Of a DNA stretch of 64,000 bases, positions 1 to 64,000 are shown piece by piece. The stretch is from Candidatus Hydrogenedentota bacterium (lineage in GTDB: Bacteria; Hydrogenedentota; Hydrogenedentia; Hydrogenedentales; SLHB01), in the NCBI GenBank assembly GCA_963668025.2, contig CAXXTH010000010.1, positions 64,001 to 128,000 on the forward strand, given 5' to 3'. A program made the translations under genes and the position numbers. The notes under the pieces are model-generated. The model searched no databases. It was given only the letters and a program-made list of their open reading frames with translations, and was not told the DNA's origin. Position 1 is the first letter of the stretch. Every line of letters begins with the position of its first letter.

Positions 1-253
1 ATGATACCAGAACGGCGCTGGGCTAGGAAAGCTGTATACATCCGCTGCCGCCACATGGAGATAGGCGCGCTCGCCATCGCCACTGCGAAACTCGCCGCGT
101 AATACGCTCCGGCGCGAAGGAGCGGTGGGAGTGAACACAGCGGCGTGGATTACGAACAACACCAAGGAAGACATCAAAGCCATTGTGCGCCACGGGGCAG
201 GTGCGGTGAAGAAGGCCGCTTTCGGGATATGGCCGCTTTCGGGATATTTAAAA

Positions 254-276
254 ACATTAACACGATATGTTAATGT
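254..276. promoter_or_regulatory. Palindromic operator upstream of the higBA-like TA operon
   Basis: Perfect 9-bp inverted repeat ACATTAACA-N5-TGTTAATGT just before the RBS (CAGGAG) and GTG start at 294; typical of antitoxin autoregulation. Confidence 0.6.
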
Positions 277-293
277 AAATCAGGAGATAACCT

Positions 294-638
294 GTGGAGA
301 TATTTTTCCGAACACGGCAATTGCAACGCATCTGTTCCGAGGAGCGGGAAATGAGCAAAGTACTCGGACAGCAAATGGCCACGAAGCTTAAGCAGCGGCT
401 CATGGAGCTGCGTGCGGCTGATTCGTTGGCGGAGATTTCCCATTTGCCGCCAGCACGATGCCATGAGGAAAGCCAGAACAGGGCGGGACAGTTTTCCGTA
501 GATCTGGCACATCCAATGAGACTGATTTTTATACCCGCTAACGACCCAGTCCCACGAAAGGCCGACGGCGGAGTAGACCGCTCACAGGTTACCGAAATCG
601 AGATTATCGAAATAGTTGACCCACATCCGAAGAGGTGA
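294..638 (+). CDS. higB: HigB/RelE-like toxin (plasmid maintenance system killer family)
   Basis: 114 aa, MEIFFRT...RAGQFSVDLAHPMRLIF...IIEIVDPH pattern; lies directly upstream of the antitoxin. Confidence 0.8.
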   Translation: MEIFFRTRQLQRICSEEREMSKVLGQQMATKLKQRLMELRAADSLAEISHLPPARCHEESQNRAGQFSVDLAHPMRLIFIPANDPVPRKADGGVDRSQVTEIEIIEIVDPHPKR

Positions 639-640
639 AC

Positions 641-1717
641 ATGAAAGCGCTCAAGACATACCCATTTGAACCTGACTACGCGGTTTCGCCGGGAGAGACG
701 TTGCGTGAAGTCATGGAGTCGCTTGGCATGACCCAGGCGGAACTGGCAACCCGTACAGGACTCACTGTTCAAACATTGAATCGCATTTTCAATGGCATCC
801 AGCCAATCACGTATGAGACGGCCAACAAACTTGAGCTCGTGACTGGCGTGTCGGCGCGAATGTGGAACAACTTGGAGGCCCAGTACCGGGAGCAATTGAC
901 GACGCTTGAGGAACGCGAGAACCTGAAGGCTGACTGTGCATGGCTCAAAACCATTCCGACCAAGGAGCTGATTGAACGAGGCCTACTCACGGATGAACCG
1001 GATGCGGTGGCGCTTCTACGAAGCGCACTGGCCTTTTACCAAGTAAGCAGTGTAGAGGCATGGCATGCGATTTGGGGGGAACCTAAGGTGGCCGCGCGGC
1101 GTTCGCCCTGCTTCGAGACACGGATAGGCCCTGCTTCGGCATGGATTCGGCAAGGGGAACTCAAAGCGCAGGCCATACAGTGCCAGCCCTATGACAGGGA
1201 ACGATTCCAGGAAGTCTTGCCGATTATCCGGGGACTCACGAGAGAAACCCCGAAGGTGTTCGAGCCCGAGATGAAGCGCCTTTGCGCCAGCGCAGGCGTT
1301 GCGGTGGCGTTGGTCCGGGAGATGAAGAAAGTGCCGTGGAATGGCGCCACGAAATGGCTGGGAGCGCACAAAGCGATGATACTGCTGTGTCTGCGCGGCA
1401 AAGGAGAAGACCGTTTTTGGTTTTCGTTCTTCCACGAAGCCAGCCATATTCTGAACGACAACAAGAAGCTGTTTATCAACGATGGCACCGAGGATGACTT
1501 TTGTGAACGGCGGGCCAATCTATTTGCCGCCAATACGTTGATTCCCTCGCAGTACAATGACCGCATATGCGCATGCACCACGGACAGGGAGATTGTGGAC
1601 CTTGCGAACGAGCTCGGTATCGCGCCAGGGATTGTGGCGGGAAGGCACCAACATCTGACTCAGAAATGGTCCCATTTCAAGAACCTGATTCGACAGTTGC
1701 AGTGGGAAGCCTCCTAG
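641..1717 (+). CDS. higA: HigA-family XRE HTH antitoxin fused to an ImmA/IrrE-like metallopeptidase domain
   Basis: N-terminal SPGETLRE...MTQAELA HTH; C-terminal FWFSFFHEASH (HExxH) and ExxAN motif. Confidence 0.8.
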   Translation: MKALKTYPFEPDYAVSPGETLREVMESLGMTQAELATRTGLTVQTLNRIFNGIQPITYETANKLELVTGVSARMWNNLEAQYREQLTTLEERENLKADCAWLKTIPTKELIERGLLTDEPDAVALLRSALAFYQVSSVEAWHAIWGEPKVAARRSPCFETRIGPASAWIRQGELKAQAIQCQPYDRERFQEVLPIIRGLTRETPKVFEPEMKRLCASAGVAVALVREMKKVPWNGATKWLGAHKAMILLCLRGKGEDRFWFSFFHEASHILNDNKKLFINDGTEDDFCERRANLFAANTLIPSQYNDRICACTTDREIVDLANELGIAPGIVAGRHQHLTQKWSHFKNLIRQLQWEAS

Positions 1718-1727
1718 ATCCTTATCA

Positions 1728-1762
1728 CGCAAAGGCGCGAAAAACTACTTTCCTCCGCGCCT
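1728..1762. repeat. REP-like palindrome interrupted by IS110 (left arm CGCAAAGGCGCGAA; right arm broken after CCGCGC-CT)
   Basis: Reverse complement of 1728-1741 is TTCGCGCCTTTGCG; the right arm TCCGCGCCT ends at the inferred IS110 core. Confidence 0.65.
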
Positions 1763-1882
1763 TATATGATCAGCAGACCGGTATTTGATTGACAAAAGAC
1801 GCCGTAGCAGCTTTTTCTTTTTGGTTCTTTTTCTTTTAAGCCCGCTGTTAAAACGGTGGATAACTTTTCGCAGAAACGACTT

Positions 1883-2062
1883 TTCTTCCGCCCGGCCAGG
1901 TGGAAGAATAGGATGGGAGGCGGAGACGGTTCGCGCCATGGGACATATGAGAAGCCCGCCGCAAAGATAGATCCCGCCTCTCATCCGAACGTGGCCGCCG
2001 CTGAAGACCGGAGATTATCCTGGGGAACAGCCCCGGATCCATAAGAGTGGTCAGGCGGTCAC
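1883..2062 (+). ncRNA. IS110 bridge RNA (5' hairpin, target-binding loop, donor-binding loop)
   Basis: Stems 1883-1892/1899-1908, 1911-1923/1974-1986 and 1991-1999/2054-2062; loop segments TTCGCGCC, CGCAAAG and ATAAG match the flanking target and junction, and AGATTATC sits at the left donor-guide position. Confidence 0.8.
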
Positions 2063-2085
2063 CTAACGAACAGGAGTATTATATC

Positions 2086-2193
2086 ATGAAACAGCACCCG
2101 GAAAATGTGAACTGGGCAGGCCTTGATGTGTCCGCAAAACACTTCGATGCGGCGCTGGCCCGCAAAGACCAGCGTTTCCCCTCCACCCCATAA
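2086..2193 (+). pseudogene. IS110 recombinase N-terminal fragment (35 aa)
   Basis: AGGAG RBS then MKQHPENVNWAGLDVSAKHFDAAL, the first catalytic Asp motif (GxDVSK-like) of DEDD RuvC-like IS110 enzymes; the stop lies inside the IS4 terminal repeat. Confidence 0.75.
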
Positions 2194-3534
2194 GCGCTAA
2201 CCTTATATTGCCTCCATCAAACCACGCAACTGTTGCATTCGCTTCCTTGGGGGCTCTGCCAGATCTCTCGCGATTTCCCGCCACTGGCTGATGCATTCGG
2301 ATAATCCAAGCGTCGGATTGACCGCTTGGCGAAGGAGGTGCAAGGCGAAAGAGAGTTCGCGCCACAAGGAGGCCTCGCGGTAGATATCGTCACAGTGGAT
2401 ATCCCCAGGGGGAAAAAAAGCGCCCCTCATCAACAATGGCCTGGGCAAGGCAGGAGACAAGCATTTTGCCGTGGAGCCAAGCCTTGGCCGACTCCTCGTC
2501 TTCCTTTGGCAAGTGTCCCAATCCCATAATCGACTTCATCCGTTTGAAGGCCAACTCCACCTGCCAGCGCGCCCGGTACAACTCGATAACCTGGTGCGGC
2601 GATATTGAATCCGGCAAGGATGTGGCCAGTATGACGTAGCGATGCAGCACAAGCGTTTCGGGATCCAGACTCCGTTGCTTCTTGCTTAGCTCTTTCTTCG
2701 CCCGGCGGATGCTTTGCGCGGCGGCTTCCTCGCTCAAACGCAGCGCACAGATCCGTAGCGCCAGCTCCTCCTGCCCCTTTGCCTGGCCAATCAGGGCCCA
2801 ATCACCCACTTCCCCTACCTCTAGAGACGCCACCAATCCAGCCAGTGGACAGGTGTTCCCTGCGCCATTCCGAAGACTGAAGGCTTTATTCTTAAGACGC
2901 GTCAGAAAGTTCCCGTTATGGCCGAGCACATAACGAAAACCTTTGAGATGCCCATAAGCACGATCTCCGAGCAATAGGTCGCCAGGCGAGACTCGGAATC
3001 GCGCGAAACTCTCTCCAACCTTCGGGCCGGTAATATGAAACTCATCGCATTGAAGACCGTATAAACATAGGCTGTAGTGAACGCGCCAGTCCGTTCCCGT
3101 GCTTCCCGGTTCGCAGACAACGCTCGCATCCACGACGCGAACACGGTAATACTCCAGCCATGCAGGCCGAACGCACGGTCCCGCGCGACGTTGAAGTATC
3201 TCTACGGCCATCCACCGCAGCCATTCCCCCGAAGCACGCAACCGCTTAAGAAGTGCCACATCCGACACGGACGCCACATTCCCTTCTCGAGCACGAACGA
3301 CAGCCTCACGCAGAGAACACCCATCCGCCAAATGGATCAACAGCAAGCGCAGGAGCGATTCCGTCGACGATATAGAACGAGGCTTGCGGTGCCACGCGCC
3401 CAATTCACGAGCCTTGTCCTCCCATCCAGCAGGGAGAAAACGCTGTAAACACTGCCAATTCTCATTCCACGCTGCTTCCATGCACCCAGTATAGAAGATT
3501 CGTCAGGAGACATCAAATAAGGTTAGCGCTTATG
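2189..3534 (-). mobile_element. IS4-family (IS186/IS421-like) insertion sequence
   Basis: Terminal inverted repeats CATAAGCGCTAACCTTAT at 2189-2206 and 3517-3534, resembling IS186 ends; C-rich and G-rich flanks; no matching target duplication. Confidence 0.85.
2390..3481 (-). CDS. IS4-family DDE transposase
   Basis: VVDAS, LGDRAY and YRARWQVELAFKRMK (Y-2-R-3-E-6-K) signatures. Confidence 0.9.
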   Translation of the reverse strand: MEAAWNENWQCLQRFLPAGWEDKARELGAWHRKPRSISSTESLLRLLLIHLADGCSLREAVVRAREGNVASVSDVALLKRLRASGEWLRWMAVEILQRRAGPCVRPAWLEYYRVRVVDASVVCEPGSTGTDWRVHYSLCLYGLQCDEFHITGPKVGESFARFRVSPGDLLLGDRAYGHLKGFRYVLGHNGNFLTRLKNKAFSLRNGAGNTCPLAGLVASLEVGEVGDWALIGQAKGQEELALRICALRLSEEAAAQSIRRAKKELSKKQRSLDPETLVLHRYVILATSLPDSISPHQVIELYRARWQVELAFKRMKSIMGLGHLPKEDEESAKAWLHGKMLVSCLAQAIVDEGRFFSPWGYPL

Positions 3535-3623
3535 GGGGGGGGGGGTAGATCTTGACATGACAAGCCTCCTTAATCTTGGTTTATCTGGGACACACCAAAC
3601 ATTAGAAGTCATGCGGTACCCTC

Positions 3624-3652
3624 TTTATAGCACACCTAGGCGCACCTGTCAA
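3624..3652 (-). promoter_or_regulatory. Sigma70-type promoter of a gene truncated by the IS4 element
   Basis: Minus strand TTGACA-17 bp-TATAAA, then AAGGAGG RBS and ATG at 3558 (MSRSTPP...) running into the IS end. Confidence 0.55.
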
Positions 3653-3936
3653 GAAGTTTTTTTTCCATATAGCGAAGGCATTCACGGTGGATATAGTGCG
3701 GATATTTGCGATGGGTGTTATGGGTTTTGGGGCAAGGATATTGGGAGTTTAGCCAGGAGGAAACAGTTGACTTGTGTGCGGCTGGTGCAGATTTCTCAGG
3801 GTTATGTAGAGTACTAGGGAACGGAGCCGCGGAAAAGGCCAGCCAATGACTGGCCAAGGAATTTTGGGATTCTTTTAAACTGGAGTAACCGGATACACAA
3901 GATTAGGCAAGAGCGATAGATAAAAACGGAACTTTG

Positions 3937-3965
3937 TTGACAATAGAGGACATTAGAGGTATGTT
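3937..3965 (+). promoter_or_regulatory. Sigma70-type promoter of the HTH-EIIA/ehr operon
   Basis: TTGACA-17 bp-TATGTT; the spacer contains a TAGAGG direct repeat with 10-bp period. Confidence 0.55.
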
Positions 3966-4001
3966 TATGCCGTTTTAACCGGAAATAGGGAGAGTTAGGG
4001 C

Positions 4002-4706
4002 GTGCAACTGCAAGTGAAAGATGTGGCGAAATACTTCGGCGTGACCGAAAAGACCATCTATCGATGGATCGAACAAGACGGCCTCCCGGCGTTCCGCATC
4101 AATAAGCAGTACCGCTTCAATCGTGTCGAAATACTCGAATGGGCCACGGCTCATAAAGTGAATGCGTCCACCCAATCGTTGCGGGACACGGAAGAGGAAT
4201 CGGCTTTTCTCCCGAATCTGGCCGAGGCGCTCGAGGATGGCGGCGTCTATTACCGTATAGATGGGAAAGACAAGGACTCCGTCATGCGCTCGGTGGTGGA
4301 TGTGCTCCGCCTGCCGGAAGCCGTGGACCGGGAGTTTTTATTGCAGGTGTTGCTCGAACGCGAGGCCATGGGCTCGACGTCGGTCGGCGACGGCATTGCC
4401 CTCCCTCATGTTCGCAATCCTATCGTGATGCATATTCCACGTCCCACGATCACCCTATGTTTCCTGGAAAATGCCATCGATTTCAACGCCCTCGATGGCA
4501 AGCCGGTGAATACGTTGTTCACGATCGTGAGCCCCACCATTCGCTCCCATTTGCACGTGATTTCCTGCCTGGCGTTCGCGCTGCGGGACGCCGAATTCAA
4601 GCGCGTGGTGATGGAGCAGGCATCGCGCGAAGTCATCCTCTCGGAAGCCCGGCGCGTCGCGGCGTCGCTGGCCGCGCCTCAGTCCGCTACAGGAAAGGCG
4701 GACTGA
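4002..4706 (+). CDS. Excisionase-type HTH (HTH_17) fused to a PTS EIIA (PtsN/Fru-type) domain
   Basis: VKDVAKYFGVTEKTIYRWI...LPAFRI...YRF HTH; REAMGSTSVGDGIALPH phospho-His motif. Confidence 0.85.
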   Translation: MQLQVKDVAKYFGVTEKTIYRWIEQDGLPAFRINKQYRFNRVEILEWATAHKVNASTQSLRDTEEESAFLPNLAEALEDGGVYYRIDGKDKDSVMRSVVDVLRLPEAVDREFLLQVLLEREAMGSTSVGDGIALPHVRNPIVMHIPRPTITLCFLENAIDFNALDGKPVNTLFTIVSPTIRSHLHVISCLAFALRDAEFKRVVMEQASREVILSEARRVAASLAAPQSATGKAD

Positions 4707-4709
4707 ACC

Positions 4710-6686
4710 GTGCATCTCGTTCTTGCATCCTTGGCGTGTCTTATCTTTAGCGGATTGCTGTCGTGGATATTCAGCCCATCAAAGCTGGGCGGGCGCATCG
4801 GCGCATGGGGCGGCGTGGCGGGCTGCCTTCTCGGCCTAGCGCCCACGCTCGATGCGTTTCGAAGCGGACTGGCCGCGTCTTTGCGCCTGCCGTGGGATGT
4901 CCCTGGCGGTTCGTTCTATATCGCCCTCGACGCCTTATCGGGACTCTTTCTGCTGCCGATCCTGGGCCTGGCGGCATTGGGCGCTATCTATGGGTCTGGA
5001 TACATGGCCCATCGGAACACGCCGCGCTCCCATTGGTTCTTCTATAACCTGCTCACCGCGGGCATGATGCTCGTCGTGCTGGCGCGCAACGGCCTGCTCT
5101 TTCTGAGCGCATGGGAGATCATGGCGCTGGCGTCCTTCTTCCTGGTCGTTACGGATGATGAACGGGAAAATGTGCGCGAGGCGGGCTGGACCTATCTCGT
5201 GGCGGCGCACCTGGGCGCGGCATTCTTATTGGGCTTTTTCGCCTTGTTGGGCCGTGAAGCCGGAACCCTCGATTTCGATGGGTTTACAGGCATGGCGGCG
5301 CTATCGCCAGGCGTGGCCGGGGCCGCGTTTTTACTGGCCTTGGTGGGATTCGGCTCGAAAGCGGGATTCATTCCCTTCCACATATGGCTTCCCGAGGCCC
5401 ATCCTGCCGCGCCGAGCCATGTCTCCGCCGTCATGTCGGGCGTCATGATTAAAACAGGCATCTACGGCATTGTCCGGGCGCTCACCTTCTTGGGGCCGCC
5501 CCCCGCCTGGTGGGGATGGCTTCTCCTCATCGTGGGCCTTACGAGTGGCATCGGAGGGGTGCTGTTCGCCCTTGCCCAGCATGACCTGAAACGCCTGCTG
5601 GCCTACCATAGCGTCGAGAACATCGGCATCATCACCATGGGCCTGGGGATCGGCTTGCTTGGGTTATCCTATGATGCGCCTCTCGTGGCCGCTCTGGGCT
5701 TCGCGGGCGGCCTGCTGCACATCATCAACCACGCTATATTCAAGGGCCTGCTCTTCCTCGGCGCGGGCAGCGTGATTCACGCCACCGGCACGGGCGATAT
5801 CGATCATCTTGGCGGCCTGTTGAAACGCATGCCCCGGACTGGCCTGGCGTTCCTCATCGGCGCCGCCGCCATTGCAGGCCTGCCGCCGCTCAACGGCTTC
5901 GTCAGCGAATACTTCGTGTTTATGGGTTCTTTCCATGGCGTAGCCTCATCCTCCGCGCGGCTCGCCGTGCCCCTAGCATTGAGCCTTGCCGGTTTAGCAC
6001 TCATCAGCGGCCTTGCGGTGGCATGTTTCGCCAAGGCCTTCGGCATTGTGTTCCTGGGCGAACCGTGCAGCGAACACGCCATGCATGCCCATGAATCGGG
6101 CGGCCTCATGGCGTTCCCGCAACTGGCGCTGGCCGCCGCTTGCGTGGCTATCGGCTTGCTGGCTCCCTTTATGCCCCATGCCATGCAGCCTGTAGTGATG
6201 GCGGCCTGCGGCTTGTCCGCAGACGCCCTTGAGCAGGCCTTCGACACCGTGCTGCCGGGATTGCAGGGCATATCGTTCGCCTTTGGAGGATTCTTCCTGC
6301 TCGTGGGCGTACTGGCGTTGCTGCGGATGCGGCTGCTGGCCAGGCGGCCTGTTACGGAATCCGGAACCTGGGATTGCGGGTATGCCGCACCGACCGCGCG
6401 CATGCAGTACACCGCCTCGTCGTTCGCACAGCCGCTCGTGGACATGTTCCACACCGTGCTACGCACCCGCCGCGCCGCGCATGCGCCCGAAGGGCTGTTC
6501 CCGCAAGCAGGCGCGTTTTCAACCGAGACCCTGGACACGTGCAGGGAGGGCCTGTATCGCCCCTTGTTCACGGGCATCGAGCGCGGCCTGGGCGTCTTGC
6601 GGCGTTTGCAGCATGGTAACCTGCATCTCTACGTGCTGTACATCGCGCTCACGCTGCTGGCGCTGTTGATCTGGAAACTAGGGTGA
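4710..6686 (+). CDS. hyfB: HyfB-like proton-antiporter subunit of the Ehr complex
   Basis: KAGFIPFHIWLPEAHPAAPSHVSA, LKRLLAYHSVENIG and WDCGY motifs. Confidence 0.85.
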   Translation: MHLVLASLACLIFSGLLSWIFSPSKLGGRIGAWGGVAGCLLGLAPTLDAFRSGLAASLRLPWDVPGGSFYIALDALSGLFLLPILGLAALGAIYGSGYMAHRNTPRSHWFFYNLLTAGMMLVVLARNGLLFLSAWEIMALASFFLVVTDDERENVREAGWTYLVAAHLGAAFLLGFFALLGREAGTLDFDGFTGMAALSPGVAGAAFLLALVGFGSKAGFIPFHIWLPEAHPAAPSHVSAVMSGVMIKTGIYGIVRALTFLGPPPAWWGWLLLIVGLTSGIGGVLFALAQHDLKRLLAYHSVENIGIITMGLGIGLLGLSYDAPLVAALGFAGGLLHIINHAIFKGLLFLGAGSVIHATGTGDIDHLGGLLKRMPRTGLAFLIGAAAIAGLPPLNGFVSEYFVFMGSFHGVASSSARLAVPLALSLAGLALISGLAVACFAKAFGIVFLGEPCSEHAMHAHESGGLMAFPQLALAAACVAIGLLAPFMPHAMQPVVMAACGLSADALEQAFDTVLPGLQGISFAFGGFFLLVGVLALLRMRLLARRPVTESGTWDCGYAAPTARMQYTASSFAQPLVDMFHTVLRTRRAAHAPEGLFPQAGAFSTETLDTCREGLYRPLFTGIERGLGVLRRLQHGNLHLYVLYIALTLLALLIWKLG

Positions 6687-7606
6687 TTCAAATGAGCGCG
6701 ACATCCATCATACCGCCGCTCCTGGGGCTGCTGCTCTCGCCTTTGATGCTGGGCGTGATCAATCGTACGAAGGCCTTTTTCGCGGGGCGCAACGGGCAGC
6801 CGCTATTGCAAGTGTATTACGATTTATGGAAGCTCTTGCACAAGGGCGCGGTTTATAGCCGCACCACCACCTGGGTGTTCCGGGCAGGCCCGATAGTGGG
6901 CTTGGCATCGGCGCTTGCGGCGCTGGCCATGCTTCCCTTGGGCGGCATCGCCGCGCCATTGTCCTTCAGCGGCGACCTTATCGCCTTCGCGGGGCTTCTC
7001 GGCCTGATGCGGTTCTTCACGGCCATCGCGGCCCTCGACACGGGTTCAAGCTTCGAGGGCATGGGCGCGAGCCGCGAAGTGCAATTCGCCAGCTTGGCAG
7101 AGCCGGTGTTTTATCTGGCGCTGGCCGTGCTGGTCCAGCGCACGGGCGTGGCGTCGCTCAGCCAGGCGTATGCCTCGATATCCGTAAGCTTGTGGGCCGC
7201 ATCGGGTCCTGCGCTCGCCCTGGCCGCCATTACGCTGTTCGTCGTGTTTTTAACAGAAAACGCCCGCATCCCCATCGACGACCCCACTACGCATCTCGAA
7301 CTGACCATGATCCATGAAGTGATGGTGCTCGACCACAGCGGGCCGGATTTCGCGTTCATTACCTATGGCGCGGCGCTCAAGCATTGGATGCTGGGCGCGC
7401 TGGTGGTGGGGCTCCTTGTTCCCGTACACACGGGCCATGCCATCGTGGACGCCTGCGCTTTCGTGGCGGGGCTTTTTATGCTGGCGGTGCTGGTGGGCGT
7501 GGTGGAGTCCTCGATGGCGCGGCTCCGCCTGCTACGCGTGCCGCAATTGCTCGTGGGAGCAGGCGCATTGAGCGCCTTCGCGCTCATTACCGGACTACTG
7601 AGGTAA
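6683..7606 (+). CDS. hyfC: HyfC/HycD (NuoH-like) membrane subunit
   Basis: GSSFEGMGASRE and ENARIPIDDPTTHLELTMIHE motifs. Confidence 0.85.
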   Translation: MIQMSATSIIPPLLGLLLSPLMLGVINRTKAFFAGRNGQPLLQVYYDLWKLLHKGAVYSRTTTWVFRAGPIVGLASALAALAMLPLGGIAAPLSFSGDLIAFAGLLGLMRFFTAIAALDTGSSFEGMGASREVQFASLAEPVFYLALAVLVQRTGVASLSQAYASISVSLWAASGPALALAAITLFVVFLTENARIPIDDPTTHLELTMIHEVMVLDHSGPDFAFITYGAALKHWMLGALVVGLLVPVHTGHAIVDACAFVAGLFMLAVLVGVVESSMARLRLLRVPQLLVGAGALSAFALITGLLR

Positions 7607-7612
7607 CGCCGT

Positions 7613-8257
7613 ATGCTTGAATGGGTTGATATGTCCATCATGGTGGCCGCTATCGCGAATCTGGCGATTCTGGGCGCGAGCCGCCTAAGCTTTTGCATTC
7701 GCGCCGTGGCGCTGCAAGGCATCGCGCTGGGCTTTTTCACCATTTTCGCCCATGCGGAAGACTTCTCCATTCACATTGCCATATTGGCGCTGATGAGCAT
7801 GCTCATGAAAGGTGTTGTCTTTCCCAAACTCTTATTCCGCAACCTGATTCAAACCGGCGTCCGCCACGAAATGGAGCCTATCGTGGGCTATGCGGCTTCG
7901 ATTCTTTCCGGCATCGCCATGCTGGCCGCCGCATTATGGATTAGCTCCCGCCTGCCCGCCCAAGGGCTCGAGGCCTCGCCTGTCGTGCTTCCCGTCTCGT
8001 TATGGATCATATTCGTCGGGCTATTCATGATCGTTGCCCGGCGCAAGGCCATTACGCAAGTGCTGGGATACTTGGTGCTCGAGAATGGGATCTTCGCTTT
8101 CGGCGTGGCCCTCGTGGGCGGCATGCCTTTCCTGGTCGAGATGGGCGGCTTGCTCGATGTGTTCATGGCGGTATTCGTCATGGGCATCGCCATTTTCCAT
8201 ATCAATCGCGAATTCGAACACATGGATACGGACCGCATGGCGGCCCTGAAGGATTAG
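7613..8257 (+). CDS. hyfE: HyfE-like membrane subunit
   Basis: QVLGYLVLENGI motif, size and operon position. Confidence 0.8.
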   Translation: MLEWVDMSIMVAAIANLAILGASRLSFCIRAVALQGIALGFFTIFAHAEDFSIHIAILALMSMLMKGVVFPKLLFRNLIQTGVRHEMEPIVGYAASILSGIAMLAAALWISSRLPAQGLEASPVVLPVSLWIIFVGLFMIVARRKAITQVLGYLVLENGIFAFGVALVGGMPFLVEMGGLLDVFMAVFVMGIAIFHINREFEHMDTDRMAALKD

Positions 8258-8264
8258 GCGTTAC

Positions 8265-9725
8265 ATGATTCTTGTGCTGGTCTTTATACCTCTCCTCAGC
8301 GGAGCCGCCGCGTTTCTCATCCGGCGCGACGCCCCGCGCCGCGCTTTACTGGCATGCGCCGCCATAGCGCATGCGGCGGTGGCCGCGTCGGCGTGGGTGC
8401 ATCCGCCCGCGCCGCTATTCGGCGGATGGCTTGCACTTGACGCGCCTGGACTGCTGTTCCTGAGCATCGCATCCGCCGTATTCCTCGCGGCGGCCTTATA
8501 CGCATTAGGATACTTGCCCCGGATGCGGCATGAGCCGGACAGCGATTCGCCCTTCGGCGCACAGCCTGAAGCCATCTTCACCGGATGCCTGCTCTTGTTT
8601 CTGGCCTCCATGACCTTGATCTGCACCAGCGCGCATTTTGGATTGCTATGGGTCGCCGTCGAGGCCAGCACCCTGGCGAGCGCGCCGCTCATCTATTACC
8701 ACCGCAACACCCGTTCGCTCGAGGCCATGTGGAAATATCTCATGGTCTGCTCGGTGGGCGTGGCGCTGGCGTTGCTGGGCATTTTCTTCTTGGCGGTGTC
8801 GGCGCGCGTCGAGGGCGCGCAAGCGTCCGTGCTGGCGTCCGACCTGATCGCCGCCGGGCCAAGGCTTGAAGTTCCATGGCTGAAAGCGGCGTTCTTATTC
8901 TTCCTTGTGGGATACGGCACGAAAATGGGCCTTGCGCCGCTCCATAACTGGCTGCCAGACGCCCATAGCGAATCGCCCAGCCTCGTATCGGCGCTGCTCT
9001 CGGGCGCGCTGCTCAATTGCGCGTTTCTAGGCATCCTGCGGGCGTTGCAAGTATGCCAAGCCGCAGGCATCGGCGATTTCGCACAGCCGCTGCTGGTGGG
9101 ATTCGGGCTGTTGTCCATGGCCTTCGCGGGAGTGTTTATACTCAAACAAGCCGACTACAAGCGCATGCTCGCCTATTCGAGCGTCGAACACATGGGCATC
9201 CTTGCCCTCGGCGTGGGACTGGGCGGAGCGGCGGTGTTCGGCTCCATGCTCCACGCCGTGAACCACTCGCTCACGAAAGCCTTGCTCTTCTTCGTGGCGG
9301 GCAATATCCTTACCGCATACCGCACGAAATCCACAACGGATGTGCGGGGCGTATTACGCACACTGCCAATCACTGGCGCGCTATGGGTGGGCGGTTTTCT
9401 CGCGATCACCGGGTCTCCGCCCTTTGGACCATTCTTGAGCGAATTCACGATCTTGCGCGCCGCCGTAAGCCAGGGCGAGACAGCCGTCGCCATCATATAC
9501 CTTGCCCTTCTGGCGCTGATCTTCATAGGCATGGCAGGCATCGTATTGCGCATGGCGCAGGGCGCGCCAGCTAAAATGGAAACGGATACGGCAGCCCACG
9601 AGCCATGGCCAACCATCATGCCGCCGCTGGCGCTGATGGCGTTGGCGCTCTTGCTGGGCGTCTATATCCCTGGCCCGCTGCGTGATATTCTGCATGAAGC
9701 GTCGCGTACGCTGGGAGGCCTGTGA
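8265..9725 (+). CDS. hyfF: HyfF-like proton-antiporter subunit
   Basis: SLEAMWKY, GYGTKMGLAPLHNWLPDAHSE and KRMLAYSSVEHMG motifs. Confidence 0.85.
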   Translation: MILVLVFIPLLSGAAAFLIRRDAPRRALLACAAIAHAAVAASAWVHPPAPLFGGWLALDAPGLLFLSIASAVFLAAALYALGYLPRMRHEPDSDSPFGAQPEAIFTGCLLLFLASMTLICTSAHFGLLWVAVEASTLASAPLIYYHRNTRSLEAMWKYLMVCSVGVALALLGIFFLAVSARVEGAQASVLASDLIAAGPRLEVPWLKAAFLFFLVGYGTKMGLAPLHNWLPDAHSESPSLVSALLSGALLNCAFLGILRALQVCQAAGIGDFAQPLLVGFGLLSMAFAGVFILKQADYKRMLAYSSVEHMGILALGVGLGGAAVFGSMLHAVNHSLTKALLFFVAGNILTAYRTKSTTDVRGVLRTLPITGALWVGGFLAITGSPPFGPFLSEFTILRAAVSQGETAVAIIYLALLALIFIGMAGIVLRMAQGAPAKMETDTAAHEPWPTIMPPLALMALALLLGVYIPGPLRDILHEASRTLGGL

Positions 9726-11239
9726 TGAATCAGCCTCGGCCCACAACCTTATATAACGCGCAGAGCGTTCCGCTCCGCTCGATCCCGGTATTCCCCATAC
9801 ACGAATTCCGCGAACAGGTGATCCGCGATGTTGCGGCAGGCGGGCGCATCGCCTCGCTGTTCGGCGTCCCATGCGAGGAAGGCGTCCGGCTCTACGCCGT
9901 GCTGGCGCAGGATGAAAACGGCGCGCTGTCGGCCTGCGCGGCGGATGTGGCCGATGCATACCCCGCCTTGACGCCCGACTGCCCCCAGGCGCATTGGTTC
10001 GAGCGGGAACTCGCCGAGCAATGGGGCCTGCGGCCCGAGGGGCATCCTTGGCTGAAGCCCATCCGGTTCCACGCTTCATATCGTTCCGGGCATGACGCCT
10101 GGAATCGAAAAGCCAAGCCACAGCCTTGCGTGGGCGAGTTCTACCGCGTCGAAGGCGAGGAAATCCATGAAGTGGCCGTGGGACCGGTGCATGCGGGCAT
10201 TATCGAGCCGGGGCACTTCCGGTTCCAGTGCCACGGCGAGCATGTCTTCCACCTCGAAATATCATTGGGCTACCAACATCGGGGCGTCGAGCGCGCCCTC
10301 GTGGGCGGCCCCGGTAAACGCACTATCCACTACATGGAAACCCTCGCGGGCGACACATCCATTGGGCACACACTGGCGTATTGCCAAGCCATCGAAGCTC
10401 TAGCAGGCATTCATACGCCCGCCCGCTCCCATGCGTTGCGGGCCGTAGCCCTCGAACTGGAACGCCTGGCCAACCATACCGGCGACCTGGGCGCTTTGGC
10501 GGGCGACGTAGGCTATCTGCCTACGGCCTCCTATTGCGGCCGCATCCGGGGCGACTTCTTGAACATGACCGCCCTGCTATGCGGCAACCGGTTTGGCCGC
10601 AACCTGGTTCGCCCCGGCGGCGTGGCGTTCGATGCGGATGATGCCCGGGTGGAAGAACTGCTGAAGCGCCTCAAGGCAGCGCGCAAGGACGCCACCGGGG
10701 CCATCGAGCTGCTGTGGAACACGCCTTCCGTATTGGCCCGGTTCGAGGATACCGGCGTTGTCTCCATCGAGACCTGCCGCGCTTTGGGATTGGTGGGGCC
10801 TGCCGCGCGGGCCTGCGGCGTCGAGCAGGATGTGCGTGTCGATTTTCCCACGGGCATATATAGCTTCACGCATATCCCTGTATCGGCATGCTACTCCGGC
10901 GATGTCTTCGCTCGAGCGCTGGTGCGCTGGCTCGAGATCCAACGGTCGCTGGCGTTTATCGAGTCGCAATTGCACAGCCTGCCGGAAGGCGCTACGCGCG
11001 CAGCCGCAGGCGCACTCGAGCCTGAGCGGATGGCGGTATCCCTAATCGAAGGCTGGCGCGGCGAGATCTGCCATGTGGCCCTCACGGACGCGCAAGGACG
11101 ATTCATGGCCTACAAAGTGGCGGACCCCAGTTTCCACAACTGGATGGGCCTGGCCATGGCCCTGCGCGATCAGCAGATCGCCGATTTTCCTTTGTGCAAC
11201 AAGAGCTTCAACTTGTCCTATTGTGGACATGACCTCTGA
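9722..11239 (+). CDS. Ehr large subunit (NuoC-NuoD/HyfG-like) lacking the Ni-binding CxxC motifs
   Basis: GPVHAGIIEPGHFRF and ELERLANH present; ETLAGDT replaces RxCGxC and NKSFNLSYCGHDL replaces DPCxxC. Confidence 0.85.
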   Translation: MMNQPRPTTLYNAQSVPLRSIPVFPIHEFREQVIRDVAAGGRIASLFGVPCEEGVRLYAVLAQDENGALSACAADVADAYPALTPDCPQAHWFERELAEQWGLRPEGHPWLKPIRFHASYRSGHDAWNRKAKPQPCVGEFYRVEGEEIHEVAVGPVHAGIIEPGHFRFQCHGEHVFHLEISLGYQHRGVERALVGGPGKRTIHYMETLAGDTSIGHTLAYCQAIEALAGIHTPARSHALRAVALELERLANHTGDLGALAGDVGYLPTASYCGRIRGDFLNMTALLCGNRFGRNLVRPGGVAFDADDARVEELLKRLKAARKDATGAIELLWNTPSVLARFEDTGVVSIETCRALGLVGPAARACGVEQDVRVDFPTGIYSFTHIPVSACYSGDVFARALVRWLEIQRSLAFIESQLHSLPEGATRAAAGALEPERMAVSLIEGWRGEICHVALTDAQGRFMAYKVADPSFHNWMGLAMALRDQQIADFPLCNKSFNLSYCGHDL

Positions 11240-11248
11240 GGAAACGCC

Positions 11249-12004
11249 ATGTTGAAGGCCCTGCTTGAACGCATCCGCCAAGGCCACCGGACCGGCCCCT
11301 TTCCGCGTACGGAACCCGTGATGCCGGACCGTTTTCTGGGATTGCCTGCTCTCGATTCCACCAAATGCGCCGTAGGCTGCGCGGAGTGCATTGAAATATG
11401 CCCCACGGATGCCATAACTATGGGTGCTGAAGGTTTACAGTTGGACATGGGCCGGTGTCTTTTCTGCGGTGCGTGCGCCGAGGCATGCCCGGCGGGCGCG
11501 CTGGCTTTCACCCGCGGCTACAGCCTCGCCTCACGCACACGCCAGGCGCTGCTCCTGGATAGGAATCCCTACGAGAAAGCCCAAGCCCTTGATAAGGCCG
11601 CGCGCCGGGTGTTTGGGCACTCGCTCAAATTGCGCCAAGTAAGTGCGGGCGGCTGCAACGCCTGTGAGGCGGACACCAATGTATTGAACACGCTCGTGTT
11701 TGATCTGGGCCGGTTCGGCATCCAATTCGTGGCCGCGCCGCGACATGCCGACGGGCTGCTCATCACGGGCCCTGTCACGCAGAATATGGGGCTTGCACTC
11801 CGCAAAACGTATGAGGCCGTTCCCGCGCCTAAGTTCGTAGTCGCCGTGGGCGCGTGCGCCATATCCGGCGGGCCTTACGCGGGCCATGATGAAGTTCACA
11901 ACGGCGCGGAGGAAATGGTTCCCGTGGACCTCTATATCCCCGGATGCCCGCCTCATCCTTATACTATTCTGGATGGGCTATTGCGCCTTATTGGCCGCCG
12001 GTGA
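11249..12004 (+). CDS. Ehr small subunit: 2[4Fe-4S] ferredoxin fused to a NuoB/HyfI-like domain
   Basis: CAVGCAECIEICP and CLFCGACAEACP, then GGCNACE, GACA and PGCPP. Confidence 0.85.
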   Translation: MLKALLERIRQGHRTGPFPRTEPVMPDRFLGLPALDSTKCAVGCAECIEICPTDAITMGAEGLQLDMGRCLFCGACAEACPAGALAFTRGYSLASRTRQALLLDRNPYEKAQALDKAARRVFGHSLKLRQVSAGGCNACEADTNVLNTLVFDLGRFGIQFVAAPRHADGLLITGPVTQNMGLALRKTYEAVPAPKFVVAVGACAISGGPYAGHDEVHNGAEEMVPVDLYIPGCPPHPYTILDGLLRLIGRR

Positions 12005-12032
12005 GGGTATTTCGGCCAAAGGCGGAGCGGGA

Positions 12033-15000
12033 CTATTCCCCGTCGAGCAGTTTTCGCAATATCGCCGCAAGCGCTTTTATGGAAAACGGTTTGTGGATAA
12101 AATTCTCTCCCTCTACCATAGCCCCATTCATGGCGACTTCATTATCCGCATAGCCGGACATGTACAGCACTTTCACATGGGGATAACGGGCGGCTACCGT
12201 AGCATATAAATCGGGGCCGTTCATTTCAGGCATCACCACATCCGTCAGAAGCAAATGCACAGGCTTGTCATATTGCTCTAAAATGGACAAGGCATCGCGG
12301 CCATCTTGGGCGGTTAGCACCGTATAGCCATGCATTCTAAGTATTGTCTGCGTGATTTTTTTCACCTGCTCATTATCTTCAACCAGTAATATGGTCTCCG
12401 TGCCATATACATTGTCTTGGGCGGCTTGCATATGCTCTTCCTCCGGCATTGGCTCGTGAGAGACCGGGAAACGGATAATAAAAACCGTACCGCCACCGAG
12501 CTCACTCTGAACATGGATCGTTCCGCCATGCTGCCTGACAATTCCATACACCGTCGCCAAGCCAAGTCCGGTGCCTTTGTCTATGGCCTTGGTCGTAAAA
12601 AACGGTTCAAAGATATGCTCGCATGTGATGGCGCTCATGCCAAATCCCGTATCTCGGACTTCTAAACAAACTTGGTGGTGGTGGGCATCATTCGTACAAA
12701 CCGCCTCGCGGCCGCATTCCGAGCAAGCCTGCGACGTCTCGAAGTAGAGGATGCCTCCTTGCGGCATGGCGTCTTGGGCGTTCACCGCCAGATTCATGAT
12801 GACTTGTTCGATTTGGCCTATGTCGCCTTTGATAAGCGGTAGAGCAGTTCCATAGGTAATAGAAATCGCAATATCTTCCCGGATCGTTCTGCGCAGCAGC
12901 TTTTCAAATTGCGTTAAAACTCGGTTCAGGTCGATAGGCTTGAATTCAAGCACTTGCTTGCGGCTGAAGGCTAGAAGCTGCCGCACTAAATCACGCGCCC
13001 GTGTGCCCGCCTCAATGATTTCCTCCACGGAGGCCCTGCGCGTGTCTTCAATGCCGAATTCATCGAGCAAAATCTCGCCGTATCCCAGAATAGGTGAAAG
13101 CAGATTATTCAAATCATGCGCCACTCCCCCCGCCAGGCGGCCCACCGACTCGAGCTTCTGCGCTTGCTGGAATTGCGCCTCGAGGGCGGCCCTTTCGGCG
13201 TTCAGGCGGAGTTCTTCCGTGATGTCATGCTTGACGGCCACATAGCTGACCACCTGCCCCGATGAATCGTGTATGGGCGATATCACCACATCTTCCGTAT
13301 AGTGCGTTCCGTCTTTGCGCTTGTTTACAAACTGCCCATGCCAGGTCATGCCGGAGGAGAGCTGCGACCACATCTCTTGATAGAACGCATCATCCTGCTT
13401 TCCACTTTTCAAAATGCGTGGATTCTGGCCTATAACCTCCGCCCAGGAGTAGCCAGTAGTTCGTTCAAAAGCAGGATTAACATACGTTATGCACGCATCC
13501 GCTCCGGTGATTACGATCACCTCGCTGGTTTGCTCGATGGCGAGCAGCATTTTTTCATGCTCGGTTTCCGCATGCTTGCGCTTGGTGATATCGCGCGCCA
13601 CGATGAGCACGCGATCATATACGCCATTCTCTTCCATCAAAGCGGAGCTGATCTCCACGGGCACTCGCTGTCCATCCATATTGGTGACTTCAAGTTCATA
13701 GAGTAAGGCTTTTCCTTCTCCCTGTAAGCGTTGTGCATGGCGCTTCAACAGAATGTCCAGATGCTCCTCGGGAATGAATTCCTTGATGTTGCGTCTCAGA
13801 ATTTCCGATTCCTCGCAGTTGAAGAAATCAAGCCCGGCGCGGTTGATATATGTGATTTGGCCATCCATACCATGCACGAGGATGATCTCGATCGCCGTTT
13901 CGGCTACTTGCCGGTAACGCGATTCGCTGGCCTGCAGCGCCATTTCCGCCTGGCGCTGTTCCGTTATGTCTTGCGAAATACCTATATAGCTTAGAATATT
14001 TCCATCACTATCCCGAAGCGGAGAACCCGTGGAAGTATGCCAGCGCCAAACACCATCTTTGCGCCGGACCCGGTATTCAACTCCCTTGAGGCTTTCACCC
14101 CGTTTTGTAACACCAATAAAAAACTCTCGGCATGCCGGAATTTCGTTGAGATGCACATAATATTCAAAAGAGCGCCCAACCGCTTCATTCGCCGGTTCAC
14201 CCACAAATTTCAGCCAATTAGGTGAGACATAAGTGAAAATCCCTTCCAACGATAATGTGTATACCATATCGTGAGCATTTTCGACGTAGGAGCGGAACCG
14301 CTCTTCACTGTGGCGCAGCGCCTCTTCCGCTTGCTTGCGCTCGGTGATATCTTGGGCGCTGCCATATATGCGCGACACGCGGTGGCGCTCTTCGTCCCAT
14401 ACCGGATGGGCGTAATTGCGCAGCCAATGCTCCTGGCCGTCCTTATCAAACACGCGAAGCTCACACACATCCGGTTTTCCTGAAAGAAGCGCTTCCTTAT
14501 GCTGCCGGGCGCGCGAAATATCATCCGAATGCACGATGCTCAATGCCCCGCCACGGGCATTCAGTTCATCAATGGAATACGCCCAAAACGACAGGACTCC
14601 TGGGGTCGCCCACTCGATTATGGATTTTCCATCTGGCTCGATTCGCAACGCATAAGCAAAGTCGGAAATAATTTCGGATACCACCCGGTACCGTTCTTCG
14701 CTCTTGCTGAGATCCTCGAGTAGTTTTTCCCGCTCCGCGAGCGCCCGGGCAAGGCGGATGTTCCCGTAGCTTAACAGGGAGATGAGGCTGCCCAATTTCG
14801 CCAGAAAACGCATGGTAATTTCGATTTTTACCCTACTGAAACGTGGCAGCCGATCAAGCGCCTCCAAATATTTCTTTTCATCAAAACCATATCGCCGGGC
14901 TTGCTCGATAAATAGCTGGCGATCCGGTTCTTCGTCGTCAAATAGAAACTGGCCTATGTAGATGTTTCCCACCAGGTGTTCACCCAAGTACATGGGCGTG

Positions 15001-17393
15001 GCGATATCCCACATCATATTTTTGCAGCGATACATCTTGATTTCGCCAGGCTTCAGGCCTTCCGAAAAATACAAATCGCTTTCCGTGCAATTTTTACATG
15101 CTTCCGGATGCGCCCGGTGAAAATTAAGGCAGATTTCCTGCCATCCCAGGCTGATCAACACTTCGCCCGAGGTGTCGAGAATGGCAAAGCCGATGCCGGA
15201 TAGTTGATGAAAATCGTTCATGAATGACTGGACAGCTTCTACATTAATTACATCCGAGAGCCTGAGATCGCTGAGATCCGCATCGGGCTCCATCAGCGCC
15301 GTCAATTTACGCTGAACCTGCTCCTCGCTCTTGCGCAACGCCTCTTCCGCTTGTTTGCGCTCTGTAATTTCCTGCGTGCTACCATATATGCAGGACACTC
15401 GATTAAGCGCCTCGTCCCATACCGGATGGCCGTAATCACGCAGCCAATGCTCCTGGCCATCCTTATCAGATATGCGAAATTCACAAACATCCGGTCTTCC
15501 CGACAAAAGCGTTTTCCGGTGTTGCTGTTCACGCGCCATATCATCCGGATGCACGATGCTCATTTTTTTGCTAGGAGCACTAAATCCATCAAGAGGAGAA
15601 ACCCCAAATGACAGGGCGCCAGGAGTCGCCCATTCGATTATGCTTTGCCCATCAGGTTCGATACGCAATGCATACGCAAAATCCGAGATCATTTCGGATA
15701 CGACACGATACCGCTCTTCACTTTTGCGGAGGTTCCCGATAAGCTTCTCCCGTTCAACGAGCGCCCGGGCAAGGCGAATGTTCCCGTAGCTTAGCATGGA
15801 GATCAACGTAGCCAATTTGGCTAAAAAGCGCATGGCGATATCGATGTTCTCCCGGCTAAAACGGGGCATCCGGTCAAGCGCTTCCAGATACTTCTCTTCG
15901 TTAAATCCATACCGGCGGGCTTGCTCGATGAATAGCTGGCGGTCGGGCTGTTCATCTTCGAAAAGAAACTGGCCCAGGAAGATATTGCCAATATGCTGCT
16001 CCCCGAAAAATAGGGGCGTCGCGATATCCCACATCATGTTTTTGCAATGATATAATCGGGCCGTTCCGGGCTTCACATCTTGGGTTAAATAGAGATCGCT
16101 CTCCAGGCAATTGCGCTGGGTCTCAGGATGAATCCGGTGAAATTGCGTGCAGATGTCCTGCCATCCCGATGCGACTAGAATCTTGCCCGATGCATCAAGC
16201 ATTGCAATCGGGATCCGGGTCAGTCGGCTAAAATCGTCCATGAACGACTGCATAGCTTTCACATCAACCACGTCCGACAACGTGAGATCGCTCACATCAA
16301 GATCCGGTTCGAGCAAGGCGGCCAGTTTGCGCTGAACCTGCTCTTCGCTTTCGCGCATCGCCTCTTCCGCTTGCTTGCGCTCGGTGATATCCTCGAATAC
16401 GGTCGCGAAACGCTTTTCAGCGGTACGATAGGCTCTGATGGAAAAATGGCGCTTAAGCGGCTCGAAATAACGTTCGAACGTAACCGGCTCTCCTCCAAGG
16501 GCCACTTCTCCATAGATTTCGATATAAGGCGCTCTTTCCGAACCGCTGATTACATCCGTTATGCGCCGCCCGATGATATCGGCTTTTCGCAAACCGGTAT
16601 GCTTTTCGAAAGCGGGATTTACTGCAATAAATTTATAATTGATCGGTTCACCCGAATCATCTAGCACAATTTCATGTATGGCGATGCCGGAATTCGAGTT
16701 TTCCATGAGCAACCGGTTGGCATCCTCACTGGCGTGAAAAGCCTCGGCTGCCTCCAATTTATGCAATGCAAATGCCAGATCGCCCGCTATCTCCACAAAA
16801 AGGGCGCGTTCCTCCACATCATCTATATACTGGGAAGACACGGACACGGCGATTATTCCGTAGCATTTTCCGCTATGATCGAGTGTGTGGATCATGCTCG
16901 AACGTCCGCCATATTGGAAAGAGAGGGGGCAATCCGTGCAATCGGTGGAAGGAAACCTGATGAGCAACTCATGACTTGCCAGCACATCCCGGACACAGGA
17001 GGGGAAATCGCCTTGTTCAAACCGAATGCGCATGGCCTCGAAGCCGCCACCAAAGCCCGAGGACGCGGCCATGTTTGCTTGCCGCCCTTTCTCATCCAGG
17101 AGGGCAATCCAAGCCGTAAAATACCCCAGCGTTTCCGTCAGGTTCACGCACGCCCGCTCGATGAGGCGGCGGCGATCATTCTCATGGGTGATAAGCTGGT
17201 TTACATTTCGTATCGCCAGCAGCACTTGCTTGATGTGGGCCTCACGCGCCTGTGTTTCCGCTAGGCGCGCCTCGAGTTGCTCCTGATTCGCCGCTTCTGC
17301 ATCCGCCGCCTTGGATTGGAGCACATGAAGCATGGCTTCCGCCTCATGCAACCGGCGCTCCAGCTCCTCGTAGGTGGGTTTGCTTTCCTCCAT
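12033..17393 (-). CDS. Hybrid sensor histidine kinase (GAF, multiple PAS, two PocR, HisKA, HATPase, REC)
   Basis: GGVAHDLNNLL H-box, EPFFTTK...GTGLGL G-box, LLLTDVVMP receiver; two PocR domains (WQDICxxFHR...CxESD...CKNMMWD). Confidence 0.9.
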   Translation of the reverse strand: MEESKPTYEELERRLHEAEAMLHVLQSKAADAEAANQEQLEARLAETQAREAHIKQVLLAIRNVNQLITHENDRRRLIERACVNLTETLGYFTAWIALLDEKGRQANMAASSGFGGGFEAMRIRFEQGDFPSCVRDVLASHELLIRFPSTDCTDCPLSFQYGGRSSMIHTLDHSGKCYGIIAVSVSSQYIDDVEERALFVEIAGDLAFALHKLEAAEAFHASEDANRLLMENSNSGIAIHEIVLDDSGEPINYKFIAVNPAFEKHTGLRKADIIGRRITDVISGSERAPYIEIYGEVALGGEPVTFERYFEPLKRHFSIRAYRTAEKRFATVFEDITERKQAEEAMRESEEQVQRKLAALLEPDLDVSDLTLSDVVDVKAMQSFMDDFSRLTRIPIAMLDASGKILVASGWQDICTQFHRIHPETQRNCLESDLYLTQDVKPGTARLYHCKNMMWDIATPLFFGEQHIGNIFLGQFLFEDEQPDRQLFIEQARRYGFNEEKYLEALDRMPRFSRENIDIAMRFLAKLATLISMLSYGNIRLARALVEREKLIGNLRKSEERYRVVSEMISDFAYALRIEPDGQSIIEWATPGALSFGVSPLDGFSAPSKKMSIVHPDDMAREQQHRKTLLSGRPDVCEFRISDKDGQEHWLRDYGHPVWDEALNRVSCIYGSTQEITERKQAEEALRKSEEQVQRKLTALMEPDADLSDLRLSDVINVEAVQSFMNDFHQLSGIGFAILDTSGEVLISLGWQEICLNFHRAHPEACKNCTESDLYFSEGLKPGEIKMYRCKNMMWDIATPMYLGEHLVGNIYIGQFLFDDEEPDRQLFIEQARRYGFDEKKYLEALDRLPRFSRVKIEITMRFLAKLGSLISLLSYGNIRLARALAEREKLLEDLSKSEERYRVVSEIISDFAYALRIEPDGKSIIEWATPGVLSFWAYSIDELNARGGALSIVHSDDISRARQHKEALLSGKPDVCELRVFDKDGQEHWLRNYAHPVWDEERHRVSRIYGSAQDITERKQAEEALRHSEERFRSYVENAHDMVYTLSLEGIFTYVSPNWLKFVGEPANEAVGRSFEYYVHLNEIPACREFFIGVTKRGESLKGVEYRVRRKDGVWRWHTSTGSPLRDSDGNILSYIGISQDITEQRQAEMALQASESRYRQVAETAIEIILVHGMDGQITYINRAGLDFFNCEESEILRRNIKEFIPEEHLDILLKRHAQRLQGEGKALLYELEVTNMDGQRVPVEISSALMEENGVYDRVLIVARDITKRKHAETEHEKMLLAIEQTSEVIVITGADACITYVNPAFERTTGYSWAEVIGQNPRILKSGKQDDAFYQEMWSQLSSGMTWHGQFVNKRKDGTHYTEDVVISPIHDSSGQVVSYVAVKHDITEELRLNAERAALEAQFQQAQKLESVGRLAGGVAHDLNNLLSPILGYGEILLDEFGIEDTRRASVEEIIEAGTRARDLVRQLLAFSRKQVLEFKPIDLNRVLTQFEKLLRRTIREDIAISITYGTALPLIKGDIGQIEQVIMNLAVNAQDAMPQGGILYFETSQACSECGREAVCTNDAHHHQVCLEVRDTGFGMSAITCEHIFEPFFTTKAIDKGTGLGLATVYGIVRQHGGTIHVQSELGGGTVFIIRFPVSHEPMPEEEHMQAAQDNVYGTETILLVEDNEQVKKITQTILRMHGYTVLTAQDGRDALSILEQYDKPVHLLLTDVVMPEMNGPDLYATVAARYPHVKVLYMSGYADNEVAMNGAMVEGENFIHKPFSIKALAAILRKLLDGE

Positions 17394-17635
17394 CTCTACC
17401 TTCTCCATCCACGAGGGTGAACTGTCTTTGCCCTCCTTTCAGTATACACGGCAGGGTACGGTTACAAAAACAAGAAAAATAGGAAAAATATTGCATGCAA
17501 GCCTCATTCATCAACCCGGCCTGCTCCGAAGAAAGCACGGCAAAAAATAGTAGGGACGCTGGAGCCATCGCAAATCATTCCAGCGTCCCCCGCAGAGAAA
17601 AGGGCCTGTCGCGTTGCTGCTTTATGGTTCAGATG

Positions 17636-19204
17636 TCATTCAAACTCCAAGGCGTACAACGAGGCCCCATCCATTTCCACCATCAGTGCAATCGGCGCTC
17701 CATTACATTTAGGAAGTGTTTCTGTTCCGCGCCAGCGGACTTGCATGCGATGGTGGTCGCCCACAATGGGAACCGCATCTTCCCACCCATACCCTGGCAA
17801 GGGCCGATCCCATTCGGCTCCTTCCAAGGCGATACGGATGCTTCCCGCGCGCTTGGTGCGCACATTCACATACAGGCGTTCGCCTGGCGGCTGGAAAGAC
17901 ATCGTCGTAAATGCTCCCCGCTCAGGCGATTCCACGGCGGAGATCCGGCCTCGATGCCACAAGGCGTAGCCCGTGCGCGGATTCCACTTACCCCTTGGGT
18001 ATTTATGGGGCAAGTCATATCCCGTATACGGAAGGGCGAAATCGCCGCCGGGCAATTCCACCAAGTTGGGAGAGGCGAATAGGCAGCCGCCATCCCACGC
18101 GCCAAAAGGAGCGGTTTCGAGCACGGGGCATCCAGGAACACGGTTCCACGCCCTGCCGTCAGGGCTGGTCCAAAACTCCAAGCAGGTGGTATCGGTGCTG
18201 GTGTCCCACACCGCAGGAAACATGGCATGGTGATCGCCTGTTCCTGGCAGCACGGTCCTGCAATTGGTATAAAACACCTCTGACGGGCCTCGTTCCGCGC
18301 CCGGGATCGCTAAGGATTCACTAATGGGAAATCGGCAGAAGTCATCTGATTCCGCCCGGCCAATCGAGCGGCGCAGGCTTGCCCACCAAATCTGTTGCGG
18401 TTCGAGTGCGTCATTGCATGGCTGGACCCGGCCCGGCCAATAGCGCGTATAGCACACATATTTGCCCAGCGCCTTGTCATAATATGCCGTAAGCTGGGTG
18501 TCTGAATGTTCGAGCGCCAGCGGTTCCGGCAGGTCCGTCCATTGCAAGCCATCCGGCGAGACCGCCCCTAGATTGGCAAAAATGTATCCTACATCGGGCC
18601 GCTCGCACCGCACATCGCATTCCCCCGGGCGCGCCGCTTTGCAGGTTTCGTAGGCCTCCCTGCTGATGCCGCCCGTGCCAATCCATTTATAGCGTTCCCC
18701 AGGCTCCGCCACGGGATCGACGAAAACCATTCCCCCCATGCCCGGCAACAGATTGTTATTCTTCGAGCCTTGAAAATTGACTAGGCCTACATCCGGCCGC
18801 CGCCATGCATAGCCGTCATCCGATTCGTAATAACAAAAGAATTGCTGGGCTTCCGATATGTCGCCATGAACCGCCTCGTTGCTGCATGTGCCCCAAGCGC
18901 GGAACAGGCCATTTTCCTGGATGATAGTGTGTATCAAGGTGCGGTTGGCTTCCCATGGCAGCTCTGGCTGCAAAATTGGCCCTGTGCGCACCGCCGGCTG
19001 CGCCTTGATGTGAATGCCCCATGGCCTGGAGAACGTGCGGAAGTGGGCTTCAAACGGCCCTTCATCGCCCGATACGGAAACCAGTTCACCGGCGCTGTTG
19101 TACCATCCGAAATTACAGGGCCGGATATAGGTCCAATCCGTGAAGATGATCCGTTTCCCTTCGAGAATATAGGGCTCACCCCACAGTTGTTTTTTCATTT
19201 GCAT
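17636..19204 (-). CDS. Hypothetical protein, probable beta-propeller glycoside-hydrolase-like fold
   Basis: Repeated Asp-box SxDGxxW motifs (ESDDGYAW, SPDGLQW, SPDGRAW); start taken at the ATG after GGGAG. Confidence 0.55.
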   Translation of the reverse strand: MQMKKQLWGEPYILEGKRIIFTDWTYIRPCNFGWYNSAGELVSVSGDEGPFEAHFRTFSRPWGIHIKAQPAVRTGPILQPELPWEANRTLIHTIIQENGLFRAWGTCSNEAVHGDISEAQQFFCYYESDDGYAWRRPDVGLVNFQGSKNNNLLPGMGGMVFVDPVAEPGERYKWIGTGGISREAYETCKAARPGECDVRCERPDVGYIFANLGAVSPDGLQWTDLPEPLALEHSDTQLTAYYDKALGKYVCYTRYWPGRVQPCNDALEPQQIWWASLRRSIGRAESDDFCRFPISESLAIPGAERGPSEVFYTNCRTVLPGTGDHHAMFPAVWDTSTDTTCLEFWTSPDGRAWNRVPGCPVLETAPFGAWDGGCLFASPNLVELPGGDFALPYTGYDLPHKYPRGKWNPRTGYALWHRGRISAVESPERGAFTTMSFQPPGERLYVNVRTKRAGSIRIALEGAEWDRPLPGYGWEDAVPIVGDHHRMQVRWRGTETLPKCNGAPIALMVEMDGASLYALEFE

Positions 19205-19232
19205 GCTTTCATTAACTCCCAATAGGTTATTA

Positions 19233-20165
19233 TTATTGTTCCCCTTCCCAGAAGAGGTGGAATGCTTTCGCAAACTCCGCCTGCAATTCCTGGCTCACGG
19301 GATAATACGGAGCTTTGGTGAGGCCTGAATCTGCAAGAAATCCGCTCAATTGTCCCCGTGCTTTGCCGACTATCCCATGCAAATGCCCCGCATTACGGAT
19401 AGGCTGGGTATAGCGAACTTCCCATTCGAGCAAGCGTTTCTGCATCGCGATGGCCTCGCGCCACTCCTGCGCCAGGCAGTAATCCATACAACGCCTGGTC
19501 CAGTGAGGTAGGGTATTCGCCCAGTAACTGCATGTCCCCGCCGCGCCAAGCATCATTGCGAACACCGTCGTGTAGTCCACCGCCAGATGGGCGATGTCTG
19601 GCGTACTAGAAATAACTTCCGCCATTTCCAATACATTCATGGTGCCCATCTTCGAGCCAATGAGCTGGCGGGGATGAGCCGCGCGAATGCGGGCGTAATC
19701 CACTCCGCGTAACACAGGCTGTGCGCGGACGGTGTTGTAATGGATCCAGCGCGCTTCCGGTGCGGCGGCGGCCAGATCATCCCAGAACTGTTCGACATCG
19801 CCCGGTGCGAGCGGCATCCAGAAAGGAAACGCAATGTGAAAACAGTTGATGCCATGTTCAAGGCAAGCATGAATCCGATCAATAATCCCCTGGGTGCTGC
19901 ACCACGTCACGCCCATGGCCGCGGCCATATTCACTTCCGACATCGCTTGGGCGAATGTTTTCACCATCTCGGTGAATTGCGCCAGCTCCAAGGCGTAGAA
20001 CTCCCCATCGCTATCAGTGGTGTACACACCATCCATAGGTACTCTAGCGCACCGTCCTACATTGATCCGGATGCCGTCGTGATCCAATCCGCCGTCCGAT
20101 TTCCAAGGCGTGGGGATGGCTGCCCATAATCCAGTGATGTCTTGGGGCGTATCAATTTGTTTCAT
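19233..20165 (-). CDS. Dihydrodipicolinate synthase (DHDPS/NAL) family aldolase/dehydratase
   Basis: AAIPTPW, DGEFYAL, IHYN and Schiff-base GSK motifs. Confidence 0.8.
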   Translation of the reverse strand: MKQIDTPQDITGLWAAIPTPWKSDGGLDHDGIRINVGRCARVPMDGVYTTDSDGEFYALELAQFTEMVKTFAQAMSEVNMAAAMGVTWCSTQGIIDRIHACLEHGINCFHIAFPFWMPLAPGDVEQFWDDLAAAAPEARWIHYNTVRAQPVLRGVDYARIRAAHPRQLIGSKMGTMNVLEMAEVISSTPDIAHLAVDYTTVFAMMLGAAGTCSYWANTLPHWTRRCMDYCLAQEWREAIAMQKRLLEWEVRYTQPIRNAGHLHGIVGKARGQLSGFLADSGLTKAPYYPVSQELQAEFAKAFHLFWEGEQ

Positions 20166-20669
20166 GGCAGATGATTCCTTCTAATGTGTTTTTTATCAAA
20201 TAAAGCGATGAAACCAGCATGGCGAAAATATAGACGGCGTTGATTGCATGCAGCGGCAACGCAGACCTTTGCGCCACTCCCAAATCATACCTTTCCGTTT
20301 CCACTGCTTCACTTCCCGCATAAATGTAACGTCAAACATATCTACCGGCGCTAACTCTCTTACATAATCAAGCAATAGAAGATGGGCGCTTTCATCACGT
20401 TGTTCCTAATCAAATCGATGCACTGTTTGAAGGACGGCTTCAGCGGCATCCACGGAAGGCGCTTCCGCGTATATGAACAACCTGCGGGGATCCAGCGCGT
20501 TGCACAAAATACCGAGTTCATGCGGCAGATCGGCTTGCCCGCCGTGGCTGCCCGCGTAAAGCAACTGGACGGATTTGCCCGCGTCTTGAATGCGCTTGAG
20601 CAATGGCAGCCATTGGCTCGGAAGCGGAGCGCCAGCGCCCTGAATCCATTGAATACAGTTCAACTTTTC

Positions 20670-22197
20670 GTAACACTTTAGCCGTCTGGCGCAACTATAA
20701 GTAGCGTTTCGGTATAATATAGTTACAAGATGTTGTGGTTTTGGGCCAAGACGCCATGGCGACGGCAATAAGTGGCATTCCATTGGGACCGCTGCTCTCG
20801 GAGGAGCAAGCCCGAGCGATCTACGCATTGGGCGAAGATGCCGTGGTGTTTGCCCTGTTGGCGCAATCCAAGCTGCTGTCGGAGCAGCAGGCCGAGGCGG
20901 CGTTCACTTCCCACCAAACGCCCTCCACCCCTTCGGGCATGCAGCCAGTTTACGGGAAACCCCAGACGCCTGTGCGCGGCAAGAAAAAGCCGGGACGCAA
21001 GATGGGCCACCCCGGCAGCCGGCGCGTGCCGCCCGAACGTATCGACCGGCGTGAAACACACCGCACCAAGGTGTGTCCCGACTGCGGCGGGCCGCTGGAC
21101 CGCCGCGCGGAGACCCGCACGCGCTACACCGAAGACATACCCGAAGGCATCCGTCCGGAAATCACCGAGCATACCATTCACCGCGACTGGTGTCCGCGAT
21201 GCAAGAAGAAAGTCGAGCCGGTTGTGGCGGCGGCCTTGCCGGGCGCGACCCTGGGCAACCGGGTGCTGGTCCTCAGCGCGTGGCTGCACTATGTGTTGGG
21301 CAACACGCTTTCGCAAATCGTGGAGGTCTTCGATTTCCACCTGCTTTTCCAGGTCACGCCGGGCGGGCTGCTGCACATGTGGCGCAGGCTGGCGGAGATT
21401 CTCCTGCCTTGGTACGAGGCCATTCACCAGGAAGCGCTGGACTCGGCGGTGCTCAACGCCGACGAGACCGGCTGGCGCGTGAATGGCAAGACCCGATGGC
21501 TGTGGTGTTTCGCCACCAAAGGGCTGAGCTTTTTCCTGATCGACCATTCGCGGGGGAGTCCGGCGCTCCAGCAGTTCTTCACGCGGGAATTCGCCGGAAC
21601 GCTGGTGGCCGACTTCTGGGCCGCGTACAACGCCGTGGCGTGCGCCGCCCGGCAGAAGTGCCTCGTGCATTTGTTGCGCGAACTCGAGCACGTGGAGAAA
21701 TACAAATCGCCCAGCCCGGCCTGGCCCGCCTTCGCCAAAAAGCTGCGCCGCCTGATTGCCGACGCCATCCGGCTGTGGCGGCGGCGCGGCGAGCTCGAAC
21801 CGGAGGCGTACGACTCGCGCCGCGCGCGCTTCGCCCGGCGCTTGCGGGACTTGTGCGATACGCCCTGGGAGGACGCCAACGCCAAGCGCCTCATAAAAAG
21901 GCTGCGCCGACACCAGGATGAACTCTTCACTTTTCTCGGCCAATCAGATGTTCCCTTCGACAACAACTTGGCGGAACGCTCCATCCGTCCTGCCGTTATC
22001 CTGCGCAAAAACAGTTACTGCAACCGCAGCGACCAAGGAGCCGCCATACAAGCGGTGCTCATGAGCGTCTTCTTTACTTTGAAAAAACGCGGGCAAAACC
22101 CCGTCTGCACCGTCTGCAACGCCCTGGTCCACTACCTCAACACCGGCCAATTGCCTCCCCTGCCACCGGAAAACACTTCAGTCGGCTAAAGTGTTAC
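20670..22197 (+). mobile_element. IS66-family element, single-ORF (ISBst12-like) type
   Basis: 15-bp TIR GTAACACTTTAGCCG/CGGCTAAAGTGTTAC and exact 8-bp TSD AACTTTTC at 20662-20669 and 22198-22205. Confidence 0.95.
20756..22189 (+). CDS. tnpC: IS66 TnpC transposase
   Basis: CPDCG...CPRC zinc finger; ADETGWRV, QKCLVHLLR and DNNLAERSIR motifs. Confidence 0.95.
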   Translation: MATAISGIPLGPLLSEEQARAIYALGEDAVVFALLAQSKLLSEQQAEAAFTSHQTPSTPSGMQPVYGKPQTPVRGKKKPGRKMGHPGSRRVPPERIDRRETHRTKVCPDCGGPLDRRAETRTRYTEDIPEGIRPEITEHTIHRDWCPRCKKKVEPVVAAALPGATLGNRVLVLSAWLHYVLGNTLSQIVEVFDFHLLFQVTPGGLLHMWRRLAEILLPWYEAIHQEALDSAVLNADETGWRVNGKTRWLWCFATKGLSFFLIDHSRGSPALQQFFTREFAGTLVADFWAAYNAVACAARQKCLVHLLRELEHVEKYKSPSPAWPAFAKKLRRLIADAIRLWRRRGELEPEAYDSRRARFARRLRDLCDTPWEDANAKRLIKRLRRHQDELFTFLGQSDVPFDNNLAERSIRPAVILRKNSYCNRSDQGAAIQAVLMSVFFTLKKRGQNPVCTVCNALVHYLNTGQLPPLPPENTSVG

Positions 22198-23102
22198 AAC
22201 TTTTCAATACGCAGTATTCTATCTAGATGGGCGGCGCAGCCGGGGCCGTCTAAATGGAAAATGCTCACGTCCGCATGGTTGCAGGTTTCCACCGTATCGC
22301 GCCAGCAAAAGGCATCGAACATCCCGGGGCTGATCATGCAGGTGAAATCATTCTGCCCGATGCAGACAAACCGGCGCTGGCTCCAGCCGCCTGTCCAATT
22401 GGTGGTCCCCTGGCCTGCGGGGAGGATAATCTCGGACGCCACATCCACCACATATTTGAACAGCGCCGTCATTTGCTTCATAGCGCGATGGATGGCATCC
22501 GGCTGCGCCAGCAGGTCCATGGCCAGCCGTTCGCCGCCACGGATGGCGCTCAAGGCGTCAATGCCGGTATGCAAATCGGGATAGGGCGTCACCCACTTGT
22601 CTTTGCCCCGCTCGACGCAGCGCCGGAGCATATCGAGATAAAGCCGCCACCAAGGATTATCGGGTGCGATGTGGAACTCGGGAAAATCGTTCCAATCCTC
22701 GACAAAAGGCTTCACCCACGAGGTGTACTCGCGCGGCTTCAGCTCCATCTCCGCGCCAAGCCATGCGGCGAACTGGTCCGGTCCCAGCCAGGGATTGCTG
22801 ATCGGCAAGGCATCGCCGCCATACCACGTCCGGGCAAGCCGGTCTTCCGTGGCGGCCACGAAATAATCGAGGTCCGTCCACAATGCTTCATCGGAACTCG
22901 GCTCCTGTGGAGGCATTCCGGTTTTCGCGTTGGGAACCGTCAGCCACAACAAGGGCGGCCCATCCAGCGCGCCATCCCAGAACGCCTCATTGCGTTCGAG
23001 GGCGCGGTTGAGCTGCTTTTCTTTAATCCAAGGCGTTTGCATGATCTTTCACTTTTTTTGATCCGGCTGCCCTTTTCTGCCGCCACTTCCATGAAAACAG
23101 GC

Positions 23103-24743
23103 CTATTCCATTCGGGCCAGTTCGGCCCACAACGCCGCGCATGCCGCCCATGCCGCAGGCCAGAAGGTTTGATCACGGCCCGCGAAAAGCGCGCTAAGCC
23201 CGAAGGCCTTGTCGCCCATCCACGTGATGGTGTAACCATTATCGAGCTGGTATTGCGTGACTGCATTCGCGGCGGCACAGGTGCGCTCGAGCCAGTGTTC
23301 ATCCTTGGTGAGCCGGTAATAGGCGAGCATGGCGGACGCCCAATGGGCGGTATGAAAATCCATGGGAATCCAGGGCCGCGTCTCCTCGCAGAAACTGCCT
23401 GGATTACTCTGTTCGATACAGACGGGATAATACGTTTCATAGGGGAACAGCGGATCGCTTCCATACAGGCAGAATTGATTGTCGTTCCAATTGAACTGCT
23501 CGCGAACCGCCTCCACCGTATTCGGAGCGATGTCCGGATGCGCGCATAGATAGCGGATGAATTGGAAGAGATCCCAGTTGCACAGCCCTTTATACGGATT
23601 TTCCAGCGTCGCGGTAGCGTCGAAATCATCATAATTCGTGACCCATGCGAAAGTGCGCATGGGGTGGCGCATCATCCAGGCCACGGCCTTCTCGCGGGCG
23701 GCATCCCAGCGGGCATCGGGACGATGCCGGGCAAGCCGTTCCAGAAACGACGCCACGGACACGGCTGAAGTCGCATAATCGCCCAGGACTTCGCCAGTCA
23801 AGCCATCCACGCGCGCGGGCCACGAGCCATCCGGGCGCTGGGTCTTGACATAGTACTCGGCCATGACGAGGGCCGCATCGAGATAGGGCTCCTCTTCGAG
23901 CATCTCGAAAACTTTGACCAAGGCCTCCGCGGCGAGTCCTGTTTTTCCAGGCTCGACCACACGCTGCATTTTCGCGGCGTATTCGCCTTCGGCATCGGCG
24001 TAGCCCAATGCGGGGCCGCCATCGATATTACAACAGCCGCGCATCATGCCTGCGCAGGCATGGCCTTCCGGCAAGCGGCAGAGCAGCAGATGATCACCCA
24101 CGGAGCGCGCGTAACGCAGGATTTGCCCTTGGCGTTTCTGATCCGCCAGCGGCATCAGGTTTTCCAGCATGCACATATGCAGCCAATTGTGCAGGCTGGG
24201 AAAAGAGCGGGCATCCGTGTGGCCGTCAGAGAGGATGATTCCAGCCCGGATCAAAGGCAGGATGCCTGCAATCGGCCCGCTGCGGGCCATGGGTTGATCC
24301 GGTGGGAATTGGAAATGATACAACGCATCAAAAGCGAGCCAGGCCGCGTCGATGTAAGAGCGGCGCGGCGTGGCCGTACCTGCGGGATTATAATCAGGCG
24401 CTACGTAAATCGGGAACAGCCGGCTCAAGGCGATCCGCTTGTCTTCCACATCAAACGCTTGGATGACTACATTCGCTTTTCCGGGTTTGATGCATTCCCA
24501 ACCTTTGGATATATAACAAGGGCTTTCCACGGCCCGCGTAATTCCTAGCACGCTTTCTCCCTGGAGCAGCAGCAATTCATACCGCGCCGCCCCCTCCACC
24601 GGCTTCCATTCCACGCGCGGCGCATGGACATACCGGCGTCCCAGGGCGAAATATCCTGACGGCTCGATTGTCGCCAAAGGCGCGTATGCCTCGATAGACC
24701 GGTAATCCAGCAAGGGAAGCTGGATGATATGACCTGTACTCAT
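23103..24743 (-). CDS. Hypothetical protein, probable (alpha/alpha) toroid enzyme
   Basis: 546 aa ORF in the operon with QxxDGSW-type repeats (TQRPDGSW, YQLDNG). Confidence 0.55.
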   Translation of the reverse strand: MSTGHIIQLPLLDYRSIEAYAPLATIEPSGYFALGRRYVHAPRVEWKPVEGAARYELLLLQGESVLGITRAVESPCYISKGWECIKPGKANVVIQAFDVEDKRIALSRLFPIYVAPDYNPAGTATPRRSYIDAAWLAFDALYHFQFPPDQPMARSGPIAGILPLIRAGIILSDGHTDARSFPSLHNWLHMCMLENLMPLADQKRQGQILRYARSVGDHLLLCRLPEGHACAGMMRGCCNIDGGPALGYADAEGEYAAKMQRVVEPGKTGLAAEALVKVFEMLEEEPYLDAALVMAEYYVKTQRPDGSWPARVDGLTGEVLGDYATSAVSVASFLERLARHRPDARWDAAREKAVAWMMRHPMRTFAWVTNYDDFDATATLENPYKGLCNWDLFQFIRYLCAHPDIAPNTVEAVREQFNWNDNQFCLYGSDPLFPYETYYPVCIEQSNPGSFCEETRPWIPMDFHTAHWASAMLAYYRLTKDEHWLERTCAAANAVTQYQLDNGYTITWMGDKAFGLSALFAGRDQTFWPAAWAACAALWAELARME

Positions 24744-24764
24744 GTGGACTCCTTCCCCATCAAG

Positions 24765-25886
24765 TTAAATTGACGAATCCCCCGGCATGGGCCGTCCAAA
24801 GGCATGTAATAGACGCATCACATATTCGTACCGTTCCACGGAGATATCACCTGATACCGAATGGGAAGCCACGATGACTCCGCCCTCTTGCGCCACGTCC
24901 ATGAGCCGGGTGATGTGCTCCTCGACTTCCCGCTCGGTTCCAAACGGCAGAATGTGTGAATTGCACATGCCGCCAAACAACGCCAGCCGTTTGCCGTACC
25001 GGTTTCTCAGTTCCACTACATCCATGTTGGCCCGGGGCTCGACGGGATTGATCGCGCCGATGCCCGCATCGACGAGGCCGTCCAGCAATAGGCGGATATC
25101 CCCATCGGAATGAAGGCCGACAAATGGAGCGCCCGCTTCTTTGAATGCCGCCGCCATGCGGCGGATAGCGGGCAGGATTAATTGCTCATACGCATCCGGG
25201 GAAATCAGCGGCCCCGCATTCGACGCCACATCATCGAAAATCCAGATGCTTGGCTGCTCGATGCCGCTACGCCGGATAGCTTCGGAGCCGACTTCGATCA
25301 GATGGCTGGCGACGCGTTCTATCAGCGCCGAGGCAAATGCCGGGTCTTCCATGATGTCCAGGTACCACTGCACTTCACCACGTAGAAAACTCGAACGGAG
25401 ATACGGCCCCCCGATTTTGATGAACACATACGGATCCGGCAAAACACTCCGCGCCCAGGCGATGCCATTCAGCATGGCCGTATACCGGCTATCGAGGCGC
25501 GGCGATTCAAATTCGAATGTATCCAGCAGGCGTTTTTCCGAGAGCGGAACCTCGAGCGGTTCTCCATATGGGCTGGCGGCTGTCCGGCGCACCATGCGCC
25601 CCCAGTCATCCCGCTGTACAATGTAGCGGCCATCGGAAGATAGGAGCTCCGCCTTGCTGGGCCAAGGGGCTTCCACTGGACCTACCTTCTGTAGATCAAC
25701 GTGATAATGAACCAACAACTCGGCGCAATTCGACGTGACATCGTCCATGGGAATGCCCTCAAGTGTTGGAAGGTCATGGACACTGCGCCAGGCGTTTACA
25801 AAATCCCCCCAATATTGGTCATATAAAGGAACATAATCGCGGCTAGAGAAAGCAAACGTGGCAAGCGTACGTTCTCTTGATGTCAT
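24765..25886 (-). CDS. Uroporphyrinogen decarboxylase family protein
   Basis: MTSRER start; FDDVAS...LISP, HSDGDI, INPVE and GGVIVASHSV motifs. Confidence 0.85.
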   Translation of the reverse strand: MTSRERTLATFAFSSRDYVPLYDQYWGDFVNAWRSVHDLPTLEGIPMDDVTSNCAELLVHYHVDLQKVGPVEAPWPSKAELLSSDGRYIVQRDDWGRMVRRTAASPYGEPLEVPLSEKRLLDTFEFESPRLDSRYTAMLNGIAWARSVLPDPYVFIKIGGPYLRSSFLRGEVQWYLDIMEDPAFASALIERVASHLIEVGSEAIRRSGIEQPSIWIFDDVASNAGPLISPDAYEQLILPAIRRMAAAFKEAGAPFVGLHSDGDIRLLLDGLVDAGIGAINPVEPRANMDVVELRNRYGKRLALFGGMCNSHILPFGTEREVEEHITRLMDVAQEGGVIVASHSVSGDISVERYEYVMRLLHAFGRPMPGDSSI

Positions 25887-26036
25887 AATAGGGGCCTCTT
25901 CACTTGATTAAATCAATTATAATAACTATAAGGTTATGATTTATGTCATATATTTGCATGAATGACTTGGGATGTCAACATAAAATATGGGAACTGCCAA
26001 AAAGCGGTATGAACACAGGGAAAGGCATTTACGGGC

Positions 26037-27092
26037 ATGCAGATCACGAAACAAATAATTGCATCACTTCCGCTGGCTTACAGCATTGCCGTGATTCCTC
26101 CTGAGCAGCCAGGCGGGCCGGTTTCCATCGCGGCGGGCAGCGAGGGGGATGGGCCTTTACTCTACATGCCATATCCGGGCGCGGAACCGGAAGTGCTGGC
26201 CAGCGCCCCGGGCGGTTTCATCAGCTTGCAGCCGTGGCTTTCATTGCAAGGACGTTTTCTGCTCGCATCGACTGATTTCAAGCCCACATTCCAGGCCGCC
26301 GAGTGCTCGCTCTGGGCCTATCCGCTCGATGCGGCGCAAGGCCAGCCGCCCATTTGCCTGGGTGCGATGCCCTACGCCCACCGAATCGCTGCCGCCATAT
26401 GCCACAGAAAGCCCATGCTGCTGGCGTCCACTCTATGCAGCGGAAAGGCATATAGAGAGGATTGGTCCCAGCCTGGCGGGATTTTCATGGCGCGGCTCCC
26501 CGAAACACTTGGCGGCTCATTGGAGTGGCGGCAGCTCGCACACGGCCTCACCAAAAATCACGGCATGGATTACGCCCAACTGGGCGGCGCGTATGGAAAT
26601 GGGTATCTGGTCTCGGCGATGGAAGGGCTTTTCTTCTTACGGCTCCCAGATGATCTCGGTGCGAAATGTCGGCTCGAACAACTCGCCGAAGGAGAACATA
26701 GCGACGCCTTCGCTTTCGACTGGCGCGGCTGCGGCGTAGCGGATGTATTCGCCATACGCCCTTTCCATGGCCACATCCTAAGCCGGTACCGATTCGAGGG
26801 TGGCGTGTGGCGCGAACGCATCATCGCGGATGACTTGCCTTTCGGCCATGTGGTGTGGGCGGGCATTTTTTTGGGCAAGCCCGCGTTGATCGCAGGAGCC
26901 CGGCGCGGCGCGGAAGATTTGCGCCTGTATCGCACCTCCAATCCCGACGCGGACGTTTTCACTCATGAGCTCATCGATGAAGGCGTCGGTGCGGCCCAGC
27001 TCCAGGTGGTTGCATCCTCGCCAGACCGCGCCCAGTTGTTCGTATCCGGACGCGGCATGGGACAAGTGCTGGTGTATACTTGCACGCGGTAA
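26037..27092 (+). CDS. Hypothetical protein, probable beta-propeller
   Basis: 351 aa ORF divergent from the URO-D operon; IRPFHGH and GHVVWAG blade-like motifs. Confidence 0.55.
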   Translation: MQITKQIIASLPLAYSIAVIPPEQPGGPVSIAAGSEGDGPLLYMPYPGAEPEVLASAPGGFISLQPWLSLQGRFLLASTDFKPTFQAAECSLWAYPLDAAQGQPPICLGAMPYAHRIAAAICHRKPMLLASTLCSGKAYREDWSQPGGIFMARLPETLGGSLEWRQLAHGLTKNHGMDYAQLGGAYGNGYLVSAMEGLFFLRLPDDLGAKCRLEQLAEGEHSDAFAFDWRGCGVADVFAIRPFHGHILSRYRFEGGVWRERIIADDLPFGHVVWAGIFLGKPALIAGARRGAEDLRLYRTSNPDADVFTHELIDEGVGAAQLQVVASSPDRAQLFVSGRGMGQVLVYTCTR

Positions 27093-27107
27093 TCAGTAGA
27101 TAGTCTA

Positions 27108-28339
27108 GTACCCCGTAAGTCCTAAAAGGCTGAATAAAAAAGTGTATCTTGCCGATATATCCAGAGGGAGGAATGGGTCTTTCCTTTGGAGGATAACGGC
27201 AATGCCCACAAAGCGATACGTGGTTCGGTTGACAGAAGAGGAGCGCCAGCAACTCCATGGCTTGGTAAGCAAGGGCAAGGCGGCGGCATACAAAATCAGG
27301 CATGCCAACATCCTGCTCAAGGCGGATTGCGACGGGCCGAATTGGAAGGACGAACAGATAGCCGAAGCCTTTGGCTGCCACCGCACCACGGTGGAAGAGG
27401 TGCGCAAGCGGCTGGTTACGCAAGGCATCGAATCCGCCCTGGGCCGCAAGAAGCGGGAAACGCCGCCGACCCCGCGCCGACTCGACGCCGAAGCCCGGCT
27501 GGTTGCCATCGCCTTCGGAAAAGCTCCGGAAGGCCGGGCGAAATGGACCATGCGGCTCTTGGCGGACAAACTGGTGGAATTGGGGATCGTGGATTCGGTC
27601 TCGCACACGACCGTCTGGGAGACGCTTAAAAAAACGAACTCAAGCCGCACTTGCGGAAATGCTGGGTGATACCGCCGAAGCAGGATGGCGAGTTCGTGGC
27701 GGCGATGGAAGACGTACTTGAAGTCTATAAGCGCGGCCGGAACCGAGAGTATCCGCTGGTGTGCATGGACGAACAACCGACGCAGCTCTTGAAGGAGACG
27801 CGAACGCCCTTGCCCGCCGAACCTGGGGAACCGGCGAAACACGACTACGAATACGAGCGCAATGGCACAGCGGCGAACTTCATGTTCACCGCGCCATTGG
27901 AAAACTGGCGGCGGGTGAGTGTGCGGGAGCGCAAGACGAAAATCGATTGGGCACAGGAAATCCGCCAGCTTGTCGATACGGATTTTCCCGAGGCGTCAAA
28001 GATCGTGCTGGTGATGGACAACCTGAACACGCACACGCCGGGGGCGCTATACGAGGCGTTTGCGCCGCAAGAGGCGCGCCGAATTCTGGAGCGGCTGGAG
28101 ATTCATTACACGCCGAAGCACGGGAGTTGGCTGAACATGGCGGAGATCGAGTTGAGCGTGTTCACGCGACAGTGCCTGGACCGGCGCATGCCGGATCTGG
28201 CGACGTTGCGTTCGGAGGCGGTTGCGTGGAACGCGAGCCGGAACGATTCGGGGATAGGTGTGGATTGGCACTTCACAACCTCCGACGCCCGGGTAAAACT
28301 AAAACGGCTTTATCCCTTAATTAAGGGCTGACAAGGTAC
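27108..28339 (+). mobile_element. IS630-family insertion sequence
   Basis: TIRs GTACCCCGTAAGTCCTAA/TAAGGGCTGACAAGGTAC, inserted at CTAG with TA duplication. Confidence 0.9.
27202..28331 (+). CDS. IS630 transposase, two ORFs joined by a -1 frameshift
   Basis: orfA 27202-27669 (HTH), slippery AAAAAAAC at 27628-27635, orfB with MDE, MDNLNTH and SWLNMAEIE. Confidence 0.9.
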
Positions 28340-28347
28340 TAGAGGCT

Positions 28348-28647
28348 ATGGAAAAAGGGCTTGAGGCGCAGCTTCGGGCGGTGCGCCGTCTGCGTAGGGG
28401 GGAAGAATCCAGGGAGGAGCCACGACCCAGAACAAGTATGTCGCAAGTAGATATGGCATATGACATACTCTTGAGGGCCGCTCATCCCCTTCATGTCAAT
28501 GAGATCCTGAGTCGCATTCATGCGGTCTTCGGCATTACGGTGGACCGGGAAAGCCTGGTGTCTTCCCTCACCAAAAAGGTGGCTCGGGAAGACCGCTTTG
28601 TCCGCGCGGACAAGAACACCTTCGGACTCAAAGGAGGCAAGCGATGA
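28348..28647 (+). CDS. Small winged-HTH (HARE-HTH-like) protein coupled to the transposase
   Basis: AYDILLRAAHPLHVNEIL...FVRADKNTFGL; stop overlaps the transposase start (ATGA). Confidence 0.6.
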   Translation: MEKGLEAQLRAVRRLRRGEESREEPRPRTSMSQVDMAYDILLRAAHPLHVNEILSRIHAVFGITVDRESLVSSLTKKVAREDRFVRADKNTFGLKGGKR

Positions 28648-30023
28648 GTCTTTTACACGAATGGCTCAACGTTACCGAGCGCTGGCGCGATGCTTTTGCC
28701 CAAGAGCGCACCACCGTGCGTGCGGTGCGGCAGGGACTTGGGTCACTGGTCTGTTTGGGGCGGCGCACAATCACGCGGACCCTTTGGGCCTGTGGTCGCG
28801 AGAATCTGCCGTGGCAGGCTGAATACCACATGTACGGCCGCGCCAAGTGGGACCCCCAGCAGCTCTTCGACCCTATTTGGGAAGGAGCCCTGCCCCAGTG
28901 TGAAGACCCGCTTGTAGGCGTCGCCGTCGATGATACCAAGCTGCACAAGACCGGCCGGTGCATTGTCCAGGCTTTTCATCAGCGCGACCCCCTGTCCCCG
29001 CCGTTCCACACCAATCTCATTCTGGGCCTGCGTTTCCTGCAGGCCTCCCTTCTCGTACCGCTTCACCAAGGCGGCGCCTTTAGTTGCCGCGCCTTGCCCG
29101 TGCGTTTCGAGGAGCCTTCCCCCGCCAAGAAGCCTGGCAAGCGCGCAAGCGAGGAGGAGTGGATGGCGTACAAGCAGCGCCGTAAAGAGAAGAACCTTTC
29201 AACCCATTGCGTGGCGATGATGGACTCCTTGCGCGCATCCCTCGACGCCGTCGGCGCCAGGGAGAAAACCTTGGTCATGGCCCTCGACGGCAGCTTTTGC
29301 AACCAGACCGTCTTCGGCGCTGAACGCGACCGCACCCACCTCATCGCCCGTGCCCGCAAGGACGCAGTCCTATGCTTTGGCGCTCCAGAGGGTTCGCGGC
29401 GTTTCTATGCCCAAGAAAAATTCACCCCCGAGCAAGTACGCCAGGACGATAGCATCCCCTGGAAGACTACGAAGCTATTCTACGGCGGCAAACGCCGCAA
29501 GGTCCGCTACAAGGAAATCAAGACCCTCTACTGGCAAGGCGGCGCGCGCCGTCTTCCCCTCCGCCTTTTCGCTATCGCTTCCACCCCCTACCGCAAGCGG
29601 AAAAGCAGTAAGCTTTATTACCGGCAACCAGCCTACCTTCTTTGTACCGACAGGGTTCACGCCGCACAGAGGCTGCTCCAGATCTACTTCGACCGCTGGC
29701 AGATTGAAGTCAACCATCGCGAGGAAAAGGACACCTTGGGCGTCGGACAAGCTCAGCTCTGGAACCCCAATGCCGTACCCAAGCAGCCCCCGCTTGCCGT
29801 CGCCGCCTACAGCGCATTGCTACTGGCCGCCATAAAAACCTTTGGCCCCGAACGAAATAGCGCATACGCCCCGCTGCCACGGTGGCGAAAACACGCCACA
29901 CGCCCATCGTGCCTCGCTCTCATCACTCTATTGAGAAAAGAGATGGACGAACAGCCCCATTTGCTCCGTCCACTCGGCATAGAAACCTCCAGAGCAACAA
30001 TGGCAAGCGCCGCGGCTGCTTAA
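28644..30023 (+). CDS. DDE transposase (IS701/IS4-like superfamily)
   Basis: VAVDDTKLHKTG, ALDGSF and YFDRWQIEVNHREEK motifs; near-identical partial second copy at 52028-52853. Confidence 0.85.
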   Translation: MSLLHEWLNVTERWRDAFAQERTTVRAVRQGLGSLVCLGRRTITRTLWACGRENLPWQAEYHMYGRAKWDPQQLFDPIWEGALPQCEDPLVGVAVDDTKLHKTGRCIVQAFHQRDPLSPPFHTNLILGLRFLQASLLVPLHQGGAFSCRALPVRFEEPSPAKKPGKRASEEEWMAYKQRRKEKNLSTHCVAMMDSLRASLDAVGAREKTLVMALDGSFCNQTVFGAERDRTHLIARARKDAVLCFGAPEGSRRFYAQEKFTPEQVRQDDSIPWKTTKLFYGGKRRKVRYKEIKTLYWQGGARRLPLRLFAIASTPYRKRKSSKLYYRQPAYLLCTDRVHAAQRLLQIYFDRWQIEVNHREEKDTLGVGQAQLWNPNAVPKQPPLAVAAYSALLLAAIKTFGPERNSAYAPLPRWRKHATRPSCLALITLLRKEMDEQPHLLRPLGIETSRATMASAAAA

Positions 30024-30040
30024 TAATGGAGAAACTCCAG

Positions 30041-30085
30041 GCATGGGCGTCCCGCCCATGCACATGGCCGGGACGGCCATGCTAC
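30041..30085. repeat. REP element, 5' GTA removed by IS insertion
   Basis: GCATGGGCGTCCCGCCCATG-C-ACATGGCCGGGACGGCCATGCTAC, a direct copy of 31892-31936 with one mismatch. Confidence 0.85.
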
Positions 30086-30088
30086 GAA

Positions 30089-31843
30089 CTAATTACCGCC
30101 TTCTTCCGATGATTGGCCAACCTTTGGCTCAGGTATGTTATTCCACTTTCTTATCTCACCCACTACCTTCTGGATTCTTTCCTCTAGATCATAGCACCCA
30201 GCTAGATCGTTTTTTTCGAGGCATGATACGATCTTCTCCGCGTAGAATGGTTTCTTTCTTCCGAAAGACTTCCCTTTCCCAGGAATCTTTTCGTCTAGCC
30301 ACTCGAAAACACTATCATATTGACCTGGCGGTTCGGCGTCGCCAATTTCCGGAAATACATTCTGTAGGGATGACAAAGGGATGTAGTTCTCAATCTCACG
30401 GCCTTCCGTAACCCAGCAAATACCCCCGCAGTTTTTCACCTCTTTGATAATCCGCTCTTTGGTCGCATTCAGTTTATCTTCTGCACTTTTTTTATCACTA
30501 TCGATAAGCAAAGCATTATTCCTGTTCACTTGAAACAATTGTATCCCGTTTGACTCTTCGTCTGGAGTATCTGACAAATGGGCTAGAAGACGTCCCCCAT
30601 AAAACACGATCTGATAATGAAGACCTTCGCTGAGTTTCCCTTCGGAATACAGCTCAATCCATTTGCTGAGATAAATGCGGTCAGATGGCCCTTCCACCCA
30701 TATGATCCCGTTAGCTTGAAGCAAGTCACTTGCCCTAACGTCTAGGTCATCCAGGATCCCGTTGGTCTCAATATATGTTTTTACAGGACGCGCCGTTGCC
30801 TTTTCGGAATCATGTGTTACATGAATTATCTGAGCTTCTTTGTCCTGATTTAGTACATCTATCATTACATTAGAGTGAGTAGTCAAAAACAAGAGGAAAT
30901 TCTCTTCCTTGGCTTTAGCGGTAAGGTAAGATAAAAGTCTTCTCAAAAGCGATGGATGAAGGTTATTCTCCAACTCCTCAAATGCAAAAATGTAATCAGA
31001 AAGGCTTTTATTTTTTGTTTTTGGTAGTAGTAATATAAAACTCAAAACAATTATTATGGTTTTGAGCCCACTTCCTGTTTTTGAAAGTGCGATTCGTCCC
31101 TTAGTCTTCTCCTCAAGGAATATTTCCCATTTCGTGCCATTCTCTTCCCTGTCATGAATTTGGCATACAACTCTTTGAAATACGCTGTCTGGAAAGCAAA
31201 TCCTGTTAAGTGCATATAGAAAATCCGATTCTACCCATGAACGGTCAAATTTAATACTATTTATAATATTTTGTATTTCATTTGTAACACCGACTCCATA
31301 TCCATCTATATCGGTATGATTAAACTTATCTTCAGGAATTATGTTTCTCTCGGCAAATACTCGTTGAAAAATCTTCCCTTGAAAAGGATTAGAAACATGC
31401 TGAGCCAAAGCTTGCTTGAAACTATCGCCTCCTTGTATTTCCGATAGAGACACTACTCCAGAAGGTTCTTCGATATCTAAGAAACGTGAGTCTTTTTTCG
31501 ATGTCAAAACAACCGATATTTTGCAGTCAACAAAATGCTTTCCATACTCCCAATGATCGCGTTCTTGAATTCCGCCACCAAACCTGCCAGAAGGAAACAC
31601 TACCTTTATAGCCTGCTCCGATAATGGTGTTTGAAGAATGAGCTTCGGGGAGATCTTTTTATGTTTGACTGACTCTTCAAATTGATTAGACTCTTTTGTC
31701 GCGAGCTCAATAATGTCGAGCAATGCAGACTTTCCTGAGTTATTTCTGCCAATGATGAGATTGATCCTCGCGATTTTATCGAATCCGCAAGGCTCTTCGC
31801 CAAAGCACTTATAATTCGAGATCTTCAAAGAGGAATTGAGCAT
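30089..31843 (-). CDS. OLD-family ABC ATPase-TOPRIM nuclease (candidate defence protein)
   Basis: GRNNSGKS Walker A, GSG signature, FEELENNLHP Walker B, TTHS, TOPRIM VEGPSD and DSD, EIENY; visibly AT-rich. Confidence 0.85.
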   Translation of the reverse strand: MLNSSLKISNYKCFGEEPCGFDKIARINLIIGRNNSGKSALLDIIELATKESNQFEESVKHKKISPKLILQTPLSEQAIKVVFPSGRFGGGIQERDHWEYGKHFVDCKISVVLTSKKDSRFLDIEEPSGVVSLSEIQGGDSFKQALAQHVSNPFQGKIFQRVFAERNIIPEDKFNHTDIDGYGVGVTNEIQNIINSIKFDRSWVESDFLYALNRICFPDSVFQRVVCQIHDREENGTKWEIFLEEKTKGRIALSKTGSGLKTIIIVLSFILLLPKTKNKSLSDYIFAFEELENNLHPSLLRRLLSYLTAKAKEENFLLFLTTHSNVMIDVLNQDKEAQIIHVTHDSEKATARPVKTYIETNGILDDLDVRASDLLQANGIIWVEGPSDRIYLSKWIELYSEGKLSEGLHYQIVFYGGRLLAHLSDTPDEESNGIQLFQVNRNNALLIDSDKKSAEDKLNATKERIIKEVKNCGGICWVTEGREIENYIPLSSLQNVFPEIGDAEPPGQYDSVFEWLDEKIPGKGKSFGRKKPFYAEKIVSCLEKNDLAGCYDLEERIQKVVGEIRKWNNIPEPKVGQSSEEGGN

Positions 31844-31888
31844 GGTATCCTCCATTCTCCATCACACGAAAGAACATGAAGTGAAACC

Positions 31889-31936
31889 GTAGCATGGGCG
31901 TCCCGCCCATGAACATGGCCGGGACGGCCATGCTAC
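31889..31936. repeat. REP element with GTAG...CTAC ends and two internal hairpins
   Basis: GTAGCATGGGCGTCCCGCCCATGAACATGGCCGGGACGGCCATGCTAC. Confidence 0.85.
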
Positions 31937-32003
31937 GAGACATGATAATGTAGCAAGTCTCATAAGATTTCAACTCATTATCACTTGTATGTTTACCCCC
32001 TAT

Positions 32004-33227
32004 TCACCCTACCCGCTCCAGCACGCACACCACTTCCGTGTGTGGGGTGTGGGGGAAGAGGTCGATGGCTTCGATGGACTGGATGCGGTAGTGTTCGAGG
32101 AATGCGGGCATTTCGTCGCGGGCGAGGATGAGGGGCTTGCAGGCGATGTAGATGATGCGGGGCGGACGGAGTTCGATGAGGCGGCGGAGGGCTTTCGGGT
32201 GGTTGCCCGCGCGCGGGGGATCGGCGATCACGATGCTGTCGTCCTCGAATGTGGGGCGTTTCAGCAGTTCCCATTTGAGGTAGTTTTTGACTTTGTCGGT
32301 GATGAACTCGATGGGGGGCGCGCCGTTCATGGCGGCGTTGTGGCGGCCGTCTTCGGAGGCCGCAGCCACTTCCTCGACGGACACCATGCGGCCCGCCACG
32401 TCGGCGCACGCGAGGGCGATGCCGCCGGAGCCGCCGTAAAGGTCGTAGAGGACGGAGGGCTTGTGGGGGGCCACGTGGCGGCGGATGAGGCTGTAGAGGC
32501 GTTCGGTGGCGAGGGTGTTGGTCTGGAAGAATCCGAAGGGCGAGATGCGGAACCGCAAGCGCCGTTCGCCGGACTCGGTGGGGATGTGGAGCTCTTCGTG
32601 GATGTATGGGGAGCCGTAGAGCGTTTCGCTCGATTCGGCGAAGGCCACGCCCGCGGTGCTTTGGGTGACGGCGCGGTGGATGCTGGTGGCCGGGTAGGCG
32701 CGGAGGACGGCGTCGACGAACGATTGGCCGTCGATATCGCCTTCGCCGGTGATGAGGACGGCCATGCGCTCGCCCGTGCGGCGGCCTTCGCGCACGAGGA
32801 GGTTCTTGAGCAGGCCCACGTGGGTGCGCGTGTCGAAACCGTCGAGATGCTGGGTGCGCGCCCAGGCGCGGACGGCCTCGAGCAACGGGCCTAGTCCTTC
32901 CGGGGCGATATGGCATTCCTGAATATCGAGCTGGTGGAACCAGCGGCCTTTGCGTTTGAAGCCCAGGACGGTCTCGCGGACGAAATCCTTGGGCGGGGGC
33001 GTGTCGTAATAGCGCCGCCCGAAGTTGAGGTCCACCTTGTTGCGGTAGTGCCATAGCACGGGAGACGGTTCGACGGGTATAGGCGCGTCCCAATGGGCGG
33101 CGAACAATTCTTGTAGGGCGGCGGCTTTGCGATGAAGCTGTTCCTCGTAGGGGATGTCCTGCGCGGCGCAGCCGCCGCATTCGCCGAAATGAGGGCACAA
33201 GGGGGCGTGTGATGTGTGGCTGTTCAT
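32004..33227 (-). CDS. rlmD: 23S rRNA (uracil-C5)-methyltransferase, RlmD/TrmA family
   Basis: CPHFGECGGC, YRNK, FFQTN, DPPRAG and DLFPHTPHTE motifs. Confidence 0.85.
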   Translation of the reverse strand: MNSHTSHAPLCPHFGECGGCAAQDIPYEEQLHRKAAALQELFAAHWDAPIPVEPSPVLWHYRNKVDLNFGRRYYDTPPPKDFVRETVLGFKRKGRWFHQLDIQECHIAPEGLGPLLEAVRAWARTQHLDGFDTRTHVGLLKNLLVREGRRTGERMAVLITGEGDIDGQSFVDAVLRAYPATSIHRAVTQSTAGVAFAESSETLYGSPYIHEELHIPTESGERRLRFRISPFGFFQTNTLATERLYSLIRRHVAPHKPSVLYDLYGGSGGIALACADVAGRMVSVEEVAAASEDGRHNAAMNGAPPIEFITDKVKNYLKWELLKRPTFEDDSIVIADPPRAGNHPKALRRLIELRPPRIIYIACKPLILARDEMPAFLEHYRIQSIEAIDLFPHTPHTEVVCVLERVG

Positions 33228-33254
33228 CTGTTTTCCTTGAATGTTAACCGATTT

Positions 33255-33390
33255 CTGGGGACCCTTTCTTTCGGAGAAAGGGTTCCCCAGCCCCCTCCCA
33301 AAGAACTCGGTTTTGCGCTTCGCGAAGCGAAAACAGAAGTTTTTAGAAAGGGGTGCGGGGGAAACCTTTTTCCAAAAAGGTTTCCCCCGC
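33255..33390. repeat. Nested palindromic REP-like unit with three hairpins
   Basis: Hairpins at 33255-33290, 33310-33334 and 33355-33390; the outer two resemble each other in inverted orientation. Confidence 0.7.
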
Positions 33391-33407
33391 GCGCTACTCA
33401 CCATTAT

Positions 33408-34202
33408 TTAACGCACCGTCACAAACGGCCGGATGGCCTCGAGGCGTTTCGGGCCGATGCCGCTGACTTGCGAGAGGTCTTCGACACTTTGGAAAGGCTG
33501 GCCGCTCCGGTATTGGATGATGCGGCTGGCCAAGCCTTCGCCGATGCCGGGCAGCGTGGACAATTCCTCGGCGCTGGCGTGGTTGAGGTCAATTAATCCT
33601 TTGGCGGCGCCAGATGCCGCTTGCGGCGCACCGCTAGCGGCGGGCGTAGCGGCGCTGGTTTCGCGGGCGTAGCGCCAGCCGGAAATGGTGTATTCAGGCG
33701 GATTCACCGTGGGCGCGGGATAGGCGAACGGATGGCGCTGCGGGTCTTGGCGTTCGGGAACCTGAAGCGTCGAGGCGTCGATGAGCCGCGCGGCGAGATT
33801 GATGTCGCGCAAATCCGCGATGTCGAGTGCGCCTCCGGCGTCATCAATGGCGTCCTGCACGCGCGCGCCTTCCGCGAAGTGGTAGACGCCCGGCTTGCGC
33901 ACTGCGCCGGTAACGGATATGGCCATCGGAGCCGCATCGGCCTTTGGAGGTTCTTCTGGCGGAACCGGGGCGATGGCGGGCGCAAGATTTTCAACGACAG
34001 TAGGGGCCGGAGGTTTCGGAGCCGGAGGTGGAACGGTAGCGGCAGCAACGCTTTCCGCTTTAATTGGAAGCACCACTTCAGCCGCCTCCGGCGTATCTTT
34101 GCCCGGATACCGGATATACAGCGCCACCGCCCCAAGTAGAATGGAGCCCGCGAAGGCGATTAGGACGAATTGTTCTTTCACCGTCAATAGACGGCTCAAC
34201 AT
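33408..34202 (-). CDS. comEA: ComEA family DNA-binding protein
   Basis: N-terminal TM segment, SLBB domain (VTGAVRKPGVY...DINLA), HhH motifs LPGIGE and VSGIGPK. Confidence 0.9.
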   Translation of the reverse strand: MLSRLLTVKEQFVLIAFAGSILLGAVALYIRYPGKDTPEAAEVVLPIKAESVAAATVPPPAPKPPAPTVVENLAPAIAPVPPEEPPKADAAPMAISVTGAVRKPGVYHFAEGARVQDAIDDAGGALDIADLRDINLAARLIDASTLQVPERQDPQRHPFAYPAPTVNPPEYTISGWRYARETSAATPAASGAPQAASGAAKGLIDLNHASAEELSTLPGIGEGLASRIIQYRSGQPFQSVEDLSQVSGIGPKRLEAIRPFVTVR

Positions 34203-34272
34203 AGCGCCACCCCCCACGCCTTTGCGGTATAGCGAACCGCTCTTCCATCACCACCGGCGCATGCGCAAACGC

Positions 34273-34458
34273 TCACTCATCCTGCGGTTTCTTTTCCTCT
34301 TCCTTCTTCTCGCCGTCCTTGTTTGCGGTTTTCAGTCCTTCTTTAAACTCATTGAGGGCCGAACCCATGGAACGCGCGAGAGAAGGCAGTTTGGAGCTGC
34401 CAAAGAGCAACAAAATGATGAACAGGATAATGAGGAGTTCTTTTATGCCGAAGCCCAT
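34273..34458 (-). CDS. tatA: Twin-arginine translocase TatA
   Basis: ELLIILFIILLLFGSSKLPSLARSMG...EFK. Confidence 0.9.
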   Translation of the reverse strand: MGFGIKELLIILFIILLLFGSSKLPSLARSMGSALNEFKEGLKTANKDGEKKEEEKKPQDE

Positions 34459-34578
34459 ATCGGTTTATCCTTACAAGTTGCGGTTATAAGATAAACAAAA
34501 TACCATAAGTAGAGTATACTCGGACCCGAAAAGCAGCGCAACACGGCATACGCGGGTGCATCTAGGAGGCAATGAATC

Positions 34579-36036
34579 GTGCAGACACGCCCCAGTTTGG
34601 CGGATGGCAAACACGCAATGGCAAATCCCATATGGGGTGTGAAGCTGCAAACACGCATCGGATTATCATTATGCTATCTGCTAGGACTGGCCCATTGGGT
34701 ATTTTTCTTTTATGATCCGCATTCGGATGGGATGGCCGCTTGCACGGCTTTGGACTGGCCTCTTGCGATGAAATATCAGGGCGTGTTGCGCGATGCGCTC
34801 ATGACGTTCCACATGCCGTATTTCATGACGTTTACACATTATACGGACGCTTTCTGGGGCCACTTGGAAACGCCCTTGTCCCCGCAATTTTTGTTGGTTC
34901 CGCTGCTCCAATACCCTTGGTTCAATCTGGTGAACGTGTGCCTGCTCTACACGGTGAGTTTCGGCGGGCTGCTCTTGCTCCGGCGGCGTTACCGGTTATC
35001 GGCCATGCCATTTTTCTTGTTGTTTTTGCTTTTTAGTTTCAATGGCTACCTGGTGTCGCATGTGGCCGTGGGACATGTCATGTGGTATGGCTGCTTCTTC
35101 TTGCCATTCTTCTACCTTATAGTCCTGCAAATACTGGAACAACCTTTTTCGGAACGCCTTAGCCTGGGGCTTGCGCTGATTTTGCTGCTGATGCTGTTGC
35201 AAGGCTCGTTTCACGTGGTGATGTGGTGCGGGCTATTCTTGGCGGCGTTGGGCGTCATACGCCCACGAATCCTGCCTTCCCTGGCGTATGCAGGGCTGGC
35301 GCTCGCGCTCGCGTCGATGTTCAAACTCGCTCCCGGCGCGATGTGCCTGCGCCACACCGATTTGACCGTACAGCCCGGCTTCCAGTCGTTGACGGCGCTG
35401 CTCGATGCCTGCACACGCCTGCCCCGGTTCACTTCGGAAAATCTTTATGAATATGGATTAGGCAATCCGCCATGGGAGTTCGATTGCTACACCGGGCTCG
35501 TGGGATTTGGATTACTGGTGTTTTTCACCGTTCTTCCACGGCGGCACACCGGGGAAGACGGCCCGCCGCTCTTGCCGCTGTATTTCGCGAGCCTGTTCAT
35601 GGTTGTGCTGGCGTCCAGCGCCGCCTATCCGCTCTTTCAGCGGATACTGCACCCATTGCTGGATTCCCAGCGCATGCCCGCGCGTTTTATCGTGATGCCG
35701 CTCACCATGTGCATCCTATTGGCGGCAATCCGCATGCAAGGATATTTGGATACCTGCAAACCCGGCCCGGCCACCCGGCGTTGTTTGTGGATTGGCTTGG
35801 GATTGCTCGGGCTCGAATTGGCCGCCCATTCGAGATTATGGCGAGTGGCGCATGTGGACGCTTTTCCCTGGGAGGAGATTCTATTCAACGCCATCCCTGC
35901 TTCAATTAAGCCCATTCCCGATACGCCGGAGGCCTGGGCGTATGTCTGGGCGGTGCGGATAGGAGCCGTAATTTCTTTCCTGGCTATATTGTTCTTCGTG
36001 ATACGTTTTATAAAGGCAAACAAGCGGGCAGCCTGA
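34579..36036 (+). CDS. Multi-pass membrane protein, possibly GT-C/YfhO-like; start uncertain
   Basis: Many hydrophobic segments; FSFNGY...VGH, WEFDCY and RMPARF motifs. Confidence 0.55.
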   Translation: MQTRPSLADGKHAMANPIWGVKLQTRIGLSLCYLLGLAHWVFFFYDPHSDGMAACTALDWPLAMKYQGVLRDALMTFHMPYFMTFTHYTDAFWGHLETPLSPQFLLVPLLQYPWFNLVNVCLLYTVSFGGLLLLRRRYRLSAMPFFLLFLLFSFNGYLVSHVAVGHVMWYGCFFLPFFYLIVLQILEQPFSERLSLGLALILLLMLLQGSFHVVMWCGLFLAALGVIRPRILPSLAYAGLALALASMFKLAPGAMCLRHTDLTVQPGFQSLTALLDACTRLPRFTSENLYEYGLGNPPWEFDCYTGLVGFGLLVFFTVLPRRHTGEDGPPLLPLYFASLFMVVLASSAAYPLFQRILHPLLDSQRMPARFIVMPLTMCILLAAIRMQGYLDTCKPGPATRRCLWIGLGLLGLELAAHSRLWRVAHVDAFPWEEILFNAIPASIKPIPDTPEAWAYVWAVRIGAVISFLAILFFVIRFIKANKRAA

Positions 36037-36048
36037 TGAAAGCGGCTT

Positions 36049-36930
36049 CTATTCGCGGCGTATCAGCGTCTTCTGTTGGCGGCCCGAGCCGGGAGCATGG
36101 CCGGTGAACCGCTTATACACTCGTGAGAGGGAATAGGGCGTGGAATACCCCACCATGTCCGCGATTTCCGCCAGCGAATACATACCCAGCCCAAGTAATT
36201 CGGTGGTGCGTTGCATGCGCAGCCGGGTCAATACCTCCATCGGCCGTTCGCCGTGGTGCTTGGCCACCAGCCGGTAGAGGGTGGGCACGGAGCAATGGAT
36301 CTTTTTAGCCATTTCCTCGACCCGCCAGGGATGGCTTAAATCCGCCAGCACGCTCACCCACAATTGATATAACGCGCCTTGGCCGTGCGGATTGTCGAAG
36401 AACTGGAATTCCCGGCGCAGATACGCGCAAATCAACTGGCTGTAACTCAGGGCAGCCGCCGTGCTTTCCAGCGCGGACAATGTGGACTCGATAATGTATC
36501 CATCCATGAGCCATACCAGGCGCTGGGCGAATTGAGCGCGAACCTTGTGGACGGGATAGCCATTTAAAAAAGACCACGCCTTGGTATCCCAAAAATGAAA
36601 CCAGCAGCATTCCCATATCGGATCGGGGAAATACTGGTGCGGCTGGTGCGCCGGGCAGATCAGCAAATCCCCTATCTGCAGATTTCCTTCACCTCCTTCA
36701 TACAGAAAACGGGCCTGGCCACCCAATGAAAATAGGACCACGTGCTCGTCATGCGCCTGGGTGCGGTTGGCAATATAGGGAGACACCATGTGGCTAATGC
36801 CGCCTAATGCGACGCCAAGCTCTTGCAGCGGTTGAGCCTGTGCGCCGGACATGGACAAGAACCGCTCCTTGGTCAGATCCGTCATTCTGACAAAATCGGA
36901 TATGGGATTGATAGTTTCAACCATCGACAT
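36049..36930 (-). CDS. AraC family transcriptional regulator
   Basis: N-terminal cupin; C-terminal SLAEIADMVGYSTPYSLSRVYKRFTGHAP. Confidence 0.9.
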   Translation of the reverse strand: MSMVETINPISDFVRMTDLTKERFLSMSGAQAQPLQELGVALGGISHMVSPYIANRTQAHDEHVVLFSLGGQARFLYEGGEGNLQIGDLLICPAHQPHQYFPDPIWECCWFHFWDTKAWSFLNGYPVHKVRAQFAQRLVWLMDGYIIESTLSALESTAAALSYSQLICAYLRREFQFFDNPHGQGALYQLWVSVLADLSHPWRVEEMAKKIHCSVPTLYRLVAKHHGERPMEVLTRLRMQRTTELLGLGMYSLAEIADMVGYSTPYSLSRVYKRFTGHAPGSGRQQKTLIRRE

Positions 36931-37040
36931 ATTCCCGCCACGGCCATATAATAACCCTGATCTTTACGGCCTAAAGACTATTCCGCCATTACTATCGCTG
37001 AACCGATACCTGGAATCAAATGATAAGGATGGAAAATGCG

Positions 37041-39338
37041 ATGAACTTTTCTACTGTTGCCGCATCCCTCGTTTTATTATCTTCCGTAACTACCGCAATG
37101 GCGGATGATGGTGTATTGCCGCGCTCCGAGCATCCCCGGCCCGACGCCATGCGCGAGAACTGGCTGTGCTTGAACGGCCAATGGCAGTTTGAAATCGATG
37201 CCGACGCCAACGGGCTGGAGCGTGGGCTCGTTTCGGGGAAAGAGCTGGCATCTAGCATCATGGTGCCTTTCTGCCCCGAGAGCCAGCTCTCGGGAATTGG
37301 CCATACCGATTTCATGAAAAATGTCTGGTACCGCCGTATGTTCACTTTGCCCGAAAGCATGCAAGGGCAGCGGGTGCTGCTCCATTTCGGAGCGGTCGAC
37401 TACAAGGCGTGGATTTGGGTGAATGGGCGCGAGGTGGGCGAACACACGGGCGGGAGCGCCGCCTTCACCTGCGAGATCACCCATGTCCTTAAAACAGGTG
37501 GGAATGAAGTGGTGGTCCGCGTGTTTGATGACACCGCGAGCGGCTTGCAGCCCACAGGCAAGCAGACCCATTCCGTAAGTGAAGGGTGCGTGTATACACG
37601 GACTACTGGCATCTGGCAAAGCGTCTGGCTGGAGGCAGTCGGCCAGTCGTACATTCAGGAGTTTTCGGTGGTTCCCGATCTCGAGCATGCCCGCGTTCTC
37701 ATCGAAACCACGGTGAATGGCCCGCTAGAGGGGCTGCAAGTATCCGCCCATGCGTTGGCTGATGGCGAGCTCGTTGGACAGGAAAGCGGGCTGGCCGGAA
37801 GCGGCGCACCACTGGCTTTGAATCTGAGCGAAAAACACTTATGGGAACCGGCCTCACCGTTTCTATACGACCTAGAACTCGTATTAGAGCGTGATGGGAA
37901 ACCTGTGGACGCTGTGCGCAGCTATTTCGGTTTGCGTTCGGTGGCGATTGATGGGCGCAGCGTGTTGATCAATGGCCAGCGCATTTTCCAGCGTTTGATT
38001 TTGGACCAGGGCTTTTATCCCGATGGCATTTGGACTGCGCCCTCGGATCAGGCGCTTAAGCGTGACATCGAGCTTTCCATGGCGTCGGGTTTCAACGGCG
38101 CCCGCCTGCACCAAAAAGTGTTCGAGCCGCGTTTTTTGTATTGGGCGGACAAGCTTGGATACTTGGTTTGGGGCGAGTTTCCCAGTTGGGGGTATAGCGG
38201 CGATCCAAAAGGATTCAATGCGTACGCCGCTGAATGGGCCGAAATCATACGACGCGACCGCAACCATCCATCCATTATTGGCTGGTGTCCATTCAACGAG
38301 ACCGGTGCAAGCATCATTGAAATGCAGCAAACGTTCTGGAATCTAACCCGGACAATCGATCCCACACGCCTGGCACTAGAGACGAGCGGCACGTTTCATA
38401 GTTTGCCAGAGCCGCAGATTCGTGATTACCACGATGGTGAACAAGACCCCGTAGTATTCAAAAAACGTTGGATGGACTATTTTGATCCGTCGACACCGCA
38501 TTTGCCTAAGCAATACATATATAGCATCCCAGGAATCGTGCCCACCAATCCTCCCGACCGTGGCGTTCCATTCATGGTCGGCGAATTCGGCGGCACGTGC
38601 TGGACGGACCGGCAAGCGCCCGGCAATGCCTGGGGATACGGCCAAACGCCAAGCAACCAGGAAGACTTCTACCGCCGTTATGAGGGTTTGGTGAGTGCGT
38701 TGCTGGACAACCCAAACTTATGTGGATTCTGCTATATCCAATTGACCGACGTTGAGCAAGAATGCAATGGATTGTACTATTATGACCGTTGGCCCAAATT
38801 TGACGTGGAGCGTCTACATAAAATCACTTCGCGCGAAGCCGCTTACGAAAAGACTGGCCCCACCGCTAAACAGCCCGCTCCTGACCTGGGAACGCCATGG
38901 CGCGCGTTGGTGAACGCTGCGCCTGACAAAGAGCCCGCCCGGCCTTATCGTTATACTTTCGATATTCCAGCCGGCAAGTGGATGAACGTCGAATTCGACG
39001 ATTCAAAATGGGCATGGGGTTCCGCGCCTTTCGGGAACATTGTCCCTGGCGTGCAAACGTCTTGGACTAGCGCGGACATTTACCTCCGCCAGCAGTTCCA
39101 GTTCGAGGGCGGCGAACTTGCCCAAGTCGTGTTGCTCATGATGTATGATGAAGACACGGAGGTTTATATCAACGGGGATAGGGTGCTGGAAGTAAAAGGT
39201 TTTGTGAACTCCTACACACCTCTTGATGTGACGAAAGCCGCTAAACATTGCCTCAAGCAAGGCGTAAACACATTGGCTGTACATACCCATCATACCGGAG
39301 GCGGGCAGTATATCGACCTTGCATTATTGTGCCGCTAA
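37041..39338 (+). CDS. Secreted glycoside hydrolase family 2, paralog 1
   Basis: Signal peptide; LNGQWQF, LHFGAVDY, RDRNHPSIIGWCPFNE (acid/base) and GEFGG (nucleophile). Confidence 0.9.
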   Translation: MNFSTVAASLVLLSSVTTAMADDGVLPRSEHPRPDAMRENWLCLNGQWQFEIDADANGLERGLVSGKELASSIMVPFCPESQLSGIGHTDFMKNVWYRRMFTLPESMQGQRVLLHFGAVDYKAWIWVNGREVGEHTGGSAAFTCEITHVLKTGGNEVVVRVFDDTASGLQPTGKQTHSVSEGCVYTRTTGIWQSVWLEAVGQSYIQEFSVVPDLEHARVLIETTVNGPLEGLQVSAHALADGELVGQESGLAGSGAPLALNLSEKHLWEPASPFLYDLELVLERDGKPVDAVRSYFGLRSVAIDGRSVLINGQRIFQRLILDQGFYPDGIWTAPSDQALKRDIELSMASGFNGARLHQKVFEPRFLYWADKLGYLVWGEFPSWGYSGDPKGFNAYAAEWAEIIRRDRNHPSIIGWCPFNETGASIIEMQQTFWNLTRTIDPTRLALETSGTFHSLPEPQIRDYHDGEQDPVVFKKRWMDYFDPSTPHLPKQYIYSIPGIVPTNPPDRGVPFMVGEFGGTCWTDRQAPGNAWGYGQTPSNQEDFYRRYEGLVSALLDNPNLCGFCYIQLTDVEQECNGLYYYDRWPKFDVERLHKITSREAAYEKTGPTAKQPAPDLGTPWRALVNAAPDKEPARPYRYTFDIPAGKWMNVEFDDSKWAWGSAPFGNIVPGVQTSWTSADIYLRQQFQFEGGELAQVVLLMMYDEDTEVYINGDRVLEVKGFVNSYTPLDVTKAAKHCLKQGVNTLAVHTHHTGGGQYIDLALLCR

Positions 39339-39359
39339 GCTAACGCCATTGATAGGAAT

Positions 39360-39434
39360 AAAGCGGCGGCAGGCCATTGCGATCCAAATACTTATATAGA
39401 ATAGATTTGGAATATAGGGCCTTGCCGCTACTTT
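39360..39434. repeat. Degenerate REPIN-like inverted repeat (AAAGCGG...TGCCGCTACTTT)
   Basis: Similar to the units at 41932-42020 and 59741-59827. Confidence 0.45.
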
Positions 39435-39473
39435 CTTCTTTGTTATGCTTTCCATCATATGTTCGGTTGTAGT

Positions 39474-39524
39474 CTCTATTCTGATAAGATCGGGTATGTT
39501 ATTGATAGTCTCGACCATCGACAT
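39474..39524 (-). pseudogene. Remnant of the araC 5' end carried in the GH2 tandem duplication
   Basis: MSMVETINNIPDLIR versus MSMVETINPISDFVR of the gene starting at 36930. Confidence 0.75.
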
Positions 39525-39625
39525 GCTTCTGACACGGCCATATAATTGCCCTGGTTTTCATGGTGTTAGGATTATTCCACCGCTGTTGCCACTGCAGGAA
39601 TCAAATGATAAGGATGGAAAATACG

Positions 39626-41911
39626 ATGTATTTATCAACCGTTGCCGCATCCCTGGTTCTACTATCTTCAGTAACGCCTCTTGTAGCTGATGATGGCGCG
39701 CTGCCGCGTTCCGAGCATCCCCGGCCCGACGCCATGCGCGAGAACTGGCTGTGCTTGAACGGCCAATGGCAGTTTGAAATCGATGCCGACGCTAACGGGT
39801 TGGAGCGCGGGCTGGCTTCAGGCAAGGATCTGGCATCCAGCATCATCGTTCCCTTCTGCCCAGAGAGCCAGCTCTCGGGTTTGGGCCACACCGATTTCAT
39901 GAAAAATGTCTGGTACCGCCGCATGTTTACTTTGCCGGAAAGCATGCAAGGCCAACGGGTGCTGCTGCACTTCGGTGCGGTGGATTACAAGGCATGGGTT
40001 TGGGTGAATGGCCGTGAAGTGGGCGGACACACCGGCGGCAGCGCCGCCTTCGCGTGTGAAATCACCTCTGCCCTAAAACCCGGAGAAAACGAAGTAGTGG
40101 TCCGCGTGTTTGACGACACCGCGAGCGGCTTGCAGCCCACGGGCAAGCAGACCCACTCCGTGAGCGAAGGGTGCGTGTATACACGGACCACTGGCATTTG
40201 GCAAAGCGTCTGGCTAGAAGCCGCCGGCCAGTCGTATGTGAAAGAGTTTTCGGTGGTTCCCGATCCCGAGCATGCCCGCGTTCTCATCGAAGCCACGGTG
40301 GATGGCCCGCTAGAGGGGCTGCAATTAGCTGTTCATGTGTTGGCTGATGGCAAGCTCGTTGGCCAGGAAAGTGGATTGGCTGGAAGCGGCGCACCACTGG
40401 TCTTGAATCTGAGCGAAAAACACTTGTGGAGCCCCAGTTCGCCCTTCCTATATGATCTGGAACTCGTGCTGGAGCGCGATGGGAAACCTGTGGACACTGT
40501 ACGCAGCTATTTCGGACTGCGTTCCGTGTCGATTGATGGGCGCAGCGTGTTGATCAACGGACAGCGTGTTTTCCAGCGGCTGATTTTGGATCAAGGGTTC
40601 TATCCCGATGGCATTTGGACCGCGCCTTCGGATGAGGCGCTTAAGCGTGATATCGAGCTTTCCATGGCGGCGGGTTTCAACGGCGCCCGCCTACACCAAA
40701 AAGTATTCGAGCCGCGTTTCCTATACTGGGCGGACAAGCTAGGTTACTTGGTTTGGGGCGAATTCCCCAACTGGGGATATAATTATGAGCCGAAAGGCTA
40801 TGCCCCGTATACGTCCGAGTGGGCCGAAATCGTACGCCGCGATCGGAACCATCCATCCATCATTGGCTGGTGTCCCTTTAATGAAACCGATTGGGTTTCA
40901 ACGGAACTACAGCAAGTGATTTGGAACCTTACGCAGGCCATCGATCCCACACGGCCTGTTCTAGAGACCAGCGGTTGGAGACATAGCCTGCTGGAACCGC
41001 AACTTTGTGATTTTCATGATTACGAACAAGATCCCACCGTACTTAAAAATAGATGGATGGACTACTTCGATATTTCCGCTCTCCGTTTGCCTGAACAGTA
41101 CCATAATGCCGGAGCTACCGCGCTTGTTCCCGACCGGGGCTGTCCATTCATGCTCAGTGAATTCGGCGGCACGCGCTGGGCGGAAGAGCAATCATCCGGC
41201 CAAGCCTGGGGGTATGGCCAAGCGCCAAGCGATATGGAAGAGTTCTACCGCCGGTATGAAGGCTTGGTGAATGCATTGCTCGATAATCCGAATATGTTTG
41301 GATTTTGCTACACGCAATTGACCGACGTCGAACAAGAGCGCAACGGGCTCTATTATTATGATCGGCGGCCTAAGTTCGATGCCGGGCGCTTGCATGCCAT
41401 CACTTCACGCGAGGCGGCGTATGAGAAGACTGGTCCCATCACTGCATCGCGTGAGAATGGTGGAGCGCCGTGGAATGTCCTGGTGGGCGCTTCGCCCGAC
41501 AAAGCGCTTGCCCGCCCGTATCGCTATACCTTCGATGCTCCCGCCGCCGAGTGGCTTAATGATGGTTTTGACGATGGGAAATGGGCGTCTGGCATGGCTC
41601 CGTTTGGCAACGAATTGCCAGGCGTGCGGACGCCTTGGACCAGCGCCGATATCTATCTGCGCCAGCAGTTCCCATTTGACAGCGGTGAGCCTTCCCAGAT
41701 GGCGCTCGTTATTTTTTATGATGAAGATACGGAGATTTATCTCAATGGACACCGCATATTCGAGATCAGAGGATTTGTGAATTCGTACACCATGCTGGAT
41801 GTCACGCAGGCAGCCAAACCTTGGATCAAGCAGGGCTTGAATACATTGGCCGTGCATACCCGCCAGACTGGCGGAGGGCAGTATATCGACTTGGCCTTGT
41901 TATACCGTTAG
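39626..41911 (+). CDS. Secreted glycoside hydrolase family 2, paralog 2
   Basis: N-terminal half near-identical to paralog 1; PFNE and SEFGG catalytic motifs. Confidence 0.9.
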   Translation: MYLSTVAASLVLLSSVTPLVADDGALPRSEHPRPDAMRENWLCLNGQWQFEIDADANGLERGLASGKDLASSIIVPFCPESQLSGLGHTDFMKNVWYRRMFTLPESMQGQRVLLHFGAVDYKAWVWVNGREVGGHTGGSAAFACEITSALKPGENEVVVRVFDDTASGLQPTGKQTHSVSEGCVYTRTTGIWQSVWLEAAGQSYVKEFSVVPDPEHARVLIEATVDGPLEGLQLAVHVLADGKLVGQESGLAGSGAPLVLNLSEKHLWSPSSPFLYDLELVLERDGKPVDTVRSYFGLRSVSIDGRSVLINGQRVFQRLILDQGFYPDGIWTAPSDEALKRDIELSMAAGFNGARLHQKVFEPRFLYWADKLGYLVWGEFPNWGYNYEPKGYAPYTSEWAEIVRRDRNHPSIIGWCPFNETDWVSTELQQVIWNLTQAIDPTRPVLETSGWRHSLLEPQLCDFHDYEQDPTVLKNRWMDYFDISALRLPEQYHNAGATALVPDRGCPFMLSEFGGTRWAEEQSSGQAWGYGQAPSDMEEFYRRYEGLVNALLDNPNMFGFCYTQLTDVEQERNGLYYYDRRPKFDAGRLHAITSREAAYEKTGPITASRENGGAPWNVLVGASPDKALARPYRYTFDAPAAEWLNDGFDDGKWASGMAPFGNELPGVRTPWTSADIYLRQQFPFDSGEPSQMALVIFYDEDTEIYLNGHRIFEIRGFVNSYTMLDVTQAAKPWIKQGLNTLAVHTRQTGGGQYIDLALLYR

Positions 41912-41931
41912 CCAGAAGAAATTAGCATAAA

Positions 41932-42144
41932 CAAAGCAGCGGCAAGCCTTCGCACTTCAAATGCTTTTGTAAGAATGACTTATAATGCATAACGGGTGCG
42001 GCGGATGGGCCGCCGCTTTGTTGTATACGCTATTCAAATCGTATTTTCATTTCTTGGTTCCACCCGTCCAATTGAGTGCTTCAAAACTCTATGACAAGAA
42101 AAGACTTAGAACGCATGTGGGATATGGCGGCTTGCCACCGTTTT
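41932..42144. repeat. Two degenerate REPIN-like units
   Basis: CAAAGCAGCGGC...GCCGCCGCTTTG at 41932-42020, and a half unit sharing TGACAAGAAAAGACTTAG (42092-42109) with 59775-59792. Confidence 0.55.
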
Positions 42145-42356
42145 TAAAAAGCCCATTTATGGGGAATACCTCCGCCCATAAAAGTCTTTCCTTTTTTAGA
42201 GATTTGAACACTCGGCGCCACCGGCAAGACACTATAATTCGGCATAGTGCTCTTATTATCGGGGAAGCCCTATACAGATTATCAGGATATTCTATTGTAA
42301 GACTAAATATTTGGGCGTAATTACAACAACCCATAAGATTAGGAGAACTTGGAATT

Positions 42357-43424
42357 ATGAACAATAAAAGAGGTTTTACGCTGATCGAATTGCTTGTGGT
42401 GATTGCCATTATTGCAATCCTGGCGGCTATCTTGCTGCCCGCGCTCGCACGGGCGCGCGAAGCGGCGCGGCGCGCCAGTTGCCAAAGCAATCTCAAACAA
42501 TTCGGCATCATCTTCGCCATGTATTCGGGCGAAACAAAAGGCGCGATGTACCCTCCACAAATGCGTTGGGTGCCAGGCGGCCAAGCCGGTGCGCTGGGAT
42601 TCGATGCTCTCACCTTATACCCCGATTATTGGTCGGATGTGTCTATCGCCATCTGCCCGAGTGATCCCAGGGGAGATAATATCCCTCCGGGATTTTTCGG
42701 TTATGGTGTCACCAAGATCGGCATCGAAGAAGATTTCCCGGCGCAGATAAAAGACCTCGCGGCTATCGGCGAAGATGCCGAAGCTTGCCTGGACGCCATC
42801 ATGAGCACCCCGGTGTCATATTGCTACATCGCCTTCGCGACGTCGACAGGCTCCCAGGTATGCGATGTAATTGAGTGCCTGAACCGCTGGGGATGGGGCC
42901 TTGCTCCAAATCATGCACCGGAGTATCTGGGAAAGCGTGGTAAAGAATACGACTGCCAATGGAACAGCTTCAAATTCAAGGACATCGGTGAAAGCGATAT
43001 TCCAGCAGGTATAGTCGCCGCCGCTGGCGGCGTAGTCTGGGGTGGTACGGATGACGATGGCTCGCCGCTGCCTTCCACCTACAAGCGGCTACGCACGGGC
43101 ATTGAGCGTTTCTTCATCACGGACATCAATAATCCCGCCGCAGGTGCGGTGGGGCAGAGCACCCTGGCGATCATGTGGGATTCATGGTCTCCAGACACCA
43201 GTTATTTCGCCACTAGCGCGGACCATGGCATCGCGCGTTTCAACCATGTGCCCGGCGGCTCGAATGTGCTGTATATGGATGGCCATGTGAGCTGGGTGCG
43301 GTATAGCGACGGCGAAGAAGGGCAATACCCTGTTTGGGCACCGGATGACAGTGTCGAAATGAAAGGTAATCCGCTGGTGCGGAACGCGGAAGTTTGGATG
43401 CCGTTCGCGGGTGGCTGGGGTTGA
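42357..43424 (+). CDS. Prepilin N-methylation / DUF1559 / H-X9-DG protein
   Basis: [16 protein letters not shown]...[18 protein letters not shown]; [17 protein letters not shown]. Confidence 0.9.
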
Positions 43425-43523
43425 GATAATCATGCCGTGAAGAGGCGGTGGAGTTTGCCCGCCGCCTCTCCTCTGTTGGGTAATCATAAAATACGGAAAA
43501 CAGTAAGAAAGGTCTTTTTTTAT

Positions 43524-44705
43524 ATGGCGGCGGAACTGCGTATTGGGGTCATTGGGGTTGGCGGACGGGGAGCGCTTGCGGCACACGCGCATAAACCGGA
43601 AGAAGGCGCTCGACTCGTGGCGGGCGCGGACATCAAACCGGCGGCGCTGGCTGCGTTTGGCGAAAAATATGGTAAAGATTGCTTTCTCACGGATGACTGG
43701 CGCGAGCTGCTCAAGCGGAATGACATAGACGCGGTATTCATCACCTCGCCGGACTTTCTCCATGAGGAGCAAGCCGTCGCCGCATTGCAGGCCGGAAAAG
43801 CGGTCTATCTCGAGAAGCCCATGGCCATCACCATCGCGGGATGCGACCGCATCCTCGAGACAGTTTGCGCATGTGAGGGCAAGCTTTACCTCGGACACAA
43901 CATGCGCCACATGTTCTTTGTGCAGAAAATGAAGGAGTTGATCGAGCAAGGCGTTATCGGCGAGGTGAAAACGGCCTGGTGCCGCCATTTCGTGGGATAT
44001 GGCGGAGACGCCTTCTTCAAGGATTGGCATTCCGAACGCCGCAATGTAACAGGGCTTCTCTTGCAGAAAGCGGCACATGACATTGACGTGCTCCATTGGC
44101 TGTGCGGCGGATACACCACGCGGGTGAATGGCATGGGCGGGCTGACGCTCTACCATCAAGTACAGGACAGGCGTCCGCCGGATGTGTCGCATAAGGTCGA
44201 ATTTGTATTGGAGAATTGGCCTCCATTGGCGCAAACAGGCCTGAGCCCAGTCATTGACGTGGAAGACGTCAGCATGATGCAGATGGAGCTCGATAACGGG
44301 GTGTTCGCCGCGTACCAGCAATGCCATTTTGCGCCAGACGCCTGGCGGAATTACACCGTGATTGGCACGGAAGGGCGCATCGAGAATTATGGCGATGATC
44401 CGCCCAACTGCACTATCATGTTGTGGAATAAACGTTCTGGTTATAATAAGGACGCCGATGCGCAGTATCCCATCGAGACGGAAGGCGGCACGCATGGCGG
44501 TGCTGATCCCAAAATTGTATCGGAATTCCTCCAGTATGCGCGAGATGGCATTCCGACCACTACTTCGCCTATCGCGGCGCGGAACAGTGTCGCCGCAGGG
44601 TATCTTGCCACGCAATCGCTCCGGCATGGCGGAATTCCATTCGACGTGCCGCCGCCACCCGCGCAAGCCGTATCCTATTTTGAAGGAGTTCCCGCCCGCG
44701 TATAG
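43524..44705 (+). CDS. Gfo/Idh/MocA family oxidoreductase
   Basis: IGVGGRG, EKP and GLLLQKAAHDID motifs. Confidence 0.9.
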   Translation: MAAELRIGVIGVGGRGALAAHAHKPEEGARLVAGADIKPAALAAFGEKYGKDCFLTDDWRELLKRNDIDAVFITSPDFLHEEQAVAALQAGKAVYLEKPMAITIAGCDRILETVCACEGKLYLGHNMRHMFFVQKMKELIEQGVIGEVKTAWCRHFVGYGGDAFFKDWHSERRNVTGLLLQKAAHDIDVLHWLCGGYTTRVNGMGGLTLYHQVQDRRPPDVSHKVEFVLENWPPLAQTGLSPVIDVEDVSMMQMELDNGVFAAYQQCHFAPDAWRNYTVIGTEGRIENYGDDPPNCTIMLWNKRSGYNKDADAQYPIETEGGTHGGADPKIVSEFLQYARDGIPTTTSPIAARNSVAAGYLATQSLRHGGIPFDVPPPPAQAVSYFEGVPARV

Positions 44706-44788
44706 AGCCGCCATGTGTTGAGAAAACCACTGCTTTGCGCAGTATAGGCGTTCGTTTTTGCGAAGCGCCAAGGGAAAGGTATGCACGT

Positions 44789-46783
44789 ATGCATGTTGTC
44801 GATTGGGTCATCGTTTTTGGCATGCTGGCATTTCTGATCGCTGTTGTAATTGGGGCGAACCGGTTATCGCGAGGCGTGGCGGACTTTCTAGCGGCGGGCC
44901 GATGCGGCGGCCGGTATATTATTTGCGTTTCAGAAGGTATCGCGGCAGTCTGCGCGATCACGTTCATCGGGCTTTTCGAGATGCACTACCAGGCGGGCTT
45001 TTCCGCCGTATGGTGGAACATGATGATGGCTCCTATCATGGCCGCCATCAGCTTATCCGGCTGGATCATCTACCGGTATCGAGAAACACGCGTCCTCACC
45101 TTGGGCCAATTTTTTGAAATCCGCTACAGCAAACGCTTCCGTATCTTCGCTGGGATATTGTGTTTTTTTTCCGGTGTGGTCAATTTCGGCATATTCCCCG
45201 CCGTGGGTGCGCGTTTTTTCTGTTTCTTCTGCCAGCTTCCGCCCACCTTCCCCGTCTTTGGAATCGCCGTATCCACCTATGCGGTCGTTATGCTAATCCT
45301 GCTCATTATCGCCCTCTATTTTACATTTGCGGGCGGCCAGGTAGCGGTTATACTGACCGACTTCTTTCAAGGCGTATTCTGCAACATTATGTTTTTGGTC
45401 ATCCTGATCGCCCTGTTGCTGACGTTCCCTTGGAGCCAGGTGGTGGAAGGGTTGATGGCTGCCCCGAAAGATGCGTCGCTTCTGCATCCATTCCATACCA
45501 GTGATGCGAAGGACTTCAATATTTGGTATTTCCTTATCGGCGCTATTGGCACGTTTTACACCTATTTTTCGTGGCAAGGCAGCCAAGGATACAACGCATC
45601 CGCGCGCACACCGCATGAGGCCCGCATGGGTAAAATCCTGGGCACGTGGCGCGTACTGGTCATGAACGTGCTCATTGTCATGATTCCGGTTTGCGCCTAT
45701 ACCATGCTGCACCATCCCGCGTTCAGCGGCATAGCATCTCTCATCAACCAAGATGTGTCGGCCATCGAGAATACGCAGATTCAAAAACAAATGCTGGTGC
45801 CCATCGCGCTCTCCCATTTCCTGCCCATGGGATTAGCAGGCGCGTTCTGCGCCGTCATGCTGGCGGCGTTCATCAGCACGCATGACACGTATTTGCATTC
45901 CTGGGGAAGCATTTTTATCCAAGATGTGATCATGCCATTCCGTAAAAAACCATTCACCCCCGAACAGCATATCCGCGTGCTGCGTTATTCCATCTTTGGC
46001 GTTGCCGTGTATATTTATCTTTTCAGCTACTTCTTTCATCAGACGGAATACATTTATATGTTCTTCGCCATCACAGGTGCCATTTTTACGGGAGGCGCTG
46101 GGTCGGTCATTATCGGAGGACTCTACTGGAAGAAAGGCTCGACGGCTGCGGCGTGGAGCGCCATGATCGCTGGCTCGACCCTCGCCGTGATCGGAATCAT
46201 CATTCGCCAGGTCGATACCGATTTCCCCCTTAATGGACAATATATGTGGTTTATCTCGATGGCGGTGTCACTCACGCTTTATGTCTCCATCTCCCTGCTG
46301 GGCAAAGGCCGGGATTTCGACATGGACCGCATGCTCCACCGGGGCCAATATGCCGTGCTCGATGATGAAGTGGCTGTCCAAAAGAAATCCGTGCGCAGTT
46401 TCTCTGAATGGATTGGCATCGGGCCTGAGTTCAATTGGCGGGATAAAATAGTGTATCACGCTACCATCATATGGACAGTCCTTTGGATAATCGTCTTTGT
46501 GGCAGGCACTATTTACAATCTGCTGGTGGAGACATCGACTGAAGGCTGGGCGCGGTTCTGGGCCGCATACATCGTGGTGTCCTTAATCGTGGGAGCTGTC
46601 GTCACCGTATGGCTCACCATTGGCGGTTTTATGGATGTTAAAAAACTATATGAGTTACTACGCACCCGTGTGCGCGATGATAGCGATGACGGCATGGTCA
46701 TGTCATGGGAGAAATCCGATGAAACGGAAGCTGTATCGGAATCTGCAAAAACTGATCGCGCAACGCTGCCAGCCGAAGAGTAA
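44789..46783 (+). CDS. Sodium:solute symporter family transporter
   Basis: DFLAAGR, FFEIRY, GGQVAVILTDFFQG, AAFIST and GLYWKK motifs. Confidence 0.9.
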   Translation: MHVVDWVIVFGMLAFLIAVVIGANRLSRGVADFLAAGRCGGRYIICVSEGIAAVCAITFIGLFEMHYQAGFSAVWWNMMMAPIMAAISLSGWIIYRYRETRVLTLGQFFEIRYSKRFRIFAGILCFFSGVVNFGIFPAVGARFFCFFCQLPPTFPVFGIAVSTYAVVMLILLIIALYFTFAGGQVAVILTDFFQGVFCNIMFLVILIALLLTFPWSQVVEGLMAAPKDASLLHPFHTSDAKDFNIWYFLIGAIGTFYTYFSWQGSQGYNASARTPHEARMGKILGTWRVLVMNVLIVMIPVCAYTMLHHPAFSGIASLINQDVSAIENTQIQKQMLVPIALSHFLPMGLAGAFCAVMLAAFISTHDTYLHSWGSIFIQDVIMPFRKKPFTPEQHIRVLRYSIFGVAVYIYLFSYFFHQTEYIYMFFAITGAIFTGGAGSVIIGGLYWKKGSTAAAWSAMIAGSTLAVIGIIIRQVDTDFPLNGQYMWFISMAVSLTLYVSISLLGKGRDFDMDRMLHRGQYAVLDDEVAVQKKSVRSFSEWIGIGPEFNWRDKIVYHATIIWTVLWIIVFVAGTIYNLLVETSTEGWARFWAAYIVVSLIVGAVVTVWLTIGGFMDVKKLYELLRTRVRDDSDDGMVMSWEKSDETEAVSESAKTDRATLPAEE

Positions 46784-46858
46784 CTATTCTCCATACAAAG
46801 AAACGTTCAGGATGTTTCTGGTGTTTCCAGTATCGATATAGGAAATGAGGATTGCGAT

Positions 46859-49800
46859 ATGCGACAAATGCTCTTTCTTTTGAGTATTGCGCTGATTATC
46901 TTGACCGCTCCAATCGCCATGGCGGGTTCCGCATATGACGGCGCATCAGTTGATGACTCAGCGAATGCTGAGTATAGCGATGCTCTTCCAGATTATGCGC
47001 TCTCCTTAACACCCTTGGCCGCGCCTTCGGATTTGGTGGGCCAGGGCCAATGGCGGGTGAAGGATGTGGCGGCCAATTCCGCGTTCATCGCCGCGGACGC
47101 CAATGGCGATGTGCCTGGGCGAAACCTGCACTTTGATGCGAATGACACGGATGGCCCGCCGGTATGGAATTATGCTTGCACGGTCTCGGACACATCGAGC
47201 GCCAACCGCGCCGTCACGCTTGCGCTGATCATCCCATTCGATGCCAGCGGGTGGCGCTGGTGGGATGATGCCCAGCAAAGCCGGGTGATCTCTGGTTCGT
47301 CGGTCTATCGAAACATCACCGAAGATTACTACGGCACTTCTCTCATGGCCTCGCGCTATCCTATCGCCGTACTGGACAACGGTACGGAAGCCTTGTGCAT
47401 CGCCGTTCCCGTCGAGCCTGGACGCGCGGTGCGGTTCCAGTATGACGCTTTCCTCAAGCAATTGCGCGCGGAGTTCGATTTTGGACTCTCCACCATTCCT
47501 GAAAATTTCCCCTCGAACGCGGATGCCACGGTTATTGCGTACACGGTTCCCGCGAAATGGGCCTTCCGGCAAGCCCTTGCCCAATATTACGAGTTATACG
47601 ACAGCTCGATACAGCGCTGGGCCGGGGAGGGCGGCACGTTCTTGCGTGGTTCAGACTTGTCCATCATCGAAAAGCCGGAGGATTTTTCGTTTGCGTGGCA
47701 CGACTTCGCCGCCGAGTACGTCTCGACTCACGATTGGTCGCGCATCGACGAGAGCCATGGCGTGTCGAGTTTCTTGTACCGCGAACCACAAAGCCATTGG
47801 CGCGCGTTGCGGGGCCCACTTACCGGAACCACCCATACTGATTTTAATGATGGCACGCCAGGCAATTTGGCCGCGAGCGGGACGGTCACCTATAGCAATG
47901 GCGCGGCGCGCATCGCCCCTGGCGCGGCGCTGGCCATTCCCGGCATTCCCACTACAAACCAAGAAGACCTGGAAGCCGAGTTCACCGTGCAAAACCTTGC
48001 GGATATCTTGCCGCTGGGCGTTTACGATTTGGGGCTGCAAGGCCGGTTCTGGTGCGGCTTGCGGAAAACCGAAGCCACGGACTTCGTGGCGCGGGTAGGC
48101 GCATTCGATTTTTGGGCGCTGGGCTTTCAAAACGGCGAGACCCTTGAGGGCCAAGCGGCGGAGAAAGTCACCGTTAAAATGGTGGTGAACCGCGTCGAGA
48201 ATATCACCCGGGTATATGCGGCATTTGATGCGGATGCACGCCAGGGAACGACTCCGCCAAACCTACATCTTGTGGGCTATTTCCCCATGGGCAGTTGGAC
48301 GGCTTCCGATGGGTATCCGCTGTATGTTCGCAATTACGCTAATGTGCCCCTCGTGATCGACGATGTCATTGTCACGCGCTTTTCGGGTAACGACCCAGCG
48401 GCCACATATGCTACCTATTTCTCTCAGCTTGAAGAGGATGCGCAGCGGGGCGATGAATACGCCCAGGCCACCATGGTCAGTGGCGGATGGGACTCCACGG
48501 GCAAATACGATCTGTATCTGGGCAATATTGTATGGACCAAACAGGCCCCCTTCGGTGTAAACACTGCGCCTGGCGTTCCCAACGCCGGCTTTCCGGATTG
48601 GCTAGACAAATCGCAATATGAGATGAACGTTCTTACCCCCGTCCTGGGGTGGGATGATACGCCTTCCCTCATGGAGGGCATGTATTTCGACTCGATGCAG
48701 GGCTGGGGCAACATGCGCAACTACCGGCAGGAACATTGGCGCACCACCGAGTATCCCCTCACCTTCGACCGGAACAACAGCAACAAAGTGTGCCTGCTCA
48801 ACATTTGGGGCAATGTGGCCCATGCCCAGGCGTTGCGCCAGCGGCTGCATGAGAATGGCCAGTTGCTCATGGGCAACGATTCATATTACCAAGTCTGGTA
48901 CCACATGCCGAACATCGATATCCCCGGGCGCGAGATTAATAACTACTCGGGCGGCGTGTGGTCGCCGCCCAACGACACCACCTATCTCTACTTCCGCTCG
49001 ATAGCGGCCCGGCGGCCATTCTGGACGTTGATGAACGACAATTTTGATGACGGCAGCCACATGGAGGAATATTTCCAGCGCAGCTTGTTTTATGGCGTGT
49101 TTCCTAGCATGTACCAAGCCCATGATGGCGCGAGTGCGTGGTATTGGGCCACTCCTGATTATTACAACCGCGACCGCGCGCTCTTCCTAAAATATATTCC
49201 CATGATTAAGCGATTGGACAACGCCGGGTGGCAGCCGGTGCCGTATGCCACGGCGCAGCCCAGTACGGTGCGCCTCGAGCGCTTCGGCAATGGCGGTACG
49301 GGCGATTTGGCCTTCACGCTGCACAATACCGCCACAACCGCAACTACAGCCACGTTATCCATTGATTTGGCGGCGCTCGGGATCACCCAGGCTTTCGCCG
49401 CAACAGAATGGATTACGGATACGCCACTAACGGTCGTCTCGTCGAAAGGAACCACCGCAACCATCGAACTGCCCCTGGATGGGGATGGATTCGCCGTGGT
49501 GGGCATGCGCACGAGCTTGCCTGAAGCTTCGCTTGGTTCATCGGCCTATAGTGTCATCGAAAAGGACGGCGGCATTGAGATTACCGTAAATCTCGACGGC
49601 GCACCGCTTCAAGGCGCGGCTGCCCGCGTGGAGTACACGACTGCCGATGATTCCGCAATGGCCGGTGCGGATTATACGGCCACGAGTGGCGCGCTTACAT
49701 TTGAAGCGGGGGAAACCACGAAATCGTTCATCGTGCCGATTACCGATGATCAAACGCCCGAGACACTCAAGAGTTTTTCGGTTGCTTTAAGCAATCCCCT

Positions 49801-50050
49801 GAACTGTACACTCGCAGAGGGAGGCGCATCGGCAACGGTCTCTATTATTGATGATGATGCGGACAGCGACAACGATGGGCTGCCGGACGGGGTGGAAGAA
49901 GCGGTTTACCATACGGATCCGGACAATCCGGACACGGACGACGATGGCCTTAGTGACGGAATCGAGATCGTAATTGGATCCGATCCCTTGGATCCCGAGG
50001 ATGCGCCCACGCTGAAAAACCAGACAGTGCCCTTCTTTGTGGAGAAGTAG
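46859..50050 (+). CDS. Large secreted protein: putative glycan-active core plus Calx-beta and TSP3-like Ca-binding repeats
   Basis: Signal peptide; GMYFDS; ADYTATSGALTFEAGETTKSF (Calx-beta); DSDNDGLPD...DTDDDGLSDG. Confidence 0.65.
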   Translation: MRQMLFLLSIALIILTAPIAMAGSAYDGASVDDSANAEYSDALPDYALSLTPLAAPSDLVGQGQWRVKDVAANSAFIAADANGDVPGRNLHFDANDTDGPPVWNYACTVSDTSSANRAVTLALIIPFDASGWRWWDDAQQSRVISGSSVYRNITEDYYGTSLMASRYPIAVLDNGTEALCIAVPVEPGRAVRFQYDAFLKQLRAEFDFGLSTIPENFPSNADATVIAYTVPAKWAFRQALAQYYELYDSSIQRWAGEGGTFLRGSDLSIIEKPEDFSFAWHDFAAEYVSTHDWSRIDESHGVSSFLYREPQSHWRALRGPLTGTTHTDFNDGTPGNLAASGTVTYSNGAARIAPGAALAIPGIPTTNQEDLEAEFTVQNLADILPLGVYDLGLQGRFWCGLRKTEATDFVARVGAFDFWALGFQNGETLEGQAAEKVTVKMVVNRVENITRVYAAFDADARQGTTPPNLHLVGYFPMGSWTASDGYPLYVRNYANVPLVIDDVIVTRFSGNDPAATYATYFSQLEEDAQRGDEYAQATMVSGGWDSTGKYDLYLGNIVWTKQAPFGVNTAPGVPNAGFPDWLDKSQYEMNVLTPVLGWDDTPSLMEGMYFDSMQGWGNMRNYRQEHWRTTEYPLTFDRNNSNKVCLLNIWGNVAHAQALRQRLHENGQLLMGNDSYYQVWYHMPNIDIPGREINNYSGGVWSPPNDTTYLYFRSIAARRPFWTLMNDNFDDGSHMEEYFQRSLFYGVFPSMYQAHDGASAWYWATPDYYNRDRALFLKYIPMIKRLDNAGWQPVPYATAQPSTVRLERFGNGGTGDLAFTLHNTATTATTATLSIDLAALGITQAFAATEWITDTPLTVVSSKGTTATIELPLDGDGFAVVGMRTSLPEASLGSSAYSVIEKDGGIEITVNLDGAPLQGAAARVEYTTADDSAMAGADYTATSGALTFEAGETTKSFIVPITDDQTPETLKSFSVALSNPLNCTLAEGGASATVSIIDDDADSDNDGLPDGVEEAVYHTDPDNPDTDDDGLSDGIEIVIGSDPLDPEDAPTLKNQTVPFFVEK

Positions 50051-50135
50051 CTGGACGGGAACCGGCAGGCCAAAAGATTAAGTTGGGTGTAGTGTAACGA
50101 AGGTTTTGTATACACGATCGAGGAGTATTTTTGAT

Positions 50136-51950
50136 ATGCCTGATTATACCAGTCTTGAACTTGGCTCTCCCCTTGGCGCGGCAGTGGACGTACGTCCATT
50201 GAAGATGACCATCCAAACACCTGGGAAAGATGCAACAGCCATACAATTTCCTATCCGGCTCGAACCCGGAGCAATAGCATTTTTGGACTGGGGGCGTAAA
50301 CGGACCGGATGGCTGAGCCTCAGAGGACAAGGCCGTGTGTCGTATGCCATGGCGACGGATATGCGTATTTTCGATTTATTCGATTCGCCATTAGGCCAAA
50401 AAGAAGGTTTTCTGGGCGACCACTTTCCAAGCTTTGTGAAGGGCCATGCCCGAAGTGTGTTCGAGCTGCGGGCGGAAGGTGGAAAGCTGTTCGAGGCCAT
50501 GACGCCTATCCGTTTTATGAAGCTGGCCAATACGGGAGATGCGCCCATCGATGTTATGGATGTGGCGTTGAAACCGAGTGAGTTTCCCGCACTTCCCGTA
50601 GGCTCTTTTAGCTGTTCCGATCCACTGGTGACGGAAGGCTGGCGCATGGGCATCGACACCATGCATCTGTGCACCCAGCCGAGCATGGAAAGCCAGATCC
50701 CCATATACGTGCCGTTTGGCAACGGGTATGTGCAATGGGACGGCTGCCGGCGGGATCGCGAGGTGTGGAGCGGCGACCTGCGGACATCCGCCCTTGCCTG
50801 GTATTATACGTTCGAAGATGCGTCACCCATTACCAACAGTCTCTACGCCCTTCTCAGCGCCCAGCATATCGCCTGTAGCGAGCACGGTTTATTTCCAGGA
50901 AGCGCTTCATCCCACCAAATCTACTACGACGGCGCGATGTCGGCAGTCGTTGCCCTGTGGGAGTATTACCTACATACCGGCGACACGCGACTCCTCGATT
51001 ACGCCGTCAAAACGCCTGTATTGACGTTCTTTCTCGAGTGGTGCGAACGGAAGCTCGATGAACGCGGCGACGGCTGGCTCCATGTGAACAACTCCTGGAT
51101 GTATACGTTACCCGTCCACGATGAAGCGTTGCCTTCCCTCCAGATTACCACCGCTTTCGCCATGGACAACATGGCCCGGCTATTCCGGACCGCCGGAATG
51201 GAGGCTGAAGCGCTACGGGCATTGGCCATCCGGGAGAAAATCGCTTCGCGGTTGCGCGCGGCTTTCTGGGATGAGGGCCTTCAATCATTCCGGTTTGTTG
51301 CGCATCGAGAGGGCATCGAGGCCCGTTCCGACCTCTGCGCCAACGCATGGGCGGTATTGGGCGGATTGGTGGACAAAAAGACGCAGGACGCCATCTTTGC
51401 CACGCTCAAGCGCTTGCATTGGCGCGAACCTGGCTCGCTCAATGTCGCACCTCCCTATGAATTTGAGGCGCCTCATAACAACACCATTTGGATATATGGA
51501 AACGCTCATGAAGTGGCGGCCCGTTTATATGCCGGTGATACGGACAATGCCCTGGAACTGTTCCGGCGGTATACCCGGGCCACGCGCGCCATGGATCATC
51601 GCACGTATCTCGAGATGTTCCATCTGGATGGCGGCCTGCCTATTAAGAAAGATGGCACGGGCGAAACGTTAAGTTTTTGCCATGCCTGGGCTGCATTGGG
51701 CAGTTGGGCGCTCCAGCGTTATCTTCTCGGCCTCCACCCGCAAGAGCCGGGCTGGAAAACCGTGGCGCTCGAACCGGTTCCATCCGGTTTGGAATGGCTT
51801 GAAAGCGCTATTCACACGCCTTATGGCCTGATCGAGGCGAAACTCGAAACGAAACAAGGCCGCCTGCACGGCGTTGTCACCTTGCCTCATGGCGCAACTC
51901 TCGGACAACGCTCCCCAGCAGCAGCTCAGATTGAAGTGGTGCGAAAGTAA
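50136..51950 (+). CDS. Alpha-L-rhamnosidase-like (GH78) six-hairpin glycosidase
   Basis: DGCRRDREVWSGD, SFCHAWA, LLGLHPQEPGW and TPYG motifs. Confidence 0.75.
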   Translation: MPDYTSLELGSPLGAAVDVRPLKMTIQTPGKDATAIQFPIRLEPGAIAFLDWGRKRTGWLSLRGQGRVSYAMATDMRIFDLFDSPLGQKEGFLGDHFPSFVKGHARSVFELRAEGGKLFEAMTPIRFMKLANTGDAPIDVMDVALKPSEFPALPVGSFSCSDPLVTEGWRMGIDTMHLCTQPSMESQIPIYVPFGNGYVQWDGCRRDREVWSGDLRTSALAWYYTFEDASPITNSLYALLSAQHIACSEHGLFPGSASSHQIYYDGAMSAVVALWEYYLHTGDTRLLDYAVKTPVLTFFLEWCERKLDERGDGWLHVNNSWMYTLPVHDEALPSLQITTAFAMDNMARLFRTAGMEAEALRALAIREKIASRLRAAFWDEGLQSFRFVAHREGIEARSDLCANAWAVLGGLVDKKTQDAIFATLKRLHWREPGSLNVAPPYEFEAPHNNTIWIYGNAHEVAARLYAGDTDNALELFRRYTRATRAMDHRTYLEMFHLDGGLPIKKDGTGETLSFCHAWAALGSWALQRYLLGLHPQEPGWKTVALEPVPSGLEWLESAIHTPYGLIEAKLETKQGRLHGVVTLPHGATLGQRSPAAAQIEVVRK

Positions 51951-52010
51951 GTAACCATTTAGCCAAGTGGTGAAGATAGACTGAAGAATGACCGGCGAGG
52001 GCGCCGGTCC
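51951..52010 (+). mobile_element. Truncated copy of the IS66-ended MITE
   Basis: GTAACCATTTAGCCAAGTGGTGAAGA...GACCGGCGAGGGCGCCGGTCC matches 59896-59944. Confidence 0.65.
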
Positions 52011-52853
52011 CTGGAGTTTCTCCATTATCAAGCAGCCGCGGCGCTTGCCATTGTTGCTCTGGAGGTTTCTATGCCGAGTGGACGGAGCAAATGGGGCTGT
52101 TCGTCCATCTCTTTTCTCAATAGAGTGATGAGAGCGAGGCACGATGGGCGTGTGGCGTGTTTTCGCCACCGTGGCAGCGGGGCGTATGCACTATTTCGTT
52201 CGGGGCCAAAGGTTTTTATGGCGGCCAGTAGCAATGCGCTGTAGGCGGCGATGGCAAGCGGGGGCTGCTTGGGTACGGCATTGGGGTTCCAGAGCTGAGC
52301 TTGTCCGACGCCCAAGGTGTCCTTTTCCTCGCGATGGTTGACTTCAATCTGCCAGCGGTCGAAGTAGATCTGGAGCAGCCTCTGTGCGGCGTGAACCCTG
52401 TCGGTACAAAGAAGGTAGGCTGGTTGCCGGTAATAAAGCTTACTGCTTTTCCGCTTGCGGTAGGGGGTGGGAGCGATAGCGAAAAGGCGGAGGGGAAGAC
52501 GGCGCGCGCCGCCTTGCCAGTAGAGGGTCTTGATTTCCTTGTAGCGGACCTTGCGGCGTTTGCCGCCGTAGAATAGCTTCGTAGTCTTCCAGGGGATGCT
52601 ATCGTCCTGGCGTACTTGCTCGGGGGTGAATTTTTCTTGGGCATAGAAACGCCGCGAACCCTCTGGAGCGCCAAAGCATAGGACTGCGTCCTTGCGGGCA
52701 CGGGCGATGAGGTGGGTGCGGTCGCGTTCAGCGCCGAAGACGGTCTGGTTGCAAAAGCTGCCGTCGAGGGCCATGACCAAGGTTTTCTCCCTGGCGCCGA
52801 CGGCGTCGAGGGATGCGCGCAAGGAGTCCATCATCGCCACGCAATGGGTTGAA
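52011..52853 (-). pseudogene. IS701-like element copy 2, 5'-truncated by IS1380
   Basis: Near-identical to the 3' part of 28644-30040, from STHCVAMM to the CTCCAG end. Confidence 0.9.
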
Positions 52854-54544
52854 CCTAAAAAAGGCAGTAGGAACTTGCTTTGGGATTTTTCCAGCCCAAT
52901 TTTGTAAAGAAATAACTGTCCTGGCCCGCTCTTTACGTTGGCGCCGGCAGCAGGTTGGGGGTGGCCAGCGGCCTTCCCTCGAGTATTTTGGCGAAGATCC
53001 GGCTGAGGATCGTCCGCCATCGTTCGTTCCAGTTCAACTGCCGCGCAGTTGCTTTCATCTCCAATAAAAAGGCGTTTACGGATTTCAGAACTTGTTCCAT
53101 AGCATGTCCTTGCGCATGCACGGGGGTGATGGTGAGCGTGGTTTGGCCTCCGTGGCGGGTCTGCTGTCCCACGCCGTAGAGCAGCAGAGGGCGGCTTGTG
53201 ATCGCTTCGGCGTGGCGCTCCGGAATCGCCAAGCGCACGTACAAAGACCACCAATTGTAAATCAGGGCTATGATTCGCGCCATGATTTGGCAGCGCTTCA
53301 TATCGTGGGTGGTATACCCGCCCCACCCCCACTGGTTTTTCTGTTCATCGTAGATGTTTTCCGCATCGCCCCGGTCGCGATAATGCTGGGCCAAGGCCGA
53401 TAGGGGGTCTGTCAGCGAAGTGGCCAGCAGCGCGTATTCATACTGCTGCACGGCTCCCGCTTGGATCTCGATGAGCTGTAGTTGGGGGGAGGGGTCAGGC
53501 AATAGCGGCTCCGTTTCCAGAACGATACTCCCTTTGAGCTTGCGCCGCAGAACGATTACCCGGCGTTTGCTCGTCCATCCCATAAGCTCCAGACGGTCTT
53601 CCAAACCTTCCCAGCCTTGGCCTGCTGGCGTCCAGTCCTTAGAACAAAAGGCCTGCTGGATAAGCCGTTTCACGTTGCTGGTCTGCCGCAATTTGAACAG
53701 ATAGGGCACTCCGCGCGCTTCGGCTTCGCTCATGTCGCGTTCGTTGCCGAAGGCGCAGTCGCCGCGAATCATGCCCGGCCAGGCCGCGCGCGGCAAGCCA
53801 TCGAGAAAATGCCACAATCCAGGCATGGTGTATTTCGCCGCCGTCTCGTTGCCCGGCCGGACTTCCACGTCCAGCACCAAGCGCGTGTTCGCCATAAAAT
53901 AGGTATGCAGCACATGAGAAGGACGGCCCTGTTTCGCCGGATTGTAGCCCAGCACGGCCCCTTCTTGATGGCCGAACAGGGGCTTCACGCTTGTATCCAC
54001 GTCCAAAATCCAAGGCTCATAAAGCAACGGCTCATAACAGCGGCGCAGGTGCTTCTGTAGCCAGCCCGCGCAGGCTTCCCCGTCCGCCAGTATAAATGCC
54101 CGCCGCGCCGAGGAGGCGCTCATGATCTTGCTCATACCCAGCAAGCCCGGGTTCACCGCGTCGTAACGGACCGCGTCAATGTGCGCATAGCGGGTGTGGC
54201 CCGCCAGCACTGATAAAAATAGCGTGCCCAGCACATCCCTCTTGCGCGGCGCATTATTGCTGGCGTACGCCAGCGGACAGTCCTCCACCCACGCTTCAAA
54301 AAGCTCCGCCGTCTTGAGGAAATCGATAAAGAACGCCAACTGGCCAAACGGCGTCGTTGCCGCCTCCCGGTCCCATTCCACATGCACCCGGCCCCCGTAG
54401 CTATCTACGAAAATCGGCACCTCCAAAGACAACCATTCCTCCTCTCCCAATGGGGGAGCATCTTGCTGTTGCGATTCTGTTTCCATGTTCTTTATCTTGA
54501 ACTACTTCCTGCTCGACACTCAAGATTCAACTGGCGTTTTTAGG
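52854..54544 (-). mobile_element. IS1380-family insertion sequence
   Basis: Imperfect TIRs CCTAAAAAAGGCAGTAGGAACTTG and CCTAAAAACGCCAGTTGAATCTTG; flanks TTGAA/TTCAA are not a direct repeat. Confidence 0.8.
52933..54486 (-). CDS. IS1380-family DDE transposase
   Basis: ILDVDTS...GHQEGA..GYNP, RGDCAF and YRDRGDAENIYDEQK motifs. Confidence 0.85.
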   Translation of the reverse strand: METESQQQDAPPLGEEEWLSLEVPIFVDSYGGRVHVEWDREAATTPFGQLAFFIDFLKTAELFEAWVEDCPLAYASNNAPRKRDVLGTLFLSVLAGHTRYAHIDAVRYDAVNPGLLGMSKIMSASSARRAFILADGEACAGWLQKHLRRCYEPLLYEPWILDVDTSVKPLFGHQEGAVLGYNPAKQGRPSHVLHTYFMANTRLVLDVEVRPGNETAAKYTMPGLWHFLDGLPRAAWPGMIRGDCAFGNERDMSEAEARGVPYLFKLRQTSNVKRLIQQAFCSKDWTPAGQGWEGLEDRLELMGWTSKRRVIVLRRKLKGSIVLETEPLLPDPSPQLQLIEIQAGAVQQYEYALLATSLTDPLSALAQHYRDRGDAENIYDEQKNQWGWGGYTTHDMKRCQIMARIIALIYNWWSLYVRLAIPERHAEAITSRPLLLYGVGQQTRHGGQTTLTITPVHAQGHAMEQVLKSVNAFLLEMKATARQLNWNERWRTILSRIFAKILEGRPLATPNLLPAPT

Positions 54545-56881
54545 TTCAATAATCACAGGGGTCATGCTCTGCGATTTGACGGCCTCTGCCAGACTATTGT
54601 AGCGCTCGATTCCTTCCTTCAGCCGGTAGATCATGCTTGGGCCCGGAATGCCTGGTGGAACATTTAGGTCTCCGTCCAACGGTATGCCTTGCTTCACGGC
54701 TTCCCTATACGCCGCGATGAACGCCATGCCCTCCTCCTCATTCGTAGTCACGAATCCCAGGTAGAAATAACTCTCATCATCGATGAGGACTTTCGGGTCG
54801 GTGCTGGTTATTTGGCCGGATACGGGACAGTGTAGGATGTTCGGATCGGAAAGGTATTTGGGATAAACCTCATCGGGCTTGAACATCAACCGACCGAGCT
54901 GAGGATCCAGGGCAGGCAACCAGTCCCTATGGTCCCCGTCGTACTTTTTGCACATAACACCCAATTGTTTTAGATTCGTCGCACATTGCTGGCGTAAACG
55001 AGCATTTTCGCTTTCGGCGTTGGAGAGCATTCCGCCCATCGCAGCCCGGCTATGGCCGCCCGCTTTGCGTAGGACGATTTCGCAGTTCGTGTGTTGCCCA
55101 GGCACGAGGGACACATTGTGAAATTCGACAGTATCCCAATCACAGGCTTGAAGTTGGAACAATTTCACATCATCCAGCTTCAAATCAGTGAACTCGTAAG
55201 TATTTTGGTAGACGTTAAGTCCGGGGCTGTTGGTTCCGTCGCAGTTGGGTGCTACTACGAGATCGCCGGAAGACATTAGTGCGATAAGGCGCAATGCCTT
55301 CTGGTTAAGATCTCCGGCGATGGTAACAGTCCTCACATAACAACCGTCATTTTGGTGGATAGCTGAGAACGCGACAAACCCTTCCTTGGCTTCCGTGCCG
55401 CACAAGTCTCTGCCTGCTCCAGCCACTGTGGTCCACTTTTCTGAAGGGACCTTTATAAGGATATTCTGCGTTTCGGCCTTTTCCGTAAATCCTACTGTCG
55501 CAACAGTGAAACCACTATGAGAACCTGCGCCAAACACATTTGACCCTTCAAAGGTGAAGTCCAAACCAAAGCCTTTTGGCAGTCCCGATGCCTTAAAGAC
55601 AAAATCGTACACAAAGTTGCTTGATACAGATGACCTGGCTTGGCCCTCGAACGGAGCCTCAGCCAGGGGAGCCCCATCAGGGCGCCAGAAAGCTTTGTCT
55701 TCGGAGTTGTTCGTGCGGACTGCGACGAGCTCGACTACCGCGTCGCTCGGCATGACGGCAGTCCACTTGGTGTTCTCTGACGATGGCGCCTCCGCGCGTG
55801 CGACGGGACGTATTACGGCAAGCATCGAGACGGTGAACAGGGTGCATAGGACGCAGAACACCAATATATGCCGGCTGAGGGGACCTCGGCTGCATCCTTT
55901 AGCCAACATGGCGCGCACCCGCGTTTCGAGCCGAGTGGGACGGCCCATCGCGATGGCCGCGCCCGCAACTCGCGCGGAATGCAACGAATGCACGATGTCA
56001 AGGAGATGCGCGGCATAGTCGCAGGCGGCAATTCCACCGGCCACGACAGCATCATCACAGGCGTGTTCGCTTTCGCCGCGCAGCGCCCGCGCCACAATCC
56101 AGGCGAGCGGATTGAACCAATGGAACGCACAGGCCAACCGGGCAAGTAACTGAGTGAGATAATCCCAGCGCCGGATATGGGACAGTTCGTGGCGCAGCAC
56201 GACGCTTTTGCGTTCGGAAGTCCACGTATCGGCGCTCCGTGGTACGAGAATAACGGGCTGAATCGCGCCCCACGTCACGGGCAGGTCGTCGGTCTCCGTT
56301 TGGCGCAGACGGACCGCACGGCGAATGCCCAATTCACGCCGCGCATCCTCCAAGAGCCGAGCCCATTCCTCGCTGTGGACCAGGTGGGCCGAGGCCGTTC
56401 TACGCTGTATTACGAACAGTCCCCACGCCGTTTGCAGCAGGAGGACGCTCGCTACCGCTCCCCAAGGAATCAACACGATGGCGGCGCTGGGCAAGCGCCA
56501 GGCTGTCACAGGCAGCGCAACCGCGCGCGTAGTTTCCGGCAGCAGTGGTGCGTTACGATTCACTACATTGGAGGTTATTTCCGGTTCCGGTGGTGTTGGC
56601 GGCGCTTGCCGCTCCACTTCTGTCAGCTCCGGTTGAGCAACGGATGGCGCGTAAAACATAGGGACGGCCAACCGGGGGATTTCCAACGCCAGAACTGGTA
56701 GCGCCAGCACGCCGCCGATGGCGCACGCGAGGATGAAGTGGCGCGACGCGGGCGTCCCCCGGCGCAAGCACTGGCGGGCGGCCATGGCCAGCACCAATAG
56801 GACGGAGCATTTCAGCGTGCAGGCGGCGAAGAACTCCACTGCACCGTCTGGAACGCCGAGACTTGAAAACAGTGTATCCAT
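54545..56881 (-). CDS. BlaR1-like M56 peptidase sensor with a C-terminal DUF1559-like domain, truncated by IS1380
   Basis: LRHELSHIRRWD, HWFNPLAW and EHACD; later CATNLKQLG...YRLKEGIER; the last codons come from the IS end. Confidence 0.8.
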
Positions 56882-56882
56882 G

Positions 56883-57266
56883 TCACTTCTCCTCTTGTTT
56901 GGCCTGCTCAACCAGTTTGGCCAGCCGTTCCAATTCCTCGGGAGTTATGTCTTCACTTGACAAATCGAGCAGTGTTGCGACGACCTTCTCCGGCGAGCCG
57001 TCGAAGAACGTGTGCAATAGCTGCCGCAACGCGTCGCGCGCCGCTTTGGCGCGGGCTTTCTTCGGGGAATAGACATAGCGCGGCCCGTCCTTCGTGTAGC
57101 GCAGATACCCCTTTTGAACCAGAATGGTCAGCAGCGCCCGGACGGACGAGTAACTTGGAGCGTCCTCCATCGCCTCGCGCACCTCCGCGGCGGTCGCCCG
57201 GCCGTGCCGATAGATGATATCCATTATCTGGCGTTCCCGCTTGCTCAATGATTGGGAGATCTTCAT
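56883..57266 (-). CDS. BlaI/MecI/CopY family repressor
   Basis: LSKRERQIMDIIY...YSSVRALL..L..KG...FFDGS. Confidence 0.9.
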   Translation of the reverse strand: MKISQSLSKRERQIMDIIYRHGRATAAEVREAMEDAPSYSSVRALLTILVQKGYLRYTKDGPRYVYSPKKARAKAARDALRQLLHTFFDGSPEKVVATLLDLSSEDITPEELERLAKLVEQAKQEEK

Positions 57267-57292
57267 GGCCCGCCTCCGTTCTTGGCTCGTCT

Positions 57293-57329
57293 ATGCTAAA
57301 ATATTAGCATGATGATCCGGCGGTGTCAA
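57293..57329 (-). promoter_or_regulatory. Promoter of the blaI-like gene with an overlapping palindromic operator
   Basis: TTGACA (57329-57324), 17 bp, TAATAT; operator ATGCTAA-N4-TTAGCAT at 57293-57310. Confidence 0.65.
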
Positions 57330-57595
57330 GAGGAAATGCGAATTTTTTAGCATAACGTCGATGATCAGTTGCGCCATGGCTTGCGTGCTGGCGATACCCA
57401 GAATAATCCCCATGAACATGCGAATAGTGTGCATTCCGCACCTCCAGAGCGTATTGCTCCTCTGCCCCATTCCCAATAAAGGCCGCAAGCAATGCCGGCC
57501 CCATCCTTATTAGTGTACCATCAAATCTCCGGCAAGGGGGGAATATGCCGCCGGCAAGCCTTTATATCGTTATGCCATGAATTACCGTGTTCTCT

Positions 57596-59644
57596 TCATT
57601 TCCGCCGCCGGGGCTTGCGTTTTTTCGGCTTGGGCGGGGCGAGATGGGCCTCGATCATATCTTGTGCGGCACGGATCTGGGGCTGCAACAAATCCTCGGG
57701 AATTTCGGAAAGGAAACGGCTGGGCTTGGTGAGGCGCGATTTGCCGAAACGTTCGCGCGAGAGGGCATGGAAAAGCGTCACGTGACGTTGGGCGCGCGTG
57801 AGCGCGACATAAAACAACCGGCGTTCTTCCTCGAGGGCGTCGCCTTTCAGGCTCTTGTCGTGGGGCATGAGGCCTTCCTCGATCCCGACAATGAACACAA
57901 AAGGATATTCGAGGCCTTTAGCGCTGTGGACGGTCATTAGGGTGGCGCCAGGCGTCTTGTGCTTGTCGCGCCCCCGGCGGTCGTCATCGGTCACCAAGGC
58001 GCTCTGGTCGAGAAAGGCCGTAAGCGTCGGCGATTCCACCGTTGATTCATATTCGGACATGGACGTGAGCAAGGCCTGGATGTTCGACCAGCGGGCCTCG
58101 AATTGGGCGGGCGATTTACTCGTGCGGAGCAGCTCATCGCGGTAGCCGATACGGTCCACCAGGTCCGTCGCCGTGATGCCGAGCTTGCCGTGGCAATCGT
58201 GGAAACGCCCCCGGAACTCGCTCAGAATCCCGAGAAACTCCTGAATGCCCCCGCGCGTCGCGGGCGTAAGGCCGCCTTGTTCGACCAGTGCGGCGAGCCC
58301 TTTGCCCAGTGAGAGCTGGCGGGTGCGGCACAGCTCGTGGACTTGGTGCAAGGTGGTATCGCCGATGCCGCGCCGGGGCATGTTGGCCACACGCAGGAAA
58401 GCCGCCTCGTCGCGCGGATTAGCGATGGCCTTGAGGTAGGCCACGATGTCCTTGATCTCCGCGCGCTCGTAGAATTCCTGGCCGCCCACGACGATATAGG
58501 GGATGCCCGCTTGCCGGAAGGCGATCTCGAAGGGGCGGGATTGGAGATTCGAGCGATAGAGGATCAGGAAGTCGCTGTATTTCGCTTCACTCTTGCTCTG
58601 GATATGTTTGAGCCATGCCACGGCCTCCTTGGCCTCTTGCTCCTCATCGGCCACGGTGAAGAAGTCGATGGGCCGTCCTGGCCCGAGGGTGCTCCACAAG
58701 TTTTTATCCCTGCGGTGGCGGTTATTCCGGATGACGGCGTTGGCGGCCTTGAGGATGGTCTCTCGTGAACGGTAATTCTGGGAAAGCGTGATGATGCGCG
58801 CCTTGCGGAAATCGCGCTCGAAATCGAGGAGGTTGCGGATATCCGCCCCGCGCCAGCCGTAAATGGATTGGTCGTCATCACCCACCACGCACAAGTTGCC
58901 ATGGCCCCCCGCCAAGGCGCGCAGGAGGCTGTATTGCACGCGGTTGGTGTCTTGATATTCATCGACCATGACATAGCGAAACTGGGCCTGATAGCGTGCG
59001 AGGACATCCGGGTGTTCCTGCAAAAGGCGCAGGGTAAGAAGCAGCAAATCATCAAAATCCACCGTGTTCGCCGCACGCAGGGCCGACTGGTAGCGGTCGT
59101 AAATCTCGGGCAGCCACTGGCGGTATTTCTGCGTGGCGTCTGTTTCGCCTTTTGCGACAGGCAAGGTTTCGGGAGTCGCGCCCGTGCTCTTGATGGTGCT
59201 GATGTGTTCGAGCACCATGCCTGCGTCGAAGGATTCCTGGATGCCTTCCAAGTCATCCAGGCTGCGGCGCACCAGCGTGCGGACATCGCTCTCGCTCGAT
59301 ATCGTGAAGTTGCGCCGGTAGCCAAGCTGCTCGATTTCCTCGCGCAACACGCGGACACAGAAGGAATGGAATGTCGAGATGGTGATGGATTTGGCCAGTT
59401 CCTTGCCCACGAGCGAGGCCACGCGCTCGCGCATCTCGCCCGCCGCCTTGTTGGTGAAGGTCACGGCAAGGATGGAGTCCGGCGCGGCAAGGCCTTTGGC
59501 GATCAGATAGGCGATGCGCGTGGTGATCACGCGCGTCTTGCCGCTGCCCGCGCCCGCGATGATGAGCACGGGGCCATCCGTCTGGAGCACGGCTTCCCGC
59601 TGCTCGGGATTCAACTGCTGGAGGATGGGGCCAATATCTTTCAT
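57596..59644 (-). CDS. UvrD/PcrA/Rep family ATP-dependent DNA helicase
   Basis: AGAGSGKT, TFTNKAA, VDEYQD, GDDDQSIYGWRGA, TVHSAKGLEY and EERRLFYVALTRA motifs. Confidence 0.95.
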   Translation of the reverse strand: MKDIGPILQQLNPEQREAVLQTDGPVLIIAGAGSGKTRVITTRIAYLIAKGLAAPDSILAVTFTNKAAGEMRERVASLVGKELAKSITISTFHSFCVRVLREEIEQLGYRRNFTISSESDVRTLVRRSLDDLEGIQESFDAGMVLEHISTIKSTGATPETLPVAKGETDATQKYRQWLPEIYDRYQSALRAANTVDFDDLLLLTLRLLQEHPDVLARYQAQFRYVMVDEYQDTNRVQYSLLRALAGGHGNLCVVGDDDQSIYGWRGADIRNLLDFERDFRKARIITLSQNYRSRETILKAANAVIRNNRHRRDKNLWSTLGPGRPIDFFTVADEEQEAKEAVAWLKHIQSKSEAKYSDFLILYRSNLQSRPFEIAFRQAGIPYIVVGGQEFYERAEIKDIVAYLKAIANPRDEAAFLRVANMPRRGIGDTTLHQVHELCRTRQLSLGKGLAALVEQGGLTPATRGGIQEFLGILSEFRGRFHDCHGKLGITATDLVDRIGYRDELLRTSKSPAQFEARWSNIQALLTSMSEYESTVESPTLTAFLDQSALVTDDDRRGRDKHKTPGATLMTVHSAKGLEYPFVFIVGIEEGLMPHDKSLKGDALEEERRLFYVALTRAQRHVTLFHALSRERFGKSRLTKPSRFLSEIPEDLLQPQIRAAQDMIEAHLAPPKPKKRKPRRRK

Positions 59645-59740
59645 TTAATTCGTTTCAATCCGGAGAAGCTGCACAACGCTTTTAGTACTATTTTATTGCC
59701 ATTCCCGCGAAAGGGGGCATTCAAATAAATCCGCACACCC

Positions 59741-59827
59741 AAAGCGGCAGCAAGCTGCCGCATTCCATATTCTTTGACAAGAAAAGACTTAGCGCACATG
59801 TGGAGTGCGGTAGCTTGCTACCGCTTT
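59741..59827. repeat. REPIN-like pair of inverted REPs
   Basis: AAAGCGGCAGCAAGCTGCCGCATTCCA ... TGGAGTGCGGTAGCTTGCTACCGCTTT. Confidence 0.75.
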
Positions 59828-59895
59828 CTTGTCCTCGTTGGTGTATTTCACTGGCGTTTCCTTGTTTTGGCTTGCCAGCTCCATTTTAAATATCC

Positions 59896-60083
59896 GTAAC
59901 ACTTTAGCCAAGTGGTGAAGAATGACCGGCGAGGGCGCCGGTCCCACACATCGTATAGTAGAAAAGGTGTGGGACCGACGCCCTCGTCGGTCGTCAGATG
60001 CAAAATGATGCATCAATACCGGCGAAAAGGTATAAACAAGGCTGCCAAATAAAAGATGCTACTTCAGTCGGCAAAAGTGTAAT
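59896..60083 (+). mobile_element. Non-autonomous MITE with IS66-type ends, carrying a REP hairpin pair
   Basis: Left end GTAACACTTTAGCC; right end ACTTCAGTCGGCAAAAGTGTAAT versus IS66 ACTTCAGTCGGCTAAAGTGTTAC; flanks AAATATCC/GAAAATCC match 6 of 8. Confidence 0.7.
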
Positions 60084-60137
60084 GAAAATCCTTTATCGTT
60101 GGGGTGGCATCATGGTGTTTTTCTTGTATCGCCGCCG

Positions 60138-60174
60138 AAAAAAAAGCCGGAGGGGCGAATGGCTTCCCCTCCGG
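60138..60174 (-). terminator. Rho-independent terminator after secDF
   Basis: CCGGAGGGG...CCCCTCCGG stem followed by a T8 run on the minus strand. Confidence 0.8.
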
Positions 60175-60193
60175 ACTTGCAGGCTAGCTAACG

Positions 60194-62914
60194 TTACACC
60201 GTCTCTTCCGCGTCTTCAGAATCTTTCTTCTTGGTGCGGCGGCGGCGGGTCGATACCTCTTTATCAGAAGTCTTCTCCCGCTGCGAGAGCGTGCCTTTGA
60301 ATTGGCTTAGATAATGCGCGATGGCGCTGGCGATGTAGATGGACGAGTAGGTGCCGACCACGATGCCTACGGCAAGCGCAAGCGCGAAGTCAAAGATCAC
60401 CGAGCCTCCCAGGAATAGCAGGACCACCACCACAATGAATGTCGTAAACGAGGTAAGGATGGTCCGGCTTAATGTCTGGTTAATACTCAGATCCATGATC
60501 TCCATCAGGGACATTCCCCTTCCTCGATAGAGCTTCATATTTTCGCGTATCCGGTCAAATACCACGATGGTGTCATTGATAGAGTAACCAACGATGGTCA
60601 GCAACGCGGCGATAACCGTGATGGAGATTTGGCGGTGGAATAGCGCGAAAATGCCCACCGTGATGAGCACGTCATGCACCAACGCCACCACGGCGCCCAC
60701 GCCAAACGTAAACTCGAACCGGAACGCCACATAAATGATCATGAAGAAAAACGAAAGAAGGAGCGAATAGACCGCGTCTTTCTTGAGTTGTTCGCCCACC
60801 GTCGGGCCAACGGTCTGCACTTGCTCCATCTCGACTTTTGCGGTCTGAGAATCGCCTGCATTAGCGGGAGCGGGCGCATCTGACGCGAGCGAAGCCAGGG
60901 CGGCCTGCACTTTGCCGGACACCGTGGCGTCTTCCGGATTCGCGCTCGGGGCGGCCGCATCCGCCGCCACTTCAACATCGGGAATGCGAATCATGAAACG
61001 ATTCGGCATTTCGGCGGATTGTTCATATTCTTGCACAACAGGTTCGGTGAATCCCGCTTCCGTTAATTTTTCACGCACATCAGCCACCGGAACGGTCTCG
61101 GTTCCATGCAGGTTGATCACCATATTGGTGCCCGTGGTGAAATCGACGCCGAACATGCCGTAGCTGCTCTGCGTGCGCACAGCAAACGCAACTAGGCCAA
61201 TCACGATGATGCTGATGCTTGCCAACATACAAACGCGGCGCTTGGCCATGAAGCCGATATGGGTATCCGGCTTGATGATGCTCATCATGTACAACTTGCC
61301 CAGCAAGTTGCGCTCCGCGAGGAAGTCAAACATCGCCCGGCAGACCACCAGGGAGACGAACACGCTGGCGCATATGCCTACGATAAGCGTAATAGCAAAA
61401 CCTTTGACAGGCCCGCTGCCAAATTGGAACAACACCGCGGCAGCGATAACCGTCGTGAGATTCGCATCCACGATGGTTACTTGGGCGCGTTTAAAGCCGT
61501 TGTCTATCGACGCCAGCATCGAGCGCCCGTTGCGCATCTCTTCACGGATACGCTCGTAAATCAGCACGTTGGAGTCCACCGCCATACCGATGGTCAGAAT
61601 CAAACCCGCGATGCCTGGGAGCGTTAGCGTGGTGTTGAAATAGGCCAGCGTAGCCAGAATCAGGATGGCGTTCACCACCTGGGCGATATCCGCGATGATG
61701 CCGGGGAGGCGGTAGTAGTAGCCCATGAAGAGGATAACCAGGATGACGGCGAAGATACCCGAGATAACGCCTTGCCGGACCGAATCGGAGCCAAGCGTAG
61801 CGCCCACGACGCCAGTGAACTCCTCTTTTATTTTTGCGGGCATCGAACCAGAATTTAGGGCGATAGCCAAATCACGCGCTTCTTCCGAGGAGAAATCACC
61901 CGTAATCTCGCCATTTGTCGTAATGCGGCTGTTAATTGTCGGGGAGGACTCGACAACGCCATCCACGACGATGGACATGTTGCGGCCCACATTCTTCTCC
62001 GTCGCTTCACCGAATAGGCGTCCGCCTTCGCCATCCAGCGCGAATAGAATCATGAAGCTGCCATCAATGCTTTCAGGATTGGGCCGGGCGGAAGCCTGTT
62101 TCAGGTGTTCGCCGGACATCATCTGCTGCTTCTCGAGCAGATAAAGCTTGTAGCGCTTGACCTCGTCCCAAGGCTTGGGCTTGTTGCTGAAAGCGATCAC
62201 CTGGCCTTCTGGGATAAGGCCGGGAGTCTCTTGCGCCTGCTTCACGACCTGGCTGATATTGTCAAAATACTCGGCGTCAAACTCGAAACCTTGGCCGCGC
62301 GTGCCGCGCTTGAGATATGGCAGAAATTGCCTCGGGAATTTACGCTCGATATCGCTAAACACCTTGGCCGTGGCTTCCGGCTGCACCTCGATTTGGAAAG
62401 TGAGGTGGGCCTGCTTCATGATAAGCTGCCGGGCGCGGTCTACATTCTTCTCGCCAGGAAGCTGGATCTGAATCTGCCGGTCGCCATACGCTTGGATAAT
62501 CGGCTCTTTTGACCCGAATTCATTCACGCGGCGCTCGATGGTGCGCAACGCCATGGTCTGGAATTCGCTGACAATTTGCTTGTCCGATAATCCCCCATCC
62601 TTCATCTCTTGGATGATGCTGGGGTCCACGGAATCCATATCGAGCCCGATGGTCATCTGGATGCCGCCCTGAAGATCGAGGCCGAGATTGATGACGCGCG
62701 CGCGGTCGCATTGCGCCCAGCGGCGCACGCTCTTTTTTAAATCTTTCCAGGCATTGGGTTTTTCAAAAATGCGATCTTCTTCCTGCCACTGCTTGAGGCG
62801 CGCCTCACGGGACGCATCCGACATCGCCATCCATCCAACAGTAGGATATATATAGATGAATGACACAATCAGCGCCGCTGCGATAAGAAGGGTCCGAAAC
62901 GTATGCTTGTGCAT
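60194..62914 (-). CDS. secDF: Fused protein translocase subunit SecDF
   Basis: LGLDLQGG, GMAVDSNVLIYERIREE, GVDFTTG and GYSINDTIVVFDRIREN motifs. Confidence 0.95.
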   Translation of the reverse strand: MHKHTFRTLLIAAALIVSFIYIYPTVGWMAMSDASREARLKQWQEEDRIFEKPNAWKDLKKSVRRWAQCDRARVINLGLDLQGGIQMTIGLDMDSVDPSIIQEMKDGGLSDKQIVSEFQTMALRTIERRVNEFGSKEPIIQAYGDRQIQIQLPGEKNVDRARQLIMKQAHLTFQIEVQPEATAKVFSDIERKFPRQFLPYLKRGTRGQGFEFDAEYFDNISQVVKQAQETPGLIPEGQVIAFSNKPKPWDEVKRYKLYLLEKQQMMSGEHLKQASARPNPESIDGSFMILFALDGEGGRLFGEATEKNVGRNMSIVVDGVVESSPTINSRITTNGEITGDFSSEEARDLAIALNSGSMPAKIKEEFTGVVGATLGSDSVRQGVISGIFAVILVILFMGYYYRLPGIIADIAQVVNAILILATLAYFNTTLTLPGIAGLILTIGMAVDSNVLIYERIREEMRNGRSMLASIDNGFKRAQVTIVDANLTTVIAAAVLFQFGSGPVKGFAITLIVGICASVFVSLVVCRAMFDFLAERNLLGKLYMMSIIKPDTHIGFMAKRRVCMLASISIIVIGLVAFAVRTQSSYGMFGVDFTTGTNMVINLHGTETVPVADVREKLTEAGFTEPVVQEYEQSAEMPNRFMIRIPDVEVAADAAAPSANPEDATVSGKVQAALASLASDAPAPANAGDSQTAKVEMEQVQTVGPTVGEQLKKDAVYSLLLSFFFMIIYVAFRFEFTFGVGAVVALVHDVLITVGIFALFHRQISITVIAALLTIVGYSINDTIVVFDRIRENMKLYRGRGMSLMEIMDLSINQTLSRTILTSFTTFIVVVVLLFLGGSVIFDFALALAVGIVVGTYSSIYIASAIAHYLSQFKGTLSQREKTSDKEVSTRRRRTKKKDSEDAEETV

Positions 62915-62952
62915 GGTTCACTCCACAGATGCTAACCGCTGGTTAATGGCTC

Positions 62953-63357
62953 TCATTTGCCGTTTTCGCCGGAATCATCATCCAAGTCGCTGCTGATGAC
63001 GCGGGATACGGCCGCCCGGAGAAACTCCATCTTTACATTAGGCTCTTCACTGACGCGCAGCACCGCCGTCTTTTCTTTAAGCCCTACGATGACGCCGACA
63101 ATGCCGCCTGTAGTCAAGACTTTGTCGCCTTTAGCAAGGCGGGATAGCATCTCCCGGCGTTCTTTTTCGCGTTTCTGCTGGGGCCGGAACATCAGGAAAT
63201 ACATGATGGCGACCATGGCGATGATGAGGAAAAAGGGGCCTTGAAGAAAGCTAGATGCTCCAGCTCCAGCTCCCGTCCCCGTTCCCGGTGTGCCTCCGCT
63301 CTCCGCCTGCGCCACCACGGCGGCCTGCGCAACGGTAAATAGTAATGAATGCAGCAC
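62953..63357 (-). CDS. yajC: Preprotein translocase subunit YajC
   Basis: MYFLMFRPQQK...KGDKVLTTGGIVG; GTG start after AGAGGAGG. Confidence 0.9.
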   Translation of the reverse strand: MLHSLLFTVAQAAVVAQAESGGTPGTGTGAGAGASSFLQGPFFLIIAMVAIMYFLMFRPQQKREKERREMLSRLAKGDKVLTTGGIVGVIVGLKEKTAVLRVSEEPNVKMEFLRAAVSRVISSDLDDDSGENGK

Positions 63358-63472
63358 TATCCAATTCCTCCTCTGATGGGGCCTCCCCCATCGTGATTCG
63401 CTTCCGGCAAAACGCACGCCCCCGCTGAAATGGGACACGTTTAGGCACTATGCGCCGCAACGCACATCCTGC

Positions 63473-64000
<528 letters not shown>

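Follow-up and report, generated by a model that had tools for sequence, protein, structure and literature searches.

The window, a 64,000-nucleotide stretch of contig CAXXTH010000010.1 from a Candidatus Hydrogenedentota bacterium (GCA_963668025.2), carries at positions 1761–2188 what has been confirmed as the left end of an IS110-group element of the IS621 type. It comprises the element tip, a bridge RNA gene and the beginning of a recombinase gene, and it is bounded on the left by a hairpin and on the right by an IS4-family insertion sequence. An earlier note, made from the sequence alone, had described an orphaned IS110 bridge RNA with decodable guides, and every string that it quoted is present where it was placed: the junction TCCGCGC-CT-TAT at 1754–1765 and TATGAT at 1765–1770, TTCGCGCC (1930–1937) and CGCAAAG (1960–1966) in loop 1, and AGATTATC (2012–2019) and CATAAG (2040–2045) in loop 2. 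The features of the locus are as follows.

1722–1763, unstranded: REP-like hairpin that served as insertion target, downstream of an HTH/Peptidase_M78 gene (DNA fold)
1754–1760, + strand: left target (LT) TCCGCGC, 6/7 against the left target guide TTCGCGC
1761–1762, + strand: CT core dinucleotide, drawn here as the first bases of the element (sequence)
1761–2188, + strand: surviving part of the IS110-group element, consisting of the left end, the gene for the bridge RNA and the start of the recombinase gene (homologous left ends, contigs)
1765–1770, + strand: TATGAT, −10 half of the predicted circle-junction promoter (sequence, relatives)
1812–1864, + strand: conserved leader, with a T-rich block at 1812–1837 and then one GTGGATAAC box at 1856–1864 (relatives)
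1881–2064, + strand: bridge RNA, 184 nt (full-length match to covariance model R1)
1883–1908, + strand: 5′ stem-loop (MFE fold, alignment; compensatory change in 5/9 pairs of helix 1)
1911–1986, + strand: target-binding stem-loop, with left target guide (LTG) TTCGCGC and core C at 1930–1937, and right target guide (RTG) CGCAA at 1960–1964 followed by AG, the core complement, at 1965–1966
1991–2062, + strand: donor-binding stem-loop, with left donor guide (LDG) AGATTAT and C at 2012–2019, and right donor guide (RDG) CATAAG at 2040–2045
2086–2188, + strand: recombinase stub of 34 codons and 1 base, MKQHPENVNWAGLDVSAKHFDAALARKDQRFPST (ORF, 15/30 identity to the L148 recombinase)
2189–3534, − strand: IS4-family insertion sequence, 1346 bp (11 genome copies, transposase, terminal inverted repeats)
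3535–3545, unstranded: G-run adjoining the IS4-family element, with no target-site duplicate of the left flank (flank comparison)

The short frame that opens at 2086 starts MKQHPENVNWAGLDVS and is identical at 15 of 30 residues (E 2e-7) to the N-terminus of the recombinase of L148, the closest full-length relative, which carries both PF01548 and PF02371. Pfam finds no domain in the 35-residue stub, and within the window the recombinase is represented by this gene fragment only, without the PF01548 and PF02371 pair. The stub of 35 amino acids described earlier is indeed a recombinase fragment, but it is native only as far as 2188, and the last two bases of codon 35 together with the stop codon belong to the IS4-family element. 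With the gene cut after codon 34 and an assembly free of IS110 recombinase domains, the claim that the recombinase had been destroyed and the copy orphaned is borne out.

The interrupting element encodes a DDE transposase on the − strand (2390–3481; PF01609, E 1.7e-16) that matches the NCBIfam IS4-family model NF033592 (139.7 bits, cut-off 115), and its terminal inverted repeats read CATAAGCGCTAACCTTAT. A whole-genome BLAST search found 11 copies at 99.7–100% identity, which place the ends of the element at 2189 and 3534; the element is now very active in the host genome. An 11-bp target duplication flanks nine of the 11 copies (eight perfect, one with a single mismatch) and is absent from the window copy and from the copy at C10:20122, which lies 46 kb from it. 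In the window, the G-run at 3535 is not a duplicate of the left flank, so that the IS110 sequence does not resume after the IS4-family element. The G-run gives way to unrelated DNA, of which a paralogue on contig C17 matches the right outer flank only, at 91.9% over 198 nt, and a further 16 nt on the left side. The two copies without duplication both have G-runs as outer flanks, which brings a composite transposon to mind, but a G-run is low-complexity sequence.

The minimum free energy fold of 1870–2075 (−82 kcal/mol, z = −2.89, with 3 of 200 shuffles folding at least as well) returns stems at 1883–1908, 1911–1986 and 1991–2062, exactly those named in the earlier note; on its own, this single-sequence fold is only moderately better than chance. 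A search of 1500–4200 against Rfam 15 at E ≤ 10 returned nothing relevant, only weak hits to GlsR8 (16.8 bits against a gathering score of 100) and HOTTIP_1, a null result that allows no conclusion about a curated bridge-RNA family. RNAalifold applied to eight left ends yielded 46 pairs, 20 of them with compensatory change, and a covariance model (R1) built from an alignment of eight homologous left ends finds a single site in the window's own genome, at 1881–2064 (171.2 bits, E 1e-44, model positions 1–180), and has matches in 21 genomes, the window's own included, out of 133 searched in the order. When the copies are pooled (33 rows, 28 distinct), 93.2% of cells are paired vs at most 51.4% with slid partners; this alignment was fitted to R1 and favours the structure, a bias that the slid controls share, and the gap is large all the same. 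Changes on both sides occur in 26 of the 46 pairs among the 28 distinct sequences, and none of 500 shuffles reaches any of five structure measures, the relatives being kin rather than independent samples and many rows coming from a subfamily in tRNA-like sites. The comparative evidence thus gives decisive support to the predicted three-stem structure, and the reading of the locus as the left end of an IS110-group element, with an RNA laid out as 5′ hairpin, target loop and donor loop and with a CT core, is supported by both fold and relatives. The window RNA departs from columns conserved at 90% or more at 1 of 56 positions, against 0–8 in the relatives.

Relatives of the element come from several searches. 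DNA searching of 61 related genomes gave matches in 12, the window's own included, and several of these matches lie upstream of full-length genes of 350–358 amino acids with PF01548 and PF02371. Among the recombinases of full-length relatives, that of L148 hits NF033542 ('IS110 family RNA-guided transposase') at 195.9 bits (cut-off 140), and it aligns with the IS621 chain 8wt6 at E 4.5e-37 and with the ISCro4 chain 9t56 at E 4.1e-37 (residues 11–343 of 358). Metagenome contigs scanned for the window's donor guide added 10 further loci, nine full length and one broken. A 17-nt donor-loop pattern scanned against species-representative genomes returned 90 stretches, of which 80 were made into loci; R1 matched three of these (L069, L087 and L118), whose bit scores equal those of three truncated copies found before, so that no new copy was gained, and the other 77, which R1 does not match, look like chance matches to a short pattern. 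In one subfamily the flanks resemble a tRNA gene by eye (GGATTCGAACC... on the left, TTGGGTTATGAG on the right); ARAGORN called no tRNA in seven loci with such sites, and the element would split a gene of this kind. In the window's own genome, neither a DNA search nor R1 found any copy beyond the one in the window, tblastn with two family recombinases found no recombinase, and a six-frame search for PF01548 and PF02371 gave 0 matches in the assembly, both models scoring in control genomes; the assembly is 93.75% complete in 24 contigs and might still have a recombinase on an unassembled repeat.

The guides were decoded by comparing four loop strings of each copy with the flanks and ends of that same copy. 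For the target these were the 5′ strand of loop 1 and the 5 nt before AG in its 3′ strand, and for the donor the 7 nt before C in loop 2 and the nucleotides preceding AG on the 3′ side of that loop. The decoding rule of the earlier note is borne out in the relatives on both sides of the target. At the right target, 87 of 100 positions match over 20 unique events drawn from 25 rows, 13 events being perfect, vs 40.0 ± 4.9 when flanks are swapped among elements (0 of 10,000 shuffles reach 87). At the left target, with three offsets allowed, 136 of 203 positions match over 29 unique events (31 of 33 rows, those with a left flank), vs 91.7 ± 5.6 in shuffles (0 of 10,000 reach 136). The poorest fits at the left target are L143, L029 and L033 (1/7 each) and L028 and L039 (2/7 each), and L025 fits poorly at its right target (1/5) and differs from its LDG at 2 of 7 positions of the right end.

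The donor side follows the same pattern. In 19 of 20 cases the LDG is identical to the terminal 7 nt of the right end, a count that is partly circular in that the regular expressions for right end and LDG constrain each other, and four donor variants (AGATTAT, ACACTAT, ACGCTAT and ACACTGT) are each paired with themselves at the right end. In agreement with the donor predicted in the earlier note, all nine full-length metagenome copies with donor guide AGATTATC have AGATTAT-CT at their right end. By eye, in the rows examined, left ends in CTTA pair with xTAAG and those in CTTG with xCAAG, L038 (CAGG) being the odd one. A regular expression found the junction CTT(A/G)TATG in 31 of 33 related copies, and CT, which is part of the search patterns, marks the left junction of the same 31 of 33 rows and the right end of all 25 full-length ones. 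In the window, the LTG TTCGCGC(C) agrees with the flank TCCGCGC at 6/7 positions and the RDG CATAAG corresponds to the left end CT-TAT; the guides predict the target TTCGCGC-CT-TTGCG and the donor AGATTAT-CT-TAT. The right end and right junction of this copy are lost, and its right target and left donor accordingly rest on the relatives and on the symmetry of the hairpin.

That hairpin is part of a repeat of the host genome. Its left arm, 1728–1741 (CGCAAAGGCGCGAA), reads exactly as the predicted 14-nt target TTCGCGCCTTTGCG in reverse complement, its stem pairs 1732–1739 with 1756–1763 (DNA fold −9.1 kcal/mol, z −3.57), and the element sits in its right arm. Together with the flank matches in the relatives, the left arm means that the earlier decoding stands. 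The 6.1-Mb genome holds three exact sites of the 14-mer, one of them the window's left arm, and 46 sites with one mismatch, as compared with 0–1 exact and 0–11 one-mismatch sites for 20 shuffled 14-mers in the same genome. The sites are hairpin arms or successive copies of the octamer CTTTGCGC / CTTCGCGC with TGAG or TGAA at the end, and form a REP-like repeat family; many of the one-mismatch sites in the own genome read TTTGCGCCTTTGCG. Repetitive palindromes are reported as targets of IS621 and ISPpu9 (PMC11208160, PMC12288879).

The left end also holds one half of a promoter. In 24 of 24 full-length relatives a right-end TTGAnn would, by consensus matches only, come to lie 17 or 18 nt from TATGnT once the ends are joined, and by this comparison the −10-like TATGAT recognized in the earlier note equals the −10 half of a predicted circle-junction promoter. 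The window copy keeps this half, the −35 half having gone with the lost right end, and a consensus scan of 1600–2250 found no sigma-70-like promoter on the + strand. TTGACA at 1789–1794 was considered as an internal promoter and rejected, as it has no acceptable −10, is not conserved in the relatives by eye and is uncalled by the scan. In IS621, removal of the −35 box of the junction promoter is reported to have abolished recombination unless the RNA was supplied in trans (PMC11208160). Integrated IS621 loci are reported to express bridge RNA weakly (PMC13626964), and lack of a consensus promoter therefore does not prove silence.

Between the promoter half and the bridge RNA lies the leader, which over 33 copies is conserved more tightly than the bridge RNA itself and which in most relatives contains one to three GTGGA(T/A)A repeats. 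Its box GTGGATAA is presumably the reverse complement of the DnaA-box consensus. It may be asked whether these relatives form an IS110 clade with an extra functional module undescribed for IS621-type elements, namely a leader of about 100 nt between junction promoter and bridge RNA with a T-rich block and up to three GTGGATAA boxes, whose relics would persist as trans-acting guide genes steering incoming related recombinases to the REP-like repeats of the host; we regard this as quite improbable.

Uninterrupted copies of the element occur in other metagenomes. Contigs of three other metagenome runs (X4, X5 and X6) match the left end at 95–99% or better, reach 2189 and then continue with 17–119 letters that differ from the IS4-family element, and an uninterrupted form of the same element therefore exists elsewhere; the comparison speaks for those parts of the stretch that contigs cover. 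The consensus of the continuation past 2189 is in frame and reads ...LRELPWKRF, resembling ...PLRALPWKAFPRT in the relatives. Relative to the window, the left end differs at 11 of 396 nt in X4 and at 3 of 248 nt in X5. One variable position, 1932, lies inside the left target guide, with T in X4 and X6 and C in the window, and T at this position would change the predicted target to TTTGCGCCTTTGCG, the other common variant of the host octamer repeat. Since the same element is uninterrupted in three other metagenomes, the guide set is not unique to the relic, and the description of the locus as a new natural specificity left intact was overstated. Thousands of natural IS110 bridge RNAs have been predicted, each element with its own guides, according to PMC11208160, and the window's bridge-RNA family may already be among the predictions listed for that paper.

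Taking these observations together, the locus is very probably the left-end relic, bridge RNA included, of an IS110 element that was cut by an IS4-family element and whose remainder has been lost. An IS110-group element, closest in the PDB to IS621 and ISCro4, would have inserted by bridge-RNA-guided recombination into the right arm of the REP-like hairpin, after the CT of ...TCCGCGC-CT and just past the HTH/Peptidase_M78 gene. The 1346-bp IS4-family element would later have interrupted the recombinase gene at codon 35, after which an IS-associated rearrangement would have removed what followed of the IS110 element, namely the recombinase, the right end and the right junction. With the right end lost, the remnant is without a donor site and without the −35 half of the junction promoter, and it cannot move, having no recombinase in cis or elsewhere in the assembly and no right end. 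The break looks young, because the IS4-family copies are nearly identical to one another and the left end is nearly identical to the uninterrupted copies, and preservation of the RNA therefore needs no selection; the RNA is intact most simply because the break is recent. The data show the anatomy of the remnant, its homology, the structure of the RNA, the agreement of guides with flanks in the relatives, the position of the break and the absence of a recombinase from the assembly, whereas the sequence in which the events took place, the young age of the break and the loss of function of the RNA are inferred.

Other explanations of the locus were weighed against this one. The orphan bridge RNA might be a working gene, transcribed by read-through or from a weak promoter and used in trans by a recombinase elsewhere or by an incoming related element, or else recruited as a regulatory small RNA. 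The RNA shows no damage (171.2 bits, with 1 of 56 conserved columns departed, within the 0–8 of the relatives), bridge RNA provided in trans is reported to work in E. coli (PMC11208160), weak expression from integrated IS621 loci is reported as well (PMC13626964), and the host genome has many near-target sites. However, neither an IS110 recombinase domain nor a second bridge RNA was found in the assembly, the native promoter has lost its −35 half and the scan showed no other on the + strand, the hairpin separates the element from the gene upstream, the donor site no longer exists, and intactness is explained by recency (IS copies at 99.7–100%; 11/396 nt differences in X4 and 3/248 in X5), which makes a working gene highly improbable. 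The earlier suggestion that the RNA is possibly usable in trans is unsupported on the same grounds, there being no recombinase in the assembly, no second copy, no −35 half and no + strand promoter. The chance that the three stems amount to no more than a structured 5′ UTR in the recombinase mRNA, without guide function and with flank matches arising by chance, is close to nil: the single-sequence fold reaches only z −2.89 and Rfam gives no match, but the loops co-vary with the flanks of each element over at least 16 right-target guides, with 0 of 10,000 shuffles reaching the observed agreement, and four donor-guide variants are each paired with an identical right-end 7-mer.

The break itself could be an artefact of assembly, in which the IS4-family repeat joined unrelated places and the real genome holds a complete IS110 element. 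Eleven near-identical IS copies would offer the opportunity for such a misjoin, and the window copy is without the 11-bp target duplication found at 9 of 11. All 11 copies nevertheless lie inside long contigs (140,604 to 1,610,229 bases), from which it follows that the assembler spanned the repeat, and the missing 3′ part of the recombinase gene is on no contig; the copy at C10:20122 is likewise without a duplication and has a similar G-run as outer flank, which fits a real rearrangement. A misassembly is thus very hard to credit, and the reading as a left-end relic truncated by the IS4-family element is preferred.

The remnant is a correctly read but ordinary relic of a known system, and its significance is small as it stands, since an insertion sequence has merely been cut short and every natural IS110 element has guides of its own. 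It is nonetheless a case in which bridge-RNA guides could be read correctly from raw sequence, and in which a lost right junction can be deduced from the palindromic partner of the target. The C/T polymorphism at 1932 is a small natural example of guide retargeting. The 25 full-length rows, with at least 16 different right-target guides, make up a compact natural set of recombinases and bridge RNAs that could be mined as orthologues, one subfamily in a conserved tRNA-like site, another in REP-like repeats, and all with clear predicted junction promoters.

One of the known systems closest to the remnant is IS621 of E. coli (177-nt bridge RNA, PDB 8wt6), with the RNA compared by its described layout and the recombinase by sequence. 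In line with the account of IS621 by Durrant et al. [quoted passage not shown] For IS621 the RNA reportedly begins at the promoter (PMC11208160), whereas here a conserved leader of about 120–130 nt, with the T-rich block and GTGGATAA boxes, separates the element tip from the 5′ stem-loop; the guides also differ, and the window copy is without recombinase, right end and promoter half. The recombinase of L148, the closest full-length relative, aligns with that of IS621 over its whole length (E 4.5e-37). ISCro4, an engineered genome-editing orthologue, is equally close to the L148 recombinase by sequence (E 4.1e-37), the comparison being one of recombinases.

ISPpu9 and ISPpu10 of Pseudomonas putida are likewise IS110-family elements inserted in REP sequences, and 'orphan' copies of ssr9, a small RNA gene associated with ISPpu9, are reported elsewhere in the genome (PMC12288879). 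Among the papers listed on orphan or truncated bridge RNAs, none has orphan bridge RNAs as its subject by title or opening of the abstract, the ISPpu9 paper alone having 'orphan ssr9 genes'. These differ from the window orphan, however, in being copies of a different small RNA and not a bridge RNA, whereas the window orphan arose by truncation, and ISPpu9 is reported to have a strong native promoter (PMC12288879). Elements of the IS1111 group share with the present family a DEDD recombinase guided by an element-encoded RNA, the seekRNA (PMC11187229); in that group the RNA is reported to lie in the right end, downstream of the gene, with long subterminal inverted repeats (PMC11208160), whereas here it lies upstream of the recombinase gene, in the left end.

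Only 2 of the 11 copies of the IS4-family element in the host genome are missing a target duplication, namely the copy that cuts the recombinase gene of the IS110 relic (window 2189-3534, corresponding to C10:66189-67534 of the host assembly G000) and a copy at C10:20122-21467 on the same contig. The two copies lie in the same orientation at a distance of 46 kb, and a G-run forms the outer flank of both. This arrangement would be compatible with a composite transposon of 47 kb, bounded by these copies and holding the IS110 relic on the inner edge; such a transposon, if real, would account for the fate of the missing IS110 remainder. The non-coding stretch at window 3535-3735, upstream of a gene encoding HTH_17 and PTS_EIIA_2 domains (4002-4706), begins with a G-run and has a 91.9% identical paralogue at G000 C17:1532199-1532396. 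Directly upstream of the relic lies a gene pair (window 294-1717), which comprises a 114-aa frame with a weak HigB-like match (E 0.046, under the cut-off) and, with a 4-nt overlap, a 360-aa protein carrying HTH_3 and Peptidase_M78 domains. The pair resembles a toxin-antitoxin-like module or one of the ImmA/IrrE type.

Comparison of flanks revealed that nearly all elements sharing the window's donor guide (L139-L147, L004, L021, and L023) occupy one conserved site, with the following flanks:

Left flank of the conserved site: GGATTCGAACCT(A/G)CGAC-CT
Right flank of the conserved site: TTGGGTTATGAG

By eye, this site looks like a tRNA gene from the T-arm to the anticodon region in reverse reading; ARAGORN called no tRNA on seven loci where the site is split by the element.

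The left target guide of the relic includes window position 1932, which is C in the window and T in the near-identical uninterrupted elements on contigs of two other metagenome runs (X4 and X6). The host also carries a genome-wide REP-like repeat family with the octamers CTTTGCGC, CTTCGCGC, and CTTAGCGC, often found in long hairpins whose loop is a G/C-run (...CGCAAAGGGGGGAGCATGACGAGGTTTCTTTGCG...). With T in place of C at 1932, the predicted target becomes the other common form of this host repeat. The repeats cluster on contigs C21 and C23, as in these examples:

C21:32164-37700, REP-like repeats
C23:332164-334510, REP-like repeats
C23:371966-372031, REP-like repeats

In one relative (L008 and L017), the left end is without the 5' hairpin and the entire target loop, with the donor loop and recombinase gene retained.

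A strongly conserved leader (window 1812-1864) separates the element tip from the bridge RNA, and the same region is present in the related loci L003-L048 and L139-L148. A T-rich block (TTTTCTTTTTGGTTCTTTTTCTTTT) is followed by at most three GTGGA(T/A)A boxes; across the relatives' rows, the strict box motif occurs zero to three times per row, and once in the window. Some relatives (L032, L033, and L035) have the box again directly 3' of their recombinase gene. TGTGGATAA corresponds to the DnaA-box consensus in reverse complement.
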